From the IMG/VR virus record IMGVR_UViG_2799113093_000010: a stretch of DNA of 64,000 nt; one strand, written 5' to 3'. Positions 1 to 64,000 of the stretch are shown one piece after another. A model generated the notes under the pieces. It did not search any database and was not told the origin of the DNA. It saw nothing but the letters and a program-made list of their open reading frames with translations. This DNA is from a virus (taxonomy: Duplodnaviria; Heunggongvirae; Uroviricota; Caudoviricetes). How positions within the stretch are numbered: the first letter of the stretch is position 1; every line of letters starts with the position of its first letter. The position numbers were made by a program, and so were the translations under genes.

Positions 1-2458
1 CGACGCCGGAAGGCGTGCCGGGTATTGCTGGTGCACCAATGAACAGCCGGCCGCCGAACGCGAAGTTTCCTGGCGATTGACCGTCGGGGGTAAAAGCGCC
101 GTTGAACCACGAGCCGCGGCCACCGTCGCCCGATGGGGCGAGTAGCAAGGCTGGAGTTCCGGTGGGAGGGGTGGTCGAATTCGCGTAGTAGAGCTGCGCG
201 TCGTTTCTTCCCAGAGCAACGCCGGAGGCGTATCGGGGGAATCCGCTAGTGGTGGTGGTGTGATACCAGTTGTAGGTCCGATTGGACCCGCCGCCTGGGC
301 CTCCCGCGGTTTCCTTTTCTGTGTAGATGCCGCCGTTGGTGACAAGGACGCTGAGCGTCGTTACACCCCAGTCGATGTCTACGCCGCGCTCTATGCGCTT
401 GGCGACCCATTGGCCGGCCCGACCGCCTTCACCGGAATATCCAGCGCCGCCGTCGCCGCCGCCGCCAGCTCCTCCGGCTCCCAGCCCGACCAGGTAGAGG
501 TACCTGCTCGTCGACGGGATCGTGTAGGTGAACCACTGCCCGGAGTAGCTTGGGCCGCCGGTGTAATTGAAGTCGGTCCACTGACTTTCGATCAGAACCT
601 CACCGAGAGCACCCCATGCCGGATTCAATTCGACAGATGTTCCGACCGAGGACGGCAGCGAAGTCAGTGATGCCCCACCGTCTTGAGTGAAGAACAATGG
701 CACCGGCTGAACTGATTCGAGCACCGACAGCATCGCGTTGTTGGTCAAGATCGGAGCTGCGGTGCCACCCACCTGGAGGGCACCGATGAATACCGTCTCG
801 CCGCGATCGACCGCGAAGAATGGGTCGGGAATGGCGAACGTCTGCACCTTCGACGCAGTGACACTGGACTTTTGGTTGCCGAGGTTGGTGTCGAGCACGA
901 TGTAGCCGCCGGAATCAATACGGAATAGCCCGATGAATAGCTGGGTCATCGTGTTCGTTGTGATGCCAACCTTCACCGATTTGTAGACGCGGGCGACATC
1001 GGGCGTGATCGGGATGAGCACCAACTTGCCCAGTGGCGGCGTGAACGTGCTGGACGCGTTGATGATTGGGAACGACACGTCGTCGTGGGTGCCGGTCGAG
1101 AGCCATCGGGGGGATCGGCGCGGGAGGTTGATCAGGTCGCTGGCGTAGATCGCGGCTGCTTTGGCGTCGTCGGCGGTCTGCTTCAGCGCAGCTGTGGCGG
1201 TGGCGAAGTCGTCGGTGTTCTTGCCCGACGCCGTGGTCCCGAAGACGACATTCCAGAAGCCGTCAATGATCTTGCCGAAGTCGCCGCCGAGGCTGGCGCC
1301 ACCGACAGGCGAGGTCACCTGTCCGTGCGGGAGCTGCCCCAGGAGCTTGTTCACCGCGAGCTGGCCGAGGTTGTTCAACCCTGAGAGCCGGTTCTGCACG
1401 TCGATGAAGGTCGCGCCGACCGTGCCGCCGATGGTGTCCTTCAGGGTTTGGATGACCGAGTTGCCGATGTTGCCGAGCTGCGAGGCGTCGAACTTGCCGT
1501 CCAGTCCCAAAGCCGCCAGGCGGCTTTGGATATCGAGGATGCCGGTATTGACGACGCCGCCCACCGCATCGAACAGCGACTTGAACAGGCTGATGATGGC
1601 CGTCAGGCCGGCGACGAATTCCTGTGGCAGGAGCCCGAACTTGGATGCGGACGCGTCGTCGAACCACACCGTGCCGGCGGTGCATGTGTTCGACACGGAC
1701 AGCCGCAGCCGCACCGAGTCGATGTTCATGTCGGGCGGCACGGTGGTGGTGCCGGTCAGCTGGGTCCAGGACGAGTTGGCGGCCGGCCCGGTGATCTTGG
1801 CGAGCGGCAGCGTCCCTCGCGGGGCGCCGGCTTCAAACATGGCGTATTCCAGCTTGATTGCGTCACCTGACGCGGCCATGCCTTGCCATTGCGTCCACAC
1901 CGATCCGCGGAGCTGTTGGCGTGCTCCGACCGGGATGTAGTTGGACAGCAACTCCTTCTCGATGCCGTCGGCGTCGGTCTTCGCGGAGCCGGGTGAAGAC
2001 TTGCCGGCGGTCGCATCCCACGACCACAGGCCTTGTCCCGACATCGAGATCGCCCCGTCGAATTTGGGGTTGGTCAGCAGCTCCGATTCGAGTTCGCCGA
2101 CGATCGACGAGATGGACACCTGTGAGATCTGGGTTGGCAGGATCTGTCCAAACAGGTTGAGCACGTTGATCGGCTGGCCGCCGTTGATCAGCTGGTCGAT
2201 CAGGTTCCGCAGGACCTCGGCGCTGGCGCCGACGTTGTGCACCCAGTCGACCAGCTCGCCTATCGGGTCGGTTGCTATCCCGAGCAGGGTGTCGATGAGG
2301 CGCTGGAACTGCTCTTGGAACTGCTTCGGGATCGCCTTGCCGAGGATGTCGCCGAGCGCGTCGATCTGCTTCTTGAGCGCTGGGTCGACGGCGAGTTCGT
2401 TGGTGGGGTCGTAGTCGACCTTGAACCCATGTGGGACAAGGTCGACCGCGCGTGGCAC
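1..2458 (-). CDS. minor tail protein, 3'-truncated at window edge (>=818 aa)
   Basis: Uninterrupted minus-strand frame from GTG at 2458 down to position 1. It is not in the ORF track because no in-window stop exists. The frame has a GC3-rich codon pattern. The start overlaps the upstream stop (TAGTG). The C-terminal region is Gly-rich (GAGGAGGGGDGGAGYSGEGG), as in mycobacteriophage minor tail proteins. Confidence 0.6.
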   Translation of the reverse strand, partial: MPRAVDLVPHGFKVDYDPTNELAVDPALKKQIDALGDILGKAIPKQFQEQFQRLIDTLLGIATDPIGELVDWVHNVGASAEVLRNLIDQLINGGQPINVLNLFGQILPTQISQVSISSIVGELESELLTNPKFDGAISMSGQGLWSWDATAGKSSPGSAKTDADGIEKELLSNYIPVGARQQLRGSVWTQWQGMAASGDAIKLEYAMFEAGAPRGTLPLAKITGPAANSSWTQLTGTTTVPPDMNIDSVRLRLSVSNTCTAGTVWFDDASASKFGLLPQEFVAGLTAIISLFKSLFDAVGGVVNTGILDIQSRLAALGLDGKFDASQLGNIGNSVIQTLKDTIGGTVGATFIDVQNRLSGLNNLGQLAVNKLLGQLPHGQVTSPVGGASLGGDFGKIIDGFWNVVFGTTASGKNTDDFATATAALKQTADDAKAAAIYASDLINLPRRSPRWLSTGTHDDVSFPIINASSTFTPPLGKLVLIPITPDVARVYKSVKVGITTNTMTQLFIGLFRIDSGGYIVLDTNLGNQKSSVTASKVQTFAIPDPFFAVDRGETVFIGALQVGGTAAPILTNNAMLSVLESVQPVPLFFTQDGGASLTSLPSSVGTSVELNPAWGALGEVLIESQWTDFNYTGGPSYSGQWFTYTIPSTSRYLYLVGLGAGGAGGGGDGGAGYSGEGGRAGQWVAKRIERGVDIDWGVTTLSVLVTNGGIYTEKETAGGPGGGSNRTYNWYHTTTTSGFPRYASGVALGRNDAQLYYANSTTPPTGTPALLLAPSGDGGRGSWFNGAFTPDGQSPGNFAFGGRLFIGAPAIPGTPSGV

Positions 2459-3558
2459 TAGACCGGGACCACCAGAATGAACAGCTGGGCGTTGGCCTTG
2501 TCGAACATGTACGCGCCCGGCGAGCCGTCGTTGTACAGGTTCACGTAGACGGTGCCGGCGTTCCCGGTGTGGTTCGCCGTCACCAGGCCGAGGGTGTTGT
2601 CGGGGGTGATCGCTGCGACCGGGTCGGTGGGTGAGGACGCGTGCGGCGACATCTGCGCCCACTGGGAGGTGTTACCGAAGCCGCGCGCGATCAGCGGACC
2701 AGAGGTGGGGTTACCGAGGCGCACCTCGCAGCCGATGATGAATGGGTCCGAATTCAGCTGCACGCCAGTGGCCTTGACCTTGCCCCACACCATCGGCTTC
2801 CAGTTGAACGGCTGCGCCGGGATCGCGAAGCTGCCGATCGGTGCGCGGGTGGAGACGCCCTGGAAGTTGGTGAACGCGGCCTCGGGCACTGTGAAGGGGC
2901 GAGGAAGGATCGCGCCCACGTCGAGCGGTGCCCACTTGGTGCCGTTGAACGCCAGCACCTGGCCAAGCCGCGGCGGGGTGGTCATGTCCACGTCGGGCGC
3001 CGACGCGATGTTCGTGGACGGACCGACCGGGCCGCGCGGGACCCGCAGATGCGCGATCACCGACGGCGTGTACGGGGAACCGGACTGCGACATGTACGAG
3101 TCCTGCGCACCGTCGGGGTCCAGAAGCTCAACACCCCAAGTGATTTCAGGGACAGGACCGACAGGCCCTTGAGAGCCCATCATCAGCACCTTGTAGTGGT
3201 CGCCGAACCACACGTATGCGCGGGACCCGACCATTACCGGTGGGTCACCCTCGTAGTGGTTCATGACCCAGTACTTGCCGATGTCTTCCTCGGTGTTCGT
3301 GAGGTTGGTGGGTAGGTCCTCGGGGTCGTCGATGGTGGACAGCTGCAGCCGCATCGCGAACGCGTTCTGCCCGGCCGGCCCCTGCGGACCCACCAGGGCA
3401 GGGATGGTGAGAGTCGCCTGATCGCCGGAGATTTCGATGGTGGCGCTGAAGCCGTCCGGTGTTTCGCCGTCGGACAGCACCGCGAACACGTGCGTGGTCG
3501 TCGTGATCGACTTCAAGTACTGCATCAGCCCGAGAGTTGGGGCCACAGGAGCGCTCAT
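2458..3558 (-). CDS. minor tail protein (366 aa)
   Basis: Long GC3-biased ORF in the tail gene block downstream of the tape measure gene; Gly/Pro-rich repeats (PQGPAGQ). Confidence 0.5.
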   Translation of the reverse strand: MSAPVAPTLGLMQYLKSITTTTHVFAVLSDGETPDGFSATIEISGDQATLTIPALVGPQGPAGQNAFAMRLQLSTIDDPEDLPTNLTNTEEDIGKYWVMNHYEGDPPVMVGSRAYVWFGDHYKVLMMGSQGPVGPVPEITWGVELLDPDGAQDSYMSQSGSPYTPSVIAHLRVPRGPVGPSTNIASAPDVDMTTPPRLGQVLAFNGTKWAPLDVGAILPRPFTVPEAAFTNFQGVSTRAPIGSFAIPAQPFNWKPMVWGKVKATGVQLNSDPFIIGCEVRLGNPTSGPLIARGFGNTSQWAQMSPHASSPTDPVAAITPDNTLGLVTANHTGNAGTVYVNLYNDGSPGAYMFDKANAQLFILVVPV

Positions 3559-4164
3559 CTAGTAGTCCTCCGGTCGTGGTTCGATGACTTCGCGGACCTT
3601 CGCGACGGTGTGCCATTCGGCGACCACCGGTACTTCTTCGCCGTCTCGGCGAGCAGCTGCACCGCGGACGTCGGGCGGCCGGAGCCGGTCGCCGCTGAAA
3701 TCGCCTGGCTGCAGATCGCGTTCGACGTCGTCGGGGGCCTTCACGTCCACCCACGTGCATGCGTTCTCGTACACCCCGGGGCCGTTGACGCGCCGCTTCT
3801 TGATCAGCGCCGGCGCCGAGCGACGAAACCCGTATAGCGCTGCCGTCCAGGCGATCCCGAGGGTGCCGGCGGTCATGGCGTTCAGGTCGTGGACGGTGCC
3901 GTTCTGATCGACTGGGTACTCCATGACCTCCAGCAGCTCCAGATAGGCGCGCTGGATGTCGCGCATGTCGGCGACTTTGGCGGCCTTGTCGCGGTCGAGT
4001 CCGGCCGCCAATCCGACTGCCATATCTGGGTCGTCCCAGTCCTCGCAGTCGTCGGCCTCCTGGCATACCGCGAGGTCCCGTTCGGACAGGAGCGTCCCGC
4101 GGCTGTCGCGCTCGGCACCGATCTGCCACACCGGGACCGGCTGCGGCTCTTGGTATTCGGTCAA
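3559..4164 (-). CDS. minor tail protein / hypothetical (201 aa)
   Basis: ORF with acidic N-terminus, position in the tail block, and 4-nt overlap with the upstream gene. Confidence 0.4.
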   Translation of the reverse strand: MTEYQEPQPVPVWQIGAERDSRGTLLSERDLAVCQEADDCEDWDDPDMAVGLAAGLDRDKAAKVADMRDIQRAYLELLEVMEYPVDQNGTVHDLNAMTAGTLGIAWTAALYGFRRSAPALIKKRRVNGPGVYENACTWVDVKAPDDVERDLQPGDFSGDRLRPPDVRGAAARRDGEEVPVVAEWHTVAKVREVIEPRPEDY

Positions 4165-5993
4165 AACAGAGTCCCCTCCCCGAGGAAGTGAGACAGGGTG
4201 GTCCAGACGGCTTGCAGGGCGCGGAGCCCGCGGGCGGTGGGGTCCTGCTTGGCGGTGTCGTCGCCGATGGACAGATGCACGGTGACTGGCTCTGTGCGCG
4301 ACCAGGTGCGGCGTATGGCGGTGATCTGGTCGGTGAAGATGATCCCGTGCTGCTCGAAGCCGGCGCGGTCCCCGAGTCCGACGTCGACGTCGACCACATG
4401 GGGTCGCCCGTTGATGACGGAGACGGTGAATCCCTGCCAGGCCCGGGTGTTGAAATGCCCCAGGCGCAGGGTGACTATCCCGGCCAGGGTGTAGGCGGTG
4501 CCGCCGCCCTTCTCGAAGTGCTCCTGCCAGGCCAGGTCGCCGACGCGGAGCGCCCGCATCGGATCAGTAAATCTTTGCCAAGCAAAAAGGGTGTTGTCCA
4601 GCTGCCCTTGGTAGAGGTTGTCGAGTCCCTCGCTGCCGTACTGCTGGTAGGCGCCGATTCCGTAGCTGATGACCTGCGCCAGTTGCGAGAGCGCGTACCT
4701 GATCGCGAACGTCTGGGCCTGGTTGACGATCTGCGGGCTGCGAGAGCCCGTCATGATCGTCTTGACTTCGCCCTTGTGCTGTCGACGCTCAGATTCGATG
4801 ATTCCGCTGTACTGGCCCTCGTACCAGATGGTCTTCGGCTTCTCCGGTGCGACGCCGAGAAGCTTGCGGAACAGCGGATCAGTCTCGCCGTCCTGATCCT
4901 GATCGAGGTTGAACAGCGTCTCGGTGATCATGTCGTCGAGCGTTGCTCCGATGAGGTTGATAACCCCGTCCGCGGCGGTGCCCGTCGGGCCGGTGACCCC
5001 CGACTTGTCCTCAACAGCAAATACAACACAGTTGCGGTGCGGGCGGGTGAGATCGTTGACCAGATCCTCGGCAACGGTGCCGCGCGCCAGGTCCACCAGT
5101 TCGGTGTGCGGGGAGTCCTCGTCCTCCTCCAGCCAGGTGTATGCCCGGAAGCCGCAGCCGGCGTCCTTGAGCATGTCGTCCATCGCCGAGTGCCAGTCGG
5201 TCCACGCGGCGCCGATCACCGACAGCCGGGACTGGTCCAGCAGTGGGTTCACGAACGCCACCTGCAGCGGCCACGACAGGGGGTCCAGGCCGGTGATGCC
5301 GCCGTTGATCCAGGCGAACGGGTTGAACGCGTTGGTGGGGATCGACAGCAGCGGGAAGAACAACCGGGCCAGGTTGATGAACATCGAAATCGACAGGATG
5401 GTGCGGGTGTTGCCCGGCAGCACCCACATCTTGGGCAGCTGAATTTCCGGTGGAAAAACTGGATTCGCTGCGAACAGAAGGTTTTTCGCGTGCTGGCGGT
5501 TGGAGATCGCTTCCAGCTCCAGGGTGTGGATGCCGGAGCTGTCGCGCTTGGCGATGACGCCGGTGACCTTGCCGCCCCAGCGGGTGCGCCACGACGTCTG
5601 CGTCGGGATCGGGTCGACGACGAGGTGCAGGTCCTCGTGGATCTTCGTCTGCTGCAGGATGAACTCGGTCAGCCAATTGTCGTATCGGATAACGCAACTG
5701 GCCTGCCCTGAGTCCGTCCATAGCTCCTCGACGGAGGCCTGACGCTCGCCCTGGACCTGGGCGACCTGCTTCATGTTCTTGTCGAACAGCCGCACCAAAG
5801 GCCTCTGCCGCGAAGCTGATTCGATGACGTCGCGGCGCCCGCGCAGATACCGGTACGCCGACATCGGGTCCAGATCGGGGTTCGGCTTGTCTTTCTGGCC
5901 GACCATTCCCTTCCAGGACTTGTCGAGCCAGCGCGTGAACTCAAGCGGCGCGGTGATCAGTCCGTGATCGACGCCGTCGAGCAGAGTGCTCAC
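4161..5993 (-). CDS. minor tail protein (610 aa)
   Basis: Large ORF immediately after the Dit-like gene. Its size and position fit a Tal-like tail tip protein. Confidence 0.5.
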   Translation of the reverse strand: MSTLLDGVDHGLITAPLEFTRWLDKSWKGMVGQKDKPNPDLDPMSAYRYLRGRRDVIESASRQRPLVRLFDKNMKQVAQVQGERQASVEELWTDSGQASCVIRYDNWLTEFILQQTKIHEDLHLVVDPIPTQTSWRTRWGGKVTGVIAKRDSSGIHTLELEAISNRQHAKNLLFAANPVFPPEIQLPKMWVLPGNTRTILSISMFINLARLFFPLLSIPTNAFNPFAWINGGITGLDPLSWPLQVAFVNPLLDQSRLSVIGAAWTDWHSAMDDMLKDAGCGFRAYTWLEEDEDSPHTELVDLARGTVAEDLVNDLTRPHRNCVVFAVEDKSGVTGPTGTAADGVINLIGATLDDMITETLFNLDQDQDGETDPLFRKLLGVAPEKPKTIWYEGQYSGIIESERRQHKGEVKTIMTGSRSPQIVNQAQTFAIRYALSQLAQVISYGIGAYQQYGSEGLDNLYQGQLDNTLFAWQRFTDPMRALRVGDLAWQEHFEKGGGTAYTLAGIVTLRLGHFNTRAWQGFTVSVINGRPHVVDVDVGLGDRAGFEQHGIIFTDQITAIRRTWSRTEPVTVHLSIGDDTAKQDPTARGLRALQAVWTTLSHFLGEGTLF

Positions 5994-7003
5994 CGGGAGC
6001 GCTTGTACCTCTGCGGCAAAATGACGGTGATCTTCGCTTGGGGGTCGGAGTGCTTCACCCGGATCTGGGCGATGGTCTTGGGAGCGACGCCTGACATGAA
6101 CCGCTTGTCGAACCGCTTCCAGATCGGCTCACCAGAGGCGGCCAGGTCGTGCAGGAAGAAGTCGAGAATCTTTGACTGCCTGGCGATCTTGTAGAAGATG
6201 TTGTCGACCGGGTCGTTGGATGCGGTCAGCGTGCGGGCAGTCGGATCAGTGTCCACGAGCACGTAGCCGTCGTTGGCCGTGATCAGCGGCAGCGGCACCA
6301 TACGGTCGCTGTTCCCGTCCTCCACCCAGCAGGTGCCGGGCGGCACGATGAACTGGGGGTACGAGGTGAGGTCGCCGCGGTTGGCAAGCGTCACAACGCC
6401 TTCGCCGCCGCCTGTGAAGTGTGCGGCGTTCTCGTGGGTGTTCTGCCAGGTCTTCCAGAAGCTCGGCTTGCTGTAGTAAGGCTTCTGCGCGATCCACGTC
6501 AGATTCCACGAGGCGAAGTTGTTGCCGAACGCGACTGGGTCCCGCTTCTGGCTGCCGCTGACGGTCTTCGCCGGCCGCACCCGAAGCCACCTCCACCCGG
6601 AGTAGCGGGTGTACACGCCGAGCCAGCCGTCGCGTTCTTCGTCTTGGCCTTGCCACCAACGGGATTCGGCCATCCGGTACTGGTAGTTGTTGTACGGGAT
6701 GGCGCGGCCACCGATCTTCACGCCGAGGTTGATTTCACGCTTGAGGACGTTGACGCGTTCCACGGTGGCGCCCATCTCATAAGCGCCCTCGGACAGCAGC
6801 AGCTCGAACGGCCAGTGGTGCTCGCCGTCGAACTCCTCCGCGAGATGCACGCCCTGGCGACCGGCGAGCGGGCCGCCATACAGGTCGTAGCGGAACCCGT
6901 CCGGGGTGATGTACATGAGGCGGGTTTCCAAGCCCTGCAACGCAGGCCGCAGCTTGTCCCAGTCGTCGTAGGCGGCAAGCTCGGCCTGGCGGATGAATCT
7001 CAA
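5990..7003 (-). CDS. minor tail protein, distal-tail (Dit)-like (337 aa)
   Basis: First ORF after the tape measure gene, with a 4-nt overlap. This is the typical position for a distal tail protein. Confidence 0.5.
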   Translation of the reverse strand: MRFIRQAELAAYDDWDKLRPALQGLETRLMYITPDGFRYDLYGGPLAGRQGVHLAEEFDGEHHWPFELLLSEGAYEMGATVERVNVLKREINLGVKIGGRAIPYNNYQYRMAESRWWQGQDEERDGWLGVYTRYSGWRWLRVRPAKTVSGSQKRDPVAFGNNFASWNLTWIAQKPYYSKPSFWKTWQNTHENAAHFTGGGEGVVTLANRGDLTSYPQFIVPPGTCWVEDGNSDRMVPLPLITANDGYVLVDTDPTARTLTASNDPVDNIFYKIARQSKILDFFLHDLAASGEPIWKRFDKRFMSGVAPKTIAQIRVKHSDPQAKITVILPQRYKRSR

Positions 7004-10000
7004 GGCAGCCCCGGTAGCGCGGACGAGAAGCTGCGGTCCCGTGACACCATGGGGCCGCGGATGGAGTCGGTGATCTCCTTGTCGGAGTGGCCGACCTGAC
7101 CGTTGAACTGGATCCGGTTGTCGTTGACGATGGGCTGCTGGCTGTTCGGCAGGTAGTTACCGACCTGGGGAAGCACCGACATCACGGTGTCTCCGACCGA
7201 CGAGATGCCGCCACCGCCACCGAAATCGAATCCGCCGAGTCCGCTGGACTGGAACGCTCCGCGCTGCGGACCGCCGTAGGCGTTCTGCGCCATCCTGCCG
7301 AAGACGTTCGCGCCGCCGGTGAACAACTTCCAGATGCCCCAGTCCATCGGGTTCGAGAACACGGAGCCGTCGAGTCCGAGGAATTCGAGGCCGCCCTTGA
7401 GCATGTCCTTGACCAGGCCTGCACCGTTCATGCCGCTACTGCCTTCCTTGGCGGCGGTGAACTTGCCGCGCTGTGCGTCCTGGAGGTCCTGGCGGGAGTC
7501 GCCTGCTTCGCGGCGAGCCTTGTCGGCGTCGCGGCGGGCCTTCTCCACGTTGTTGTCGGCCTGCATGACCTCAAGGTCCGAGGCTGCGGCGGTGAGGTTC
7601 TTGCGCTTCTCCTCGGCCTCCTTGACGTGGGCGTCGGCGTCGCGGATGCGCTGATCGGCATCGGCGACACGCTCCTGCGCTTCGCGAATCTGCTTGGGGT
7701 CCTGGGCGAAATAGCCCGGCTGGCCTTGCTCGTTGTAGCCGGGCGTGCCGACGCCGGGACCGTAGAACGGCCCGAATCCGTTGACCAGCGGCCCGGTACG
7801 CCCCCGGAGGTCGTACGTCGAGCCGCTGGGGCCAACGTAGGGACCGCTGTAGCCGCCGGACGACGATCCGCCCGACAGCCGCCCGTAAGAGTTTGCCGCG
7901 GCACCCTTTTGGGACTGGATCTCCTTCAGGTATGCCTGCCGGCCGCCGGCGAACGCAGCGTCCGCCGACAATGCACCCGGGGCCTGCTGCAGCCAGAAGA
8001 TGTTCTTCCAGATGTCGTCGGACGCCCCGGGCGAGGACATCTTGGACTGCAGCCGCTTGAAGAACTCGGCGATGTTCTGGTTCGGGTCGTCACGGCCCGC
8101 ATAGCTGCCGTCCTGCTGGAAGATCCCGTGCCAAGCACCCCCGCCGCCGTCCTGCATGACGAGCCCCGACTCCTGCATCGCCGTCGAGAGGATCGCTTGC
8201 GTCTGCTCCGGGGTGAACCCACGCTTGGTCGCCTCCCCGATGATCGCCGAAGCGATCTCGTCCTTCGACGAGCCGGCCGACAGGTTCCCGACACCGGCCG
8301 GCCCCGTCGCGCCAGCCGAGTAAGCGCCTGCGGGGAGCTGGCCACCGCCACCCAGCGGCTGCGCTGCAGCGACGTGAATGTGGTTGCGGTGATGAGCCAT
8401 CTCAGCTTCGCCATAGATCGCGCGGGCCGCCGCCCCCTCAGCCCGCTGGCCGCCCACGTTGAACCAGACACGTTGCGGGTCATCGAAAATGATCTGCGTG
8501 AGCTGATCACGCATCGACCACAGAATGTCGAGGTTGCGGCTGGACGGGTCGACGTCGATCGCGGTGCCCTTGGGGTGGTTCTTGCCGTCGTCGTCGTGGT
8601 CGGTCTTGGCGGCGGTCAGGATTGCGCTCGGGTTCTGCGTCTTCAGTGCCTCCCAGATCGACAGGTTGACGGTGCCGCCGCCCATGCGGTTGATTTCGTC
8701 TTGAGTGACGCCGTTGTAGCCGCCCTGGTCGAACACGCCGAGCATGTGCCCGGTCTGCGCCCAGATGTCGATGGACCGCTTACCGCCCTTGAGGGGGATG
8801 AAAGCCTCACCGCCAGTGGATGGTTCGGCCCATTGCACCAGACCGGCGCCAGCCACTGGTGGCTGGATCAATGCGGTGCGGGGGAGCTTGCCGTCGGCGA
8901 ACGACGACACCGAGTTCCAGACGTCGAAGATTCCGCCGGTGGCGCGCGGCGGCATGATCAGTACCGGGATCCCCGATGGCGGGAGCACCGGCATGACGCC
9001 GTTGGGTGCCCCGGTTCCAGGGGGGCCGATGACGGGCTCGGGCATAGCGGTGTTGCTCGGGTACAGCTTGTCGCTCCAGCCGCCCGAGAGGGTTCCCTTG
9101 CCGAGGTCGTTGAGCTTGCGCTCGGCGTCCTTGGTGTCGACGGTGACCGGTATTTCGACCTTCTTGCCGGTCGTCTTGTCCCGCCACGCATCCAGAACCT
9201 TCTGCCCCTCATCGGTTTTGGGGACAACCTGGAACTTGCCGTCGGGCAGCTGCTTGACCTCCAACCCGATCTTGTCGAGCTTCGCGGTGACTTCGGGCTC
9301 GTTGGTGTCGATGAAGACGGTGGTCTTGTCCTCGCCCAGCGACACCTTCGCCTTACCCAATTGGTCGGTCAGCTTCGCTGCGGTCTTGGCGCCGTCGCTG
9401 ACCTTGTCGAAGTAGTTGCGGACATCGTCACCCCGCTCCTGAAACATCTTCTTGAGGTCCTGGCCCTGTTTCTGCAGGTCCTTGCCCCACCCGTAGAAGT
9501 CGTCGGCGCGGGTGCGCTCCTGCTGCGCCTTCTCGTCGTTGCCGAGAATGTCGTCCCACACTGCGCGAACCTGCATCCACGCTCCGGCCACGTCACCAGT
9601 GGCCGCAATGATGTCGCCGACCGCTTCCACCAAGTCGCCGGCGAACATACCGACGCCCTGCCCGGCGTAGATCGCGATATCGCCCATCGCCTGGAAGAAG
9701 CCGACCAGATCCGACTGATGGGTGGACACCCAGTCGCCGAGGTGCTGTAGGCCGTCGTCGACGAAGCTGAACACCTCGCTGGACAACGGCTGCAATGCGT
9801 CAGATGCCTTGTTCTTCAGTATTTCCCACTCGTCGGAGAACGTCTTGGTGGCGTCGACGTCCTGCTTGATGGTGGTGCCCGTGCGCTGCAGCGCTTCGTC
9901 GAGCTTGCCGACGTCGAACACGTTGCGCTTGATCGCGTCGACGAATGCCAGACCGCCGCGGCCACCAAACAGCTTGTCGCCCAGCTTGATCGCGTCCGCG

Positions 10001-11289
10001 TCCTTGCCGGCCTGCGCGAGGCGACGGATCTCGTCGACCATCTCGCGGAACACCTGCGGGCCGCTCTTGCCGTTCCTGGCGAGCGTCGTCATGGCCTTGG
10101 AGAGCGGTTCGACCATCCTCGCCGGGTCCAAACCGGCCTCATCGAACAGCCCGAGAAGCGCGGTGGTCTGCCCTATGTCCATGCCGATCTGCTTCATGGC
10201 AGGGCCGGCCTTCGCCGCGATGTCCACCAGAGTGTTGACCGGTATCTGCGTGGCCTGATACGCGTTCTTCAACGAATCAAGCACCGATACTTGGTCTTTG
10301 GCCTCGATGTTGAACATGTGGAACAGCGAGCCGAGCTTGGACACGTTCACCGGCTCGCCGCTGATCCGTCCCAGGTTCGCGATGTTCGTGGTGACATCGA
10401 TCAGGTCGGTGCTGGCCAAGCCGAGGGAGCGGTGCACCTCGCCGGTCATCTTCCCGATTTCCTCGGTGGCCAAAGGAACTTGGTTCGCGACGGCCATGGT
10501 CGCCCGCTTCAGCTCCTCCAGCTCCGGGCCGGTGGCGCCGGTCTGGAACCGCAGCTTGGTGGACAACGCGTCATACGATTCGCCGAGGTCGTACAGGACC
10601 TTCATCGCTCCGGCAGATGCCGCCACCAGCCCGGTGATCGCGCCGATGGTTACCGAACCCACGGTTGCGCCGAGCGCCGCGGCACCGTTCTCGGCACCCA
10701 TCAGGGCTTCGCCCAGCGACCCCGCGTTCTTCCCGAGGCGCCCGAGCACACTGCCGACCATTTCGCCGCCGGAACCCAGCTTGCTGACGGACTTCTCGGC
10801 GCGGTCAAGGGCACCGCCGAGGACGTTCGCTGCGGTGCCGGCCACCTGCCGCATGGAGTTGTCCGCGGCACGCATCGACCGTTCGTGGTCGCCTTCAGCC
10901 TTGCGGAGCTTGTCCAGAGCGTCGAGGTGGGTTCGTTGTGCGCGAGCGAACGCCTCCTCGGCGGTCTTCCGTTGCGCCGCAGTGGCCGTCGCCTTGGAGC
11001 GAACCTCCTCCAGTTTCGTCTCGGCGACCTGGACGCGGCCGGCGGCGTCAGCCTCGGCCTTGCGTGCCTTCGCGACAGCGAGGCTCGCGACCTCAACCTT
11101 CTTGAGGCTGCCTTCGGCCCGGACCGCACCCTGCTCGACGTTCTGCGCGAGCTGCGAACCCATCACCTTGCTGGACCGGGTGAACGTGTCCTGCGCGTTC
11201 GACGCGATCTGCTGGACACCCTTGTCCAGGTTCGATGCCTCCGGCCAGAGGGAAACGAGAACCCTTGCCAGCTCGATTGTGTCGGTCAT
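7000..11289 (-). CDS. tape measure protein (1429 aa) with embedded lytic transglycosylase (SLT) motif
   Basis: Very long Ala/Gly-rich coiled-coil protein located between the chaperone and minor tail genes. An internal segment ...AILSTAMQESGLVMQ...GIFQQ... (around 7950-8300) carries the SLT catalytic E-S motif. Confidence 0.9.
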   Translation of the reverse strand: MTDTIELARVLVSLWPEASNLDKGVQQIASNAQDTFTRSSKVMGSQLAQNVEQGAVRAEGSLKKVEVASLAVAKARKAEADAAGRVQVAETKLEEVRSKATATAAQRKTAEEAFARAQRTHLDALDKLRKAEGDHERSMRAADNSMRQVAGTAANVLGGALDRAEKSVSKLGSGGEMVGSVLGRLGKNAGSLGEALMGAENGAAALGATVGSVTIGAITGLVAASAGAMKVLYDLGESYDALSTKLRFQTGATGPELEELKRATMAVANQVPLATEEIGKMTGEVHRSLGLASTDLIDVTTNIANLGRISGEPVNVSKLGSLFHMFNIEAKDQVSVLDSLKNAYQATQIPVNTLVDIAAKAGPAMKQIGMDIGQTTALLGLFDEAGLDPARMVEPLSKAMTTLARNGKSGPQVFREMVDEIRRLAQAGKDADAIKLGDKLFGGRGGLAFVDAIKRNVFDVGKLDEALQRTGTTIKQDVDATKTFSDEWEILKNKASDALQPLSSEVFSFVDDGLQHLGDWVSTHQSDLVGFFQAMGDIAIYAGQGVGMFAGDLVEAVGDIIAATGDVAGAWMQVRAVWDDILGNDEKAQQERTRADDFYGWGKDLQKQGQDLKKMFQERGDDVRNYFDKVSDGAKTAAKLTDQLGKAKVSLGEDKTTVFIDTNEPEVTAKLDKIGLEVKQLPDGKFQVVPKTDEGQKVLDAWRDKTTGKKVEIPVTVDTKDAERKLNDLGKGTLSGGWSDKLYPSNTAMPEPVIGPPGTGAPNGVMPVLPPSGIPVLIMPPRATGGIFDVWNSVSSFADGKLPRTALIQPPVAGAGLVQWAEPSTGGEAFIPLKGGKRSIDIWAQTGHMLGVFDQGGYNGVTQDEINRMGGGTVNLSIWEALKTQNPSAILTAAKTDHDDDGKNHPKGTAIDVDPSSRNLDILWSMRDQLTQIIFDDPQRVWFNVGGQRAEGAAARAIYGEAEMAHHRNHIHVAAAQPLGGGGQLPAGAYSAGATGPAGVGNLSAGSSKDEIASAIIGEATKRGFTPEQTQAILSTAMQESGLVMQDGGGGAWHGIFQQDGSYAGRDDPNQNIAEFFKRLQSKMSSPGASDDIWKNIFWLQQAPGALSADAAFAGGRQAYLKEIQSQKGAAANSYGRLSGGSSSGGYSGPYVGPSGSTYDLRGRTGPLVNGFGPFYGPGVGTPGYNEQGQPGYFAQDPKQIREAQERVADADQRIRDADAHVKEAEEKRKNLTAAASDLEVMQADNNVEKARRDADKARREAGDSRQDLQDAQRGKFTAAKEGSSGMNGAGLVKDMLKGGLEFLGLDGSVFSNPMDWGIWKLFTGGANVFGRMAQNAYGGPQRGAFQSSGLGGFDFGGGGGISSVGDTVMSVLPQVGNYLPNSQQPIVNDNRIQFNGQVGHSDKEITDSIRGPMVSRDRSFSSALPGLP

Positions 11290-11723
11290 GTGGTTACTCC
11301 TTTCCGTTCAGGCCCGAGAACACGTCCCGGTGTGGGTGGGGTGCGGGCGTAGTTCTCCGCGATCAGGCGGTCGAACTCGTCCATGGGGAGGGCGTCGAAG
11401 CTGTCGACGCGCTTGGGGTCGCGGCGCGGCGCTTCCTCGGGAACGCCGGGGCGGGGCATCCGGCGTTGCAGGTCAACGAGTCCCGTCTTCTGCTCCATCT
11501 GGGTCGCCAGAAGATGGGCTTCTTTCGTCCAGCCGCCGGCGGACAGGAACACCGAGCTATTCGGCGGCGCGGCAAGGACTATCGCCGCGAACTCGGTGAG
11601 GTCGAGACGGGTCCCAACATCAGATGCCCGGAACCCGAGGGCCAGAAGGTCGCGCTGAACAGCCAGCCAGTGGTCACCAACAATGCTGGTCAGCGCACCT
11701 ATTTTTCCGCTGAAAGCTTCGCT
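11286..11723 (-). CDS. -1 frame extension of tail assembly chaperone (G-T frameshift product)
   Basis: The -1 frame is open from 11723 down to 11286 with no stop and overlaps the end of the upstream chaperone ORF. The slip site is G GAA AAA TAG at about 11699-11710. This is the classic programmed frameshift arrangement upstream of a tape measure gene. Confidence 0.55.
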   Translation of the reverse strand, partial: SEAFSGKIGALTSIVGDHWLAVQRDLLALGFRASDVGTRLDLTEFAAIVLAAPPNSSVFLSAGGWTKEAHLLATQMEQKTGLVDLQRRMPRPGVPEEAPRRDPKRVDSFDALPMDEFDRLIAENYARTPPTPGRVLGPERKGVTT

Positions 11724-12061
11724 TCAGCGAACCACTCGTCCAGGAACTCGCGCATCTCAGCGGCCGGCAGCTGAACTACCTGGCGCTGGATAGCCTTTGG
11801 CACCTGGGCGTGGTCCATCCACACGAACGCCTGGAACTGGTCCGGGGCGTTGTACAGCTCCCACCAGAACTCGGTGGTCGGCGGACGGACCGCGATGATG
11901 CTGGGGAACACGATGGTGTCGCCGGTGGACGTTTTGTACTTGAACAGCTTCGTGCCGACCGGGTACGGAGAAGGAGCCCCCGCCGGAGCGGGGGTTCCCT
12001 TCTCGCCAACCGCGGCGGCAGCCGTCTTGCGCGGTGCGCGGCGCGCAGTCGTCTCGCTCAA
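11699..12061 (-). CDS. tail assembly chaperone (G-like, about 120 aa)
   Basis: ORF between the major tail and tape measure genes. A TTG start at 12061 overlaps the major tail stop (TTGA), preceded by GGTGACGG. It ends with AAAAAT AG next to an open -1 frame. Confidence 0.65.
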   Translation of the reverse strand: MSETTARRAPRKTAAAAVGEKGTPAPAGAPSPYPVGTKLFKYKTSTGDTIVFPSIIAVRPPTTEFWWELYNAPDQFQAFVWMDHAQVPKAIQRQVVQLPAAEMREFLDEWFAEAKLSAEK

Positions 12062-12639
12062 ACCGTCACCACGCCGTCGTTCCAGTACTGGTACCCGTGG
12101 TTGCCGTTCTCGTCGGGGAACGGCTTCATCGTGCACTCGTACGAAGCCAGCTCGGAGTGGACCCACTTGAGTGGGCCGACCGAGGTGATACGGCCGATCG
12201 GGATCACCAGGCGCATGCTGATCAGGTTGTAGAACCCGTCGACGATCCAGGCGCCGGTGTCGAGCAGCTTGGAATTCAGCTTCGCGGCCAGCTCAGCGCC
12301 GCTGGTGGTGGTCGCCGGGGTGACGGTGACGTTGCTGCTGCCGTGGACAGCCTTCTGCACGTCGGCGTTCATGACCTGCAGCAGGTTGAACTTCAGCTGC
12401 AGGCCGTACTTCTCCTGCAGCACCGCAACCAGGTCGCCACCCCAGTTGTTCTCTTCCTTGTTCGACCGGTCCTCGGTGCGTTCCACACCGGTGGCACCGA
12501 CGTGACCAAGGTTCTTGAACGCCGTGTCGGGAGCACCGATCGCCGTGGTGGGCAGCGTGGCACCGACTGCGGCGCGCAGGATGCCGCCGGTGACCCGCGG
12601 GGACGGGGCGGCCAGCTCCAGCACATTGTTGAGAGCCAT
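12058..12639 (-). CDS. major tail protein (193 aa)
   Basis: Position upstream of the chaperones; size and composition fit; strong RBS GAGAGGAAAG before the ATG. Confidence 0.7.
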   Translation of the reverse strand: MALNNVLELAAPSPRVTGGILRAAVGATLPTTAIGAPDTAFKNLGHVGATGVERTEDRSNKEENNWGGDLVAVLQEKYGLQLKFNLLQVMNADVQKAVHGSSNVTVTPATTTSGAELAAKLNSKLLDTGAWIVDGFYNLISMRLVIPIGRITSVGPLKWVHSELASYECTMKPFPDENGNHGYQYWNDGVVTV

Positions 12640-12667
12640 GCGGGCTTTCCTCTCGTGAAATACGAAA

Positions 12668-12689
12668 GGCCGCCCCGGACGGGACGGCC
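12668..12689 (-). terminator. GC-rich hairpin followed by a U-rich tract upstream of the major tail gene (possible attenuator/terminator)
   Basis: The sequence GGCCGCCCCGGACGGGACGGCC forms an imperfect stem. On the minus transcript it is followed by UUUCGUAUUUC, then the RBS of the major tail gene. Confidence 0.3.
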
Positions 12690-12715
12690 TTATCTCTCCC
12701 GCGCGGGGCGGTGAG

Positions 12716-13153
12716 CTATGGGGTGATGGGTGAGCCGATGGGCTGGCCCTGGACGATCCAGGTCACCATCGATCGATAACGCGGGACGTTCGGAACGTCT
12801 GGGTCATTGAGGCTGTGCGGCAAGATGTCTGCGTTCGCGAAGCTCACGAACCAGCCGTCGACGGTGTCGCCGCGAGCCGCTACCAGCAGCGCGGTCGCCG
12901 TCCGGGAGGTCAGGGACGCGGCCACCTCGTCCGGGTCGTAGCTGTGCATGATCACCGACCGGCTGAACTCCAGCGGGTTGAGCTGGTGGCCGCCGCCGTC
13001 CTCTAACTGGAGAATCTGCGACGGCTTGGTGCGGTTGGCTGGCGTCGGACGGACCCGGGTACCTATCGGGACCGTTATCTCGGTGCGGCCCTTCAGGAAT
13101 ATGCGGGCCAGAGCCTGCACGTCGGGCGACAGGATCGGGGGGTAGAGGCCCAC
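12716..13153 (-). CDS. head-tail connector / tail terminator-like protein (about 145 aa)
   Basis: A GTG at 13153 overlaps the upstream stop (TAGTG). The upstream part of the 196-aa track ORF is R-rich junk. Confidence 0.45.
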   Translation of the reverse strand: MGLYPPILSPDVQALARIFLKGRTEITVPIGTRVRPTPANRTKPSQILQLEDGGGHQLNPLEFSRSVIMHSYDPDEVAASLTSRTATALLVAARGDTVDGWFVSFANADILPHSLNDPDVPNVPRYRSMVTWIVQGQPIGSPITP

Positions 13154-13407
13154 TACGTCTGCCACCTCAAGGACGCGAGGCCCTTCATCAGCAGCGCGTG
13201 CTTCGCTTCCTTGGCGCGGGCTTCCGGGGTTTCGGCTGCCACGAAGGCGCGGGGCCGCTGGGTGCCCGGCTTGTCCTGCAGCGTGACCTCGAAGCCGTCG
13301 CCGCACAGCTCGGCGAGCTTGTCGGCGTAGTCCTTGACCACCTGGGCGTGCATGTGCCGGATCTGCTTGTAGGCGGCCATGTTGTAGATGATCTTGGGTT
13401 CGGCCAT
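13153..13407 (-). CDS. head-tail connector hypothetical protein (84 aa)
   Basis: ATG at 13407 overlaps the upstream stop (ATGA). The sequence MAEPKIIYNM... looks protein-like, whereas the 205-aa track ORF is a composite. Confidence 0.45.
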   Translation of the reverse strand: MAEPKIIYNMAAYKQIRHMHAQVVKDYADKLAELCGDGFEVTLQDKPGTQRPRAFVAAETPEARAKEAKHALLMKGLASLRWQT

Positions 13408-13766
13408 CAGCCGATCCGCCTCAAATGCAATGCGCCGCCGAACAACCGGCTGTACCGCTTCCACGGGCCGTTGCGCCAGTCGCTGTCCGCGCCTGGTCCG
13501 ACGACCTCGAACCGGTTGCCGACGATGTCCACTTCGTCGCGGCTGCCGTACACCTCGGGGGTCTTGACCAGCATCCGCAGCTCGGTTTCGTACCGGGAGA
13601 TGGTGTCTGGCGATACCGGCTCCTTGGCGTTCCGCGGGTAGAAGCAGATCACCTTGCGCGGCACCGGAACATCGGAAACGTGCCCGATGGGGTTGCCGTG
13701 CGCGTCCTCGCCAGCGTCGTCGACAAACTGGTAGTGCTGGATGGTGTACGGCTCGGGGTAGATCAC
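13407..13766 (-). CDS. head-tail connector protein (119 aa)
   Basis: Clean ORF with translational coupling on both sides. Confidence 0.5.
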   Translation of the reverse strand: MIYPEPYTIQHYQFVDDAGEDAHGNPIGHVSDVPVPRKVICFYPRNAKEPVSPDTISRYETELRMLVKTPEVYGSRDEVDIVGNRFEVVGPGADSDWRNGPWKRYSRLFGGALHLRRIG

Positions 13767-14317
13767 CCAATGCCCTTGATCTGGTAGTTGACCAGCCGGC
13801 TCCGTTGGCTCTCAGTCAAAGCTGTGCCGACGTCGCCGCGCAGCTTGATCTTGAACGGTCCGCCGTCGACCTCCGACGCGATGGAGGTCGGCAACTCGAT
13901 GGCCTTGGATGCCAGCTCCAAGATGACGGTCTTCACGTCGTCGGGAACCTCGGGGTATCCGTGTGTGAACGTCACCTTCGCGTTGCGACGCGACGGATAG
14001 CCGTAGACCGGCCAGTAGTAGCGGCGCGGCCACGACACCGTGTTCCGGTGGATGAATCCGGCTGGGTCCCAGTCGTAGTCGGCTGGGTCGAGCGTCAGGT
14101 CCTCCACCGTCACCGTCTCGACGTCGGTGACGTGCAGGGAGGGAAGCAGGATGGTTCCGAGCTGGCCGACGGTGCACGGCAGTTCCTCCTCGCGGCGGCT
14201 GGGCGCGATGTGCCATCCGCACCAGGCGCGGACCGTGGCCTCAGCAGCGTCGAGGAAGAACTGCTGGTCGCCGCTCTCAAACTTCGCCAGGTCAGCGGTT
14301 GTGACCAGCTCGGACAC
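13763..14317 (-). CDS. head-to-tail adaptor protein (184 aa)
   Basis: Position after the capsid gene; size and acidic N-terminus fit gp6-like adaptors. Confidence 0.5.
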   Translation of the reverse strand: MSELVTTADLAKFESGDQQFFLDAAEATVRAWCGWHIAPSRREEELPCTVGQLGTILLPSLHVTDVETVTVEDLTLDPADYDWDPAGFIHRNTVSWPRRYYWPVYGYPSRRNAKVTFTHGYPEVPDDVKTVILELASKAIELPTSIASEVDGGPFKIKLRGDVGTALTESQRSRLVNYQIKGIG

Positions 14318-14320
14318 CTG

Positions 14321-14632
14321 TTACGCCCCTGCGTCGGTCGGTGCAGCGTCCTTGACAGGCTCCGGCTCCTTGGCCGGCGCTGCAGGAGCTGCGGCCTTGG
14401 CCGGTGCCCTCTTCGCCTCTGCCACAACCGGCTTGGACGCAGTGGCGGGTGGCGCCGGGACAGCCTTCTGCTGCGCGGACGGCTCGTCCTTCTTCTCGAC
14501 AGGCTCGCCCCAGGCGGCGAGCTTCTCGTCGATCGCTGCGGTGTCCAGCCCATACCGTGCAGCGGTTACACGGTTCTCCTTCAGGGCTGCGACGGTGTCG
14601 GCCTTGAAGTCACGAATCAGGTTTTCTGCCAT
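14321..14632 (-). CDS. hypothetical protein with Ala/Pro-rich C-terminus (103 aa)
   Basis: ORF between the capsid and adaptor genes. Confidence 0.45.
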   Translation of the reverse strand: MAENLIRDFKADTVAALKENRVTAARYGLDTAAIDEKLAAWGEPVEKKDEPSAQQKAVPAPPATASKPVVAEAKRAPAKAAAPAAPAKEPEPVKDAAPTDAGA

Positions 14633-14667
14633 GAGATTTGTCTCCTCTCAAAGGGTTTGGAGGTGAA

Positions 14668-14705
14668 CCCCCAGCCCGATCCGGCTCGAACGGACGGGCT
14701 GGGGG
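14668..14705 (-). terminator. perfect 11-bp GC hairpin immediately downstream of the major capsid gene (RNA stability element/attenuator)
   Basis: CCCCCAGCCCG ... CGGGCTGGGGG with a 16-nt loop. It lies between the capsid stop (14718) and the next RBS (GAGAGGAGA). No U-tract follows. Confidence 0.4.
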
Positions 14706-14717
14706 TCACCTGGTGGG

Positions 14718-16091
14718 TCAGAACGTCGGCGCGGTGAGGCCGCTGATCTCGACCACGGACTGCGGGTAGCGCTCCGCGGTGAAGGCCAGGTAGCCGTACA
14801 CCTGCAGAGTCACCTGCAGGTTGTGGCCGCCCACCTCGTTGAGCACCCGGGTGCGGATACCCGACTCGAACAGCAGCAGGTCCGGGGCGCGCAGCACGTA
14901 CACCACGTCCTCGTCCGAGTTGGTCCCCAGGGTGGTGGGGAGGTTCGGGTCGGTGACCACGGGCAGGCCCTGGATTTCACCGACAACCTGCTGCGAGGCA
15001 ACAGCGTCGAGGGTGGCGACGTTGTTGAACGAGCGGCCGGCCGGCAGAACCAGCGGACGCTTCTGGCTGTCCAGCTGCCCGGTCAGCCACGCCCAGCGAC
15101 GCGGGTGCATAACCACGACGGTCGGCGACAGGAACCGCAGGGTGTGGACGCGCTGGATAGCGTCGGCCAGAGCCCCGTAGAACTTCGTCAGATCGACGGC
15201 GGTGACCGCGATGGTCTGGATACCCGGGGTGTTGTGAACACCCTTGACCTGCCCGGCGGTACCGGAACCGGTCAGGGTGGCCAGGTCCACCTTGGTGCCG
15301 TAATCCGCGATGAGGTCCTGGAACACGACCTCGTCGAAGTTGATCGGCGACTGATCCAGCAGCTGGATCGCGATGTTCTGCTCGCCGGCGATCGTGCGAA
15401 CATCCGCACGGATCTGGGCGTCCTGCAGGTCCTGCGAGGCGACGGCCGCGTTGTCGGCAGTCTGGGCTCCGACCAACGTTCCCCGGGTGACCTTGGGGAT
15501 GTTGATGCTGTCGGTGCCGGCGGGCAGGGGCTGCTGGGTGAGCAGGTTCGCGAAGGCGCGACCGGAGCGGGCCAGCTCGATGTACTGGCTCACCAGGTAG
15601 ATCGGCGGCACGAAGTAGCCGCCGTTGCCGTCGACGCGGTCCAGGGCACGGTAGTTCGCACCCTTGACGTCCACGGCGTGCCGACGCAGCCGCTCAGCAG
15701 CCGAACCGTCGGTGTCCTGGTTCATCGAGTACAGGACGAGGTCCTTGAAGTAGGACCGGCCGCTGCCCTTCTCGTATGCCGCGGCTTCCTTCACCTCGGC
15801 GATGCGGGCCTGCGCCTTGCGGACGGCCTGCGCCTGCGAGTCGAGGCGCCCGGAGCGCTCGATCTCGTCGGACAGTTCCTTGACGCGCTCGTCAAGGCCA
15901 TCGCACTCGGTCTGCTTCTTCGCGATCTCCGCGGTCTTGGCGCGGAATTCGACATCTTCCTCGGCAGACAGGTCCTCGCGGGCCTCTTCCTTGACGATGT
16001 CAGTGATGGCCTGTCGTTCGGCCATCAGCTTGTCCAGCTCCTCGCCGGCCTTGGCGCGCAGTGCAAGGAGCCGCTTCAGACGTTCCTCCAT
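14718..16091 (-). CDS. major capsid protein, HK97-fold, with N-terminal coiled-coil delta/scaffold domain (457 aa)
   Basis: Follows the prohead protease. The first roughly 100 aa are charged coiled-coil (MEERLKRLLALRAK...), consistent with a capsid that has its own delta domain. Confidence 0.85.
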   Translation of the reverse strand: MEERLKRLLALRAKAGEELDKLMAERQAITDIVKEEAREDLSAEEDVEFRAKTAEIAKKQTECDGLDERVKELSDEIERSGRLDSQAQAVRKAQARIAEVKEAAAYEKGSGRSYFKDLVLYSMNQDTDGSAAERLRRHAVDVKGANYRALDRVDGNGGYFVPPIYLVSQYIELARSGRAFANLLTQQPLPAGTDSINIPKVTRGTLVGAQTADNAAVASQDLQDAQIRADVRTIAGEQNIAIQLLDQSPINFDEVVFQDLIADYGTKVDLATLTGSGTAGQVKGVHNTPGIQTIAVTAVDLTKFYGALADAIQRVHTLRFLSPTVVVMHPRRWAWLTGQLDSQKRPLVLPAGRSFNNVATLDAVASQQVVGEIQGLPVVTDPNLPTTLGTNSDEDVVYVLRAPDLLLFESGIRTRVLNEVGGHNLQVTLQVYGYLAFTAERYPQSVVEISGLTAPTF

Positions 16092-16147
16092 GATGGGGAA
16101 CTCCTTTCAGTGGTTTGCCCTTGTGGGCGTGGTGTTTTCGGGGGATG

Positions 16148-16192
16148 CGCGCCCAGTGCCAGGGCTGTCCGCGGTGCCCGCCCAGTGCCAGG
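16148..16192 (-). repeat. 17-bp direct repeat GCCCAGTGCCAGGGCTG x2 in the protease-capsid intergenic region
   Basis: Copies at 16148-16164 and 16176-16192, lying between the terminator and the capsid start. Confidence 0.6.
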
Positions 16193-16212
16193 GCTGCGGC
16201 AGATTCCGGGCA

Positions 16213-16243
16213 ACAAAAAACACCCCGGGGATGCCGGGGTGTT
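16213..16243 (-). terminator. rho-independent terminator on the minus strand between the protease and capsid genes
   Basis: Perfect 10-bp stem AACACCCCGG/CCGGGGTGTT with a 5-nt loop. On the minus transcript it is followed by UUUUUUGUUG. Confidence 0.6.
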
Positions 16244-16301
16244 GAGTTGGTTGCCTGGAACGTTTTGTGGCGCGCCGGAATTGGCGCAGAGGGGAAGAGA
16301 G

Positions 16302-17186
16302 CTAGGCGACGCGGGTTGGGTCGATCTGGTTCAGCGCGTCCTCCAGGGACATGGGCTTGCCGTCGTCGGGTGCGAGCCCTTGGCGGCGCAGCGCCTCGTG
16401 CATCGACATGCCCTTGCGCTTCGGGGCCACCGTCTCAGCAGCAGCGGCTGCCGCTTCGGCGGCGCGCGCCGCGATGGCCTGAGCCTGCTTGGCTGCCTCG
16501 ATCAGGCGAGTACCGTGCGGGGCCTTGCCGATGCCGTCGAGCACCTGGCGGGCGCGGCGCAGCAGGTCGCTGTCCGAGCGCACCTCGGCGAGCTGCTGCG
16601 GGGTGCTGTCCGCAATCACCTTGAGCGCCTGATCAATCGACTTCAGCTCCGCGCTGGTGGTCGGGTTTGCGCCGAAATTCACTACCGACACGTCACCCTT
16701 GTGCAAGGACACCTCGGTGATGGTGCGATGCGCATAGTCGTCGTCGGGGAAGGCGTCGGTGGCCGTCCACTTCTGGGTCTTCACCCGGAACGCGAACGAC
16801 ATCTCGTCCATGTCGCCGCGCCGCATCTTGGCTTCGAGCCGCTGCACGTCCGGGTCCGACCGGTCGAGCTTCGCCTCCACCTTCAGCCCATGGCTGTCGG
16901 TGGACAGGGCCAGGGTGCCGGACTTGGTGCGCGCCAGCGGCATTCCCTCATGGTTGATGAGCAGATGCAGGTCCGGCTTCTCGCGCAGGGTCTTGTCGAA
17001 CGCCGACTTGTCCAGCTGCTCGATCCAGCCGCCCTCTGCGGGGCCGCCATACATCTCGTATGGCTCGAACGTGGACGCATACCCGGTCAGAATCAGCTCG
17101 TCGGAATCGTCGCTGACGCGCAGCTCGAACTGCCGCGCGGGCAGATGACGTTCCTCGCGGACGTCAATGAGGTTGTTGCGGTTCAT
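16302..17186 (-). CDS. capsid maturation (prohead) protease, HK97 family (294 aa)
   Basis: Lies between the portal and capsid genes and overlaps the portal gene by 4 nt. Confidence 0.8.
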   Translation of the reverse strand: MNRNNLIDVREERHLPARQFELRVSDDSDELILTGYASTFEPYEMYGGPAEGGWIEQLDKSAFDKTLREKPDLHLLINHEGMPLARTKSGTLALSTDSHGLKVEAKLDRSDPDVQRLEAKMRRGDMDEMSFAFRVKTQKWTATDAFPDDDYAHRTITEVSLHKGDVSVVNFGANPTTSAELKSIDQALKVIADSTPQQLAEVRSDSDLLRRARQVLDGIGKAPHGTRLIEAAKQAQAIAARAAEAAAAAAETVAPKRKGMSMHEALRRQGLAPDDGKPMSLEDALNQIDPTRVA

Positions 17187-18493
17187 TGCTCGTTGTCCTC
17201 CTCGTCCGGTTCCTGCTCCACGTCGTCTTCGGCGTCGGGGATGTCGTCTTCCGGTTCGTTATCGGTGGGCTCCGGGTCTTCACCGCTCTGCTGCCCGTTC
17301 GCGGGTGTCCAGCCGAGCGGGCCAAAGTTGATGGGCTGAATTCGGCCGTCCCCGTATGGAACTGGCGGAAGGTCCTCGAAGGCGCGGATATCGTCGACGC
17401 TGTAGGCGCCCATCTCGCGGCCCATCTTGTACGCCTCGAAGCGGGACTTCATGTCGCCACGGAGCAGACCGTCCAGGTTGAACTTGACGAACGTGCCGCG
17501 GGGAAGCATCTGAGAGAACGCTTGCTCGATGCACGTCAGCCACGGCTGCAGCGTGAACTTCACGAACCCGAGGGTCTGCTGCTCGATGCCGGTGCCCCAG
17601 GAAGTGGTCTTGGCGACATCGCCTATCATGTGGGGAGGGATGCGGAACAGCATCGCGATCTCGCCCCGCTGATACTTTCGAACCTCAAGGAACTGAGATT
17701 CTGTGGGGGACAAAGCAATTGGACGCCACTTCACGCCCCCGGACAGGATCGCAGGACGTCGCCGGCCTTGGTGGCTGGCGATCCACTGCTGCATGATGTG
17801 CTTGGCCTGGTCCTGGTCAAGGTTCTCCGAGGTTTCCAGAACCGACGACGGGTTCGCCGAGTCTTTGAAATAGTTCAGGCCGTACCGTTCGGCGGCCAAC
17901 GCGATCCCGATGGCCGCGGCGGCACGCTGCACCGGTGACATACCGAGCGCGGCATCGGCGATGGGATACCGCTTCATATGCACCATGTCGCCGCTGCGGA
18001 TCGTCTCGCCGTCGACCCGATAGGTCGGCTCCATCCAGCTGCGCCTGTCGGTGACGGTGACGGTCACAAAGTCCGGGTGCACCGGCATCAAACCGCGCGG
18101 ATATCCCATGCTGTCCCGTGACACAACGAGATTGAAGGCGTTTCCGGTGACGGCCATGGCCTCCATCAGCATCCACAGCCACTCGAACAACGTGCAGTCC
18201 ACAAACGGCTGCTGCACAAACAAGGGCTGCGGATCCAACAAGACCCGGCGCTGGCCTTGCTGCTTGTATGCGACCAGTTGCAGGGACGCGATGGTGTCGG
18301 CGAGCAGGGTGACGCAGGCGGTGAACGCGGCGACCTGAGTTTCCCGGGCGCCGCGCGGGGTCACGCTGTAGCTGTTCGACCCCCACGGATACATGGCGTC
18401 GTCCTCGGCCGGCGACGGCACGAACGACGAGCTGGTCAGCACCCGCTCCTCGGCGGCCGGTGGCCGGGCGAAGGCGCGGGACAGGAAGCTCAC
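17183..18493 (-). CDS. portal protein (436 aa)
   Basis: Position after TerL; size; very acidic C-terminal tail (EDPEPTDNEPEDDIPDAEDD). Confidence 0.85.
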   Translation of the reverse strand: MSFLSRAFARPPAAEERVLTSSSFVPSPAEDDAMYPWGSNSYSVTPRGARETQVAAFTACVTLLADTIASLQLVAYKQQGQRRVLLDPQPLFVQQPFVDCTLFEWLWMLMEAMAVTGNAFNLVVSRDSMGYPRGLMPVHPDFVTVTVTDRRSWMEPTYRVDGETIRSGDMVHMKRYPIADAALGMSPVQRAAAAIGIALAAERYGLNYFKDSANPSSVLETSENLDQDQAKHIMQQWIASHQGRRRPAILSGGVKWRPIALSPTESQFLEVRKYQRGEIAMLFRIPPHMIGDVAKTTSWGTGIEQQTLGFVKFTLQPWLTCIEQAFSQMLPRGTFVKFNLDGLLRGDMKSRFEAYKMGREMGAYSVDDIRAFEDLPPVPYGDGRIQPINFGPLGWTPANGQQSGEDPEPTDNEPEDDIPDAEDDVEQEPDEEDNEQ

Positions 18494-18696
18494 TCGCTAA
18501 CCCCCGTACTCACAGCCATTTTCGGGGGGTCCAGCGCCAAACCGACCACGATCAGCGCGATTCCGCCGACAATCAGCCCCAACCACGGGGCAACCAGCCA
18601 GAATCCGCCCACAATCGCGGCGACACCGACCAGCTCCACCGTCACTGACAGCACCGAAATCAGCGAGATATGCGCTGGCGCAGCGGAATCCGCCAC
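18490..18696 (-). CDS. small membrane protein (68 aa, two predicted TM helices)
   Basis: Hydrophobic segments LISVLSVTVELVGVAAIVGGFWLVAPWLGLIVGGIALIVVGLAL. Coupled between the TerL and portal genes. Confidence 0.45.
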   Translation of the reverse strand: MADSAAPAHISLISVLSVTVELVGVAAIVGGFWLVAPWLGLIVGGIALIVVGLALDPPKMAVSTGVSE

Positions 18697-20306
18697 TACT
18701 CGCCGCCATCCTTAAGCCACTCCATGATCTCCTCCTCGGTGGGCCATTCGTGAATGTTCGGGACCTTCTTTGGTTCCTCCAGGCCATGGGACTCAGCCCA
18801 CGCCGCCGCGGCGCACGCCAGCAGCGGAGAAGCATCGACCGGCGACCCCTTGCGGTCGAAAACCCATGCGTCGCCGAGTGGTCGGGCGCCCGTCGACGCT
18901 GCCGCTGCATCCAGAGCAGGGGAGGGACGGTGCCGGATATTGCGTTGGATGACCTTGTCGAACAGGTCCCCGCAGCCCTTCGTGAGGTCTGAACCGCCCC
19001 ATTCCAGTACGGGGATACCGGCTTTCACCATGTCGGGGATGAGGCCGGACACGGGGGCGCCGCGCACCTGCGCCGCGACGGCCTGGAACTTGCCGACGCG
19101 TTCCTCGGTGGTGAACCAGGGGACTATCCAGTCGGTGCCGCGCTCGGCCGCCGCAATCTCGATGTGCAGCAGCCCATCTTGGCGCCGCGACGCGATTGCA
19201 ATGTAGGAACGGGACCGTTCGAAGTTCACATCAACTGCAGCCCACACAGGTGCCCCCTCAGCCCGCCTGGATTGCGGGTCGATCGTGGCCTCCCAGTGCT
19301 CGGCCGGGAGAATGCCGGGGGCGAGGGTGTCCACCCACTGGCACAGGTGCTCGGTCTTGAAGCCGGCGATGTCGGCGCGCTTGGCCTCCAACTTCGCGGC
19401 GAGCGCGTCCTCGTCCCAGCCGGGCAGCCATCCCATCGCCGGGTTGGCCATCGGCCAGAACTCGCGCTCGGTCGGGTCGGAGTCGTCGGGGACCGACCAC
19501 TCGAACAGGCCAGTCAGCGTTTCCGACGTGGTCCGCGAGAAGATGTCGGTCAGGCAGCCGTCGCGCAGCGACCGCAGCACCACCGACCGTTTGTCGCCGG
19601 CGTTCGATGCCGCAACAACCTGGCTGTTCTCCCGGGCAGTTGTGGTGGGCGCCACCGCATCCCAGGTGAGCCAGTCGTGGTGCTCACGCAGCTCGTCCAT
19701 CTCGGCAAGGTCCACCGACAGCGATCGGCCGGCCTTGCGGTTCGCGGCCATCGCCCGCCACACCCGCTTGCCGGTCAAGAACATGGCGTGCTTGCCGTTC
19801 GCGGTGCGGTGCCACCGGAACTCGGACTTCAGGACCGGGCATTCCTTGACGTCGTCGACGACCTCGCCCAGCGTCGCCTCGGCGTACTCCAGGCCCTGCG
19901 CGGTGACGAGCACAGTCTTGGCTGGCGGCGGCTTCCCGGGAACGAACTTGCCGGTCGGATTGACATACATTCGCCAGAGCCCAAGTCCCTTGAGCCACTG
20001 GGTCTTTCCGTTCTGGCGCGCGATGAGAACGACGACAGTGCGGAACCTGAATCCGGTGCCGGTGGCGCTCTTTTCCAGAGCGTGGATATACAGCCACTTC
20101 TGGTAGGGCAGCAGCTCCCAGTGCAGGACGTTCTCAAGGAAGTCAATGCACGAAAAGCCCCACGACGTAGCCGAATTGAGGCCGCAGCCGCACATGCAGC
20201 CGTCTGGGAGGCCTTTGTCGCAGTGCTCAGGTAGCGGTGGTGTGAATAGCCGTGGGGTGGTGGAACCCTTAAGCGTTCTGTCGAGAACGCCAGGCGGCGA
20301 GGTCAC
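18696..20306 (-). CDS. terminase large subunit (536 aa)
   Basis: Walker A-like motif VLIARQNGKT; C-terminal nuclease-like region; canonical position upstream of the portal gene. Confidence 0.9.
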   Translation of the reverse strand: MTSPPGVLDRTLKGSTTPRLFTPPLPEHCDKGLPDGCMCGCGLNSATSWGFSCIDFLENVLHWELLPYQKWLYIHALEKSATGTGFRFRTVVVLIARQNGKTQWLKGLGLWRMYVNPTGKFVPGKPPPAKTVLVTAQGLEYAEATLGEVVDDVKECPVLKSEFRWHRTANGKHAMFLTGKRVWRAMAANRKAGRSLSVDLAEMDELREHHDWLTWDAVAPTTTARENSQVVAASNAGDKRSVVLRSLRDGCLTDIFSRTTSETLTGLFEWSVPDDSDPTEREFWPMANPAMGWLPGWDEDALAAKLEAKRADIAGFKTEHLCQWVDTLAPGILPAEHWEATIDPQSRRAEGAPVWAAVDVNFERSRSYIAIASRRQDGLLHIEIAAAERGTDWIVPWFTTEERVGKFQAVAAQVRGAPVSGLIPDMVKAGIPVLEWGGSDLTKGCGDLFDKVIQRNIRHRPSPALDAAAASTGARPLGDAWVFDRKGSPVDASPLLACAAAAWAESHGLEEPKKVPNIHEWPTEEEIMEWLKDGGE

Positions 20307-20712
20307 TTACCGGGGCGCCTTCAGCGTCGTCGGTGTCGTCAGTGTCTCCGTCGAGCGGAGGCTCGGGCGGCTCCGCGTTGCCCGGTCCGCCCGCGGGAAT
20401 GTCGAGTCCGTAGAGCCGGGCCTGCTGGGCGAGAATCCGCCGGCACACTTCCGCCGAGCGGTGGTCCCCGGCCAGCGCCTTCGGGAAGTGCGCTTTGAAC
20501 AGGGCTTCAGTGCGCTCCACGTACACGTCGAACGCCTGATCCACCAGACGATCCCGGCGCCGGGCAGCCTTGGCCATCTCCCGCTTGATGATCGCGTCGA
20601 CACTCGCCACCGACGCCAGATCCACAGCCTCGGCGATCTGCCGATAGGTCGCGCCGGCCACGAACAGCTGCAGGACCTTCGCGTCCCGCTTCGCCCGCTC
20701 CGGCCCCTTCAC
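20269..20712 (-). CDS. terminase small subunit (about 147 aa)
   Basis: GTG at 20712 overlaps the upstream stop (GTGA). HTH-like N-terminus (ATYRQIAEAVDLASVAS) and acidic C-terminus. The upstream 180 aa of the 324-aa track ORF overlap the methylase gene in another frame. Confidence 0.6.
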   Translation of the reverse strand: MKGPERAKRDAKVLQLFVAGATYRQIAEAVDLASVASVDAIIKREMAKAARRRDRLVDQAFDVYVERTEALFKAHFPKALAGDHRSAEVCRRILAQQARLYGLDIPAGGPGNAEPPEPPLDGDTDDTDDAEGAPVSDLAAWRSRQNA

Positions 20713-21950
20713 GCGCCGCCAGCCAACGACACTTCGCGGCCGTCGAGCACCGGCACCACACCGGTGTGCTCCTCGAACCGGCGCGCGATCACATCGGCGT
20801 ACTTCGGGTCCAGCTCCACGCAGAACGCCCGCGCACCGAGGCCCTGCGCCGCGATGAGCGTCGACCCCGACCCGGCGAACGGATCGAACACCACGCCGCC
20901 CCGAGGGCAGGAGTTCGTGAGCATCGCGGCCACGAGAGCGACGGGCTTCATCGTGGGGTGCTGCTCGTTGCGGGCCGGCTTGTCGACCTGGAACACCGTG
21001 GCCTGGCTGTTGTCGCCGAACCAACGCTCGCCGCCGCGCCCCAAACGGCCATCGCCCCCCGGAGTGAATCCGTACAGTATCGGCTCGTGTTTGTAGTGGT
21101 AGTCCGATCGGCCCATGACGATCGTGTTCTTCACCCACACCAAGTTCTGCCGCACCAGCAGCCCGGCGTCGCGCATCGCGCCCTCGAACGTCACCCGCTC
21201 GGTATCGGCGTGCGCGACGTACACCGGCGCCCCGGGCGCGCACACCGCGGCGACCGTCGCGAACGCGTCATCGAGCAGCCCCCGCAGCCCAGCGGCTCCG
21301 TCGTTCTGGATCGTGAGCGCCTTCTTGGTCTTGCCGACGTAATCCACCCCGTATGGGGGGTCCGTCCAGACGCAGTCGGCGCGCACATCGCCGAATAGGC
21401 GCTCCACAACCAGGTCCGTGTCGGTCGACGAGCCCACCAGCAGCCGGTGCGGTCCCAGCTCCCACACCTTGCCCAGCTCGGACACCGGCTCTTCCGGGCT
21501 CGCCGGGACGTCATCGGGATCCGTCAGCGGCGCATCCGGGAACAGGTCGCGCCGCAGCTCCTCCAGATCGGCGTCCGAGTAGCCAGTGCCCTCCAGGTCC
21601 TCCAGCGAGTCCAGGAGCGCGAACAGCTCGTCGTCGTCATAGTCGCCCAGGTCCGCCAACTTGTTATCTGCAGCAACGATCGCCTTCGCACGCTGGTCAT
21701 CGACGTCAACGAACCAGACCGAAACCTCACTCCAGCCGAGTTTGCTGGCAGCCCGCAGCGTGTGGTTACCCGCCAGAACCTCGTTTTGGCGCCCCGTCAG
21801 CGAACCCCGATTGACCACGAGTGGCTTGTACTGGCCGTTCACAGCCAACGACTCCGCGATGGCGTCGATGCGACCGCGCCGAGGGTTGCCCTCAAACAAG
21901 CGCAGATCGGCCACGGACACCATTGCCGCGGAGTTAGCTGTGATCGACAC
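20709..21950 (-). CDS. ParB-like nuclease domain fused to N6/N4 DNA methyltransferase (413 aa)
   Basis: N-terminal ParB/Srx-like region. The C-terminal part carries DPPY (VWTDPPYGVDY) and an AdoMet-binding motif (VVFDPFAGSGSTLIAA). Confidence 0.8.
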   Translation of the reverse strand: MSITANSAAMVSVADLRLFEGNPRRGRIDAIAESLAVNGQYKPLVVNRGSLTGRQNEVLAGNHTLRAASKLGWSEVSVWFVDVDDQRAKAIVAADNKLADLGDYDDDELFALLDSLEDLEGTGYSDADLEELRRDLFPDAPLTDPDDVPASPEEPVSELGKVWELGPHRLLVGSSTDTDLVVERLFGDVRADCVWTDPPYGVDYVGKTKKALTIQNDGAAGLRGLLDDAFATVAAVCAPGAPVYVAHADTERVTFEGAMRDAGLLVRQNLVWVKNTIVMGRSDYHYKHEPILYGFTPGGDGRLGRGGERWFGDNSQATVFQVDKPARNEQHPTMKPVALVAAMLTNSCPRGGVVFDPFAGSGSTLIAAQGLGARAFCVELDPKYADVIARRFEEHTGVVPVLDGREVSLAGGA

Positions 21951-22318
21951 TCAGTCTCCGTTTCTGTTCGTTTTCGCAGGAGGGGGAGGCCCTATTGCCG
22001 GGCGCCGGGACCGGGTAAGGGTTGCCTCGGAGATTTGACCCCGCCCCCCCGGTCGCATATCCGCAGGTCGTGCGGCCTTTTCGGGTGGGCTGTGACGCGG
22101 GGTGTCTGTTACCGCTGTGCATAGCGGCTGACCTGCGGCTTTGTAGGCTCGCCCTAGCGCTTTGCTGGCCCTTGGGGAAAGTTTGCTGGCGCTCGGCGCT
22201 GCATGGGCGTGGGGTGTCGTCGGCTGCTGCTGAGGTCGCTCAGGAGGACGGTCTGCGTGGCTCTGGTGACCGTCTGCCTGGTGCGTGCGGCTCTGGCACA
22301 GCTAACTATCCGGTGCTG
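21951..22318. other. 368-bp noncoding region; candidate cos / packaging initiation region
   Basis: No plausible ORF. Flanked by the HNH gene on one side and the ParB-methylase, TerS and TerL genes on the other. Contains the G/C run GACCCCGCCCCCCCGGTCGC (22037-22056). Confidence 0.35.
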
Positions 22319-23227
22319 CTACCAGGCTTCGGACGGCTGACCTATCTGGATGTGGGGTTTGCTGTCGCCGCGCTGGGTGTTGCAGTGCAGGTGCGCTGGT
22401 CGGAAGTTGAGCGGGTCCATCGCCAGATCAGGGCGTTCCTTGACGGTCTGTGCGTGGTCCACGCTGAAGCTGTCCGGGTGCGGGAAGGTCAGCGAGTAGT
22501 CGATCGGCCGGTTGTCTAGCCAGCAGATCGCCTGCGTGGCTTCGCACTGGGCACGGAAGTCGGCCTTCAGCTTGCGGTAGGCGCGGCCTTCGGGACGTCC
22601 GGTGGTGTTGTTGAGGTACGGCATCGCAGCCGGGTCGAACGCTGCGGTCGGGTCAGGGTCGGCGCCGTCGTCGTAGTCCGGTGTCTGGTCGACGGTGGGT
22701 GGAGCGTCTGGGTGCTGCTCGTACCAGCGGTGGACAGCCTGCAGCATCCAGGACGGTCGTTCCTTCTTGGCGCGGGGTACCACGACGTCGCGGCCAGGAT
22801 CGATGACGATGACCTGGGCACCGAGCGCCTTGTAGCGGGTCAGGGTCTGGTCGCTGGGTGTGGAGTGGATGACGTACACGTTGGTGTCGGCGATGAGGCG
22901 CAGGGCGGCGTCGATAGCGGCTTGCCGTGCTGCCTGGGTGACCGTCTTCACGTGCTGCGTGTGGTCGTGCTGGCTGCCGTGCGGTGGGGTCAGGGTGCAA
23001 GCCAGGGCGTCGAAGTCGATCGTGATGTCACCGGTACGGGCGTTGGCCTGCACCCAGGTGGACTTGCCAGCAGCAGGCGGCCCGGTCACCACGAACAGCA
23101 CTACACGCCCTCGAACATGAGCGGTGTCTGGCTGTGCGTGCGGTCGTTGCAGTTCCCGGTCACCGTGATCTGCCCGCACGTGGCGCAATGCAGTACGGCG
23201 CCGCTCGTGCATGGATACCAGATCCAC
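22319..23227 (-). CDS. P-loop kinase/ATPase domain fused to HNH endonuclease
   Basis: Walker A VVTGPPAAGKST near the N-terminus. C-terminal HNH-like region (SVDHAQTV...HLHCNTQRGD). The start is uncertain; a GTG near VVLFVV is possible. Confidence 0.7.
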   Translation of the reverse strand: MDLVSMHERRRTALRHVRADHGDRELQRPHAQPDTAHVRGRVVLFVVTGPPAAGKSTWVQANARTGDITIDFDALACTLTPPHGSQHDHTQHVKTVTQAARQAAIDAALRLIADTNVYVIHSTPSDQTLTRYKALGAQVIVIDPGRDVVVPRAKKERPSWMLQAVHRWYEQHPDAPPTVDQTPDYDDGADPDPTAAFDPAAMPYLNNTTGRPEGRAYRKLKADFRAQCEATQAICWLDNRPIDYSLTFPHPDSFSVDHAQTVKERPDLAMDPLNFRPAHLHCNTQRGDSKPHIQIGQPSEAW

Positions 23228-23510
23228 GGGCCTGGACAGCTGACAGAACCTCTCGACTGGTTGGCCTGGTCTTTCATCGGATAAGGCCAGGTCGTGATCG
23301 CAGATGTTCTCGAGCTGTGGTGATACCGCTGAGTAGGCGCAGCAGGGGACGCTTCCACCGCGGTGCGGTCAGGTACCGCATGGTGGCCTGCACGTTGGTG
23401 AGCATTGCGAGCGTCCGTCCGACTGGGTCCTGCGCGACGGGCTGGCTGGTGTCGACGTGGACGATGCCGGTGCGCGGGTCCACCCCACGCCACGAGCTGA
23501 GGCGTGTCCA

Positions 23511-23945
23511 TCAGCGGGTGCTGGGTGGCTTCAGGGTGTCTGCGTCGCCGACGCACGGGCAGGAGTCCATGGTGTCGCCGCCGTGCCATGGATGTGCGGG
23601 CTCAGGGCACTCGCCGGGTGTGTGGGGCTGGTGGGGGCCGCAGTACCCGCACAGCGGGTCCGGTGCCGGAACGTCAGGGCGTTGCACGAGGACGTGGACC
23701 CGGTGCCAGGTGTACTCGGAGACGTCGCCGGCGACCTGACCGGACAGTGCTGTCAGCTGCTCCTGCTTGAGGGTGGCCAGGTTGAGGATGCTGTGTGCGT
23801 ACGTGACCAGGACAAGGCCCTCGGCGTTCGCCTTGTTCTCCCACCACTCGCGGTGCAGCCACAACCACACGTCGGAGTCGGCGTCCGGTGGCAGCGGGGT
23901 GATCTGGGTGTACTCGCGCTCGTCGATCGGCTCGGTGCTCACCAT
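23511..23945 (-). CDS. hypothetical protein (about 144 aa, Cys-rich C-terminus)
   Basis: Real start is probably MVSTEPIDE... (ATG at 23945). The upstream part of the track ORF is junk. Confidence 0.4.
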   Translation of the reverse strand: MVSTEPIDEREYTQITPLPPDADSDVWLWLHREWWENKANAEGLVLVTYAHSILNLATLKQEQLTALSGQVAGDVSEYTWHRVHVLVQRPDVPAPDPLCGYCGPHQPHTPGECPEPAHPWHGGDTMDSCPCVGDADTLKPPSTR

Positions 23946-24391
23946 GTCACCCGCTCGTGGGATCGGGGCGCGTAGTAGATGCGTGTTGGTGGACCCCACA
24001 GCAGCTCCAGCGGGAACTCGACGTCGTCGAACACGTAGGTGTCCCACTTGTGGGTTGGGGCGGCGCTCCGGGCCTTCATGGAGCGGAAGGTGACCTTGCC
24101 GCCAGAACGGTGCTCCACCACGGCGGCACTGTTCGTGTCGGTCACGCGCAGTTGGTCGATGTCCGGCGACAGGTGCTCGTGGACCAAACGCCGGAGCGCC
24201 TCACAGGCGATTGGCCAGTTCACCGTCTCGTAGCGCACCTTGCGCCCGCGCCGGATCTCGCCAGCGACGAGGTCGAGCAGCAGATGGGTCTTGCCGTACT
24301 GGCGGTCGCCCTTGATCTCGATGAGCGTGACCCGCTCGGGTGCGGTCACAGCGAGTCTTCGGGAGTGCGGGCGATAGCTGCGTTGGCCCAC
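23939..24391 (-). CDS. hypothetical protein with Walker A-like motif (GDRQYGKTHLL)
   Basis: ORF with a P-loop-like motif; start uncertain. Confidence 0.4.
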   Translation of the reverse strand: MGQRSYRPHSRRLAVTAPERVTLIEIKGDRQYGKTHLLLDLVAGEIRRGRKVRYETVNWPIACEALRRLVHEHLSPDIDQLRVTDTNSAAVVEHRSGGKVTFRSMKARSAAPTHKWDTYVFDDVEFPLELLWGPPTRIYYAPRSHERVTW

Positions 24392-24675
24392 ATCAGGGCC
24401 TCCTCCAGCTTCGTCATCGCCAGGGCCTTCTCGCGGCCCGGTGGCAGCACGGCGTCGAGCTGGTGTGCCAGCGCACTGGCACCCGTCCGTACAGCCTCGT
24501 GGACCTGGACCTTCGCATCGGAAGGGCGGTGGTAGTCGAAGCGGTTGTTGATGTCGGCCGTCGAAGCCGGGGTGTTGTGGAACACGACAGGATCTCCTTG
24601 TAGCCAGGTGTGGAAGGTGACGGCGATACCGGACTCGGCGATGGCCATCTGCATGTGCGCGTCGATCACGGGCAT
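24346..24675 (-). CDS. hypothetical protein (about 109 aa)
   Basis: The C-terminal portion of the 165-aa track ORF, starting MPVIDAHMQ..., looks genuine. Confidence 0.35.
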   Translation of the reverse strand: MPVIDAHMQMAIAESGIAVTFHTWLQGDPVVFHNTPASTADINNRFDYHRPSDAKVQVHEAVRTGASALAHQLDAVLPPGREKALAMTKLEEALMWANAAIARTPEDSL

Positions 24676-24956
24676 GGGACGGTCAACATGACCGTGAAGA
24701 ACATGGGGCGCGCGCCCGCGGCAGCGGTGAGGCTGGCCTGCACGTCGGCGGTGATCAGGTCCGAGTCCGTGCACAGCAAAGCTGGACGTATCTGGCGGGC
24801 ACGGAGCCGCAGCGCGGCGGTGCGGGTTGGGACGATCAGCCACTGCTTGCGGTCGACGCCCAGCGCGTCCAGAAGGCGTTCGCCCTGCTGCACCGTGCGG
24901 GCCAGCAGCACACCCGGCAGCTCCGTGCGCTGGAACGGCAACACCGCGGCGGTCAT
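24666..24956 (-). CDS. hypothetical protein (about 96 aa)
   Basis: ATG at 24956 overlaps the upstream stop (ATGA). The rest of the 210-aa track ORF is R/P-rich shadow. Confidence 0.35.
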   Translation of the reverse strand: MTAAVLPFQRTELPGVLLARTVQQGERLLDALGVDRKQWLIVPTRTAALRLRARQIRPALLCTDSDLITADVQASLTAAAGARPMFFTVMLTVPCP

Positions 24957-25450
24957 GACCCGGGCGGCGGATTCTGGGTGAACCAGTCCTGGTACCGCGA
25001 CGCGTCCAGGAACGGATACCGCTGCACCGTGGTCAGGTTGACCGTTGCGCCGCCGGCGGTCGGTGCCTTGATCGCGAACGGCCGCCACGTCCGGTCGCCG
25101 CGGTTGAACACCACGTTCGTGAACGAGATGTCGATGTACAGGTCTTCGGTCCAGCCCAGCAGCGGGGTGTTCGCGATCAGCTTCAGGTTGAGGGTGCCGT
25201 CGAGCTGCTTGAGTTGACCCTCGTCGAGACGTGCCGTGAAGGTGTCCAGCGCGAAGTCCGTCGGGCGCGGGTTGTAGTTCGGGGCGCGGAACGCCCACCC
25301 GGCCGGCACCCGGTACCGGAACAGCATGGTCGCGGTGACCGGGCGAATGTCCGGTTCGTTGTCCGGGTCCGTGACGCGGTCAGCGACGCCGGCCCACGCG
25401 TCATAGGAGACGGTGAACGACTCGGGCGAGGCGAGCGCCGGGCCGGTCAC
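24953..25450 (-). CDS. hypothetical protein (165 aa)
   Basis: Protein-like composition; coupled to neighbouring genes. Confidence 0.45.
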   Translation of the reverse strand: MTGPALASPESFTVSYDAWAGVADRVTDPDNEPDIRPVTATMLFRYRVPAGWAFRAPNYNPRPTDFALDTFTARLDEGQLKQLDGTLNLKLIANTPLLGWTEDLYIDISFTNVVFNRGDRTWRPFAIKAPTAGGATVNLTTVQRYPFLDASRYQDWFTQNPPPGS

Positions 25451-25794
25451 TTGCTGTCGGCGTCCTCAACGGCAGCGGAACCGATGCACAGGCCCTCGGG
25501 TGCGTCGTCGGGAAAGTGGCCGACCTCGCCGGGACCCATGTCGACGCCGTCCACGGTGACGGTGGCGGACAGACCGGTGTAGGCGTCGCCGGTGTGGACC
25601 GTCTCCAACACGTGCGGCTGATCGGTGTCGAAGGCCGGGATCACCGGGGCGTCAGCGGCGGCGACAGCCTCCGGGATCTCCTGAGTGGCAGCGAACGTGA
25701 ATGTGCCGTCGTCGGCCAGGTCGTGGGTGTAGGCCGCGACGGTCTGGCAGTAGATGACCTTGTCGTTGACGCGGACCTCAACGGTTGCGCTCAT
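25447..25794 (-). CDS. hypothetical protein (about 115 aa)
   Basis: Start at MSATVEVRVNDK...; the upstream track extension is junk. Confidence 0.4.
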   Translation of the reverse strand: MSATVEVRVNDKVIYCQTVAAYTHDLADDGTFTFAATQEIPEAVAAADAPVIPAFDTDQPHVLETVHTGDAYTGLSATVTVDGVDMGPGEVGHFPDDAPEGLCIGSAAVEDADSK

Positions 25795-26326
25795 CGGGTT
25801 CTCCTTCGGTGATGACGGGGGTGATGTCGGTGCGGTCGGACAGCATGTCCAGGGCGAGGTCGATGGGGACGCCTTGCAGCCATATCGGGACAGCAGGATT
25901 TGGCATCGCGTCGAGTCTCCTTGTGCCACAACATGTTTAAACTTCCCGTTGTGCGTGCGCAGCGCACCCTCTCCCTGGAGATAAGTCGGGTGTCCTGGGT
26001 GTCGGCCCCGTCTCCGTTCAACAGCAAGAACGGATACCGACTGGGGCCTGATAGCTGCGGCGCCCGCGCGAGGGGCTGGCCGGCGGCCGTGCGCTTATCG
26101 GTGATGTAGCCGGGTTGACGCGACGCACAGACGGGAAGTGGCCTCGGGAAACGAGAGAGCCCCGACCGCTGGGGGTTAGCAGTCGGGGCTCAGCTATCGG
26201 CGCGAAGATACAGCTTCGCTTGCCCACCTGTATAACACGTCACAGCGACCAGCGACGGCAACGCTCACCGAGTGGGTGTGTCGTGCTGATTCGACGCTGG
26301 TTATCCGTGCGGGAGCCTTTGCGTCA

Positions 26327-26581
26327 TCACACTTCCCGTAGCTGCGGTATTGCGCTGATCGGCAAATCCAAGGCGTGCCATAGCCGGAGCACTGTGAAGA
26401 TCCCTGGATTGCGGGTTCGGCCTTCCTCAATCTTCCGGATCGTTCCAAGCGATAGGTCGGTGGAGCGCACCAGATCGTCCAGAGTGACGCCGCGACTCCG
26501 GCGCGCGAAGGCAACATACTCGGCGAGGCTTTCCTCCGGACGTGGCGCGCGGCAGCGAGGCAGCTTCGTCTTGATGCTCAC
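26327..26581 (-). CDS. XRE-family helix-turn-helix transcriptional regulator (84 aa)
   Basis: HTH segment GVTLDDLVRSTDLSLGTIRKIEEGRTRNP. It heads the leftward late block and is divergent from the Dam gene. Confidence 0.7.
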   Translation of the reverse strand: MSIKTKLPRCRAPRPEESLAEYVAFARRSRGVTLDDLVRSTDLSLGTIRKIEEGRTRNPGIFTVLRLWHALDLPISAIPQLREV

Positions 26582-26703
26582 GCTGACCTCCCGTCCGACT
26601 CGTTCTGATCGCTACTATTTTAACGCCCGGTTCGTAGCGTTCTGCTTGTAGCGCCCAAGTATTAACGCTATGATAGTCGCAACTTTAGAGAACGGAGCGC
26701 AGG
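26582..26703. promoter_or_regulatory. divergent intergenic region (HTH gene leftward, Dam gene rightward), locally AT-richer with TTAACGC repeats
   Basis: TATTTTAACGCC and AGTATTAACGCTATGATAGTCGC; contains TATGAT, a -10-like hexamer. Confidence 0.35.
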
Positions 26704-27501
26704 ATGACCGAGGTAGTTGCGGCCCCGTCGAAACCGCCAGCGGCACTGCGGTATCCAGGGGCTAAGTGGTCGCTCGCGCACCTGATCGCCGAGAACTTTG
26801 GCCCTCACTACCACTACGTCGAACCCTACTTCGGCAGCGGCGCAATCTTCTTCTCCAAACCGCCGTCGCCTCACGAGGTGCTCAACGACCTGAACGGACA
26901 AGTCGTTAACCTGTGGAAGATGCTCAGGGACCGTACGGAAGACCTGTGCTGGGCGCTGGAAACAACGCCATGGAGCAGGGACGAGTACAGCATCTCCGAC
27001 GAAGTGACTGGCGATGACCTCGAAGATGCACGGCGTTTCGTCGTACGTGTCTGGCAGGCCCACGCAAGCGATCTCGCGAAGAAGACGGGGTGGAAGAACC
27101 GCGGTGTGCACCAACGGGCAGGCGGTATGTCGCACCGCTGGCAGAAGGTGCCCGACCAACTTCGAGCGCTTGCATGGAGATTGTCGGACGCGGAGATTGA
27201 GAACCGCGACGCCATATCGGTAGTCAAGCGATTCAACGGGCCTGATGTACTGATCTATGCCGACCCTCCTTACCTCCACGAGACACGGACACAGCGGATG
27301 TACGGCGAGGAAGTGGATATAGCTCACCACAAGGAGCTATTGGAAGCGTTAGAGGAGCATCGCGGGCCGGCGGTTATCAGCGGCTACTCGAACGACCTCT
27401 ACGACAAGACGCTTAAGAAGTGGCGTCGCGTAGCGATGAAGGCTCCCAAGGTTGAGAAGGGTGCAGCCCGCGCCGAAGTCATCTGGATCAAGTCAGTTTG
27501 A
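26704..27501 (+). CDS. Dam-family (alpha-class) N6-adenine DNA methyltransferase (265 aa)
   Basis: Motif I YFGSGAIFF near the N-terminus and DPPY (VLIYADPPYLHE) at about residue 185. Its order and spacing match Dam/DpnM. RBS GAGAACGGAG. Confidence 0.85.
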   Translation: MTEVVAAPSKPPAALRYPGAKWSLAHLIAENFGPHYHYVEPYFGSGAIFFSKPPSPHEVLNDLNGQVVNLWKMLRDRTEDLCWALETTPWSRDEYSISDEVTGDDLEDARRFVVRVWQAHASDLAKKTGWKNRGVHQRAGGMSHRWQKVPDQLRALAWRLSDAEIENRDAISVVKRFNGPDVLIYADPPYLHETRTQRMYGEEVDIAHHKELLEALEEHRGPAVISGYSNDLYDKTLKKWRRVAMKAPKVEKGAARAEVIWIKSV

Positions 27502-28288
27502 AGGCTCCCGGCCATAGGTGCGGGAAGTACTCCTTCGCCCTGGTCGCTGGGCTAACGATGGGCGGCTTCTCTAGGGCGAAGCGTGGGGTGACCCACTCAG
27601 CCCAATCCAGCGGTGGCCACCACTTCAGTTGTCCCCCACTGTTTGGAAACCACTGCCACAGCCTGTGTTTACGGCTCCCGATCTGGACAAATCCGTCGAT
27701 CCGAGTTTTCGTGGACTCCCAGGTGATTCCGCCAATGGGATTGAACCCGTACAGGTCCAATTTGTAGCAGGACAGCTGGAATTCGCTCCAATTCGAGCTA
27801 CGCGACAGGATGAGGTATTTACTGCCATCGAGGGCGATATCGTGTTCGGCCGCCGCTAGCTTGTGCCAGGTGGTGATCAGCTCGATGATCGCGGGCCCGG
27901 CCAACTGCGGCTCTGTCACCCAGTTAATCTGCCGATCCAGCAGGTACTCCCTGAACTTCGCGGCAGAGTTGCTGAGCTCGACGAATGCGGCCTTCATGGA
28001 GGCAGGCGCGAACGCCGCCATCTTGCACGAAACCCCGAAGTTCTTCCCGTGGGGGACAAATCGCGTCACGTCGAAAACCCCCTTGTTCTCGGCCGCAACT
28101 CCACCAATGATGCTCGCCAGTCCGCGCTCGAAGTCTCGGAACCCTGGCATAGAACCCTGTGTTGTCTGGTTCTGACCTGATCCGTCCCGGTAGGTGCTCA
28201 GCACCAGCCGAAGTGCTTCCAACTCAACAGGGTTCAGCGCTCTGTCGCGAATTGGCAAGAGCGCGGCGGCGGCTGCCTTGGAACTCAC
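27488..28288 (-). CDS. hypothetical protein, convergent with and overlapping the Dam gene by 14 nt (candidate restriction partner)
   Basis: Last gene of the leftward early block; 266 aa with no recognisable motif. Confidence 0.45.
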   Translation of the reverse strand: MSSKAAAAALLPIRDRALNPVELEALRLVLSTYRDGSGQNQTTQGSMPGFRDFERGLASIIGGVAAENKGVFDVTRFVPHGKNFGVSCKMAAFAPASMKAAFVELSNSAAKFREYLLDRQINWVTEPQLAGPAIIELITTWHKLAAAEHDIALDGSKYLILSRSSNWSEFQLSCYKLDLYGFNPIGGITWESTKTRIDGFVQIGSRKHRLWQWFPNSGGQLKWWPPLDWAEWVTPRFALEKPPIVSPATRAKEYFPHLWPGAFKLT

Positions 28289-28383
28289 CCTGACCGCCTA
28301 TTTCGCCTAGTCCACACTGAGAGGTTCATAGATCTGTTCCTACAGCACACCACTGACAAACAGTCTCTTGGGGCGTCCGACCC

Positions 28384-28779
28384 TCAGCGACGGCGCTGGG
28401 CGACCGTGTGTAGGGCGAGTAGCGCGCCAGCAAGACCCGGGGCATCGACGATCGGGATCCGCGACGGGAACCCTGCAAGAGCGAGCCGGTTGTCCTGGTC
28501 GATGAACACCTCGCCGTCCGCGCACGGCTGCTCACTCAGCGGCACCCGCACTGACCAGCCTCCGTACCCGTCTGGGTCGATGTTGGGCAGCTGCACCAGC
28601 ACGTAGCCCTCACTGGCGAGCAGCGCCGGCAGGACGGAGGCGATCCGGTCGGCGACCTCGTCGGCCGAGCGGACATGCATGTAGGCCGGAGGGTCGCTGA
28701 TGAAGCGTGGTGTGACGTGGCGGCTCACCAGATCGGGTATGCCTGCGATCAGCCGGGTCAGCACCGCGCGGGCCGTCAT
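28384..28779 (-). CDS. hypothetical protein (131 aa)
   Basis: Coupled (4-nt overlap) immediately downstream of the nucleotidyltransferase gene. Confidence 0.45.
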   Translation of the reverse strand: MTARAVLTRLIAGIPDLVSRHVTPRFISDPPAYMHVRSADEVADRIASVLPALLASEGYVLVQLPNIDPDGYGGWSVRVPLSEQPCADGEVFIDQDNRLALAGFPSRIPIVDAPGLAGALLALHTVAQRRR

Positions 28780-29603
28780 GGACTGGTTGTACTCGCCCCC
28801 ACCGACAGGCCACCGACCTCAGCGGCAGGCGTCGCCCAGTGCTCCGTGTACATGTCAACGAGCCAGTCGTCGACCTTCGCCCAGTTGGCTTCCTCGGGCA
28901 GGTCGGCCGTGTTGACCAGATGCTCAAGGTCGCAGGTGATCTCGTCGAGCCGGTCCATCACCTCACGAAGTGACACTTCGCCAGCCCGGACCCGCAGCAG
29001 ATACTCGCGGTGCTCGGCGAGCATCGGCAGGTTGACCCGACCGTCCCGCATCGCTTCGCATCCCTGCAGCCCGAGGCGGATCGCGTGGTAGGCGTACTTG
29101 GTGTCGAAGCCGTACTGGGCGACCAGCTCGGGCCGGTTGGTATGCCGGTGGTGGGTTCCCTCGATCCCGCCACGCTGGCGGTTCAGGTAACCCAGGAAGC
29201 GCTCGCCGGCTGCCTTCGTCACGAACATGTCCGATGCTGCCTGCAGCTGCTCGCCGGCGCGGGTTCTGGTCACGACCTCCGCGTCCGGGAGCCACAGCAG
29301 CAACAGCACCGTCGGATTGCCTGCGGCGGCCAGCCTTGTCCACTTCCGCAGCGAGTAGATGACCAAGTCGAGGTCACCCGGTCCAGAGCGGGCTCCGTCA
29401 GGCTGCGTGCGGTAGATGTACTGCTCGAACTTCTCCAGGCCGATCACGGCCTCGGCTGGTTCGATGCAGATACCCATCTCGTCGCGGTCATCGTCACCGG
29501 TCGTGACGCCGTGCAGGCCAGAGCCGACCTGCCCGAGCAGGATGGTGTTGGCGACCGCGATCTCCCGGTGCCGTGGTGTTCCGTGCCGCTCTTCGGTGCT
29601 CAT
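28776..29603 (-). CDS. Pol-beta superfamily nucleotidyltransferase (275 aa)
   Basis: N-terminal signature LGQVGSGLHGVTTGDDDRDEMG (GS...DxD) plus a third acidic strand (DLDLVIY) about 40 aa later. Confidence 0.6.
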   Translation of the reverse strand: MSTEERHGTPRHREIAVANTILLGQVGSGLHGVTTGDDDRDEMGICIEPAEAVIGLEKFEQYIYRTQPDGARSGPGDLDLVIYSLRKWTRLAAAGNPTVLLLLWLPDAEVVTRTRAGEQLQAASDMFVTKAAGERFLGYLNRQRGGIEGTHHRHTNRPELVAQYGFDTKYAYHAIRLGLQGCEAMRDGRVNLPMLAEHREYLLRVRAGEVSLREVMDRLDEITCDLEHLVNTADLPEEANWAKVDDWLVDMYTEHWATPAAEVGGLSVGASTTSP

Positions 29604-29623
29604 CAGTTGACTCTCCTAGTAGG

Positions 29624-30043
29624 TCATCGGTTCGTGCCGCGAGGTGGTCTACCCAGGGGGCAGGTGAGTGACTGTTCCCAGCACCACTCGGCGGGAGGTG
29701 GGCGGCGGCAGCGTAGGCATAGCTCGGGGTCGACGCGGCGAGGCGAGAACATGTGAGCGACGTCGGCGTGGGCGACGACCAGCGATGCGAGTAGGAGTGA
29801 GTGGACAACGACCTTCCCGCTGGGTAGTTGGACCGGCACGTGGGGTTCCAGGACGCGGACCGGGATGCCGCCTAAGGCCGTGTAGGTGCTCCCGCAGGTC
29901 GAGGTGTATGGACTGGTGGATGCGACGATGGCCTCCAACTGTTCCTGGGTGAGGTACAGGGTGCCCTCGATGTACTGGCGATGCTCCAGCTTCGCGGATG
30001 GGGCGTAGTCGCTGACCATCTGGATTACGTCGGCTAAGTCCAT
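29624..30043 (-). CDS. hypothetical protein (about 139 aa)
   Basis: ORF starting MDLADVIQMV... Confidence 0.4.
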   Translation of the reverse strand: MDLADVIQMVSDYAPSAKLEHRQYIEGTLYLTQEQLEAIVASTSPYTSTCGSTYTALGGIPVRVLEPHVPVQLPSGKVVVHSLLLASLVVAHADVAHMFSPRRVDPELCLRCRRPPPAEWCWEQSLTCPLGRPPRGTNR

Positions 30044-30471
30044 GGGTCCGCCCGCCAATGGTTCATGTTGTTGCCAGGGTGTCGGTGGTCGCCGCGGCGG
30101 CTGATCTGCTGCCAGTCCATCCGCAGCGGCAGCAGCGGCGGCCGATCAATCAGGAGGTCCACCGCCGCCAGTTCTTCCAGGCAGTCCAAGGTCGGCAGCC
30201 CGTGAGGAAACCCGTGGTCGATCGGCTCGGCCATCTTCAGGCGGTATTCCGCCGGCCACACATCGCAACGAGCACCTCCACGGAACTCCAGCGTCAGGTA
30301 GAAGCCCTGGCTGTCGAAATCGACGTGCAGCGTGACCATCTCCATGCCCCGGGCTTTGGCGGTGCGGTTGTCGCGCAGGTTGGGTCCGAGACGCCACCAG
30401 CAGTCGTTTGGGCTGGGCAGCCGGCGCGCGATCACCGGCTTCGGCTCCGACACGGGTGCGACGTCACTCAT
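30034..30471 (-). CDS. hypothetical protein (145 aa)
   Basis: ORF; coupled to neighbours. Confidence 0.4.
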   Translation of the reverse strand: MSDVAPVSEPKPVIARRLPSPNDCWWRLGPNLRDNRTAKARGMEMVTLHVDFDSQGFYLTLEFRGGARCDVWPAEYRLKMAEPIDHGFPHGLPTLDCLEELAAVDLLIDRPPLLPLRMDWQQISRRGDHRHPGNNMNHWRADPWT

Positions 30472-31369
30472 TTGGCTGCAGTCCTCGGAATCCCATCCAG
30501 AACCGCACCCCGGGCGCCAAGGTGATCAACGCAAGCATCTTGTGCTCTGGGTGGAAGTAGATTTCCACTGTCACCGGCATGTTGGGGAAGTGGTCGACGT
30601 TGTCTCGGCTGACAAGAGCGAAGGGTAAGCGTCTCTCTCCATCGAGCAGCGCGTACGCGACGGGGCGCTTGATAATGACGGCACCGTGTCCCTGGCATTC
30701 GATGAACAAACGCGCTGTTGTCCAGGATTGGTCGTGTTCGGCGACGCATCTCAGATGCATCTCGGCGGTTTCAATCCGCGCCGTCGGGATCGGGCCGCGC
30801 TCGGATGGCTCGTAGGTGGCCGAGAGCCGGTGCTGCGGCACGATGACGGAGCGCGCCCACTGAATTTCAGATCGGACCGGCGCCGCGGGTACCGGTGGCA
30901 GCTCCGGCTCCCGCAGATACTCGATGCCCAGCGAGGCAGCGTCGTCGTTGAACGACCATCGGCCGCCCGAGCCACCAGCACCGCCCTGCGCCGTCACGGT
31001 GCCGGGTGCTCCCCGTGTCACCCACGCGCTTTGGACGCGCGCGTAGCCGCCGCGCAGGGGCGGCATCGGCTGTCCGTTGAGCTGTATCCCGTCGGTGTCT
31101 CGTCGGTCGGCGCGAGTGTCCACGTCGCCGCCGGCGGTGGCGAACACGTCGCCCTGGCGTCGGTCGGCGGTCGTCACTGGCGACCCTGACTTACCTGTCA
31201 CGCCGGGGCAGCCGTTCTGGGTGAGCCCATGCCAAGGAGCTCCACACTGGGAGCACTCGTCCTGGTTGATGTTGTTGTCGTAGCCCGACCGCTCCCGATA
31301 CGGACGATCCATCTGCTCATCGATCAGCGCGCCGATCGCATCGATGACATCGTCCTCAGGGTTTCTCAT
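30464..31369 (-). CDS. hypothetical protein (about 301 aa) with N-terminal Cys cluster (CSQCG...GCPG)
   Basis: ATG at 31369 overlaps the upstream stop (ATGA). The first 58 aa of the track ORF are R-rich junk. Confidence 0.45.
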   Translation of the reverse strand: MRNPEDDVIDAIGALIDEQMDRPYRERSGYDNNINQDECSQCGAPWHGLTQNGCPGVTGKSGSPVTTADRRQGDVFATAGGDVDTRADRRDTDGIQLNGQPMPPLRGGYARVQSAWVTRGAPGTVTAQGGAGGSGGRWSFNDDAASLGIEYLREPELPPVPAAPVRSEIQWARSVIVPQHRLSATYEPSERGPIPTARIETAEMHLRCVAEHDQSWTTARLFIECQGHGAVIIKRPVAYALLDGERRLPFALVSRDNVDHFPNMPVTVEIYFHPEHKMLALITLAPGVRFWMGFRGLQPNE

Positions 31370-31671
31370 CGGTGCGCTTTCTCCCAGGCACATAGCCGAT
31401 CCCAGGCGACCATCAAGTTGAGGTTCGGGGGTCCGGCGAGTTGGCCGTCGACGACGTGCAGCGCGGTGTATCCGGGGGAGAAGTGGGTGAGGCCCGTCTG
31501 GCTGGATACACCGCCGCCGTACGCGTCGCCCTCGATCTCCCACTCGACGACCGGTCCGCCGTCCGGTGCCACAATCACGATGCGCTCCACGACCGTCGTA
31601 TCAGCGACGCGGTGGGCTAGCTGCACCAGACGCCACGCCAGCCAGCGGCGGATGCCTAGCTTCCGGATCAT
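31366..31671 (-). CDS. hypothetical protein (101 aa)
   Basis: ORF; coupled. Confidence 0.4.
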   Translation of the reverse strand: MIRKLGIRRWLAWRLVQLAHRVADTTVVERIVIVAPDGGPVVEWEIEGDAYGGGVSSQTGLTHFSPGYTALHVVDGQLAGPPNLNLMVAWDRLCAWEKAHR

Positions 31672-32108
31672 TGGCCCTCCCTGATGAGCGCGGCCAGCAG
31701 GGTGGCTGTCTCCGCAATGACGTCGAGTGAGATGGCCATGGCTTCGTCGATGCTGTTGGGGTTCTGCTGGAGAGTGCTGGCCGCTGCGGCGAGACTGCTG
31801 ATGCCGCCCACTATCAGCGCCCGACGTTCTATGGCCGCCGCCTTCGGGTCATCAGCCCGGTACAGATAGACGGAGTCCGCATAGGCGTAATCGTTGGCGC
31901 GGCGCCGGAAGTGGTCGTCCTTCTGGTCGTAGTCGGCGCGTCGGAAGCGGAGCAGTTCCTTGTCGTCGGCGTCGACCACCACGATGTCCCGGGCGAGGAT
32001 GCGGGCTACGGTGCCACGTTTGACGATGCTGGTGTAGTAACGCCGGTCCTGCACCTGGATGACTTCGGCGCCGACGGTCATCCAGTCCGGCAGTCCGTCC
32101 GCACTCAT
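31668..32108 (-). CDS. hypothetical protein (about 146 aa)
   Basis: ATG at 32108 (MSADGLPDW...) overlaps the upstream stop (ATGA). Confidence 0.4.
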   Translation of the reverse strand: MSADGLPDWMTVGAEVIQVQDRRYYTSIVKRGTVARILARDIVVVDADDKELLRFRRADYDQKDDHFRRRANDYAYADSVYLYRADDPKAAAIERRALIVGGISSLAAAASTLQQNPNSIDEAMAISLDVIAETATLLAALIREGQ

Positions 32109-32320
32109 GGACGGTCCTTGACGATCTGGGCGATCAGCTCCGGTGAGCAGCCAACCGCGCCGGCGAGCGACGCGTACGTCCACTCGGATCGCTTCTCGGC
32201 CCACAACTCGCGCACCAGGTCGTTGCGCTGGGTCCGGTGCTGACGCGCCACCTGCGACGAGTCGAACGACATCCGGTGATGCTCGCGGGCCTGCTGAGCA
32301 CGTGGGTCCACCGTCACCAC
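32105..32320 (-). CDS. small helix-turn-helix protein (71 aa)
   Basis: HTH-like segment TYASLAGAVGCSPELIAQIV. Confidence 0.45.
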   Translation of the reverse strand: MVTVDPRAQQAREHHRMSFDSSQVARQHRTQRNDLVRELWAEKRSEWTYASLAGAVGCSPELIAQIVKDRP

Positions 32321-33042
32321 CCGAACTCGGTGGGCACGTACACCTGGGTTTGGGAGCGTATGAAATCCGACTCGCGGGGCGGCTGGTCGGACTCAGTAAC
32401 CCGGATCAGGAGCCGCCAACCGCGGGTCTTGGCTGCAGTCGCGGTGTGGATGTTCCACCAGTCCCACGACAGCCACTGGCCGGGCGCGGCGTCCAGGAAG
32501 TCGTGATCGTCCAGGTGCTCGGCGGCGTTCACCGCCTCCGACATCTCGCGGTACAGGCCCGAGTCCTCGCCGTGCTCCAGCCCGATGATGAACGGGCAGC
32601 GCATGAACCGGGTTGGGCAGTCGTTACCGACATGGATGGTGTGGAACCGCGGCGCATACCCCCGAGACTCCAGGTCCGCTTGAATCGACAGCGACGGCGC
32701 ACCCGTGTTCGAGGCGCTCGCCGACATCAGGCTTGCCTCGTGGTCCGTATCGCCGACCCGGCGTGGCACGCCGTCGGTGTGCCAGCCCGGGATCGCAGGG
32801 ATGAACCCGGGCAGCAGCATCGACACCTTCGTATCGACATGCACGTGCTTGTGGTCGCCGACGATCGGTGCCTGCTCCAGACAGCGGCGCACCGCGGGTC
32901 CCCCGAACAGAAGCGCGTTCTCCAGGCTCGCGCGCTCCAAGTTCGGGGTCGCCGGGATGCACATCAGGTCGCGGAACCCGAACACGTCGGTAACCGACGG
33001 TCCGAGTTCCACCGGCGTGACGTTGAACGTGTACGACTTCAC
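32314..33042 (-). CDS. putative Fe(II)/2-oxoglutarate dioxygenase (PhyH-like), paralog A (about 242 aa)
   Basis: GTG at 33042 overlaps the Ro60 stop (GTGA). Motifs GWHTDG (HxD), distal FHTIHVGN, and an Arg about 9 aa later. Paralogous to 42247..42954. Confidence 0.45.
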   Translation of the reverse strand: MKSYTFNVTPVELGPSVTDVFGFRDLMCIPATPNLERASLENALLFGGPAVRRCLEQAPIVGDHKHVHVDTKVSMLLPGFIPAIPGWHTDGVPRRVGDTDHEASLMSASASNTGAPSLSIQADLESRGYAPRFHTIHVGNDCPTRFMRCPFIIGLEHGEDSGLYREMSEAVNAAEHLDDHDFLDAAPGQWLSWDWWNIHTATAAKTRGWRLLIRVTESDQPPRESDFIRSQTQVYVPTEFGW

Positions 33043-34766
33043 AGGTCGCCGCGGGAGAAATCGGCCAGCAGCTGCGGCACTGCGGAGTCGAACCCGGACA
33101 CGTCGAGCTGCCCCGGGTCGGTCGGATCCGCGATGCTGTTGCCGGTCGCGGTCATCGCGACAACCACCAGGCGTGCATCGATGCCCATGGTGTCCCGGTA
33201 CTCGCGGAGCGCCTGGTGCGGATGCATCGACCCGTAGAACGTCTCGTTGTCGGTGTAGACGTGGAACGTGTCGATCTCGATCCGGTTCTTGCGCGCCCAG
33301 ATCATCGGCAGCGCGCAGTCGGTGTTCCCGAAGTCCAGCTCGCCGGTGTAGCGGCACACGTCGTCGAGACGCCGGCGCGGGGTGATGTCCAGCGGCGCCA
33401 CCGCCGTCGCATACCCGCGGAAGTGGCCGGTGCGCGAATGCACGTAGCTGCCAGGCCCGGCGGTGAAGCCGATGATCTGGTGATCCGTCTCGACGTTGGC
33501 AGTGACCAGCGCCAGGGCGGCTGCGGCCTCGCGGCACGACACCGGCAGCCCGGACACCGACCGCGTCATCGACCCGGACACGTCCAGAGCCAGCAGCGTC
33601 CGCTTACCGGCAGGCTCGACCGCGCCATAGGCGTTGTAGAACGCGGCATCGAGCGCGTCGACGATCCGCGCCACCGGCATCCAAGTGGAGTCGCCGCGCG
33701 CCGAGTGGCCCGACGCGTAGGTGCGCAGCGCCACCAGCGCGTTGATCGGATGCACGCGGCCCTTCCGCAGCCGCTCGGAGTCCTGCAGCTGCGCGGCGAC
33801 CTTGTTCCCGATGGTGCCGGCGAGGACACCGAGGCGAGTCAGGCGCGGCAGCTGCCGCATCAGCGCAGTCTGGGGCAGACCGTGCTCGATCAGCGCCTCC
33901 CACACCTCCGGCTTGGTGAGCGCGGCGTCGGGCAGCGCCTCCCACGGAAGAGCGTTGCCACGCTTGATGATCTTCACCCAGTCCCGCGCCGTGGTGGCAC
34001 GCTGCGCGTCCTCGAAGTCGGCGATGATCGCCAGCGGGTGGCCGTCGCTCAGCTCGATATCGGGCAGCTTGGGGCGTGCGGTGTTCCGGTCGCCGGCCTT
34101 CAGCTCGTCCGGGTTCAGCTCGCGGACCTTGTCGGCGTAGTCGTTGAGGCCCTTGCCGACAGCCCAGTTGAACGCGAGGCGCCGCGCCGGGTCCTTCGTG
34201 ACGGGCGAGGAGAGCCGCAGCAGGTCGCGGTGCATCCATCCCTCGCGCTGCCGGTACTTGACCAGCTGGTAGGCGACACGGTCGACGCCCTTGTCCAGAT
34301 ACCAGGAGCCGACCGCACGCTTCATCGCCGGACCCCAGCCACGGAACTGCTCCATGTACTTCACGAACAGGTACAGGTGGGTGCCGGTGCGCGCCACGCT
34401 GGGCAGAGCGGCAGCCGCGGCGCGGCGTCCCTCCACGTCATCGGAGGCTGCGGCGACCGCGAGCGCGAACAGCGCCGGGTTCTGCTTCGGCGCCCGGCCA
34501 GCGACCGACACCTCCACGATGTGCTGCACCAGCCGCACCGGATCCGCGGCGGCGGCACGGAACACCACCTCGGCGTTCTCCCGAGTCAGCTCGGCCGCGT
34601 TGGTGTAGTAGGTGCCGCCGTCGGTACCCAGCGTCAGGAACCGGTGCAGCCTCACCTCGTCGGACACCGCGAACGCGAACCCGCCGGCCGCGTTCTTCAC
34701 CTGCCGGGGGTCCGCCTTCACCGTCTGCGCGGTGCGGCGGGTGCTGATCGTCGAAAGAACGTCCAT
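33039..34766 (-). CDS. rsr: Ro60 ortholog (Rsr): TROVE domain plus C-terminal vWA domain (about 575 aa)
   Basis: TROVE-like N-terminal region (MDVLSTISTRRTAQTVKADPRQVKNAAGGFAFAV..., HLYLFVKYMEQFRGWG). vWA MIDAS motif LALDVSGSMT. RBS CAGAGGAGA before the ATG at 34766. The 115-aa upstream extension in the track ORF overlaps the ncRNA array and is rejected. Confidence 0.8.
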   Translation of the reverse strand: MDVLSTISTRRTAQTVKADPRQVKNAAGGFAFAVSDEVRLHRFLTLGTDGGTYYTNAAELTRENAEVVFRAAAADPVRLVQHIVEVSVAGRAPKQNPALFALAVAAASDDVEGRRAAAAALPSVARTGTHLYLFVKYMEQFRGWGPAMKRAVGSWYLDKGVDRVAYQLVKYRQREGWMHRDLLRLSSPVTKDPARRLAFNWAVGKGLNDYADKVRELNPDELKAGDRNTARPKLPDIELSDGHPLAIIADFEDAQRATTARDWVKIIKRGNALPWEALPDAALTKPEVWEALIEHGLPQTALMRQLPRLTRLGVLAGTIGNKVAAQLQDSERLRKGRVHPINALVALRTYASGHSARGDSTWMPVARIVDALDAAFYNAYGAVEPAGKRTLLALDVSGSMTRSVSGLPVSCREAAAALALVTANVETDHQIIGFTAGPGSYVHSRTGHFRGYATAVAPLDITPRRRLDDVCRYTGELDFGNTDCALPMIWARKNRIEIDTFHVYTDNETFYGSMHPHQALREYRDTMGIDARLVVVAMTATGNSIADPTDPGQLDVSGFDSAVPQLLADFSRGDL

Positions 34767-34793
34767 CGGTGTCTCCTCTGAAATGCGGGTGGG

Positions 34794-34869
34794 GGCAGCG
34801 CGGGCGTGTGAATGACAGCCGGGTTGGTTCCGTTCGAAGGGGATAACCGACCGTCGTCCTGCTCGCGCC
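34794..34869 (-). ncRNA. truncated Y-RNA-like unit (YrlB-like; Ro-binding helix motifs without tRNA-like domain)
   Basis: Carries the GAGCAGGACGACGGUCGGUUAUCC and CACACGCCC motifs shared with the three units upstream. It lacks a T-arm and D-arm. It lies immediately 5' of the rsr RBS. Confidence 0.35.
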
Positions 34870-34902
34870 ACCCCCAACTGGGGCTGTGGCTCGTGTCGCG
34901 AG

Positions 34903-35047
34903 GCGGTGTGGGCGTGTGTTTGCCGACCGGTGTTTTTAGGCGTCCTAGGCCGCTGGACGACGGGGCCGCTATGCAGTCCCGGCAGGATTCGAACCTGCGT
35001 ATCCCGCTCCCGATGCGATAACCGATTGAGCGTCCTGCTCACACCGC
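34903..35047 (-). ncRNA. Y-RNA-like tRNA-mimic ncRNA, unit 3 (YrlA-like)
   Basis: Read on the minus strand it shows, in order: a 5' helix strand with GAGCAGGACGC...CGGUUAUC; a T-arm GCAGG-UUCGAAU-CCUGC; a capped acceptor-like hairpin; a D-arm GUCC-AGCGGCCUA-GGAC; and a 3' strand (CACCGGUCGG...CACACGCCCACACCGC) complementary to the 5' end. Confidence 0.5.
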
Positions 35048-35063
35048 TACGCGACGTTTGTGG

Positions 35064-35205
35064 GGTTGATGCGGGCGTGTGTGTGCTGACCGGGGTTAAG
35101 TGCTCTGCCAACTGAGCTACAGCCGCGAAGCGACTGACGGGACTCGAACCCGCGACCTCTCCATTAGAAGTGGATAACCGACCTGCGTCCTGCTCGCATC
35201 AAACC
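35064..35205 (-). ncRNA. Y-RNA-like tRNA-mimic ncRNA, unit 2 (YrlA-like)
   Basis: T-arm CGCGGG-UUCGAGU-CCCG. Acceptor-like 7-bp hairpin CAGUCGC-UUCG-GCGGCUG with a UUCG tetraloop. D-arm UAGCUCAGUUGGCAGAGCA. Its termini pair (GGUUUGAUGCG / CGCAUCAACC). It carries the conserved GCAGGUCGGUUAUCC motif. Confidence 0.55.
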
Positions 35206-35222
35206 GCTATTGAGTTGTCTGA

Positions 35223-35358
35223 GGATGGCGTGGGCGTGTGGAGTGCTGACCGGTGTTTGATCATTGCTCTGCCAGTTGAGCTATACCCCGCGAGCGGGGT
35301 AGCGGGATTCGAACCTGCGACGGTGATAACCGACCTGCGTTCTGCTCACGCCATCCGC
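35223..35358 (-). ncRNA. Y-RNA-like tRNA-mimic ncRNA, unit 1 (YrlA-like)
   Basis: T-arm GCAGG-UUCGAAU-CCCGC. Perfect 7-bp acceptor-like hairpin UACCCCG-CUCG-CGGGGUA. D-arm UAGCUCAACUGGCAGAGCA. Terminal helix GGAUGGCGUG / CACGCCAUCC. GGUCGG / CCGGUC pairs with G-U wobbles next to GUUAUC. Confidence 0.55.
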
Positions 35359-35442
35359 TATGAAGTTGTGTCAGGGTTCGTGCGTCAGTTAACTCATCGA
35401 GGTACCTTCCGCGTGTTCTCTGGGGTGTTGCTTACCTGTCCA

Positions 35443-35470
35443 ACTGTATGGATTTACAGCCTGGTGGCAA
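35443..35470 (-). promoter_or_regulatory. candidate sigma-A-type promoter for the Y-RNA/rsr transcript (TTGCCA-N16-TACAGT on the minus strand)
   Basis: The -35 element TTGCCA is the reverse complement of 35465-35470. The -10 element TACAGT is the reverse complement of 35443-35448. It lies in a 175-bp noncoding stretch upstream of unit 1. Confidence 0.3.
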
Positions 35471-35551
35471 CCCATTTACGGATGCCGCTGCAAACCGTTA
35501 GCCTGGCCGCAGCCACGTTCGGTATGTCGATTTCAGCGAACACGCAGGTAG

Positions 35552-35986
35552 TCACCCGATCGGCTTCGCGGCCTGGATACGGCGTTGCTGACGGCGCCGG
35601 TTGTACGCCTGCACGTCCGCCCACCGATACCGCGGCCCGTCCGGCGTCTCCACCGCCAGCACCCCGTCCTTGCCCTGCCGGGCGCGGCTGTTCCACTGGC
35701 GCACCGCCGCGGCCGACAGGTGCACCAGCGCCGCCACGTCCGTAGCGGTGAGCAGGTCGTCGTCGTCCGGCTGGTTCACCATCGGCACCATCCAGTAGCG
35801 ACCCTGGTCCTGCCACTGCCGATCCAGATCGGCCACCGCCGACAACGCTTCGTGATCGGGATCCAGATACGCCAGATACTCGACCAGGATCTCCGCGGTC
35901 CGCCGATAGGAGCGTGCGATCCGGCGAGCCTCATCGACCGGCGAATCCCCCGGGTAGCGGTACACCTTCGATTCATCGCTCAAGAC
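35552..35986 (-). CDS. helix-turn-helix DNA-binding protein (about 144 aa)
   Basis: GTG start at 35986. HTH-like segment LLTATDVAALVHLSAAAVRQW. The upstream part of the track ORF is R/H-rich junk. Confidence 0.45.
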   Translation of the reverse strand, partial: VLSDESKVYRYPGDSPVDEARRIARSYRRTAEILVEYLAYLDPDHEALSAVADLDRQWQDQGRYWMVPMVNQPDDDDLLTATDVAALVHLSAAAVRQWNSRARQGKDGVLAVETPDGPRYRWADVQAYNRRRQQRRIQAAKPIG

Positions 35987-36369
35987 AGGCGCTCCTTCCC
36001 GCCGTAGGCGAGCAGCAGACCGATGCCGGGTAACCCGTCTCGAACCACGTCGGCGGTGTAGGTGCCGTCGATGGCCTTGTCGCACCACGCGGACACGGTG
36101 ACCAACGTGACGGTTCGCCGCGCCGGGTACACCGCCCACGTCTCCTGCGGGAACTGAAGTGCGCCCGGCAGCTGGGCCGGCGCGACCTCGAACGGCTTGT
36201 CACCGAGCCATTCCTTGACATCGAGCAGAGGTGCCTCGCCGGCCAGCGCGGTGGCGAGCCGGTAGAACTTCTCGGCTGTTTCGCGCTCCAGGTCCTCCAG
36301 GTCCTCCAGGTTGGCGGTCACGGGAGTAGCCGCCACAGCGTTGGCTGGCATTTCTGGCAGACGCCCCAT
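35980..36369 (-). CDS. hypothetical protein (about 129 aa)
   Basis: Start MGRLPEMPANA...; acidic LEDLEDLERE segment. Confidence 0.4.
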   Translation of the reverse strand: MGRLPEMPANAVAATPVTANLEDLEDLERETAEKFYRLATALAGEAPLLDVKEWLGDKPFEVAPAQLPGALQFPQETWAVYPARRTVTLVTVSAWCDKAIDGTYTADVVRDGLPGIGLLLAYGGKERLS

Positions 36370-36575
36370 TCGGTGAGGGCGCAACACACCTGGCACGTTG
36401 GGTTTCCGCCGGCGTCCGGGTCGTCGGTGTCCCAAGGGCTGGGGCAGCGCAGGTGCGCGACCGTAGGCGGGATAAGGCTCTTGCACGTGGAGCCCTGGTC
36501 CGGTGGTTCAGCGCGCTCCACCCGCACGAAGAGGTCCCCGTCCTTGATCGCGACGGGGCAGCGTTCGCACTTCAC
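36318..36575 (-). CDS. Cys-rich zinc-ribbon-like small protein (about 85 aa)
   Basis: GTG at 36575 overlaps the upstream stop (GTGA). Cys pairs CERC...CKS...CQVCC...CQKC. Confidence 0.4.
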   Translation of the reverse strand: MKCERCPVAIKDGDLFVRVERAEPPDQGSTCKSLIPPTVAHLRCPSPWDTDDPDAGGNPTCQVCCALTEWGVCQKCQPTLWRLLP

Positions 36576-37576
36576 GCCGACTCCTTCACCGTCGACGCAC
36601 GCCGATCCTCCGGCGCCCGGTGCGGCTCCGGGCCTTCGGTGAGCGCCAACACCACCACGTCGGCGAGCTGCAAACCGAGCCGAGCCGCATCCGCACCAGG
36701 CTTCGCCGCGTCCTCCTTCACCCGCTCGGTGCCGGAGCGAAGCTGATCGAGCCGCCAATACGCCTCAGCCAGCAGCCATTTCAAGATGTCCATCTGAACC
36801 CTCTCCTTCTGTGCGTCGGTGATCAGTCCCTGCAGCCACTCGTATTCGTGTTCCTGCCACCACGACCCGCATGCCGTGCAGTCGTAGGTGGTGGTGCCGT
36901 CCCAGCGGCCGACCGCATGCGCATGGCACTGCGGGCATTCGCCGTTGTCGTGAGCGCGGAGCCGCTCCAAACCCATCTCCAGATAGACAGCGCGGGACAC
37001 GTCCGCGATAGCGAGCGCCACCTCCACGCCGTCCATCTCGGTCAGCTCCCGCGGCTGCCCGGTCGAAGCCCAGCCGTCGTCGCCGTCCGGGACCGGCGCC
37101 CACCGCACCATCGCTTGCTCCTGCTGGGCCAACAGCACGGCGAGGTTCGGTTCGAGCACCTTCACGGCGCGCTCGACGGTGGCCTTCTCGTGCGCGGGGA
37201 ACCCGAGGCGGCCGTGACGCTGCTTGCCGTCCAGATTCAGGGCCTGCTCCACCATCTCGACGGCACGATCGGACAGCTCAACGATCCGCTGCTGCAGCGC
37301 CTCCCGGCGCGTGTTGATCGGGATGGTCAGCTCCCGGGTCATCGCCACCCGAGCACCTTGGGATGGCCGGCGCTCGCCGATTCCCTCGTGCAGGCGGCGC
37401 CAGTCCCGCGGCAATCCCTTGATGGCGCGCCGCAGTTTCTCCAGGCAGCCGTCGCACAGCGGGCCGTCGATGATCATGCCGCCCTGCGGATCACCGGTTT
37501 CCGGGTGACGGTGCACCATGTCCCGGTTCACACACCGCGGACCCCAGGCGCACCGATGCTTGTCGTACACGGTCAC
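36572..37576 (-). CDS. hypothetical protein with Cys-rich N-terminus (about 334 aa)
   Basis: GTG at 37576 overlaps the upstream stop (GTGA). Cys motifs CAWGPRC...CDGC and later CPQCHAH...CTAC. Confidence 0.45.
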   Translation of the reverse strand: MTVYDKHRCAWGPRCVNRDMVHRHPETGDPQGGMIIDGPLCDGCLEKLRRAIKGLPRDWRRLHEGIGERRPSQGARVAMTRELTIPINTRREALQQRIVELSDRAVEMVEQALNLDGKQRHGRLGFPAHEKATVERAVKVLEPNLAVLLAQQEQAMVRWAPVPDGDDGWASTGQPRELTEMDGVEVALAIADVSRAVYLEMGLERLRAHDNGECPQCHAHAVGRWDGTTTYDCTACGSWWQEHEYEWLQGLITDAQKERVQMDILKWLLAEAYWRLDQLRSGTERVKEDAAKPGADAARLGLQLADVVVLALTEGPEPHRAPEDRRASTVKESA

Positions 37577-37899
37577 GGGAACTCCACCTCCGGGCGCGGA
37601 GGGCACGTCACGTGCAGCAGCTGGTTGACCGTCGTGAACCCCTGCACCTGGCGCGGATTCTCGAAGTCGATCTGCACCGTCTGATAGCGCTCCCCGATTT
37701 GGATGAACTGGCCGCACCGATCACACAGCGGTCGCGGCACCGCATCTCCAAGGGCAACGAGGTGCAGCTTGCTATCGGCCAACCGCACCAACCGCTGGCC
37801 ACAGCACGGAGACACCCAGCCGCCGCCGTGGAGCGCCGCAACCACGTCCACAGGGGTCCGGCCGCACTTGCACGTCACCGCAAGGCCAGGCGTCGTCAC
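37573..37899 (-). CDS. Cys-rich small protein (about 108 aa)
   Basis: GTG at 37899 overlaps the upstream stop (GTGA); RBS GGAGGGAA; Cys motifs CKC...CC...CDRC. Confidence 0.45.
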   Translation of the reverse strand: MTTPGLAVTCKCGRTPVDVVAALHGGGWVSPCCGQRLVRLADSKLHLVALGDAVPRPLCDRCGQFIQIGERYQTVQIDFENPRQVQGFTTVNQLLHVTCPPRPEVEFP

Positions 37900-38336
37900 G
37901 TTCCCTCCTGTTCCCAGGCGTGGTCGCAAGTAATGCAGGTCCGCAGCACATACCGGCGCTGCGGAAAATCGACCCATACCCAGTCGTCGACCCACGTGTC
38001 GTATTCGGGGATCGTCAGGTGATGGCCGGCCTCGGTCCCGCACAGGTCGCAGCGCACCCACCCCATGAATCGGATCGAGATGCGGAACGGTGACGTCTTT
38101 CTGTGGAACCAGTCCGGCGAGTTCTCCCGCGCGTTCGGCGGCCACACCCGGATATCGATCGCCGCTGGAAACCACATCGGCGCGAGGTCCACTTCGTCTC
38201 CGGGGTGCAGCGTGTCCTCCACCACGCAGCGGATGGGGGCGTCGTGGCTTATCACCACCTCGTAGGGGAGCGGCCACTGCTTCCCGTTGCGCTGCAACAA
38301 CATCTGATACCGCTCAATCGGATAGGCGGTCATCAA
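37896..38336 (-). CDS. hypothetical protein (146 aa)
   Basis: Protein-like ORF, Trp-rich. Confidence 0.45.
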   Translation of the reverse strand: MMTAYPIERYQMLLQRNGKQWPLPYEVVISHDAPIRCVVEDTLHPGDEVDLAPMWFPAAIDIRVWPPNARENSPDWFHRKTSPFRISIRFMGWVRCDLCGTEAGHHLTIPEYDTWVDDWVWVDFPQRRYVLRTCITCDHAWEQEGT

Positions 38337-38710
38337 GCACCCGCCCGCTCTGCCAGAGTGAACCGTCTCGTCAGCTCAGCGAAGATCAGCTCAGAAACCC
38401 GCTCGATGCTGCCCTGTGTGTGGAGGAAGGCAGCCGGCGCCTTGGCTCTCTCGATGGTCAGCTCTCGCGAAATCAAGCTCAGCACAGCTATTTCCATCGC
38501 CCGCTCCTTCTCCTTACGTTCGGCGTCGGCGCGGAGTTCGCTCGCCGCCTTCCGCAGCTCGACCGGCGACCAACGGACTTCCTCCCCGTACTTGTATCCA
38601 CCGACAGCCGCGTGGAAGACGTTCATCACGCGGGACATGATGTCGGCAGTCTTCTCCAGGTCGTTCGCCATCTCGCGGAGTGCTTCGGGCGTCACAACGG
38701 ACTCGTTCAT
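38333..38710 (-). CDS. hypothetical protein (about 125 aa)
   Basis: ATG at 38710 (MNESVVTPEALREM...) overlaps the upstream stop. Confidence 0.4.
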   Translation of the reverse strand: MNESVVTPEALREMANDLEKTADIMSRVMNVFHAAVGGYKYGEEVRWSPVELRKAASELRADAERKEKERAMEIAVLSLISRELTIERAKAPAAFLHTQGSIERVSELIFAELTRRFTLAERAGA

Positions 38711-38919
38711 TTCATCAGCTCTTTCTGTTGGGTCTTGATGTAATCGGTTGCAATGGCGTCGGTTACATGCCTGACAGCCGCCGCGTGATCGCCGTACGCC
38801 GCCTCGTGCATCGAGTAACCGGGCCGGAAAACCAGCCAAGGAAACAACACCGGCGCGCCGTGCTCGTAGATCGCGAACTCCCCAGGACGCCTGGTCCGTA
38901 TCCGCCAGCGCACCTTCAC
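38707..38919 (-). CDS. hypothetical small protein (about 70 aa)
   Basis: GTG at 38919 overlaps the upstream stop (GTGA). Confidence 0.3.
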   Translation of the reverse strand: MKVRWRIRTRRPGEFAIYEHGAPVLFPWLVFRPGYSMHEAAYGDHAAAVRHVTDAIATDYIKTQQKELMK

Positions 38920-39308
38920 CGCACACCTGCCGGGTGATGCACGCACGACCGGATCAGATGCTCCACCTTCGTCATCTCCGCACCACACGTCGAGCACGTC
39001 GACGGGTATCCGGTCAGCACCGTCCGATACAAGCGGCGCGCGATAAGCATCTTCGCCAGGACGCGCGTGCCCTCAGCGCAAGGGCCGCAAAACAATTCGA
39101 CCTGATCACCGTTCGCGTTGGTATTCGGCCCGTCGCACATGTCCAAGGCGTGTGCCTCGATCACGAACGTGGCCGGCTCCCCGCACATCTTGTCGCCGTG
39201 CCGGTGCTGGCAGCCGACGCCGCGGCCCTTCCACTCCGACTCCATGCCCGACAGCTGAGAGTCCACGAGCGCCGCCATCTCGGCTTCCGACAACCGTTCC
39301 GTGGTCAT
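38916..39308 (-). CDS. hypothetical Cys-rich protein (about 130 aa)
   Basis: Start MTTERLSEAEMAAL...; several Cys/His residues (CQHRHGDKMC...CGPC...CSTC). Confidence 0.4.
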   Translation of the reverse strand: MTTERLSEAEMAALVDSQLSGMESEWKGRGVGCQHRHGDKMCGEPATFVIEAHALDMCDGPNTNANGDQVELFCGPCAEGTRVLAKMLIARRLYRTVLTGYPSTCSTCGAEMTKVEHLIRSCVHHPAGVR

Positions 39309-39468
39309 CTTGGTACCCCGAGCAATTCGCGGATCTTCTGCACGTGGTGATCTGCACCATAGAGTCGCGCGGCCAACTCCTCCCTGGTTTTCGACAGCCG
39401 CGCCAACTTCAGCTCGCACTCGGCGCGCATCAGCAGCTCCACCATCTCCGGTAGCGCCCACTCGGGGA

Positions 39469-39909
39469 TCACGACTCGGCCCCGGCCTCGATGAGCTTCT
39501 CAGCCCAGGCGACAGCGACCGCCGCGACCTGAATCAGCTCCGCGCACAGGTTGAATCGCAGCGCTCCCGCCGCCTCCGCACCCATCCGATGCGTCTTCAG
39601 GTCCAGATGAGTTGCGGCGTCGATCGCCTCCGCGACCTCCTCCACAAGGATGTGCCCCCACGTCACCTCGCCCTCTTGGGCGGCCTTCTGGCATAGGTAT
39701 TTTGCACGGATCGCGGTGGGGATCCCGTACTCCTGGGCCATGCGTTCCGGGGTGCATCCGCCCTGGCGTTGCGTGAGCACGGTGTCCACGTTGTGGTGGT
39801 TCTGGTTGCCCCACTTCGCGGTCTGCGCCAGGCGCTCGTAGACGATCATCTGCAAGACGCGACGAGTGGGGGAGGTGGTCGTGTCGACGGCCGGTTCGAT
39901 GGGCATCAC
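39469..39909 (-). CDS. hypothetical protein, possibly MazG-like all-alpha NTP pyrophosphohydrolase (146 aa)
   Basis: EE..E..D-type acidic helix ILVEEVAEAIDAATHLD; weak evidence. Confidence 0.3.
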   Translation of the reverse strand: MMPIEPAVDTTTSPTRRVLQMIVYERLAQTAKWGNQNHHNVDTVLTQRQGGCTPERMAQEYGIPTAIRAKYLCQKAAQEGEVTWGHILVEEVAEAIDAATHLDLKTHRMGAEAAGALRFNLCAELIQVAAVAVAWAEKLIEAGAES

Positions 39910-40469
39910 GACTCACCGCATCCCGCGTCGCCGAACTCATCCCACGGGACGAACCGGTCAACGTAGTGGCGCGGCGACGCACCCGGCCACGCAGGTCCGC
40001 TGCACCAGAAGCCCCACAGCCGGGTACGCGGCCCAGTGACGATCAACGTCCAGCAGGGCAGCGCGCGTAGGCGCGGCCGGATACGGGTGCGCTCCACGGA
40101 CGTGGCCGGCGCCTTGACCAGCTCGACGCGGTGCCGCCATAACGCCGGCCGGAATACCAGCGGGCGGTCGCCCCAGAACAAGCGCCATAGCTCCGGTGCC
40201 GACCGAACCGAGCGGCCGTCGTCGGTGACCTCGATGTACTGCCCCCACAACACCAGCGACAGAAACCACCACGGATGGTCATGAAGCGCCCGGTCATCGT
40301 CGTCGCGTAGGAACTTGTGGAGGTAGACGTTCAGCCAACGGTTCCTCGGGATCACGTACCAGCGCAGCAGGTACGGGGGTTCGCCTTCCGAGCCGATGGG
40401 CTGGTGGGGTTCCAGCCGGACCCACTTCCGCAGCCATCGGTGGTTGTTCGGTCCTGTGGTGGTGCTCAT
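39906..40469 (-). CDS. hypothetical protein (about 187 aa)
   Basis: Start MSTTTGPNNHRWLRKW...; Trp-rich. The upstream 118 aa of the track ORF are P/R-rich junk. Confidence 0.4.
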   Translation of the reverse strand: MSTTTGPNNHRWLRKWVRLEPHQPIGSEGEPPYLLRWYVIPRNRWLNVYLHKFLRDDDDRALHDHPWWFLSLVLWGQYIEVTDDGRSVRSAPELWRLFWGDRPLVFRPALWRHRVELVKAPATSVERTRIRPRLRALPCWTLIVTGPRTRLWGFWCSGPAWPGASPRHYVDRFVPWDEFGDAGCGES

Positions 40470-40638
40470 CGGTTCTCCTTGGCTGCTGGTTGGTTGGGTC
40501 GTTGCTTCTGGTGCAGTGGCATCACGCCGTCGCGGCGGATCCGGTACGAGCGCTGGCAGGTTGGGCAGTAGGCGCGGCCTTTGCGCGGTCGGGTGAGCGG
40601 GACCTTGCCGCTGCCGGCGCATACCTCGTCGCGGGCGT

Positions 40639-41283
40639 TCACCGCTGGTCCTGGAGGCGCCCGAAGGCGCGGAGCACGGCAGCGGCGGCCTCAACGGAGT
40701 CCCACGCGGAACGGTCTCCGCTGTTGCGGTCCGGGTGGGCTCTAGCTCGTGCGGCTCGGTAGACCTTGTCGAGCGGCGAATTTTTGTCGCCAGCGGCAAG
40801 CCGGAGGTGGAGTTCAGCGTCATCGGCGGATTGGCCTCCGGGGGCTGGAGCTCCTGCGGAAGGGAGTTGCTTCCACCCGTCGTACTGCTGCCCGGTTTGG
40901 GTGACGCCGTAACGGTCCACCTTGCGGAGCGCTTCGAGCGCGAGGGCGATGGCGCGGAGGTTGTCCTGCCAGTTGGTGAACGTGTCGCAGGGGAACGACA
41001 GTGGTCCTGTGCGGGATTCGATGTTCAGGATGACGCCGGGGTGCTCGGGTTTGGCTGTGGCGCGGGGCATCCCGTCGATACGGAAGTCTTGCTCGCGCAT
41101 CGCGATTTGGAGGATGGCTGGCGCGTTCTGCCTGCCGCTTCCGAGGTACCAGAGTTCCCGGTCGAGCAGGTTGAGGGTTTCGCTCCACTGCGCGGAGAAG
41201 TTCGAGCGGCGGCGTTCCTGGGTGAGCTGGTGCGGCCAGGCGGTGATCGGGCGCAGGGTCATGTTCGTGGGGTAGCTCGTCAT
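40639..41283 (-). CDS. J-domain (DnaJ-like) protein (about 214 aa)
   Basis: C-terminal J-domain with HPD motif (KVYRAARARAHPDRNSGDRSAWDSVEAAAAVL). ATG at 41283 overlaps the stop of the initiator-like gene (ATGA). Confidence 0.6.
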   Translation of the reverse strand: MTSYPTNMTLRPITAWPHQLTQERRRSNFSAQWSETLNLLDRELWYLGSGRQNAPAILQIAMREQDFRIDGMPRATAKPEHPGVILNIESRTGPLSFPCDTFTNWQDNLRAIALALEALRKVDRYGVTQTGQQYDGWKQLPSAGAPAPGGQSADDAELHLRLAAGDKNSPLDKVYRAARARAHPDRNSGDRSAWDSVEAAAAVLRAFGRLQDQR

Positions 41284-42218
41284 GCGGACTCCTTGGGTGC
41301 TTCGGGGTTGCATTGGCAGCGGCGGAGGCTGTCGTGGTCGTTGTCGATCCAGCCGCGTCCCCCGCAGTCGGTGCAGGCGGCGATGCGGGCGCGGCGTTCG
41401 GCTTTCTCGCGGGCGGGGCGTTCGGCGTCCCAGGCTTCGCGGCGTTCGCGGTGGCGCTGGCATGCGCGGCACGGGTCGTCGGTGCCGCCGGGGTGCTTTG
41501 GGCAGAATTCGGGGGGCGGCGCGGAGCGCTCCCCAACCCAGGTACCTACGGAAGGTGAGATAACACCCTGACCCTCACCCTGACCCGACCCTGAGGCGAA
41601 CCCTTCTCCAAAGGGTTTCGGGAAGGGTTCCATTTCCCCAGGTGGCGGAAACCCTTCCGATAACCCTTCATCAAAGCCTTCTGTAAAGGGTTCAGGAAAG
41701 GGTTCCGATAACCCTTGGGTAAGGGTTCCCAAGTGCGCCAACGCTTCCGCGTGTGCCCGCTTCAAGTTGTCACGGAGCTTCACTGCCTTCGGGCTTTCGC
41801 CCGCGATGGAGGGCAGCGGTACTCGCTCCAGCTCCTCGGCGAGGATGTACGCGAGTTTCGGCGACTCCACGTGGCCCGCCGAGCGGAGCGCGGACAGCAT
41901 CACGTTGGGCTGCTTTCCGACCTCGTCTCGGCGCATGAACGACCGCACCAAGGTTTCCCCGGTGTCCTCGTCGGTGAACACGTACCGGCTGCGCTCCAGC
42001 CGGACCAAGGCCTCCTCGACGGCCGACTCCTGGGGTATGCGCCCGCGCTGGCGGAGGGCCTTCCGCCAGCGCCGCATGTTGATCGGCTGCACCCCGGCGT
42101 AGTTCATGGCCGGTTGTGCGATCAGCACACAGAACAGGAGCTTGTCGAACACCTCCTGCGCGCAGAAGTCCTCATCGGTCCACATCGAGAACCACATGCG
42201 CCCGTACTCGCGAGGCAC
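41280..42218 (-). CDS. putative replication initiator-like protein with internal repeat-encoded linker and C-terminal zinc ribbons (about 312 aa)
   Basis: GTG start at about 42218 after the RBS GGAAGGGGAG. N-terminal globular domain. Low-complexity linker EPFPEPFTEGFDEGLSEGFPPPGEMEPFPKPFGEGF encoded by the repeat array at 41560-41730. C-terminal Cys pairs CPKH...CRAC and CTDC...CQC. Confidence 0.45.
   Translation of the reverse strand: MPREYGRMWFSMWTDEDFCAQEVFDKLLFCVLIAQPAMNYAGVQPINMRRWRKALRQRGRIPQESAVEEALVRLERSRYVFTDEDTGETLVRSFMRRDEVGKQPNVMLSALRSAGHVESPKLAYILAEELERVPLPSIAGESPKAVKLRDNLKRAHAEALAHLGTLTQGLSEPFPEPFTEGFDEGLSEGFPPPGEMEPFPKPFGEGFASGSGQGEGQGVISPSVGTWVGERSAPPPEFCPKHPGGTDDPCRACQRHRERREAWDAERPAREKAERRARIAACTDCGGRGWIDNDHDSLRRCQCNPEAPKESA
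41599..41727. repeat. iteron-like array: 9 copies of AAGGGTT/AACCCTT in both orientations; extended consensus GGAAGGGTTCC
   Basis: Copies at 41599, 41611, 41623, 41650, 41662, 41686, 41698, 41710 and 41721. An adjacent CCCTGA hexamer tandem lies at 41566-41594. Confidence 0.7.
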
Positions 42219-42246
42219 TACCGCTCCCCTTCCGTCTTGTTGTTGT

Positions 42247-42954
42247 TCACCAGCCGAACTCCGTGGGTACATACACCTGCGTCTGGGACCGGATGAATCC
42301 CGAATCCAACGGGGGCTGGTCTGATTCCGTCACCCGGATGAGGAGCCGCCATCCACGCCAATCCGCAGGCGTCGCGGTGTGGACGTTCCACCAATTCCAC
42401 GAAAGCCACTGCTCCAGAGGAGAATCCAGATACGCGCCTCGCTCGGAATATGGCGCGCTCTCAACCTTTTGTGACAGTTCGCGATACAGGCCCGAGTCCT
42501 CGCCATGTTCCAGGTCAACGACCCACGGTTTGCGCATGAACCTTGTTGGGCAGTGGTTTCCGACATGGATGGTGTGGAACCGGGGCCGGTACCCCTTCGC
42601 ATCTTGGGCGCCCTGAGCCTTCATAGATGGAGGGCCAGCGTTGAACGGTGATCCGACCTGCTCCGTTACGGTGTGGAGACGTGGGACGCCATCGGTGTGC
42701 CAGCCCGGTATCGCCGGGATGAAGCCCGGCAGCAGCAGAGATACCTTCGTGTCCACGAACACGTGCTCGTGGTCACCGACTATCGGGGCTTGCTCCAAGC
42801 AGCGCCGCACCGCAGGGCCACCGAACAGCACCGCGTTCTGCAGGCTCGCGCGCTCCAGGTTTGGTGTGGCCGGCAGGCACCCCCGCTCCTGCGCGTAGAA
42901 CTCGACGTGCGCGCCGTGCTTTGGCGGCTCAACGTTGAATGTGTAGGCGGTCAC
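42247..42954 (-). CDS. putative Fe(II)/2-oxoglutarate dioxygenase (PhyH-like), paralog B (about 235 aa)
   Basis: GTG at 42954 overlaps the upstream stop (GTGA). Motifs GWHTDG, FHTIHVGNHCPTRFM. About 70% aa identity to 32314..33042, with near-identical 3' ends. Confidence 0.45.
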   Translation of the reverse strand: MTAYTFNVEPPKHGAHVEFYAQERGCLPATPNLERASLQNAVLFGGPAVRRCLEQAPIVGDHEHVFVDTKVSLLLPGFIPAIPGWHTDGVPRLHTVTEQVGSPFNAGPPSMKAQGAQDAKGYRPRFHTIHVGNHCPTRFMRKPWVVDLEHGEDSGLYRELSQKVESAPYSERGAYLDSPLEQWLSWNWWNVHTATPADWRGWRLLIRVTESDQPPLDSGFIRSQTQVYVPTEFGW

Positions 42955-43388
42955 CGGACTACCTGCCACGGCTTGTCGTCGCGGACCTTCCAGCCGAGGC
43001 CGGGGAGCTCGGGCCCACTTTCGACTTCCACCTGCTTGTCGCTCGGCGGCTGGACCACGAGCCATGTCAACCTCTGTTCAGCGTCCGAGTAGTAGCGGCG
43101 GGCGAAGCGCCCGTCCCCGTGGGTAGCGACGGTGCCCTCGGGCAGGCCCAGCCGGGAGGTGTTGATGGCGCAAAGGATTACGCGGAGGACCTCGGCGCGG
43201 CCTGCATAATGAAGGCCGCCGTTCGCCTGGTTGCAGTTGGCCTTCAGCCAAGCTCCGGTGAGTAGCTTGTCCAGCGCGATCGTGGCCGCCAGTCTCTCGC
43301 GGTCGTTGATGGTGACGCGGCCATCTAGATACCCCGGGGTGTTGTCGGTCTGTTGTTCTGCGGCGGTGATCATTTCGCTGAGGTCCAT
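42951..43388 (-). CDS. hypothetical protein (about 145 aa)
   Basis: RBS CAAGGAGAACCC before the ATG at 43388. Confidence 0.45.
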   Translation of the reverse strand: MDLSEMITAAEQQTDNTPGYLDGRVTINDRERLAATIALDKLLTGAWLKANCNQANGGLHYAGRAEVLRVILCAINTSRLGLPEGTVATHGDGRFARRYYSDAEQRLTWLVVQPPSDKQVEVESGPELPGLGWKVRDDKPWQVVR

Positions 43389-43437
43389 GGGTTCTCCTTG
43401 GTCGATGCTGTTGTCCGTCGGGCATGTCGGCGGCGCC

Positions 43438-43758
43438 TCATCGCGGAACCCAATGGATGAGTCCCTGCCAGGTGCTGCGGTATTCGTCAACGGCCTTCTG
43501 CGCCCGGTCGCGGCTCCAGTCGCAGGACTTCCACCACTCGACGGCGTGCCACACGCTGCGAAGGTCCTTCAGGGGAGCGGCTTCCCAGTCGGCGTGCAGC
43601 TGGTTGAAGCGATCAACCAGCGCCCGGGTGTCCCGAGCAGCTCGACTACCAGGAAACGATGCGTCGAGAGTGTCAGCCATCTCATGCAAGCTGCCCATGG
43701 CTCCCAGGACGTCGTCGAGGTCCTTGCAGTACAGGTAGTCGAAGCTGCCGCCGCTCAC
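43438..43758 (-). CDS. hypothetical protein (106 aa)
   Basis: Protein-like, Trp-rich ORF. Confidence 0.45.
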   Translation of the reverse strand: MSGGSFDYLYCKDLDDVLGAMGSLHEMADTLDASFPGSRAARDTRALVDRFNQLHADWEAAPLKDLRSVWHAVEWWKSCDWSRDRAQKAVDEYRSTWQGLIHWVPR

Positions 43759-44111
43759 CGGGCGTCTCCTGCCCAGCCGTGGCAGCAGCCATCGCAGCCA
43801 TGAATCCCCATGCCCTCATAGGGATTCGACGGCGGATACAGGTCGTCGATCACGTCCGCGCTAATGGGTGGCCGCCACTCCTTCGCAGCCTTCGTCCAGA
43901 ACTCGAACTGGTCCGGGTCCGGGTGCCCGACACCATGAGGGCAGGTGCGCTCGAACAGCTTTCGGTCGTTGCGCCACACCAGCGGCCACGTCCGCATGTG
44001 GTGATCGGACGGGTTGTGGATCACGCACCGCGTCCCGACGCAGTTGTCCATCGGGTGCACGTTCACCAGCAGGTTCCCCTCGGTGCCGGTCACGAACGGC
44101 TTTTCGCTCAT
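43755..44111 (-). CDS. hypothetical Cys/His-rich protein (118 aa)
   Basis: CHG...CDGCCHGW motif; coupled to neighbours. Confidence 0.45.
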   Translation of the reverse strand: MSEKPFVTGTEGNLLVNVHPMDNCVGTRCVIHNPSDHHMRTWPLVWRNDRKLFERTCPHGVGHPDPDQFEFWTKAAKEWRPPISADVIDDLYPPSNPYEGMGIHGCDGCCHGWAGDAR

Positions 44112-44572
44112 GCCGGCACCGCCTGCCCGGCCGCGCGGTAGGCGAGTGCCTGAACCACCCGCTGCGGCAACGGCTCCGGTGTCTTGTTGATCGCGGTCTT
44201 GCGGACCACCTCAACCCGGCCGTTGGGATGCACCCACCACAGCCCGCATCCGTACACCGGTGGCTGGTCGATCAGCCCGGCCGGGACGGCGTACACGTAG
44301 CGGTGCACGACCTTCCGCCACGGATGCACCTTGCGCCACGATTCACGGCCTGCGTCGGCCTTGGACACCTTGATCTCGATCGTGGTCCGTTCGAGAGTGT
44401 CGAACATCAGCGCATCGATGCGGCGGGTCTGCGGCTCCAGCAGCGTGAACTTGCCGGCGTCGGGGTTGTCGGCGTTCCAGTCCACGTAGTCGTCGACGAT
44501 CACCACCTCGGGCACCAGGGCGGCCGAACGGTGATGCCAGCGCAGCGCGTCCAGGACGTCTTTCGCGGTCAT
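44108..44572 (-). CDS. hypothetical protein (about 154 aa)
   Basis: ATG at 44572 with RBS GGAG. The upstream 244 aa of the 398-aa track ORF overlap the phosphoesterase gene and are rejected. Confidence 0.45.
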   Translation of the reverse strand: MTAKDVLDALRWHHRSAALVPEVVIVDDYVDWNADNPDAGKFTLLEPQTRRIDALMFDTLERTTIEIKVSKADAGRESWRKVHPWRKVVHRYVYAVPAGLIDQPPVYGCGLWWVHPNGRVEVVRKTAINKTPEPLPQRVVQALAYRAAGQAVPA

Positions 44573-44586
44573 CTGCTCCGACGCGG

Positions 44587-45216
44587 TCACCACTCGGCTC
44601 CCAGCTGCTCGATGCCTTCGGCGAGCACGTCGATGTTGACCGGCGACATGTGCCAGGCGTCCACGCCGACATGGAGCTGCCGCTGGTGCACGTGCGGCAG
44701 GAAACTCGACCGAGAATGGGTGTGCCCGTGCAGCAGCCACTCGCCCTCGTCCCGAAGCCGATACTGGTTGTACCGCTGCTCCGTGGTGTGGTCGCCGCGG
44801 TACGGCAGATGCGACAGCAGCGCAGTGTGGCCGCCGACACGGCGCCGCGCGAACGGCTGCACCGAATGGAACACCTCCAGGTACAACGGCTGCCACTTGT
44901 GGGCGTCCCGATACATGGGGTGCACCCGGTCGTGGTTGCCGGGCACGAGGTGCTTCTCGCCGGGCCGGGCCGCGATCCATTCCAGCGCGTTCCGTTGTGC
45001 TGCTGACGATCCGGCACTGATGTCGCCCAACACCCACACCTGATCGCCAGGCTGAACAACGGCGTCCCAGTTGTGGGCGAGCAGGCCGTCGTTCCAAGCG
45101 ACCGCAACGTCCTGGGACATCTTCCAGGAGAGAAGGACACCAGCTCGCTCGGCGCGATCCAACGCCACCAGCAGATGTCCGATATGGAGGTCGGAGGTGA
45201 ACCAGACAGTCGTCAT
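44587..45216 (-). CDS. calcineurin-like metallophosphoesterase (209 aa)
   Basis: Motifs WFTSDLHIGH, GDISAG, GNHD and GHTH. Confidence 0.75.
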   Translation of the reverse strand: MTTVWFTSDLHIGHLLVALDRAERAGVLLSWKMSQDVAVAWNDGLLAHNWDAVVQPGDQVWVLGDISAGSSAAQRNALEWIAARPGEKHLVPGNHDRVHPMYRDAHKWQPLYLEVFHSVQPFARRRVGGHTALLSHLPYRGDHTTEQRYNQYRLRDEGEWLLHGHTHSRSSFLPHVHQRQLHVGVDAWHMSPVNIDVLAEGIEQLGAEW

Positions 45217-45647
45217 CGCGTGCTCCCCACCAAGACTTCGCTAGGGGAACTGCTGGGTTGCACCAGCATCCGTGTACGGCGCTCGGGCCGCGGGAACAGG
45301 CCATCCATGCCGGGTGGATCGCGGCGTGGACGTGGTTCCCCGTTTCCGCCGTCGTCCGGGCCGCGGAACTCGATGCAGTGGTACTGGTCCCCGAATCGGT
45401 ACTCGGGTTGCTCCATCCACTCGGTTGGCGTCTTGCCGTTCAGGGCGGCGCAGATCAGAGGGCAGCCGCCGGGGAACTCGGTGGGCGCCGTCTTGCGCTT
45501 GCCCTCTTCGTAGCGGCGCCAGGCCAGCTCGGCAGGGTTATGGCAGCGGTAACACCAGTTCTCCATCCAGCCATGGCCCTCGGTGCCGTTCGAGAACGGT
45601 GAACGGTCGCGGGCAGTGTCCATAATCTCGGCGTAGGTCCGCATCAC
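45213..45647 (-). CDS. hypothetical protein (144 aa)
   Basis: ORF; stop overlaps the phosphoesterase start (ATGA). Confidence 0.4.
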   Translation of the reverse strand: MMRTYAEIMDTARDRSPFSNGTEGHGWMENWCYRCHNPAELAWRRYEEGKRKTAPTEFPGGCPLICAALNGKTPTEWMEQPEYRFGDQYHCIEFRGPDDGGNGEPRPRRDPPGMDGLFPRPERRTRMLVQPSSSPSEVLVGSTR

Positions 45648-45856
45648 TGGTGGCCCGTCACGAGTTCAAGCTCGTCGGCCTTGTACCAGCGGAATGCGTC
45701 GGCCAGACGCTTGGCTGCGTCAGGGTGGTCGGCGTCGGGCCGCAGGTAGTACAGGCCGTCTTCCACTCCGCGTCGTGGAACGACAGCGACCCGGTATACC
45801 TTCTTGCCCTTGCCGATTCGCACCAGAGCGTTTCGGGGAATCCGCTTCTTCGCCAT
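45644..45856 (-). CDS. hypothetical small basic protein (about 70 aa)
   Basis: Start MAKKRIPRNALVRIGKGKK...; coupled. Confidence 0.4.
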   Translation of the reverse strand: MAKKRIPRNALVRIGKGKKVYRVAVVPRRGVEDGLYYLRPDADHPDAAKRLADAFRWYKADELELVTGHQ

Positions 45857-46179
45857 CACGCCGCCCACTCGCGAACAGTCGTCCCGTCCGGGCATTCGAG
45901 AATTAGCGCGGGGTCCTCGGGCCGGTCGGGTCGACCACCGAATCTGACTGGCCACCGCCACACGCGCGTAGGGTCGGCGTGCAGGAGCGAGAGCACCCAC
46001 CCTTCGCCGACGTCGCGAAGTGAGGGGTCGGAGTCGAATACGGCTCGTACCCATAGGCGTTCACCAGTGGGCGACTCGACGATCACGGTTGCGCCGTTGA
46101 GCGCATCGAATTCCTCGGTGAATGCGCCCTCGACTTCCAGTAGGTCGTCGCTGGCTCCGTACAGAACTATTTCGCTCAT
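45856..46179 (-). CDS. hypothetical protein (107 aa)
   Basis: Acidic ORF. Confidence 0.4.
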   Translation of the reverse strand: MSEIVLYGASDDLLEVEGAFTEEFDALNGATVIVESPTGERLWVRAVFDSDPSLRDVGEGWVLSLLHADPTRVWRWPVRFGGRPDRPEDPALILECPDGTTVREWAA

Positions 46180-46180
46180 G

Positions 46181-46393
46181 TCAGTTCACTCCGTAGGTGG
46201 CGATCTTGTGGGGGTGGTGTGCGCCGAAGAACAGGGCCTCGATGCATGCGGCGCAGCACTTCTGGATGGTTGGTCCGTCGACCATGAATGGGCTGTTTAT
46301 GGTGCGGCCGTTGACTTCGGCGGCAGGGAGGACGCCTTGTCCGGCGCAGCACAGGCAGTCGTCGCCGGTGTCGGGTAGGTCGTCGATCGCCAT
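46181..46393 (-). CDS. Cys-rich small protein (70 aa)
   Basis: CLCCAG...CCAAC motifs. Confidence 0.35.
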   Translation of the reverse strand: MAIDDLPDTGDDCLCCAGQGVLPAAEVNGRTINSPFMVDGPTIQKCCAACIEALFFGAHHPHKIATYGVN

Positions 46394-46601
46394 CTGGTTA
46401 TCTCCTTGGAGTTGAGGCTGTTTGGGTTATCCGCCGCCGGATATTTCGCCGGCGTCGTGTCTGACATTCGGATTGACGGCGTTGGCGATGGCCTGGCAGT
46501 CGGGGCAGACGCTGATCACGAACCTGGCGCGGAACTCGCCGTCGCACAGCTGGCAGAAGAAGTAGAACCAGGTCAGGGATGGCTTGCGGAGCATCAGTTG
46601 G

Positions 46602-46793
46602 TCACCAGCACTCTCCGTTGTGGACGAGGCGGCAGCTGCCGCACACGTCCTGAAGATTGATGGGCTCCAGTGGGTCTGGGCAGTCGGCGTGGACGACGTT
46701 GTCGTCGTCGTACCGGCACGAGTCACCGACGTGAATCGGCTCGGCGCAGTTCTCGCACTCGCCCTCGTATTTGGCGGTGAACACGGCCGTCAT
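46602..46793 (-). CDS. Cys-rich small protein (63 aa)
   Basis: CENC...C...C...CGSC motif set. Confidence 0.4.
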   Translation of the reverse strand: MTAVFTAKYEGECENCAEPIHVGDSCRYDDDNVVHADCPDPLEPINLQDVCGSCRLVHNGECW

Positions 46794-47062
46794 AGCAGCC
46801 CCTCGACAGGCGGGTGCTCACCGAGCACGGCATCCATCTCTATATCGGCCGCACCCGAGCCTGGGAACCGGAACGTCGTGCGGACCCGCTCAGTGACGAC
46901 CACCCGGTGGCCCTGCAGCGACTTGTGGCGCTTCGCGAAACCGTCCGCCTTGCCGCGGTCGGAATGCGGGAACACCCACTCGGGCTTGCCGCCGTCCGCC
47001 GGCTGGCAGTCGGCGCACTCCGCTACCCACAGCCAATCCGACCCCTTCGTCTGTCCGGTCAT
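46790..47062 (-). CDS. hypothetical protein (90 aa)
   Basis: ORF; ATGA coupling. Confidence 0.4.
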   Translation of the reverse strand: MTGQTKGSDWLWVAECADCQPADGGKPEWVFPHSDRGKADGFAKRHKSLQGHRVVVTERVRTTFRFPGSGAADIEMDAVLGEHPPVEGLL

Positions 47063-47337
47063 CGACGGTGCTTCCGGCGCTGCCGACGATTCGGGCCGAG
47101 GTGCACCGCCTGCCGAGGCTGGTTGGCCGGCGGTGTCTGCTTCGGCGGGATCGTGCGGAACGAGACGCGGGTGATGTCGCTGTCCGGCAGATACGTTGCG
47201 GCGACGGGCACGTAGTAGGCGCCGAACATGTCGGGTCCGAACGGATGGGTGTCTCGCATGATGTGGTCGGCGATGTCCCCGCGGTAGTTGAGGGTGTTCC
47301 GGTTCGCGCCGGGGAACAGGTCGGTGAAGTCAGCCAT
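47059..47337 (-). CDS. hypothetical protein (about 92 aa)
   Basis: Start MADFTDLFPG...; upstream extension rejected. Confidence 0.4.
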   Translation of the reverse strand: MADFTDLFPGANRNTLNYRGDIADHIMRDTHPFGPDMFGAYYVPVAATYLPDSDITRVSFRTIPPKQTPPANQPRQAVHLGPNRRQRRKHRR

Positions 47338-47818
47338 CGGTTGCCGCCTTTCGGTCGAGTTCTTCGCATGCGATACACAGGGTTTTGGTGACCCCGAGCC
47401 GGGTTCCCTTGCACGCGTTCGGCTTGCCGCGCTGCTCGCAGTCGGGCGGCGCGGTCCAGCCGTTGATGTAGTCGCGGGAGATACCGATCTGCCGGGCCGC
47501 GTCCTTGGTGAGCTTGCGGTCCTCGCTATCCCAGTCACACTGCGGCTCCAGCCATTCCGCGAACGCCCGGACCTTTTCGAGGTCAATAGCGCGAGGTTGG
47601 CCGGGCCACTCGTGCGGATCTTCTTCCTGCACCTTCGTGACGAGACGGCCGGAAGGGACGTTGCACACCATCCACACGGCAGCGTTGAGGCTCAACTCGT
47701 CGGTGTCGCGGTTCACCATGATGCAAGGGGCCGCAGCCAGGTGTTCGGTCAGCTGGACGGCGGACACCGTGACCGTCTGGCCTTCTTCGTTGGGGATATC
47801 GAGCTGGATTATCGTCAT
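47330..47818 (-). CDS. hypothetical protein (162 aa)
   Basis: Protein-like ORF. Confidence 0.45.
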   Translation of the reverse strand: MTIIQLDIPNEEGQTVTVSAVQLTEHLAAAPCIMVNRDTDELSLNAAVWMVCNVPSGRLVTKVQEEDPHEWPGQPRAIDLEKVRAFAEWLEPQCDWDSEDRKLTKDAARQIGISRDYINGWTAPPDCEQRGKPNACKGTRLGVTKTLCIACEELDRKAATDG

Positions 47819-48099
47819 GCCGGCAGCTCCGGCTCCAGCGTCGCCAGGACAGGCTTGATGATCCGCGCGGGATCGATGTCGACGGCGAGTTCCGCTGTGA
47901 TAGGGGAGAATTCGTCGGAAGTGATACCTACCCCGATGCGGACGGTGACCTGGTCGCGTTCGAGCTTGGCGGGCCGGTTGGCGCGGTACCCGACGATGCG
48001 GACACCGCTCACGGGCTTCAGCCCGTTCTCATCGACGCGCCCGTAGTGGCTGCGGGTGGCTTCCAGGATCAGGTAACCGGTGGCGGTGTGCTTGGTCAT
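47815..48099 (-). CDS. hypothetical protein (94 aa)
   Basis: ORF; coupled. Confidence 0.4.
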   Translation of the reverse strand: MTKHTATGYLILEATRSHYGRVDENGLKPVSGVRIVGYRANRPAKLERDQVTVRIGVGITSDEFSPITAELAVDIDPARIIKPVLATLEPELPA

Positions 48100-48473
48100 C
48101 GAGCACCTGCCTTCTTCGACCCGAACAGGCGCCCGAACTCCACCATCGGCTCCATCGGCGAATACACGTCACCCGGGCACGCCTCGACCAACACCTCGTC
48201 GCCCCAACGCTTCGCGGCGGCACGACCCCACTGCTTGACCTTGTCGTCGCGGCAGTCGGTGGGCTGCATACTCGCCAGCCAGCCGAACTGATCGGTGAGG
48301 TACTTGCGACACACGTCCGCGGCCCGCGGCATCTGCGGCACGTACAGCTCGTGACCCACCATGAACGACAGCAGCCGCTGCACGTCGCCGAGCGTCGAGA
48401 TCAATCCTTCGGGTAGCCCGTTGGCGACAGTGAGCACTGCCGCCAACGGGAACCGCTCCTTGCGGACACCCAT
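48096..48473 (-). CDS. hypothetical protein (125 aa)
   Basis: ORF. Confidence 0.4.
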   Translation of the reverse strand: MGVRKERFPLAAVLTVANGLPEGLISTLGDVQRLLSFMVGHELYVPQMPRAADVCRKYLTDQFGWLASMQPTDCRDDKVKQWGRAAAKRWGDEVLVEACPGDVYSPMEPMVEFGRLFGSKKAGAR

Positions 48474-49298
48474 TTAGATAGCCCGGATAACTTCTGGCGC
48501 AGGACCGTAGACCAGCTTCAGGGTTTCGGGCAGCTTGGCCACTTCGGCGTCGAACGCAGCGTCCTTGACGTCTGCGGCCCGATCCAGCTTGTAGCCCAAC
48601 TCCAACCCCTGCGAACTGGTCCGGTACCGCAGCAGCGCACTCAGCTCGAAGCTCGCGCCCCGCTCATAGACGGGGAGACGCAGCTCGAACCGCTCGGGCA
48701 CCTCGACCGTGCCGCCCTTGCCGCCGGCGGTGGCCGTGGTTTCCTCTCGGTACTCGAACTGAATCTCGCCGGAATTCACCCGCTGCCCGGACTCGAACGA
48801 CACGTTGCGCTTCGTCTGGAATGTCTGCGCAACCTCCATCAGGTCCGCGGCCGGAGGCGCGGTGATGCACGACAGCCCGTCCTCCAGGTGCTCCGCGAAC
48901 TTGAGCTGCGACAGAAGCTGGCCGTTCTTGCTGGACCAGTGCTGCCACTCCCGGGACACCTGGAGGTCCAACACGATTCGGTGATCGCGCCAGCCGTTGT
49001 AGTTGAGCACCGCCGTCACGGTGTCGTTGGACCGGTTGGCGAACGCAATCGCATCCAGCTCAGCGAGCTGGGTGAGCAGCAAGTTGAAGCTGCCCACGTC
49101 GAGTACGAGGCTGGTGCCGCGGTCGCGGCGCGGATTCGGTAGGTACTCCTCCAGCGACTCGAACTCCCGAGTCTCGTCGTCTCGGGTCACGTAGGACACA
49201 AGGTGCTGGTTGTCGGGTACCACCGAGTCGATACCACGCGCTCCGGCGCGGGTCAGCTCGGCGACAGCGTCAGCCTCGGTACGGATTTCGTCGGTCAT
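48474..49298 (-). CDS. hypothetical protein (274 aa)
   Basis: Long protein-like ORF. Confidence 0.45.
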   Translation of the reverse strand: MTDEIRTEADAVAELTRAGARGIDSVVPDNQHLVSYVTRDDETREFESLEEYLPNPRRDRGTSLVLDVGSFNLLLTQLAELDAIAFANRSNDTVTAVLNYNGWRDHRIVLDLQVSREWQHWSSKNGQLLSQLKFAEHLEDGLSCITAPPAADLMEVAQTFQTKRNVSFESGQRVNSGEIQFEYREETTATAGGKGGTVEVPERFELRLPVYERGASFELSALLRYRTSSQGLELGYKLDRAADVKDAAFDAEVAKLPETLKLVYGPAPEVIRAI

Positions 49299-49302
49299 AG
49301 AG

Positions 49303-49671
49303 TCACGCTTCCTTTACGGCGGGAGGGGTGGCCGGCACGGATGGCACGGCCTGGATGGAGGAGAAATCGAGCTGGCTCGGATCGGACCGGGATACGTTGC
49401 CGTCCTTGTCCACGAACCACAGCGATGTCTGCCGAGATGCCTTCGGCGGGTTGACCACCACGTCGTCCTCGATGGTCAACATGACGGTGTTCTTCTGTTC
49501 GGCGACCTTCAGCTTGAGCGTCAACGTCCCGGACTTTCCGGTCGCCTTGACCGCCTCGACCACGTCGTGGAGGCCCTGCGTCAGCTCCTCGTGGACGCGG
49601 CCCTTGTTCAGCTCCCGCAGGAAGTCGGCGAACGGCCGAACGAACTTCGGGTCCTCATCGGGTGTGGTCAT
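49303..49671 (-). CDS. hypothetical protein (122 aa)
   Basis: ORF. Confidence 0.4.
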   Translation of the reverse strand: MTTPDEDPKFVRPFADFLRELNKGRVHEELTQGLHDVVEAVKATGKSGTLTLKLKVAEQKNTVMLTIEDDVVVNPPKASRQTSLWFVDKDGNVSRSDPSQLDFSSIQAVPSVPATPPAVKEA

Positions 49672-49970
49672 TCGGGGTCGCCGCCCTTCTTCAGTCCGTA
49701 GGTGAGGAACTGGGCGAAGGCGCTGTCCCGCAGGTGTTCTGGGAGCAGGGTTTCGATCATCATTCGCGCGGTGGACTGGGCCAAGAAGTAGCCGACCCGA
49801 AGTGCGGCTTCGCCCTGCTCACGTATGCCCGTCTCCTGCTTGACGGCGATTTGGTGGACCACCGGCAATACGGAGTCGATGACGATCTGTTCCTCCGGGG
49901 TTGGCTTATGCATCCGCTTCCGCGGTGGCCCATCCACCTCGGGGGGTGGGCTGATCTCTGTGTCCAACAT
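49668..49970 (-). CDS. hypothetical protein (100 aa)
   Basis: ORF. Confidence 0.4.
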   Translation of the reverse strand: MLDTEISPPPEVDGPPRKRMHKPTPEEQIVIDSVLPVVHQIAVKQETGIREQGEAALRVGYFLAQSTARMMIETLLPEHLRDSAFAQFLTYGLKKGGDPE

Positions 49971-49994
49971 GGGTTTTCCTCTCTTGGTTGGGTG

Positions 49995-50882
49995 TTACTT
50001 GGTGGGTGCGGGGATCGTGGCGAGTGCGCCGGTGCCGGGCCAGCAGCCCCATGGCGACATGCTCTTGTCCAGGGCCTTGGTGATGCAGTTGGCGACGATC
50101 ACGTTGGGGTCGTTGGACACCGAGGACGCGAGGATGCGGTTGGCGTCGGCCTGTGCCTGCGCGGTCTGCTTCGCCTGCTCGGCCTTGGCGGTGTTGGCGC
50201 GCTCCGCGTTCAGCTCATTGATGCGCTGCTCGGTGCCCTGGTCGTACTCGATCGTGGGGACCGCGACGTCGATCACGTCGACCTGCGCACCTACCAGGCC
50301 GCGGAGCTTGCCGGCGGCGTCCTTCGCGAATACCTCCAGCGGTAGCCCGTTGGCCCATTTGGTGGCCAGCGGATCGAGCTGGGAGAACACGTCGTTCAGT
50401 GCGACCTGCAGGTTGCGGGTGATCAGGTTGGTGCGGACGTTGTCGAAGGACCGATATTGCACGTACAGGTCTGCGGCGGCGTCCTGCTTGATCTGCCAGC
50501 GCACCGACACGTCGGCGTCGGCGGTCGAGCTGTTCCCGAGCCGGACCTTGATGCGGTGGTCGCCCTCGTACTTGTCGATTTGGACGGCGGCGTCCATCTC
50601 GTCAACCGTCGCCCAGGGCTTCTTCCAGTGCAGCCCGTTGGAAAGGGTTTCCCCCGAGGGCTTCCCGAACACCGTCTCGATGCCGACCTTGCGGGTGCCG
50701 ACCACGGTGAAGCACCCGAGGAACAGGAACACCAGCGCCAGGATCACGCCGAGGAATCCGGCACCCATGGATGCGACGGCGCCTTCGGAGTCGTGGACAA
50801 GGAACTTCGTTCCTATACCGCCGAACAGCAGCAGCAGCGCTATGCCGCCTATGACAAGGAATGTGATGAATTCCCAGGACAT
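49995..50882 (-). CDS. SPFH/band-7 (prohibitin-stomatin-like) membrane protein (295 aa)
   Basis: N-terminal TM helix FITFLVIGGIALLLLFGGI followed by a band-7-like body and an Ala/Gln-rich coiled coil (RANTAKAEQAKQTAQAQADANR). Confidence 0.6.
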   Translation of the reverse strand: MSWEFITFLVIGGIALLLLFGGIGTKFLVHDSEGAVASMGAGFLGVILALVFLFLGCFTVVGTRKVGIETVFGKPSGETLSNGLHWKKPWATVDEMDAAVQIDKYEGDHRIKVRLGNSSTADADVSVRWQIKQDAAADLYVQYRSFDNVRTNLITRNLQVALNDVFSQLDPLATKWANGLPLEVFAKDAAGKLRGLVGAQVDVIDVAVPTIEYDQGTEQRINELNAERANTAKAEQAKQTAQAQADANRILASSVSNDPNVIVANCITKALDKSMSPWGCWPGTGALATIPAPTK

Positions 50883-50886
50883 TTGG

Positions 50887-52104
50887 TTAGTTCTCCTTCT
50901 GTTGGGTGGGGAAGTCGGCCGCGAGAAGTGCGGTCGCCTCGTCTTCGGACAGGTCGTTAAGGTCCGAAATCTCTCGGTTGATCACCGTTTTGATCTGGGC
51001 GTACGTCGTGGCCGCCGCCTCCTTGGTGCGGAGCGAGTAGCCGGCGTTGCCCAGGAGCCCGCGCAGGGTGCCCAGGTCCTTCTTGGTGGCGAGGTACTCG
51101 CCTTGCGAATTGACCTCTGCAGCAGGGTCATCGGACGTTGCGGCGCCGGACGGTGGCGGCGTGGAAAGCACACCGTCCGGCGCGGGGACCTCCTCGGCCG
51201 CGGGCTCTGTAGCACCGACACCCTGTTCCGGGTGCTCTGAGGTGGGTGCCAGATCACCGGCTGACGGTGCCTCGGGGTCCTTCTGTGTTGGCTTCGTGGG
51301 TTCGGCAGCGCGCGAAGTGATGTCGGCTTCGGTCAGCTGCGCGGTGGACGTGAAGACCTCGGTCTTGTCCATCCCGTCGCGGGTAATGGAGGTGTAGGTG
51401 ATACCCATCTGCGCGACGTCGCCGGCGTCCCAGGAGCCGCGCTTCTTCCCGATCTTGGCTTCCATCTGTGCCTGGGTGATACCCAGCTCCTGCCGGAACT
51501 TCGACACCATGGTTTCGATGCGGTCCTTGAGCGGAACGCCCTCGCCGTTCTCCAGGGTGTTGCGGCACAGGTCCTGCGCCATCTCGGTGAACCACTTCGG
51601 GAGGATCGCCGAGATGCATTCGCGGACAGCGCGAGCACCGGCGTTGTTGTTGTTGTTCGTGATGTCGCCGAGGTCGGTCAGCTCCTCGCGTCGGCCGCGC
51701 GCCATGCGGGCGTGCGGGACGATGAAGGTGCGGGTGGCGCGAGTGTTGGTCTGGACATCCCATGCCCATGCCTGGATCTCAGACTCGGCCTTGACGTCGT
51801 CGCGGTGCAGCTCGTTGACGCCGTATTGGACGTTGCCCCACAGTCGGGCCAGCTCGCGCATGAGGTGCACGGACGGGCCGGTGCCGCGGTTGGGTACCTG
51901 GTAGAACGCCTGCGCGGCCATAGCCATGCGGCTGCAGGTGTCCCGCATCTCGGCTTCGGCGCGGTTGAGGTCGCGTGGAATCTGCTGGGCCACAATCACG
52001 GCGGACTGCACTTCGGCGACGGCGCGGGACTGCTCCACCGAGGTCACCTGACTGATGGCGGTGCGCGGTGCGGCGGCGATGGGCTGGTAAGGGGTGACGG
52101 TCAT
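50887..52104 (-). CDS. RecT-like single-strand annealing protein (about 405 aa)
   Basis: Immediately downstream of, and coupled to, a PD-(D/E)xK exonuclease gene (RecE/RecT-type pair). Start MTVTPYQP...; long acidic Pro-rich C-terminal tail. Confidence 0.5.
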   Translation of the reverse strand: MTVTPYQPIAAAPRTAISQVTSVEQSRAVAEVQSAVIVAQQIPRDLNRAEAEMRDTCSRMAMAAQAFYQVPNRGTGPSVHLMRELARLWGNVQYGVNELHRDDVKAESEIQAWAWDVQTNTRATRTFIVPHARMARGRREELTDLGDITNNNNNAGARAVRECISAILPKWFTEMAQDLCRNTLENGEGVPLKDRIETMVSKFRQELGITQAQMEAKIGKKRGSWDAGDVAQMGITYTSITRDGMDKTEVFTSTAQLTEADITSRAAEPTKPTQKDPEAPSAGDLAPTSEHPEQGVGATEPAAEEVPAPDGVLSTPPPSGAATSDDPAAEVNSQGEYLATKKDLGTLRGLLGNAGYSLRTKEAAATTYAQIKTVINREISDLNDLSEDEATALLAADFPTQQKEN

Positions 52105-53000
52105 GCTTCGAGATCTCCTTCTTGCTGGTAGATGGCGTAACTGGGTAGGGACACGGAGTGGATGCCGTCGCCGTAGCCGGGCCACTGGTCGGTGCCGGCG
52201 CAGTGGGCGTAGACGTCGATGGCTTTCCGGTTTCGGCGTCGTCCGAGGTCGACGTCGCGGGCGTCCAGCTCGACGACCGTCACTGGGTATGGGGCGGTCT
52301 TGGACTGGACGATGAACACGAACGCGGCGTCGTCGGCGATCTCGGTGGCGGCCAAGCCGTCGAGGTACCAGGCGACTTGCATGTGGTAGCCGTATTCGGC
52401 TGCCGCCTTGGAGAAGTGGCCTGGGTATGCGGAGGTCGCGGTCTTGTAGTCGACGACGATCAGCCGGTTGCGTCCGGGGTTGGGCAGCCAGTCGGGCCGG
52501 AATCGGAGTCGTACACCGGTGGCCGGGTCGTGCCAGTACCCGGACAGCTCGGGGGTGCCGTCCGATAGCAGCATGCGTGCGATCGGATGCTCGTGCACCT
52601 TGGCCGCCATCGCCTTGGCCTTCTCGACCTCCGCGATGTGCACAGGCACCTGGCCGCGAGCGCGGGCCTCGTCAACTGCCTGCTTCCATCCGGCCGTCGA
52701 CGTCGGCGCGTCCGATACCGAGCCGTCTTTCTTCAACCCGTGCACGGCCGGGTCGAGGACTGCTATGTCGCTGCCCTCGCCGAGCACGTACTTGTGGGCC
52801 AGGTGTCCGAAGTCGTACTGCGGCTTTGGTTTCGGCGGCTCGTTTCGCTGGTGGTCGAACAGTTCCGGGCTCGACGGCGGCAGGAGGCCGCGGGCACCGG
52901 AGGACGAGAGGCTGAAGCGGTCGGCGTGGTACACCTCGTCCGGGATGCCGGCATACACGCCGTCTGCTGCCGGGATCTCGATGTCCTCGGTGGTGGTCAC
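52101..53000 (-). CDS. RecE/RecB-family PD-(D/E)xK exonuclease (299 aa)
   Basis: Motif LIVVDYKTAT (D...DYK) plus downstream QVAWY. Confidence 0.65.
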   Translation of the reverse strand: MTTTEDIEIPAADGVYAGIPDEVYHADRFSLSSSGARGLLPPSSPELFDHQRNEPPKPKPQYDFGHLAHKYVLGEGSDIAVLDPAVHGLKKDGSVSDAPTSTAGWKQAVDEARARGQVPVHIAEVEKAKAMAAKVHEHPIARMLLSDGTPELSGYWHDPATGVRLRFRPDWLPNPGRNRLIVVDYKTATSAYPGHFSKAAAEYGYHMQVAWYLDGLAATEIADDAAFVFIVQSKTAPYPVTVVELDARDVDLGRRRNRKAIDVYAHCAGTDQWPGYGDGIHSVSLPSYAIYQQEGDLEA

Positions 53001-53353
53001 GCGTTGCGTCCCTTCGGCAGGTAGTTGTTGTGCAGCACCAGCTCCCGGCCGTCAGGCAGCTTCACCGGTGTGCCGGTGGGGGTTTGGCCATGCTTGATGG
53101 TCAAACCGACCGACTCGGCCCACGCGGGTCGCGTGGTCGCAAAGTGGTGGCAGCTACGGCAAATCCAGATGATGTTGGCCGGGCACCAGCCGCCGCCTTG
53201 GGAACGGTTCTCCCGGTGGTGCATGTCGACGGCCTTCTTCTTGCCGCAGTACTCGCACAGCCCGGTCGGGTTGCGGCCCTTCACGTGCTCGCGGGTGTTC
53301 TCCTCGTTCCAGACGGAGATATACGGCTCGGCCCAGACGTCGTCGACGGTCAT
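52997..53353 (-). CDS. HNH endonuclease (about 118 aa)
   Basis: Motif CEYCGKKKAVDMHHRENRSQGGGWCPANIIWICRSCHH (Cys4 plus HH). Confidence 0.7.
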   Translation of the reverse strand: MTVDDVWAEPYISVWNEENTREHVKGRNPTGLCEYCGKKKAVDMHHRENRSQGGGWCPANIIWICRSCHHFATTRPAWAESVGLTIKHGQTPTGTPVKLPDGRELVLHNNYLPKGRNA

Positions 53354-53553
53354 TCGCCGCTGTCCTGGCTCGGGCGTACCACGTTGTCGCGGACCCACTT
53401 ACGTGCCGCGGCTGCGGCTGCAGCCTTGGTGGGGTGTGGCTCGCTGTTGTAGTGGATGGTTCCGCGCGGGGATGTCCACTGCCACGACCAGCCCTTGTTG
53501 TCGCGCCGCTCGTAGGGGATAACAACGCCGGGGATGTCAGCCTTGCTCATGCT
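53350..53553 (-). CDS. hypothetical small protein (67 aa)
   Basis: Start MSKADIPGVVIPYERRDNKGW...; the upstream 228 aa of the track ORF are R-rich junk. Confidence 0.4.
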   Translation of the reverse strand, partial: SMSKADIPGVVIPYERRDNKGWSWQWTSPRGTIHYNSEPHPTKAAAAAAARKWVRDNVVRPSQDSGE

Positions 53554-54356
53554 GCGGTGTCTTTCTTCTTGAGGCGAATCAGAGCGCGCTGCACGGACTT
53601 TGGTTTCACGCCGCCCATCCGCTCGGCGATCTGCTGCTCGTCGGTGATCCCGAGGTCGAGGTAGTCGCGGTACAGCTCCATGGCGTCCTGGGGCCGCTTG
53701 CCGCGGAGATGGTGTTTGGCGGCTGGGTCGTCGATTTCGTCGTCGCTCCAGGCGATCGGTGGCACCCAGCCGGCGCGCTCGGCGTGTGCCCGGGTTCGCT
53801 GGTGTCCGCCGTCCTTCTCCTGTAGCTCCAGGTAGAGGGCGGCGACCCGTCGGGCGATCCCGACCGTGACGTTCTTGCGTGAGCCGCGGTACAGGTCTTT
53901 CAGCGCGAGGGTGCTGGGAAGGTCGAGGCGGCGCGCTAATTCGTCCCGTGACCAACCAACCGCGGCGAGCGCTCGCAGGCGCCGAACTGTTCCCGTGGGA
54001 TCGATCCGTGCACCTTCGGCCATTTCCGGTCCGAATGGGCACTTCGGGATGGCGACGGCGAGGATGGTGGCCGCGTTGTCGCGGCGGATACGCCGGTTGG
54101 TCCCCTGCGCCAACAACGCGATCGACCGAGAGTTGAGGCTGCACAGCTTGGCGATGCGTGCCTTTCCTACGCCGGCGGCTACGAGCCGGTGCAGATGTTC
54201 CCGCGCTGGTGTCGCGTCGATCATCATGTGTTCCCAACGGCCGTAGGCGATTTGACGCCGCCGATGCGCGGTGTAGTGGGTGTTGCAGAGGCCGCGAGCG
54301 CCTGCCGGCTCGGTGCAGCCCTCGAATCCGCAGATGCCGCTCACTGCCCGCCCCAC
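53547..54356 (-). CDS. DNA-binding protein with Cys cluster and HTH-like region (269 aa)
   Basis: N-terminal CGFEGC...C motif; basic/helical body; C-terminal segment SVQRALIRLKK. Confidence 0.45.
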   Translation of the reverse strand: MGRAVSGICGFEGCTEPAGARGLCNTHYTAHRRRQIAYGRWEHMMIDATPAREHLHRLVAAGVGKARIAKLCSLNSRSIALLAQGTNRRIRRDNAATILAVAIPKCPFGPEMAEGARIDPTGTVRRLRALAAVGWSRDELARRLDLPSTLALKDLYRGSRKNVTVGIARRVAALYLELQEKDGGHQRTRAHAERAGWVPPIAWSDDEIDDPAAKHHLRGKRPQDAMELYRDYLDLGITDEQQIAERMGGVKPKSVQRALIRLKKKDTAA

Positions 54357-54492
54357 CCCACCCAGTTGGCTCCGAGCGCGAAAACCACAGCGGGCACCAG
54401 CCAGATACCGTCAGCCGTTCCCGCGCCGGCGATCACGCAGGTGAATGAGAGCCCGAGCGGCACGATCAAGGCGATGTTCCGGGCACGCTGCT

Positions 54493-54789
54493 TCACGACG
54501 CGTCTCCAAGCGGGCTCGGTGCCTGGCCGCGCGCAAACCGCTGGATGCTGTTGCGGGCGTGGTTGCTTCGTGCCTGGCGACGCAGTGCGGCGGCGTTCTC
54601 GCGCCGGGCCTGACGCGCAGCCCGGTTCTTTCGGCGGCGCTCCTGCACCACCTCCTCTGGCACCGTGCCGGCGTAGGTGTTCATCAGCTGCAGCGCGAAC
54701 AGCACCCCGTGGCCCAGCGACCGCATGTCGGCGTTCGCTTTCTTGTGCAGTGTGGTGAGCGGCGATTCCGGCTTTGGGTTGGTGTTCAC
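54493..54789 (-). CDS. hypothetical basic protein (about 98 aa)
   Basis: GTG at 54789 overlaps the DnaQ-like gene stop (GTGA). Confidence 0.35.
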   Translation of the reverse strand: MNTNPKPESPLTTLHKKANADMRSLGHGVLFALQLMNTYAGTVPEEVVQERRRKNRAARQARRENAAALRRQARSNHARNSIQRFARGQAPSPLGDAS

Positions 54790-55385
54790 TTCGACTCCTG
54801 ACGTGCGACAGCGAGGGTGTGGAGGACTTTGAAGCAGGCGGCCGTGGCGTAGACATCGCCGAGCGCGGTGTGCTCTGCCTTGTTCTCGATGTGGAGGCGC
54901 TCGCACACGGAGTGCAGGCCCGGAATCTTGCGGGGGTCGATCCCGAAAACACCTGCTGCGTAGGCAGATATGTCGGGCATGCGGTACTTCCACAGCTCGC
55001 ACGCCGGCGGCGGTGCGTCGCGACCGAAATACGTGGCGTACGCCAGGTCGTGCCCGGCCTTGATCATCCGAGCGTCGAAGCTGGGGTTCGCCGCGGCGAG
55101 CACGTTGCCCTTCAGCATCTCGATGAGCTGCTGGTATCGGACCCAGGTCCCGGACACACTCTCGCTGTACTTATAGACCTCCCGCTCGTAATAGCGGTTG
55201 ATGCGCAAGGCATCGCCGTCGGCGCGTCCCATCTCCGGGCCCGCGAGGAATGGCACGAAGTACAACTCCTGTCCGGTGTCCACGTTCAGAGCAGCGACCT
55301 CGATCGGGAAGTGCTTTCCGTGAATCAGGCCGGTGGTTTCGACGTCGACCACGATCAGCTGGCCGGTCACGCTGCGGCCTGCCAA
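54786..55385 (-). CDS. DnaQ-like (DEDDh) 3'-5' exonuclease (199 aa)
   Basis: Exo I motif LIVVDVETTG; Exo III HTALGDVYATA. Confidence 0.7.
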   Translation of the reverse strand: MAGRSVTGQLIVVDVETTGLIHGKHFPIEVAALNVDTGQELYFVPFLAGPEMGRADGDALRINRYYEREVYKYSESVSGTWVRYQQLIEMLKGNVLAAANPSFDARMIKAGHDLAYATYFGRDAPPPACELWKYRMPDISAYAAGVFGIDPRKIPGLHSVCERLHIENKAEHTALGDVYATAACFKVLHTLAVARQESK

Positions 55386-55526
55386 ATCTGCTTCGGGGTT
55401 CCGTGTTTGGCGGCTAGCTCGTCCCAGATCGGGTGTGGGCTGGCGGGTTTCGGCTTCTCGGGCTGCTCGCCGAAAAGGATGCGGCGCAGACGCGGATGGT
55501 TGTCGAGCATGGGTATGGGTTCTCCT

Positions 55527-55898
55527 TCAGATGGTGGTGTCGAAAGCAAGCTGGCCGGTGCCTGTGCCGCCGAGGCGGTAGTACATTTCCCCGATCCCCT
55601 TGGGGGTCAGGTGAATCTGTTTGGGTCGTTCTTTGGTTTCCCCTGTGGGCGTTAGGTATTCGCCGCCGGGGTAGAGCTTCAGATAGCCGAGGTCGACGGC
55701 TTCTTCGTAGGCGATCCAGCGGTGGTCACGGCCTCGGAAGATCCACTCCTCGCTGGCCATCGCCTCGAACAGTTGGTCGCGGCCGACGGTGATCGGCGGT
55801 ACCAGCGAGAGCATGTACGCGGCTGCCGCGATGGTGTGGTCGCCGACGAGATCGGCAAGGAGCCTTGGTAACTCGGGGCGTTGAATGATCCGAGCCAT
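55527..55898 (-). CDS. hypothetical protein (about 123 aa)
   Basis: Start MARIIQRPELPRLL... Confidence 0.4.
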   Translation of the reverse strand: MARIIQRPELPRLLADLVGDHTIAAAAYMLSLVPPITVGRDQLFEAMASEEWIFRGRDHRWIAYEEAVDLGYLKLYPGGEYLTPTGETKERPKQIHLTPKGIGEMYYRLGGTGTGQLAFDTTI

Positions 55899-55994
55899 GT
55901 CGCGCTCACCGCCCACCAGCCACATACACCCAGTAGCCCCCGGCGATCAGGCCCAGCACCCACGCCGTCCAGCCGAGCCCGCGCAATAGCAGCT

Positions 55995-56339
55995 TCATAC
56001 CGTCCGCCCCGAATCTCGCGTAGCGCCATAGGCGTTCGCGATCCGCCGCAGCATCGGGATGTGCTCCGGGCAGTACAGGTAGGAGGACTGCGCGATCACC
56101 TGCCCGGCCTGGTATCTGCTTAAGCCGTCGTTGACGATGGCGTTCACCAGGATCCGCACCCCTGTCAGATCGGGGGAGGCTGTGAGCACCACGCACACCT
56201 TCTGCCCGTTGAGGGCGGTGTAGGTATCGACCGGGTCTGCGTGCGCCCCGGGTGGTTCGGCGAGCAGCATGGCTGCCAGCGCTGCGCCCGCTGCCAGGAA
56301 CCCGGTCACCACATGGCGTCCGGCGTTGCGGCGCTTCAT
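55995..56339 (-). CDS. secreted small protein with signal peptide (114 aa)
   Basis: N-terminal MKRRNAGRHVVTGFLAAGAALAAMLLAEPPGAHA. Followed, with an ATGA overlap, by a 30-aa hydrophobic peptide ORF (55906..55998). Confidence 0.45.
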   Translation of the reverse strand: MKRRNAGRHVVTGFLAAGAALAAMLLAEPPGAHADPVDTYTALNGQKVCVVLTASPDLTGVRILVNAIVNDGLSRYQAGQVIAQSSYLYCPEHIPMLRRIANAYGATRDSGRTV

Positions 56340-57202
56340 CGGAGCTGCTCGGGCTTCGGAGCAGCCACCTGCGGGAAGTTGGTCTTGTTCCAGCCGCCCT
56401 TGGTCTGCTGGAGCTTCGCCACGTTGTGCCCGGCCAGCCAGTGGTTGAAAGCGATCACGAAGTAGCCGACCGCCTCGCCGTCGGGCATCTTGAAGCCCTC
56501 GCCACGCACCCGGTCCAGCCGGTTACGCAGCGCCAGGATCGGTGACCCGCTCTGCAGGCCAACCCCGTCGAGTACCCGCTGGAAGAACGCTGCCGTGACC
56601 TCGATGCCGTGGACCCGCGCGATACCGGCGAACACCGCCATCACCAGGCCGCGTCGGGCCTTGATCCGCGTGTACTGGCTACCGCGCCGGATCAGCTCGA
56701 ATACCTCCGGGTTGTCGTGGCCCCACTGCACGATGTCGGTGGAAGTGACTGCCCCGGTGGCTTTCTCGGTGTAGAACCAGCCGCGTTCCCAGGTGATCAG
56801 GGTCTTGATCGCGGAGGCATCCGACTTGGATGCGTCGATGCCGGCCAGGTTGAGCTGGTCGGCGGCCGACCGTTTGGTGCCCTGATCCATGGTCGTCTGC
56901 GCCTCGGGCGGCAGACCCCAGATCACGAGCGACTCGATCGTCGCGCCGCACAAGATGATGGCGTGGAGCCGGTGCTGACCGTCCAGCAGCGTTCCGTCGA
57001 CCGCGAACTTGATGGCCTCGCCGTTCAGTTGCCAACGGCCGCACTCGATATCGGCGGCGAACTGCAGGACCTTGTTCTCCGCCAGCGGCCGGTTGTGGGT
57101 GTTGTACTTCAGGTACTGCTCGGCCACCACCGGGTCGATAGGGACGATCTCGGTTGTGATCTCAGGCTGGGGCGGTCGCCGCAGCGGGATAGCATTGGTC
57201 AC
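56336..57202 (-). CDS. ParB/Srx-like (DUF262-type) DNA-binding/nuclease domain protein (288 aa)
   Basis: DGQHRL motif in the N-terminal domain. Confidence 0.5.
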   Translation of the reverse strand: MTNAIPLRRPPQPEITTEIVPIDPVVAEQYLKYNTHNRPLAENKVLQFAADIECGRWQLNGEAIKFAVDGTLLDGQHRLHAIILCGATIESLVIWGLPPEAQTTMDQGTKRSAADQLNLAGIDASKSDASAIKTLITWERGWFYTEKATGAVTSTDIVQWGHDNPEVFELIRRGSQYTRIKARRGLVMAVFAGIARVHGIEVTAAFFQRVLDGVGLQSGSPILALRNRLDRVRGEGFKMPDGEAVGYFVIAFNHWLAGHNVAKLQQTKGGWNKTNFPQVAAPKPEQLR

Positions 57203-58134
57203 GAAGCATCTCCTTGGTTGGGTGTTGAGGGGAACTTCTCGATGACGCGTTGCACCGCGTCACGCGCGCGGACTAGGTCGCTGAGCCGTAACCCGGCGAT
57301 CTGGTCCGCGTACTTGTCGAAGCGGTCGTCGGACGTCAGTGCCTCCAGCCGCTTCACCGCCTTCGCGAGCGCCAAGGTGGCGTCGTCGAAGGAGTCCGTG
57401 AGCGGCTTCCGGCGCGCCTGCGCGGGCGCAGGCTCGGGTTCAGCCGCGGGTTCCAACAGCTCGTCGCAGTAGCGGTGGACGTCGTCGAACTCGTCGAACC
57501 GCTGCCGGTCGTCGTCGGTTGCGTTGTCGTACAGCACCGCTCGGGCACCGCAGGGGCACATCGCCATCGAGGTGATCTGCGGCTCGACACCCTGGACCGC
57601 CGGCGCGTTGCTCTGCACGATGTAGCCGTCGCCGCTGATGCGCAGCGACGGTGCGAATGGCCCGGAGCCTGTCCCGCCTTGAGACATCGGGGCAGGCTCC
57701 GGCTGCACTGGGGTGACCGGCAGGTCGGGGACCACCGAGAGATGAGGCCGCGCGGGCTGCGCAGCGGCGTACGTCTTGCCGTCGGTCCCGGTGACCGCCG
57801 CAGGTGTTCCATTTGAAACACCTGGCGTGATCGAGCGGTGCACCGTGGCCGGGCTGACCCCAGTGGCCGCTGCGATGGCGCGGGTCGAAAGGCCGGCGTC
57901 GCGCAGCGACTGCACCACCTCGGTGCGGGTTTCACGCGGGAGGCGGAACCAGGTCGAGCCGAACTCACGCTCGCAGTAGGTGTCCCAGCTCGTGTAGCCG
58001 AGGACTGCCCAGGCTCGCTGCGTGTACGCCTTCACGACGAGTTCCCAGGCGCGGTCGATGCAGGTGCGGATGCTCTCGGTGAGATCTCGTGCTGCGCTTG
58101 GCGACATCGCAGTAGCGCTGACGTTGCTCATCAC
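57199..58134 (-). CDS. helix-turn-helix DNA-binding protein (311 aa)
   Basis: Sigma-r4-like HTH LRDAGLSTRAIAAATGVSPATVHRS. Confidence 0.5.
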   Translation of the reverse strand: MMSNVSATAMSPSAARDLTESIRTCIDRAWELVVKAYTQRAWAVLGYTSWDTYCEREFGSTWFRLPRETRTEVVQSLRDAGLSTRAIAAATGVSPATVHRSITPGVSNGTPAAVTGTDGKTYAAAQPARPHLSVVPDLPVTPVQPEPAPMSQGGTGSGPFAPSLRISGDGYIVQSNAPAVQGVEPQITSMAMCPCGARAVLYDNATDDDRQRFDEFDDVHRYCDELLEPAAEPEPAPAQARRKPLTDSFDDATLALAKAVKRLEALTSDDRFDKYADQIAGLRLSDLVRARDAVQRVIEKFPSTPNQGDAS

Positions 58135-58385
58135 GCGGCCAGATCGTTCAGCGCGGGCAGCAGGTCGACCGGCCGGACCTTGAGCGCCGCGGCAGCTCGC
58201 AGCAGCGTCTTGACCGTGATGTTTTCCGAGTTGATCTGTGCGGACAGGGTGCTGCGGGCGATCTGGGTGCGCCGGGCCAGCTCGGCGATGTTGACGCGCT
58301 GCCGACCCATCTCTGCGCGGATTGCCGTCGCGCAGTCGTCGTCCGCTCGCGGCGGACCAACTAATTTCGGTATGGATGCGTGCAC
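58131..58385 (-). CDS. Cro-like XRE HTH regulator (84 aa), first gene of the leftward early block
   Basis: HTH segment VNIAELARRTQIARSTLSAQINSEN. Divergent from the CI-like gene. Confidence 0.65.
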   Translation of the reverse strand: MHASIPKLVGPPRADDDCATAIRAEMGRQRVNIAELARRTQIARSTLSAQINSENITVKTLLRAAAALKVRPVDLLPALNDLAA

Positions 58386-58476
58386 ACGTTCAACATGCCC
58401 GAAATCCGGTCAAACATCAAGTCAAAACGCAACCCATTGAAAATATGGACATTGGCGCCTGATGATGTGAACTCTC
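58386..58476. promoter_or_regulatory. divergent CI/Cro-type control region with inverted and direct repeats
   Basis: GTCAAA appears twice (58409, 58422). The inverted repeat TCAAACATCA (58410-19) / TCATGTTTGA (58467-76) brackets the intergenic region. TTGAC is repeated at the start of the CI-like gene. Confidence 0.4.
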
Positions 58477-58824
58477 ATGTTTGAGTTGACGTTGACCGGA
58501 TCCGGGCATACTGTTCGTGATATGACCACTTTGATGGAAACGTGGCCCGAGCCAGATCGGGCAACGATTGGTGAGCGTCTACGCGCTTACATGGGGGTGC
58601 ACAAGATCAGCCGCGCGAAGCTCTCGCTCGCAAGCGGAATCTCCCGCACGGCTTTGGGGCTCAAACTTGACGGACTCAGCCCCTACACAACTGAGGACTG
58701 CAAGGCGATCGGCGACGCTCTCAACAAGAGCTGGTTTTGGGTATTGACCGGCCAAGAGCTGCCCGCACCAGACCCCGGCGACGGTGGCCCCGGAGTGCCC
58801 GGTAACTCCGAATCAGAAGGTTAG
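58477..58824 (+). CDS. CI-like XRE-family repressor (115 aa; start may be the internal Met at 58522)
   Basis: HTH segment IGERLRAYMGVHKISRAKLSLASGISRTALGLKLDG. Divergent from the Cro-like gene. Its 3' end runs into attP. Confidence 0.6.
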   Translation: MFELTLTGSGHTVRDMTTLMETWPEPDRATIGERLRAYMGVHKISRAKLSLASGISRTALGLKLDGLSPYTTEDCKAIGDALNKSWFWVLTGQELPAPDPGDGGPGVPGNSESEG

Positions 58825-58850
58825 GGGTTCGAATCCCTTCGGGCGCACCA
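58806..58850 (+). other. attP common core: 3' 45 nt of a tRNA (anticodon loop to CCA; anticodon CCG, tRNA-Arg-like)
   Basis: Sequence CUCCGAA (anticodon loop with CCG), UCAGA, variable loop AGGUU, T-arm AGGGG-UUCGAAU-CCCUU, acceptor 3' strand CGGGCGC, then A and CCA. There is no matching 5' acceptor strand upstream. It lies 69 bp from the integrase gene's 3' end. Confidence 0.6.
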
Positions 58851-58918
58851 TCTATCAGGCGAAATTGGTATCTATAGGGCAGGCGACACGCCCATGAACT
58901 GATACTTTCCCGCTACTT

Positions 58919-60082
58919 TCAGGCGCTACTTTCCCAGTACTGCTCAAGGGCGCCGCGAGCATCCGGTCCCTGGGTCTGCCGCTGTAGGTAGTGAGCCTCG
59001 GTGGTCGCCAGCTTGGCGTGGGACAGCTGCTGCTGGGCCTTGTCCGGGCCGTGGGCGTCGCGGATGACCGTGGCAACTGTGCGCCGGAAGCTGTGCGGCG
59101 TGACCCAGTTCAGTTCTTCGGGCAGGGCCGCGCGGAGGGCTCGCCGTAGGTTGGCCAGGCTTACCCATCCGCCATCTCGATTGACGAACACGGGTCCGTC
59201 CATACCCGACTCCCCGATGAGTGCTGTCAGCGTCTCTACACCGAACTTGGGCAAGATCACGGTGTGCGCGGGGGCATCGGACTTCCGCTCTTCCTGACGA
59301 TGTAGGGGCTTTCCTGCGATGCGACCGTGGTCGATCAAGGTACCGGTGATGGTGAGCGTCGGCGGGTCGGCAAGAAGGTCTACATCGCACCACCGAGTGG
59401 CAAGTACTTCATTCGGGCGGCACCCGGTGGCTACGAGCAGGTCTACGAACGCGGGCAGAAGGCGTCCAGGGCGCGGCCCCGGCGCCTTCCGCTCGGCGTA
59501 CTCGCGAACGGCGGCACGGATCTGTCTAAGCTCTGTCGCGTCGGCTGAGCGAGGCTTTCTCCTGCCGGTGCCGACTGTCTTCGTCTCGCGTATCGGATTG
59601 ACGGGCACCACGTCGAACCGGCACGCCATTGAGTACATCCCCGTCAGCACCATCCGCAGCCGTTTGGCCTGACTCTTAGATGCCATGCCTTGGATGTAGT
59701 TGTGAGCGTCTTGAGTCTCCAGCTCGATGACTCGCAAGGATCCCAGCTGCGCTGCGCCGTGCGTCCTCCAGACCGCCCGATACTGATCAACCGTCTGTTG
59801 CTTAACGCCGTCCTCGGCAGCCTTTGTTTCGACCCATAGGTCGAACAGGTCGCCGAGGGCGGTTTTTTCGTTCACCAGCTGACCAGTTTTCGGTGTCCGG
59901 CGTTTCGCCAAGTGCCGTTGTAGGACGCGTCGAGCATCCTCGGCTGACTTCTCGCTGGACCGCTCTACCCGGCGTCGCTTGCCGTCCGAATCGCGTACGT
60001 AGGTGCTCGCGAAAAACTTTCCACCAGAGGACCGTTGGGTAATGCGGCCATGCTCGCCGGGGCGGAGACGTTCTCTAGGCAT
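58919..60082 (-). CDS. int: tyrosine integrase (387 aa)
   Basis: Catalytic-domain motifs TPHSFRRTVAT and LSHAKLATTEAHY (R...HxxR...Y). Confidence 0.9.
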   Translation of the reverse strand: MPRERLRPGEHGRITQRSSGGKFFASTYVRDSDGKRRRVERSSEKSAEDARRVLQRHLAKRRTPKTGQLVNEKTALGDLFDLWVETKAAEDGVKQQTVDQYRAVWRTHGAAQLGSLRVIELETQDAHNYIQGMASKSQAKRLRMVLTGMYSMACRFDVVPVNPIRETKTVGTGRRKPRSADATELRQIRAAVREYAERKAPGPRPGRLLPAFVDLLVATGCRPNEVLATRWCDVDLLADPPTLTITGTLIDHGRIAGKPLHRQEERKSDAPAHTVILPKFGVETLTALIGESGMDGPVFVNRDGGWVSLANLRRALRAALPEELNWVTPHSFRRTVATVIRDAHGPDKAQQQLSHAKLATTEAHYLQRQTQGPDARGALEQYWESSA

Positions 60083-60824
60083 CCGGCTCGATCTCCCATC
60101 CGCGGTTTGCCATTTCTGCCGTGAGGCGTTCTAGGTCCGCCCGATCAAGGTCGGCCATTGAGCGGATCGCGGCCGGGTTGGCGTCGACAAAGGTCGCTTG
60201 CTGCTCCTCTGACATCGCCGCCACCCTCTCAGCTAGGGCGATGGAATCCTGCAAGATATTCCGTCGGCGTGACAGTTTGATCCGTCGCAGGTTGTCGCGC
60301 TCATCGTCGATCCGGTGGGGGTCTGTTGACCCGTCGATGGAAGACCGGCTGATCTCGCCAGAGAACCACCGCGCAGCCACTATGGACCGGGCGGGCTGCT
60401 GTGGAAGTAGGTCCACTTCGCCATCCGGTAGGGCTGGATAGAGCAACGCGAGAGGTGGCATGTTCATAGCCGCAGCCAAGACGATGAGTTCGGCAACATC
60501 CAGCTTTCCCGACCGGTTGTTGTTCTCGATCTTGGATATTGCAATGCGGCTAATCGGATACCCAAGCGCCGCAGTGCGTTCCCCCATCGCCTCGGCTGTC
60601 AGGTTGTACCGGCGCCGGTAGTCGTAGAGAACCTTTCCTACGCGCGTCGCAATCGCCAACTGCCAGGCCTTCGCATCTACATCAACATGTGGCACCGCCT
60701 TAGTGTCGCATGAGTTCGACCAGAATGCGCCACGCCCGCGCGTATTCGATTGTATTCGGGTCCGTCCGCGCGTAGCATGTAAAGCGACCCCAGGGGCTGT
60801 GTATGGACCAGAATGCAATTTCAT
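60075..60824 (-). CDS. XRE-HTH regulator upstream of and co-directional with int (start uncertain, probably near 60680)
   Basis: HTH segment LTAEAMGERTAALGYPISRIAISKIEN. The first roughly 45 aa of the track ORF are R-rich and overlap a repeat-bearing regulatory region. Confidence 0.5.
   Translation of the reverse strand: MKLHSGPYTAPGVALHATRGRTRIQSNTRGRGAFWSNSCDTKAVPHVDVDAKAWQLAIATRVGKVLYDYRRRYNLTAEAMGERTAALGYPISRIAISKIENNNRSGKLDVAELIVLAAAMNMPPLALLYPALPDGEVDLLPQQPARSIVAARWFSGEISRSSIDGSTDPHRIDDERDNLRRIKLSRRRNILQDSIALAERVAAMSEEQQATFVDANPAAIRSMADLDRADLERLTAEMANRGWEIEPDA
60708..60816. promoter_or_regulatory. 11-bp direct repeat GACCAGAATGC x2 in the regulator/xis divergent region
   Basis: Copies at 60708-60718 and 60806-60816. 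Followed by the xis RBS AAGGAGG. Confidence 0.35.
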
Positions 60825-60867
60825 AGCCGTCTACCAGGGGATTTTCTAGAGCTAAGGAGGCTCAGCA

Positions 60868-61065
60868 ATGGATGAATTAGCCGCGCAGATTAACGCGCGT
60901 CTCTATCCGCTCGAAGAGGTTATGGACCGGTTGCTAGTTGGCCGCACCAAGCTCTATGAGTTGATAGCTAGCGGCCAGCTACGCAGCTTCAAAGTCGGCA
61001 AGAGGCGGGTGGTGTCGGACGCTGCCCTCCGCGAATTTATCGCCGCACTGGACACCGCAGCATGA
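60868..61065 (+). CDS. xis: excisionase (MerR-like HTH) (65 aa)
   Basis: Motif PLEEVMDRLLVGRTKLYELIASGQLRSFKVGKRRVV. Strong RBS. Adjacent to int. Confidence 0.7.
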   Translation: MDELAAQINARLYPLEEVMDRLLVGRTKLYELIASGQLRSFKVGKRRVVSDAALREFIAALDTAA

Positions 61066-61212
61066 AGCACCTGGCGCAGGAATCTCATCCCGATTTAGGT
61101 CTCGATCCTGCCGCCGACCTGACCGAAGACATGCGAATGGCCCCCGTAATTCCTGGTGCGTCAACACCGGGCGAGGGCCACTCCGACTACCCATCTGAGA
61201 ACAGGAGTCACC

Positions 61213-61905
61213 ATGAATCTACAGCCATCTGAGCGTTCACGGCAAGCTCTGTGCTGCGAATGCGGCCAGCTGCGAACATGTGTCCACCCCCGTAACCACG
61301 TGCTCGGTGGCTTGGGGCTCTACACGCCATTCGGTGACGGGCACCGCGAGGTGTGCGAGCTGAAATGCGACCACTGCGGACGACGTACCCGCCATGCCCT
61401 TCTCATGCGCGCTTACCAAGACCATGACGAGTGCATGCAGAAAGTGGCCCTCGGTGACCCCCACGATGGTTACACGGATGCCGAGTTGGATCGGTTGCGC
61501 GATAACTACCGAAACGGTCTGCCCCGCAACCCGTTTCTTGAGCACATGTTCTACACGGCGGACCTAGAGAAGGCGCGCGCCGCAGGCGATACGACCGCCA
61601 GAACGCTATGCGGAGAGGTTGTTGAGATAGACGACAGCCGCTTCGACTACGGGGCTATGCATGAGGTTCAGGACTACCGGGCGCCGGGCGAGGTTCGGGA
61701 CCAGGAATACGAAGACCCCAAGACGGGCCTGTGGTGGGTTGAGCAGGAATGCGTTGACTGCCTACGCATTTCGAATCAGATGGCCGCGAGATCCAAGCGT
61801 GATGAGCTATTGGGCGCTTTGTCGAACCTCCTAGCCAACCTACAGAACTATGACACGGCTTCGGTGGAACGGCTGCTGTCGGCGGTACAGGCGGTGGCAC
61901 GGTGA
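61213..61905 (+). CDS. hypothetical Cys-rich protein (about 230 aa)
   Basis: RBS GAGAACAGGAG before the ATG at 61213; motif CCECG...C...CDHCG. Confidence 0.45.
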   Translation: MNLQPSERSRQALCCECGQLRTCVHPRNHVLGGLGLYTPFGDGHREVCELKCDHCGRRTRHALLMRAYQDHDECMQKVALGDPHDGYTDAELDRLRDNYRNGLPRNPFLEHMFYTADLEKARAAGDTTARTLCGEVVEIDDSRFDYGAMHEVQDYRAPGEVRDQEYEDPKTGLWWVEQECVDCLRISNQMAARSKRDELLGALSNLLANLQNYDTASVERLLSAVQAVAR

Positions 61906-62213
61906 ACGTCAAATCGATGCCCATACAGGACATTCACGACGAGTTGTTCCGCCGCATGGTGGAGAACTATGACGCCACGGTTCCGTGCCAGCATCACGGC
62001 GGCTGTGACCGTCCGGCGAAGTGGGTGGCGGTGTTTCACGGAACCTGCCCAAGCGTCGCAGTGTGCACCCGCCACATGAAAGCGTGGGTGGCGACGATGA
62101 CCGAGGGGGTACGTGAGGGCCAGGACCTGGCGTGCTACCAGTGTCATCGGCGCTTCTTTTTCACCCTTAGTGAGCTGGTCACGTTCCACCGCCTCGACAG
62201 GGCAGGTGGGTGA
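61902..62213 (+). CDS. hypothetical Cys/His-rich protein (103 aa)
   Basis: GTG start overlaps the upstream stop (GTGA). Confidence 0.4.
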   Translation: MNVKSMPIQDIHDELFRRMVENYDATVPCQHHGGCDRPAKWVAVFHGTCPSVAVCTRHMKAWVATMTEGVREGQDLACYQCHRRFFFTLSELVTFHRLDRAGG

Positions 62214-62399
62214 GTGCACTTGGACTACGCCGAAGAGCTAGGGAGCCCCGCACGGGCCACCGCATACACGGTGACAGGCGCTGATCTGCGCGACTGCCCC
62301 GAGTGCGGTGAGCCTGCGGGGCTCCCGTGTAAGTGGCCTAACGGGCGGCGACGAAACATGCCCTGTTGGTCGCGGTGGCACCCTAAGGAGGCCGCGTGA
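62214..62399 (+). CDS. hypothetical small protein (61 aa)
   Basis: CPECGEPAGLPC motif. Confidence 0.35.
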   Translation: MHLDYAEELGSPARATAYTVTGADLRDCPECGEPAGLPCKWPNGRRRNMPCWSRWHPKEAA

Positions 62400-63151
62400 G
62401 CGAGTGGCATCGGCACACATGGAACAAAGGCATGCTCCGCTCTACGGACTTCTCGGCGGCGGACAAGCTGGCGCTGTGCTTCTGCGCGGTCTACTCGACG
62501 TACGGCACCGAGGACACGTTTAGCGTGCGCCAGAGCACCATTGCGGCCAATACAGGGCTAAGCGAGCGGTCGGTCCGGCACGCATTCAAGTTGGCCCGAG
62601 AGCTGGGCTGGCTGGAGCTGGTCACGGAGCGTCAGCGCGGCAGCCGAGGGAAGTCGGATCAGTATCGGCTAGTAATACCCGACACTGTGTCGCCTACTTG
62701 CCCCGTAGAAGTACCGGCAGAATATGCCGCTACTCCGATCGGTTTACCGGCAGAGAATGCACCCGAGTACCGGCAAAATATGTCAAAAGTACCGGAAGAG
62801 ACCGAAGCTCCTACCAGCGGAAATGACGCGCCTTTAGGTTATGTACTTAGGTTTTTAGAGGAGGGTGCGGCGACGCCGCCCCCCGCCCCCCTTCTCGATC
62901 ATCTCGGACAACCCCGCTGTCGTAAGCACTTCGGCGTAGAGAACCCACCCGACTGTCCGCCGTGCGGTCTGGAACGCGAACGCAAAGAGACCCTTGATCG
63001 ATTCAAGGCCGACCGCATCGAGGCAGAGCGCCGCGCCATCCGGGCCGCTATCGACAGCTGCCCCAACAAATGCGACGACGCGGGACGGCTAGACGACCTA
63101 TCCGATTGCCCCCTGCACCCGAACTTCCGACAGAAGAGGGACGTGGCATGA
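62396..63151 (+). CDS. winged-helix DNA-binding protein (251 aa)
   Basis: wHTH-like segment FSVRQSTIAANTGLSERSVRHAFKLARELGWLELV; C-terminal Cys cluster. Confidence 0.5.
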   Translation: MSEWHRHTWNKGMLRSTDFSAADKLALCFCAVYSTYGTEDTFSVRQSTIAANTGLSERSVRHAFKLARELGWLELVTERQRGSRGKSDQYRLVIPDTVSPTCPVEVPAEYAATPIGLPAENAPEYRQNMSKVPEETEAPTSGNDAPLGYVLRFLEEGAATPPPAPLLDHLGQPRCRKHFGVENPPDCPPCGLERERKETLDRFKADRIEAERRAIRAAIDSCPNKCDDAGRLDDLSDCPLHPNFRQKRDVA

Positions 63152-63315
63152 CGCAATTACGCCTGTATCAGAACTGCCCCATCTGCTACCGGTTGGTCAA
63201 CTCCTACGAATCGGCACCACGCCGATACGGCCATGACGCCTGCGGTAAGGCCCTTTTGAGCTGGAACTGGGAAGCCATGGACGACGACACCACTACCGAA
63301 AGCCAAGCGCAATGA
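63148..63315 (+). CDS. hypothetical small Cys protein (55 aa)
   Basis: ATGA coupling; motif CPICY...C. Confidence 0.35.
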   Translation: MTQLRLYQNCPICYRLVNSYESAPRRYGHDACGKALLSWNWEAMDDDTTTESQAQ

Positions 63316-63584
63316 CCAATGATGACGACGATCTGACAGCCGAAGAATGGGCCGAGGTATGCGTAGTGGCAGCCAGATTCGATTGGATCGTCACGCCTCC
63401 AACGAAGGCCGCCGATCTACTGCCGAAGATGCTGGAGATAAACGCACTCCAAAAGCTGGAGAACGAAATCATGGATGCCCACGGCGACTGGTTAGCGAGC
63501 ACCCGTCAGTACTTCGAGGAACGCGGGTGGCCCTGGACCACAGAGGAACTCAATAGGCGCTACCAGTTGGGGCAATGGCAGTGA
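63312..63584 (+). CDS. hypothetical protein (90 aa)
   Basis: ORF. Confidence 0.4.
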   Translation: MTNDDDDLTAEEWAEVCVVAARFDWIVTPPTKAADLLPKMLEINALQKLENEIMDAHGDWLASTRQYFEERGWPWTTEELNRRYQLGQWQ

Positions 63585-63991
63585 GCCGACTTGCTGAGGC
63601 GCGTGAACAGGCAGCGCAGGCGAAAGCTCAAGCGCTGGAGGATCAGCCGTGGTCCACGTTGTGTGATGTCTACGCGAGTGAGGGGGGTGTGGTGGCAGTG
63701 CCCACCCCCGCCGCGTCGGAGTTGATGGGTCGGCGGATGGCGTTCGACATGCTGGCATCCTCAGGTAACGCCGAGGACGTGCACCGCGTGTTCTACGAGT
63801 ACGTCTCGATTGTGGGTTCGCCCGCGTATGTGCTGCCGGTAGTGACCGGGGCGCTGATGGTGCTGGCGATAGAGATCTGCCAGGCCATGATTGGCGAGCT
63901 GGAGAACAAGAGCGACCCCGATCAACGCATCCATCTGGCCGACGCCGCGCGCATCGCGTGGTCTCTGCGGCTTGAGGGGGGCTCCGTTTGA
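63575..63991 (+). CDS. hypothetical protein (138 aa)
   Basis: ORF. Confidence 0.4.
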   Translation: MAVSRLAEAREQAAQAKAQALEDQPWSTLCDVYASEGGVVAVPTPAASELMGRRMAFDMLASSGNAEDVHRVFYEYVSIVGSPAYVLPVVTGALMVLAIEICQAMIGELENKSDPDQRIHLADAARIAWSLRLEGGSV

Positions 63992-64000
63992 AGAAGGCCG

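Follow-up and report, generated by a model that had tools for sequence, protein, structure and literature searches.

A prophage array at the tRNA-Arg(ACG) gene of Mycobacteroides abscessus and a phage repressor whose stop codon may be completed by a host base

Integration-dependent immunity is reportedly used by the mycobacteriophages BPs, Brujita and Charlie (Broussard et al. 2013). Classical attP sites that target a tRNA gene, such as that of mycobacteriophage L5, have the gene of their integrase adjacent to them, and tRNA integration sites are reported to fall into classes (Williams 2002). In Mycobacteroides abscessus, integration-dependent immunity has been described for the MabK prophages at attB-1 (PMC8092301), the site at which prophiT37-1 and prophiGD43A-5 integrate (PMC8092301; PMC9934374), and two prophages with this type of immunity, prophiT36-2a and prophiT36-2b, are integrated in tandem at attB-2 (PMC9934374). 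An ssrA-like tag ending in ...AA on the viral form of the repressor, and often on the integrase, is typical but not universal in the literature.

The DNA compared here with these systems is a stretch of 64,000 nucleotides, called the window below, that is filed as IMG/VR virus record IMGVR_UViG_2799113093_000010. It is bacterial chromosome and not a phage genome, because its repressor protein is encoded on FVHJ01000009.1, a 144-kb contig of M. abscessus subsp. massiliense of which it is a part and whose locus matches it exactly. Most of the window (1-58812) is the right-hand 58.8 kb of a MabK-like prophage, hereafter A, with early and structural genes on the minus strand. It is followed by a copy of an attachment core (58813-58850, plus strand) and by the left part of a second element, B (58851-64000), and the GC content drops across the junction from about 0.65 on the A side to 0.60-0.62 on the B side. 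The site is a seam between two prophages, in which the attR of prophage A is fused to the attL of element B, and the same succession of A's repressor gene (rep), core and B's integrase gene (int_B) is found in five contigs. The reading that we favor, with a probability of roughly 0.7, is that A belongs to a tandem array and has integration-dependent immunity in which a base of the host completes the stop codon of the repressor gene.

The core comes from a tRNA gene. The sequence at 58806-58850 (CTCCGAA TCAGA AGGTT AGGGG TTCGAAT CCCTT CGGGCGC A CCA) occurs once in the window, with 0 copies expected by chance, and the variable loop, the T arm, the acceptor 3' strand, the discriminator and CCA are all present between 58813 and 58850. 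This block of 38-39 nt is 100% identical to positions 39-76 of tRNA-Arg(ACG), the intact gene of which (GCGCCCGTAGCTCAACGGATAGAGCATCTGACTACGGATCAGAAGGTTAGGGGTTCGAATCCCTTCGGGCGCACCA) was found in seven related genomes with the 3' part ...TCTGA CTACGGA TCAGAAGGTTAGGGGTTCGAATCCCTTCGGGCGCACCA. The identity begins at 58812/58813, tRNA position 39, and not at 58806. The heptamer CTCCGAA (58806-58812, plus strand), which looks like an anticodon loop, agrees with the true loop CTACGGA at five of seven positions and is DNA of the phage-A arm. Degenerate similarity to the anticodon loop is likewise seen in the arms of other phages, and several unrelated phage arms part from the tRNA exactly at 58813/58814. 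An earlier note, made from the letters of the window, had recognized here the 3' part of a tRNA used by a tyrosine integrase, and had remarked that the complementary 5' halves are absent upstream. Both observations stand; ARAGORN finds no whole tRNA in the window and Rfam none at its gathering threshold, which for the tRNA model is 29 bits, while the site reaches 19.3 bits. On the other hand, its 45-nt core has to be shortened to the 38-39 nt of exact identity, and the anticodon CCG that it read belongs to the phage arm. The host tRNA-Arg(CCG) that it proposed as attB gives way to tRNA-Arg(ACG), the tRNA encoded by the intact host gene in all seven genomes. It had also placed the repressor stop codon and the last six codons within the core; the TAG does lie inside (58822-58824), but it is accompanied by the last three codons only (S-E-G).

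At the level of RNA, the junction is predicted to fold no better than shuffled sequence (z = -0.4), and a structured RNA was dismissed as a candidate. The heptamer GTGCCCG in the repressor coding sequence (58795-58801) could pair with the acceptor 3' strand CGGGCGC (58840-58846), which gives rise to weak Rfam matches (mascRNA, E 0.022; tRNA, E 0.11); this pairing is probably due to chance or left over from an antisense core.

To the right of the core, int_B (58919-60082, minus strand; 387 aa; Pfam Phage_integrase) converges on rep. The collection contains the same protein in 168 blocks, and in seven genomes among those listed its gene adjoins an intact tRNA-Arg(ACG) gene, tRNA-Ser(GCT) and host metabolic genes including an aminotransferase gene, with no trace beside it of the A-side DNA found left of the core in the window. 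Thus, int_B belongs to a separate element, B, together with the gene that lies upstream of it and overlaps it (60075-60824, minus strand), the excisionase-like HTH_17 gene divergent from this integrase operon (60868-61065, plus strand; Pfam HTH_17, phrog_66) and the genes further to the right. The overlapping gene, called as 206 aa, contains an HTH-like stretch and has no Pfam or PHROG match; it may encode the regulator of B. The B side of the window (58851-64000) has no match in the phage collection, and no second core copy is present within 15 kb of int_B. A considerable fraction of the M. abscessus assemblies have B next to tRNA-Arg(ACG). As seen in the window and in loci L005 and L171-L173, it comprises the integrase gene, the excisionase-like gene and small early-type genes, the latter directly followed by genes for a 1,328-aa tape-measure-like protein (PhageMin_Tail), an HNH protein, a methyltransferase and a WXG100-like protein. 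Element B may be a defective prophage or a satellite.

A tRNA 3' fragment with a repressor-like gene on one side and an integrase gene convergent with it on the other, in a window that lacks the intact tRNA, could be the attP of a free temperate phage, with the product of 58919-60082 as the cognate integrase and tRNA-Arg(CCG) as the target. This is how the earlier note interpreted the site, and the block is indeed identical to the 3' part of a host tRNA gene. However, the flanks do not come from one phage genome, as the left side resembles the MabK prophages and the right side matches no phage record, and the GC content falls where they meet in what is chromosomal DNA. Moreover, the adjacent integrase is that of B, which together with the DNA to its right occurs without prophage A beside the intact tRNA in many genomes, the host tRNA is Arg(ACG), and A possesses an integrase of a different family at its own far end, 74 kb away. 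A free-phage attP is therefore extremely improbable, and a site at which two integrated elements meet remains the reading adopted below.

The left end of prophage A lies outside the window. It is reached by locus L042, which overlaps the window over 4,166 nt with 0 mismatches and disagrees with NCBI locus L014 at 1 of 7,543 positions; together the two loci continue the window leftward with 0-1 mismatches. In the orientation of the window, this end consists of the leftward integrase gene of a third element, int_D, about 150 nt, a core copy (CAGAAGGTTgGGGGTTCGAATCCCTTCGGGCGCACCA), 160 nt and the rightward gene int_A, which encodes 312 aa; in the context of L042 the core copy reads CAGAAGGTTGGGGGTTCGAATCCCTTCGGGCGCACCA. 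The two cores that flank prophage A, at the D|A junction (window positions -15830 to -15794, in L042) and at the A|B junction (58813-58850), are both intact and directly repeated, and they delimit a prophage of 74,644 bp core to core. The third element, D, was found to the left of A in L042 (19961-20441), and its integrase-side arm resembles that of an IMG/VR phage represented by loci L176-L178. The array at tRNA-Arg(ACG) therefore has at least three members, and its order at attB-1, the M. abscessus tRNA-Arg(ACG) gene, would be host tRNA, prophage D, core, A, core and B. As with prophiT36-2a and prophiT36-2b, at least two prophages lie head to tail at one tRNA with core copies of about 40 bp between them, the cores are not all identical, and core bases of the phage end up in the rebuilt tRNA. 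Unlike those two prophages, the array described here lies at attB-1, in a tRNA-Arg rather than a tRNA-Thr gene, comprises three elements (D, A and the widespread B) and has one member, A, that is inverted relative to its neighbors.

Prophage A is about 79% identical at the nucleotide level to the MabK prophages prophiT37-1 and prophiGD43A-5, and it possesses full sets of structural, lysis and early genes. Int_A is followed by a toxin-immunity cassette, by lysis genes and then by tail genes that run on into the window. Its product shares 57-65% identity with the integrases of prophiGD43A-5, prophiT37-1, Bipper and UmaThurman and is unrelated to the integrase of B; its catalytic domain spans residues 145-288 and is preceded by about 130 residues. 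Near the integrase end (L042, 10864-14914), A encodes a GH-E polymorphic toxin with an Imm33 immunity protein and a tRNA-Arg(CCT). An Imm33 gene 92% identical to that of A is found in an unrelated phage context (L039), which fits the cassette exchange described in PMC9934374. Elsewhere in A, on the minus strand of window positions 34800-35350, about three tandem tRNA-like modules are spaced by about 160 nt, with a D-arm-like element (GGCTGTAGCTCAGTTGGCAGAGCA) and a T loop (GGTTCGAATCC). ARAGORN calls no tRNA among them. The Rfam model YrlA (Y RNA-like), which has a gathering score of 69, matches them below threshold, with 39.2 bits (E 1.8e-6) and 34.3 bits (E 4.8e-5). A Pfam scan of the open reading frames around the repeats (34.8-35.3 kb) returned no domain, and a Ro/Rsr partner was not found.

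The gene that ends in the core is, by its homology, the immunity repressor gene of A. In the form present in the prophage, rep (58477-58824, plus strand) encodes 115 aa that are 62% identical to the immunity repressors of Rem711 (gp47) and 32HC and that match phrog_2328, a family of transcriptional repressors (E 2.6e-14); the true start may be at 58522, as the homologues begin at M16. A thus has a repressor of the Rem711/32HC family, the members of which use integration-dependent immunity, and its integrase as well has its homologues among phages established as users of that strategy. In Rem711, rep is followed by the integrase gene in a rep-int operon and reads through the tRNA-derived core, and the viral form ends in ...EKDAA. 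The homologues in prophages L017 and L019 end in ...VRPKGFEPLTF*, the antisense translation of the same tRNA-Arg core, and a longer homologue, P0004, reads on beyond this peptide. The same core is also found inside the annotated immunity repressor genes of Bipper, UmaThurman, prophiGD43A-5 and prophiT37-1, with which A shares both the tRNA-Arg(ACG) core and the integrase family.

Divergent from rep, a Cro-like HTH gene of A (58131-58385, minus strand; Pfam HTH_26 and HTH_3) appears in the source assembly as a gene of 59 aa (58131-58310). The divergent promoter region between the two genes (58386-58521) contains overlapping promoter-like sites at 58437-58471, which are consensus matches only, bracketed by a perfect 10-nt inverted repeat (ATCCGGTCAA/TTGACCGGAT) at 58404-58413 and 58492-58501. 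The two halves of this repeat are candidate operators.

The two cores that flank A differ at a single base. The window has TTAGGGG where the left junction has TTGGGGG, and the differing base, 58823, corresponds to tRNA position 49. It lies in the middle of the repressor stop codon (plus strand), which is TAG with the host allele A in the window and TGG at the left junction. When the rep arm is joined to the core of the left junction, the frame remains open for 158 codons, 43 of them past the core stop, and ends in ...SEGWGFESLRAHHISDAGVFDIAEHRARRTATSPIDPVPASLPVAS* 60 nt before int_A. The attP of phage A, at the join of the rep and int_A arms, would thus read ...GGTAACTCCGAATCAGAAGGTTGGGGGTTCGAATCCCTTCGGGCGCACCATATTTCGGATGCC..., with the core inside the rep frame. 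Because the phage records, IMG/VR and the JGI metagenomes hold no attP-form copy of phage A, the TGG allele of this attP is deduced from the junctions; on their logic it is most likely.

The tail of 43 aa added in the reconstructed form bears no recognizable resemblance to those of Rem711 and P0004, and a common origin with them was set aside; its codon-position GC signal is weak. By our estimate, an open frame of 43 codons is unremarkable at 65% GC (P about 0.3). The 158-aa form ends in ...LPVAS and int_A in ...TEIPG, so that both lack the canonical C-terminal Ala-Ala tag with which the relatives end (...EKDAA, ...RPVKAA).

Where strands are exchanged can be read from a D-like phage whose integrase belongs to the same family as int_A (59% identity). 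In the attP form of this phage (L176 and L177), rep reads through the core to end in ...RPVKAA*, and at tRNA positions 49 and 65 the core has T and A, respectively. In L178 the same phage is integrated beside a B-like integrase gene, its integrase side is 100% identical over 970 nt, and its core has the host alleles, A at position 49 and T at position 65. Positions 49 and 65 are therefore host-derived at the junction with the integrase-side arm, and the exchange must take place between 58814 and 58822. The comparison thus places strand exchange in this integrase family at tRNA positions 40-48, 5' of 58823, and by extension from the relatives the crossover of Int_A would be at the same position. 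Classical tRNA-targeting systems such as L5 similarly show identity from near the crossover to the CCA end and have the phage restore the 3' part of the gene. They differ in that their crossover lies in the anticodon loop or the T loop, whereas here it lies in the 3' strand of the anticodon stem or the variable loop, and in that the site in the window is no attP.

If the crossover lies 5' of position 49, the G beside the arm of D comes from the attP of A, whichever of the two integrated first, and the resident site is the source of the A in the window. A parallel is found in prophiT37-1, whose tRNA-side junction has G and whose far junction has A, and all intact M. abscessus tRNA copies seen (19/19) carry A at position 49. 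The attP or attR cores of relatives (loci L174-L233) combine positions 49 and 65 as A-T, G-C, T-A or G.T, pairing combinations that would be expected if both bases of the rebuilt tRNA come from the phage. Lysogens of these phages possess a tRNA-Arg(ACG) with the T-stem pair (positions 49 and 65) specified by the phage. Both A49 and G49 are natural in the tRNA-Arg(ACG) of Actinobacteria, and the G allele is therefore plausibly an inheritance from another host. The same tRNA also appears to be used in another way, as the phage-like IMG/VR metagenome contig L031 (165-202) contains the same tRNA-Arg core with identity through the whole anticodon stem-loop (TTCTGACTACGGATCAGAAGG...), which points to an integrase of another class that crosses over in the anticodon loop.

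The switch suggested by these data would work as follows. In the free phage A, the cro-like gene would point leftward, followed by rep, the core and int_A, all pointing rightward. In the virus, the rep frame would cross the core, the phage copy of which would have TGG at position 49, and yield the 158-aa protein. Int_A would exchange strands within the first nine core bases (58814-58822). After integration, the rep-side junction 3' of the crossover would consist of DNA of the resident site, including the host A at 58823, which would turn TGG into TAG and leave the prophage with a repressor of 115 aa from which the tail is gone. At the same time, integration would move int_A 74 kb away from the rep promoter. 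By analogy with the known systems, the long form would be inactive or unstable and the short form would be the active repressor. The earlier note had suspected a truncation of the repressor and dismissed it on the grounds that attL and attR would have identical cores. Those of A differ, by TGG versus TAG, and the note's own caveat that the crossover region might be shorter than the tRNA homology is borne out by the exchange mapped 5' of 58823 in relatives. The suspicion was most likely correct, by the very route that had been discounted.

In another scenario, the attP of phage A already had TAG, the repressor would be of 115 aa in virus and prophage alike, without a switch, and D or a later mutation would be the source of the G at the left junction. 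In favor of this scenario, the long form has no canonical Ala-Ala tag, and the G allele is by no means specific to A, as it occurs in prophiT37-1, which reads the core antisense and on which it has no stop effect, and as it is natural in the tRNA-Arg(ACG) of other Actinobacteria. However, comparison of L176/L177 with L178 shows that in this integrase family the host provides position 49 at the P1-arm junction, and thus the G beside the arm of D cannot be that of D, whose relatives moreover have T and A, not G and T, at positions 49 and 65 of their attP cores. In addition, the sole difference between the two cores of A happens to toggle the only in-frame stop, an effect that by our count is shared by 8 of the 111 possible single substitutions. 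This scenario is unlikely, and a stop codon completed by the host base is retained as the preferred reading.

The orientation of the core sets A apart from all relatives surveyed. Rep and int are antisense to the tRNA core in 35/35 IMG/VR loci with a detectable T-loop motif upstream of the integrase gene, and in 12 more phages and prophages (Bipper, UmaThurman, GD43A-5, T37-1, Rem711, 32HC, Barebow, Arri, Peeb, L017, L019 and L021). Against these 35 loci and 12 phages or prophages, A is the only sense-core case. It follows that A has the opposite orientation to GD43A-5 and T37-1, which occupy the same site, and that its truncated repressor lies at the junction far from the intact tRNA. Two events that might have produced this layout were considered and rejected, namely that an antisense-type phage integrated backwards at the palindromic T loop, or that the DNA was inverted in situ at that loop; either would leave chimeric palindromic cores, and both cores of A are intact.

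Given that the sense orientation of A is unique among relatives, its layout could have led to a dead end in evolution and not be a design that works. An extreme version of this idea is that A is a rearranged, non-functional remnant in which a secondary rearrangement flipped the core relative to rep and int, so that the layout would say nothing about a switch. Only 5-9 contigs carry prophage A, probably from closely related isolates, which fits a remnant. By contrast, A retains full structural, lysis and early genes, its flanking cores are directly repeated and intact, and by our derivation recombination by Int in inverted alignment would give chimeric palindromic cores, of which there is no sign. 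A rep arm located 5' of a sense core could not result from a mis-join by the assembler. Furthermore, int_A, at about 300 aa, has no room for a separate arm-binding domain, to judge from its length, and for this reason the orientation of the core relative to its flanks may not matter to it. A remnant is thus rather improbable, slightly more so than an attP that already had TAG. The alternative that we prefer, a functional prophage with the core in sense orientation, can be taken a step further: phage A would be the first case of integration-dependent immunity with a flipped core, in which the TGG of attP and the TAG of the host serve as the switch and lysogeny is tied to allele 49. The evidence tips only slightly in favor of this more specific proposal.

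Set against known integration-dependent immunity, as in BPs, Brujita, Charlie and the MabK prophages, phage A as reconstructed from its two junctions would have its attP core within the rep frame; the reconstruction has a tyrosine integrase gene just downstream of rep and a cro-like gene divergent from it. Its prophage repressor is likewise shortened by a stop codon that the host supplies, TAG at the rep-side junction in place of the TGG at the other. Unlike in those systems, the core is read in sense rather than antisense, the truncated repressor is located at the junction remote from the intact tRNA, and neither repressor nor integrase ends in the canonical tag. Moreover, the stop lies within the common core, through one attP/attB mismatch at position 49, and not in flanking host DNA.

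For annotation, the locus is a reminder that a partial tRNA beside an integrase gene need not be an attP, and that neighboring integrase and repressor genes may have different owners; prophage finders that pair them will draw wrong boundaries in tandem arrays. As regards phage biology, the mapping of strand exchange to tRNA positions 40-48 is a property of this integrase family, both orientations of the core are apparently compatible with integration-dependent immunity, and a one-base mismatch between attP and attB can apparently serve as a switch. For M. abscessus phage therapy and for the use of repressors as selectable markers, it is the 115-aa form, and not the 158-aa form, that is expected to confer immunity. 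If the proposed switch is real, stable lysogeny by phage A would be set by the allele at position 49 of the tRNA-Arg(ACG) gene of the host or of a resident prophage junction.
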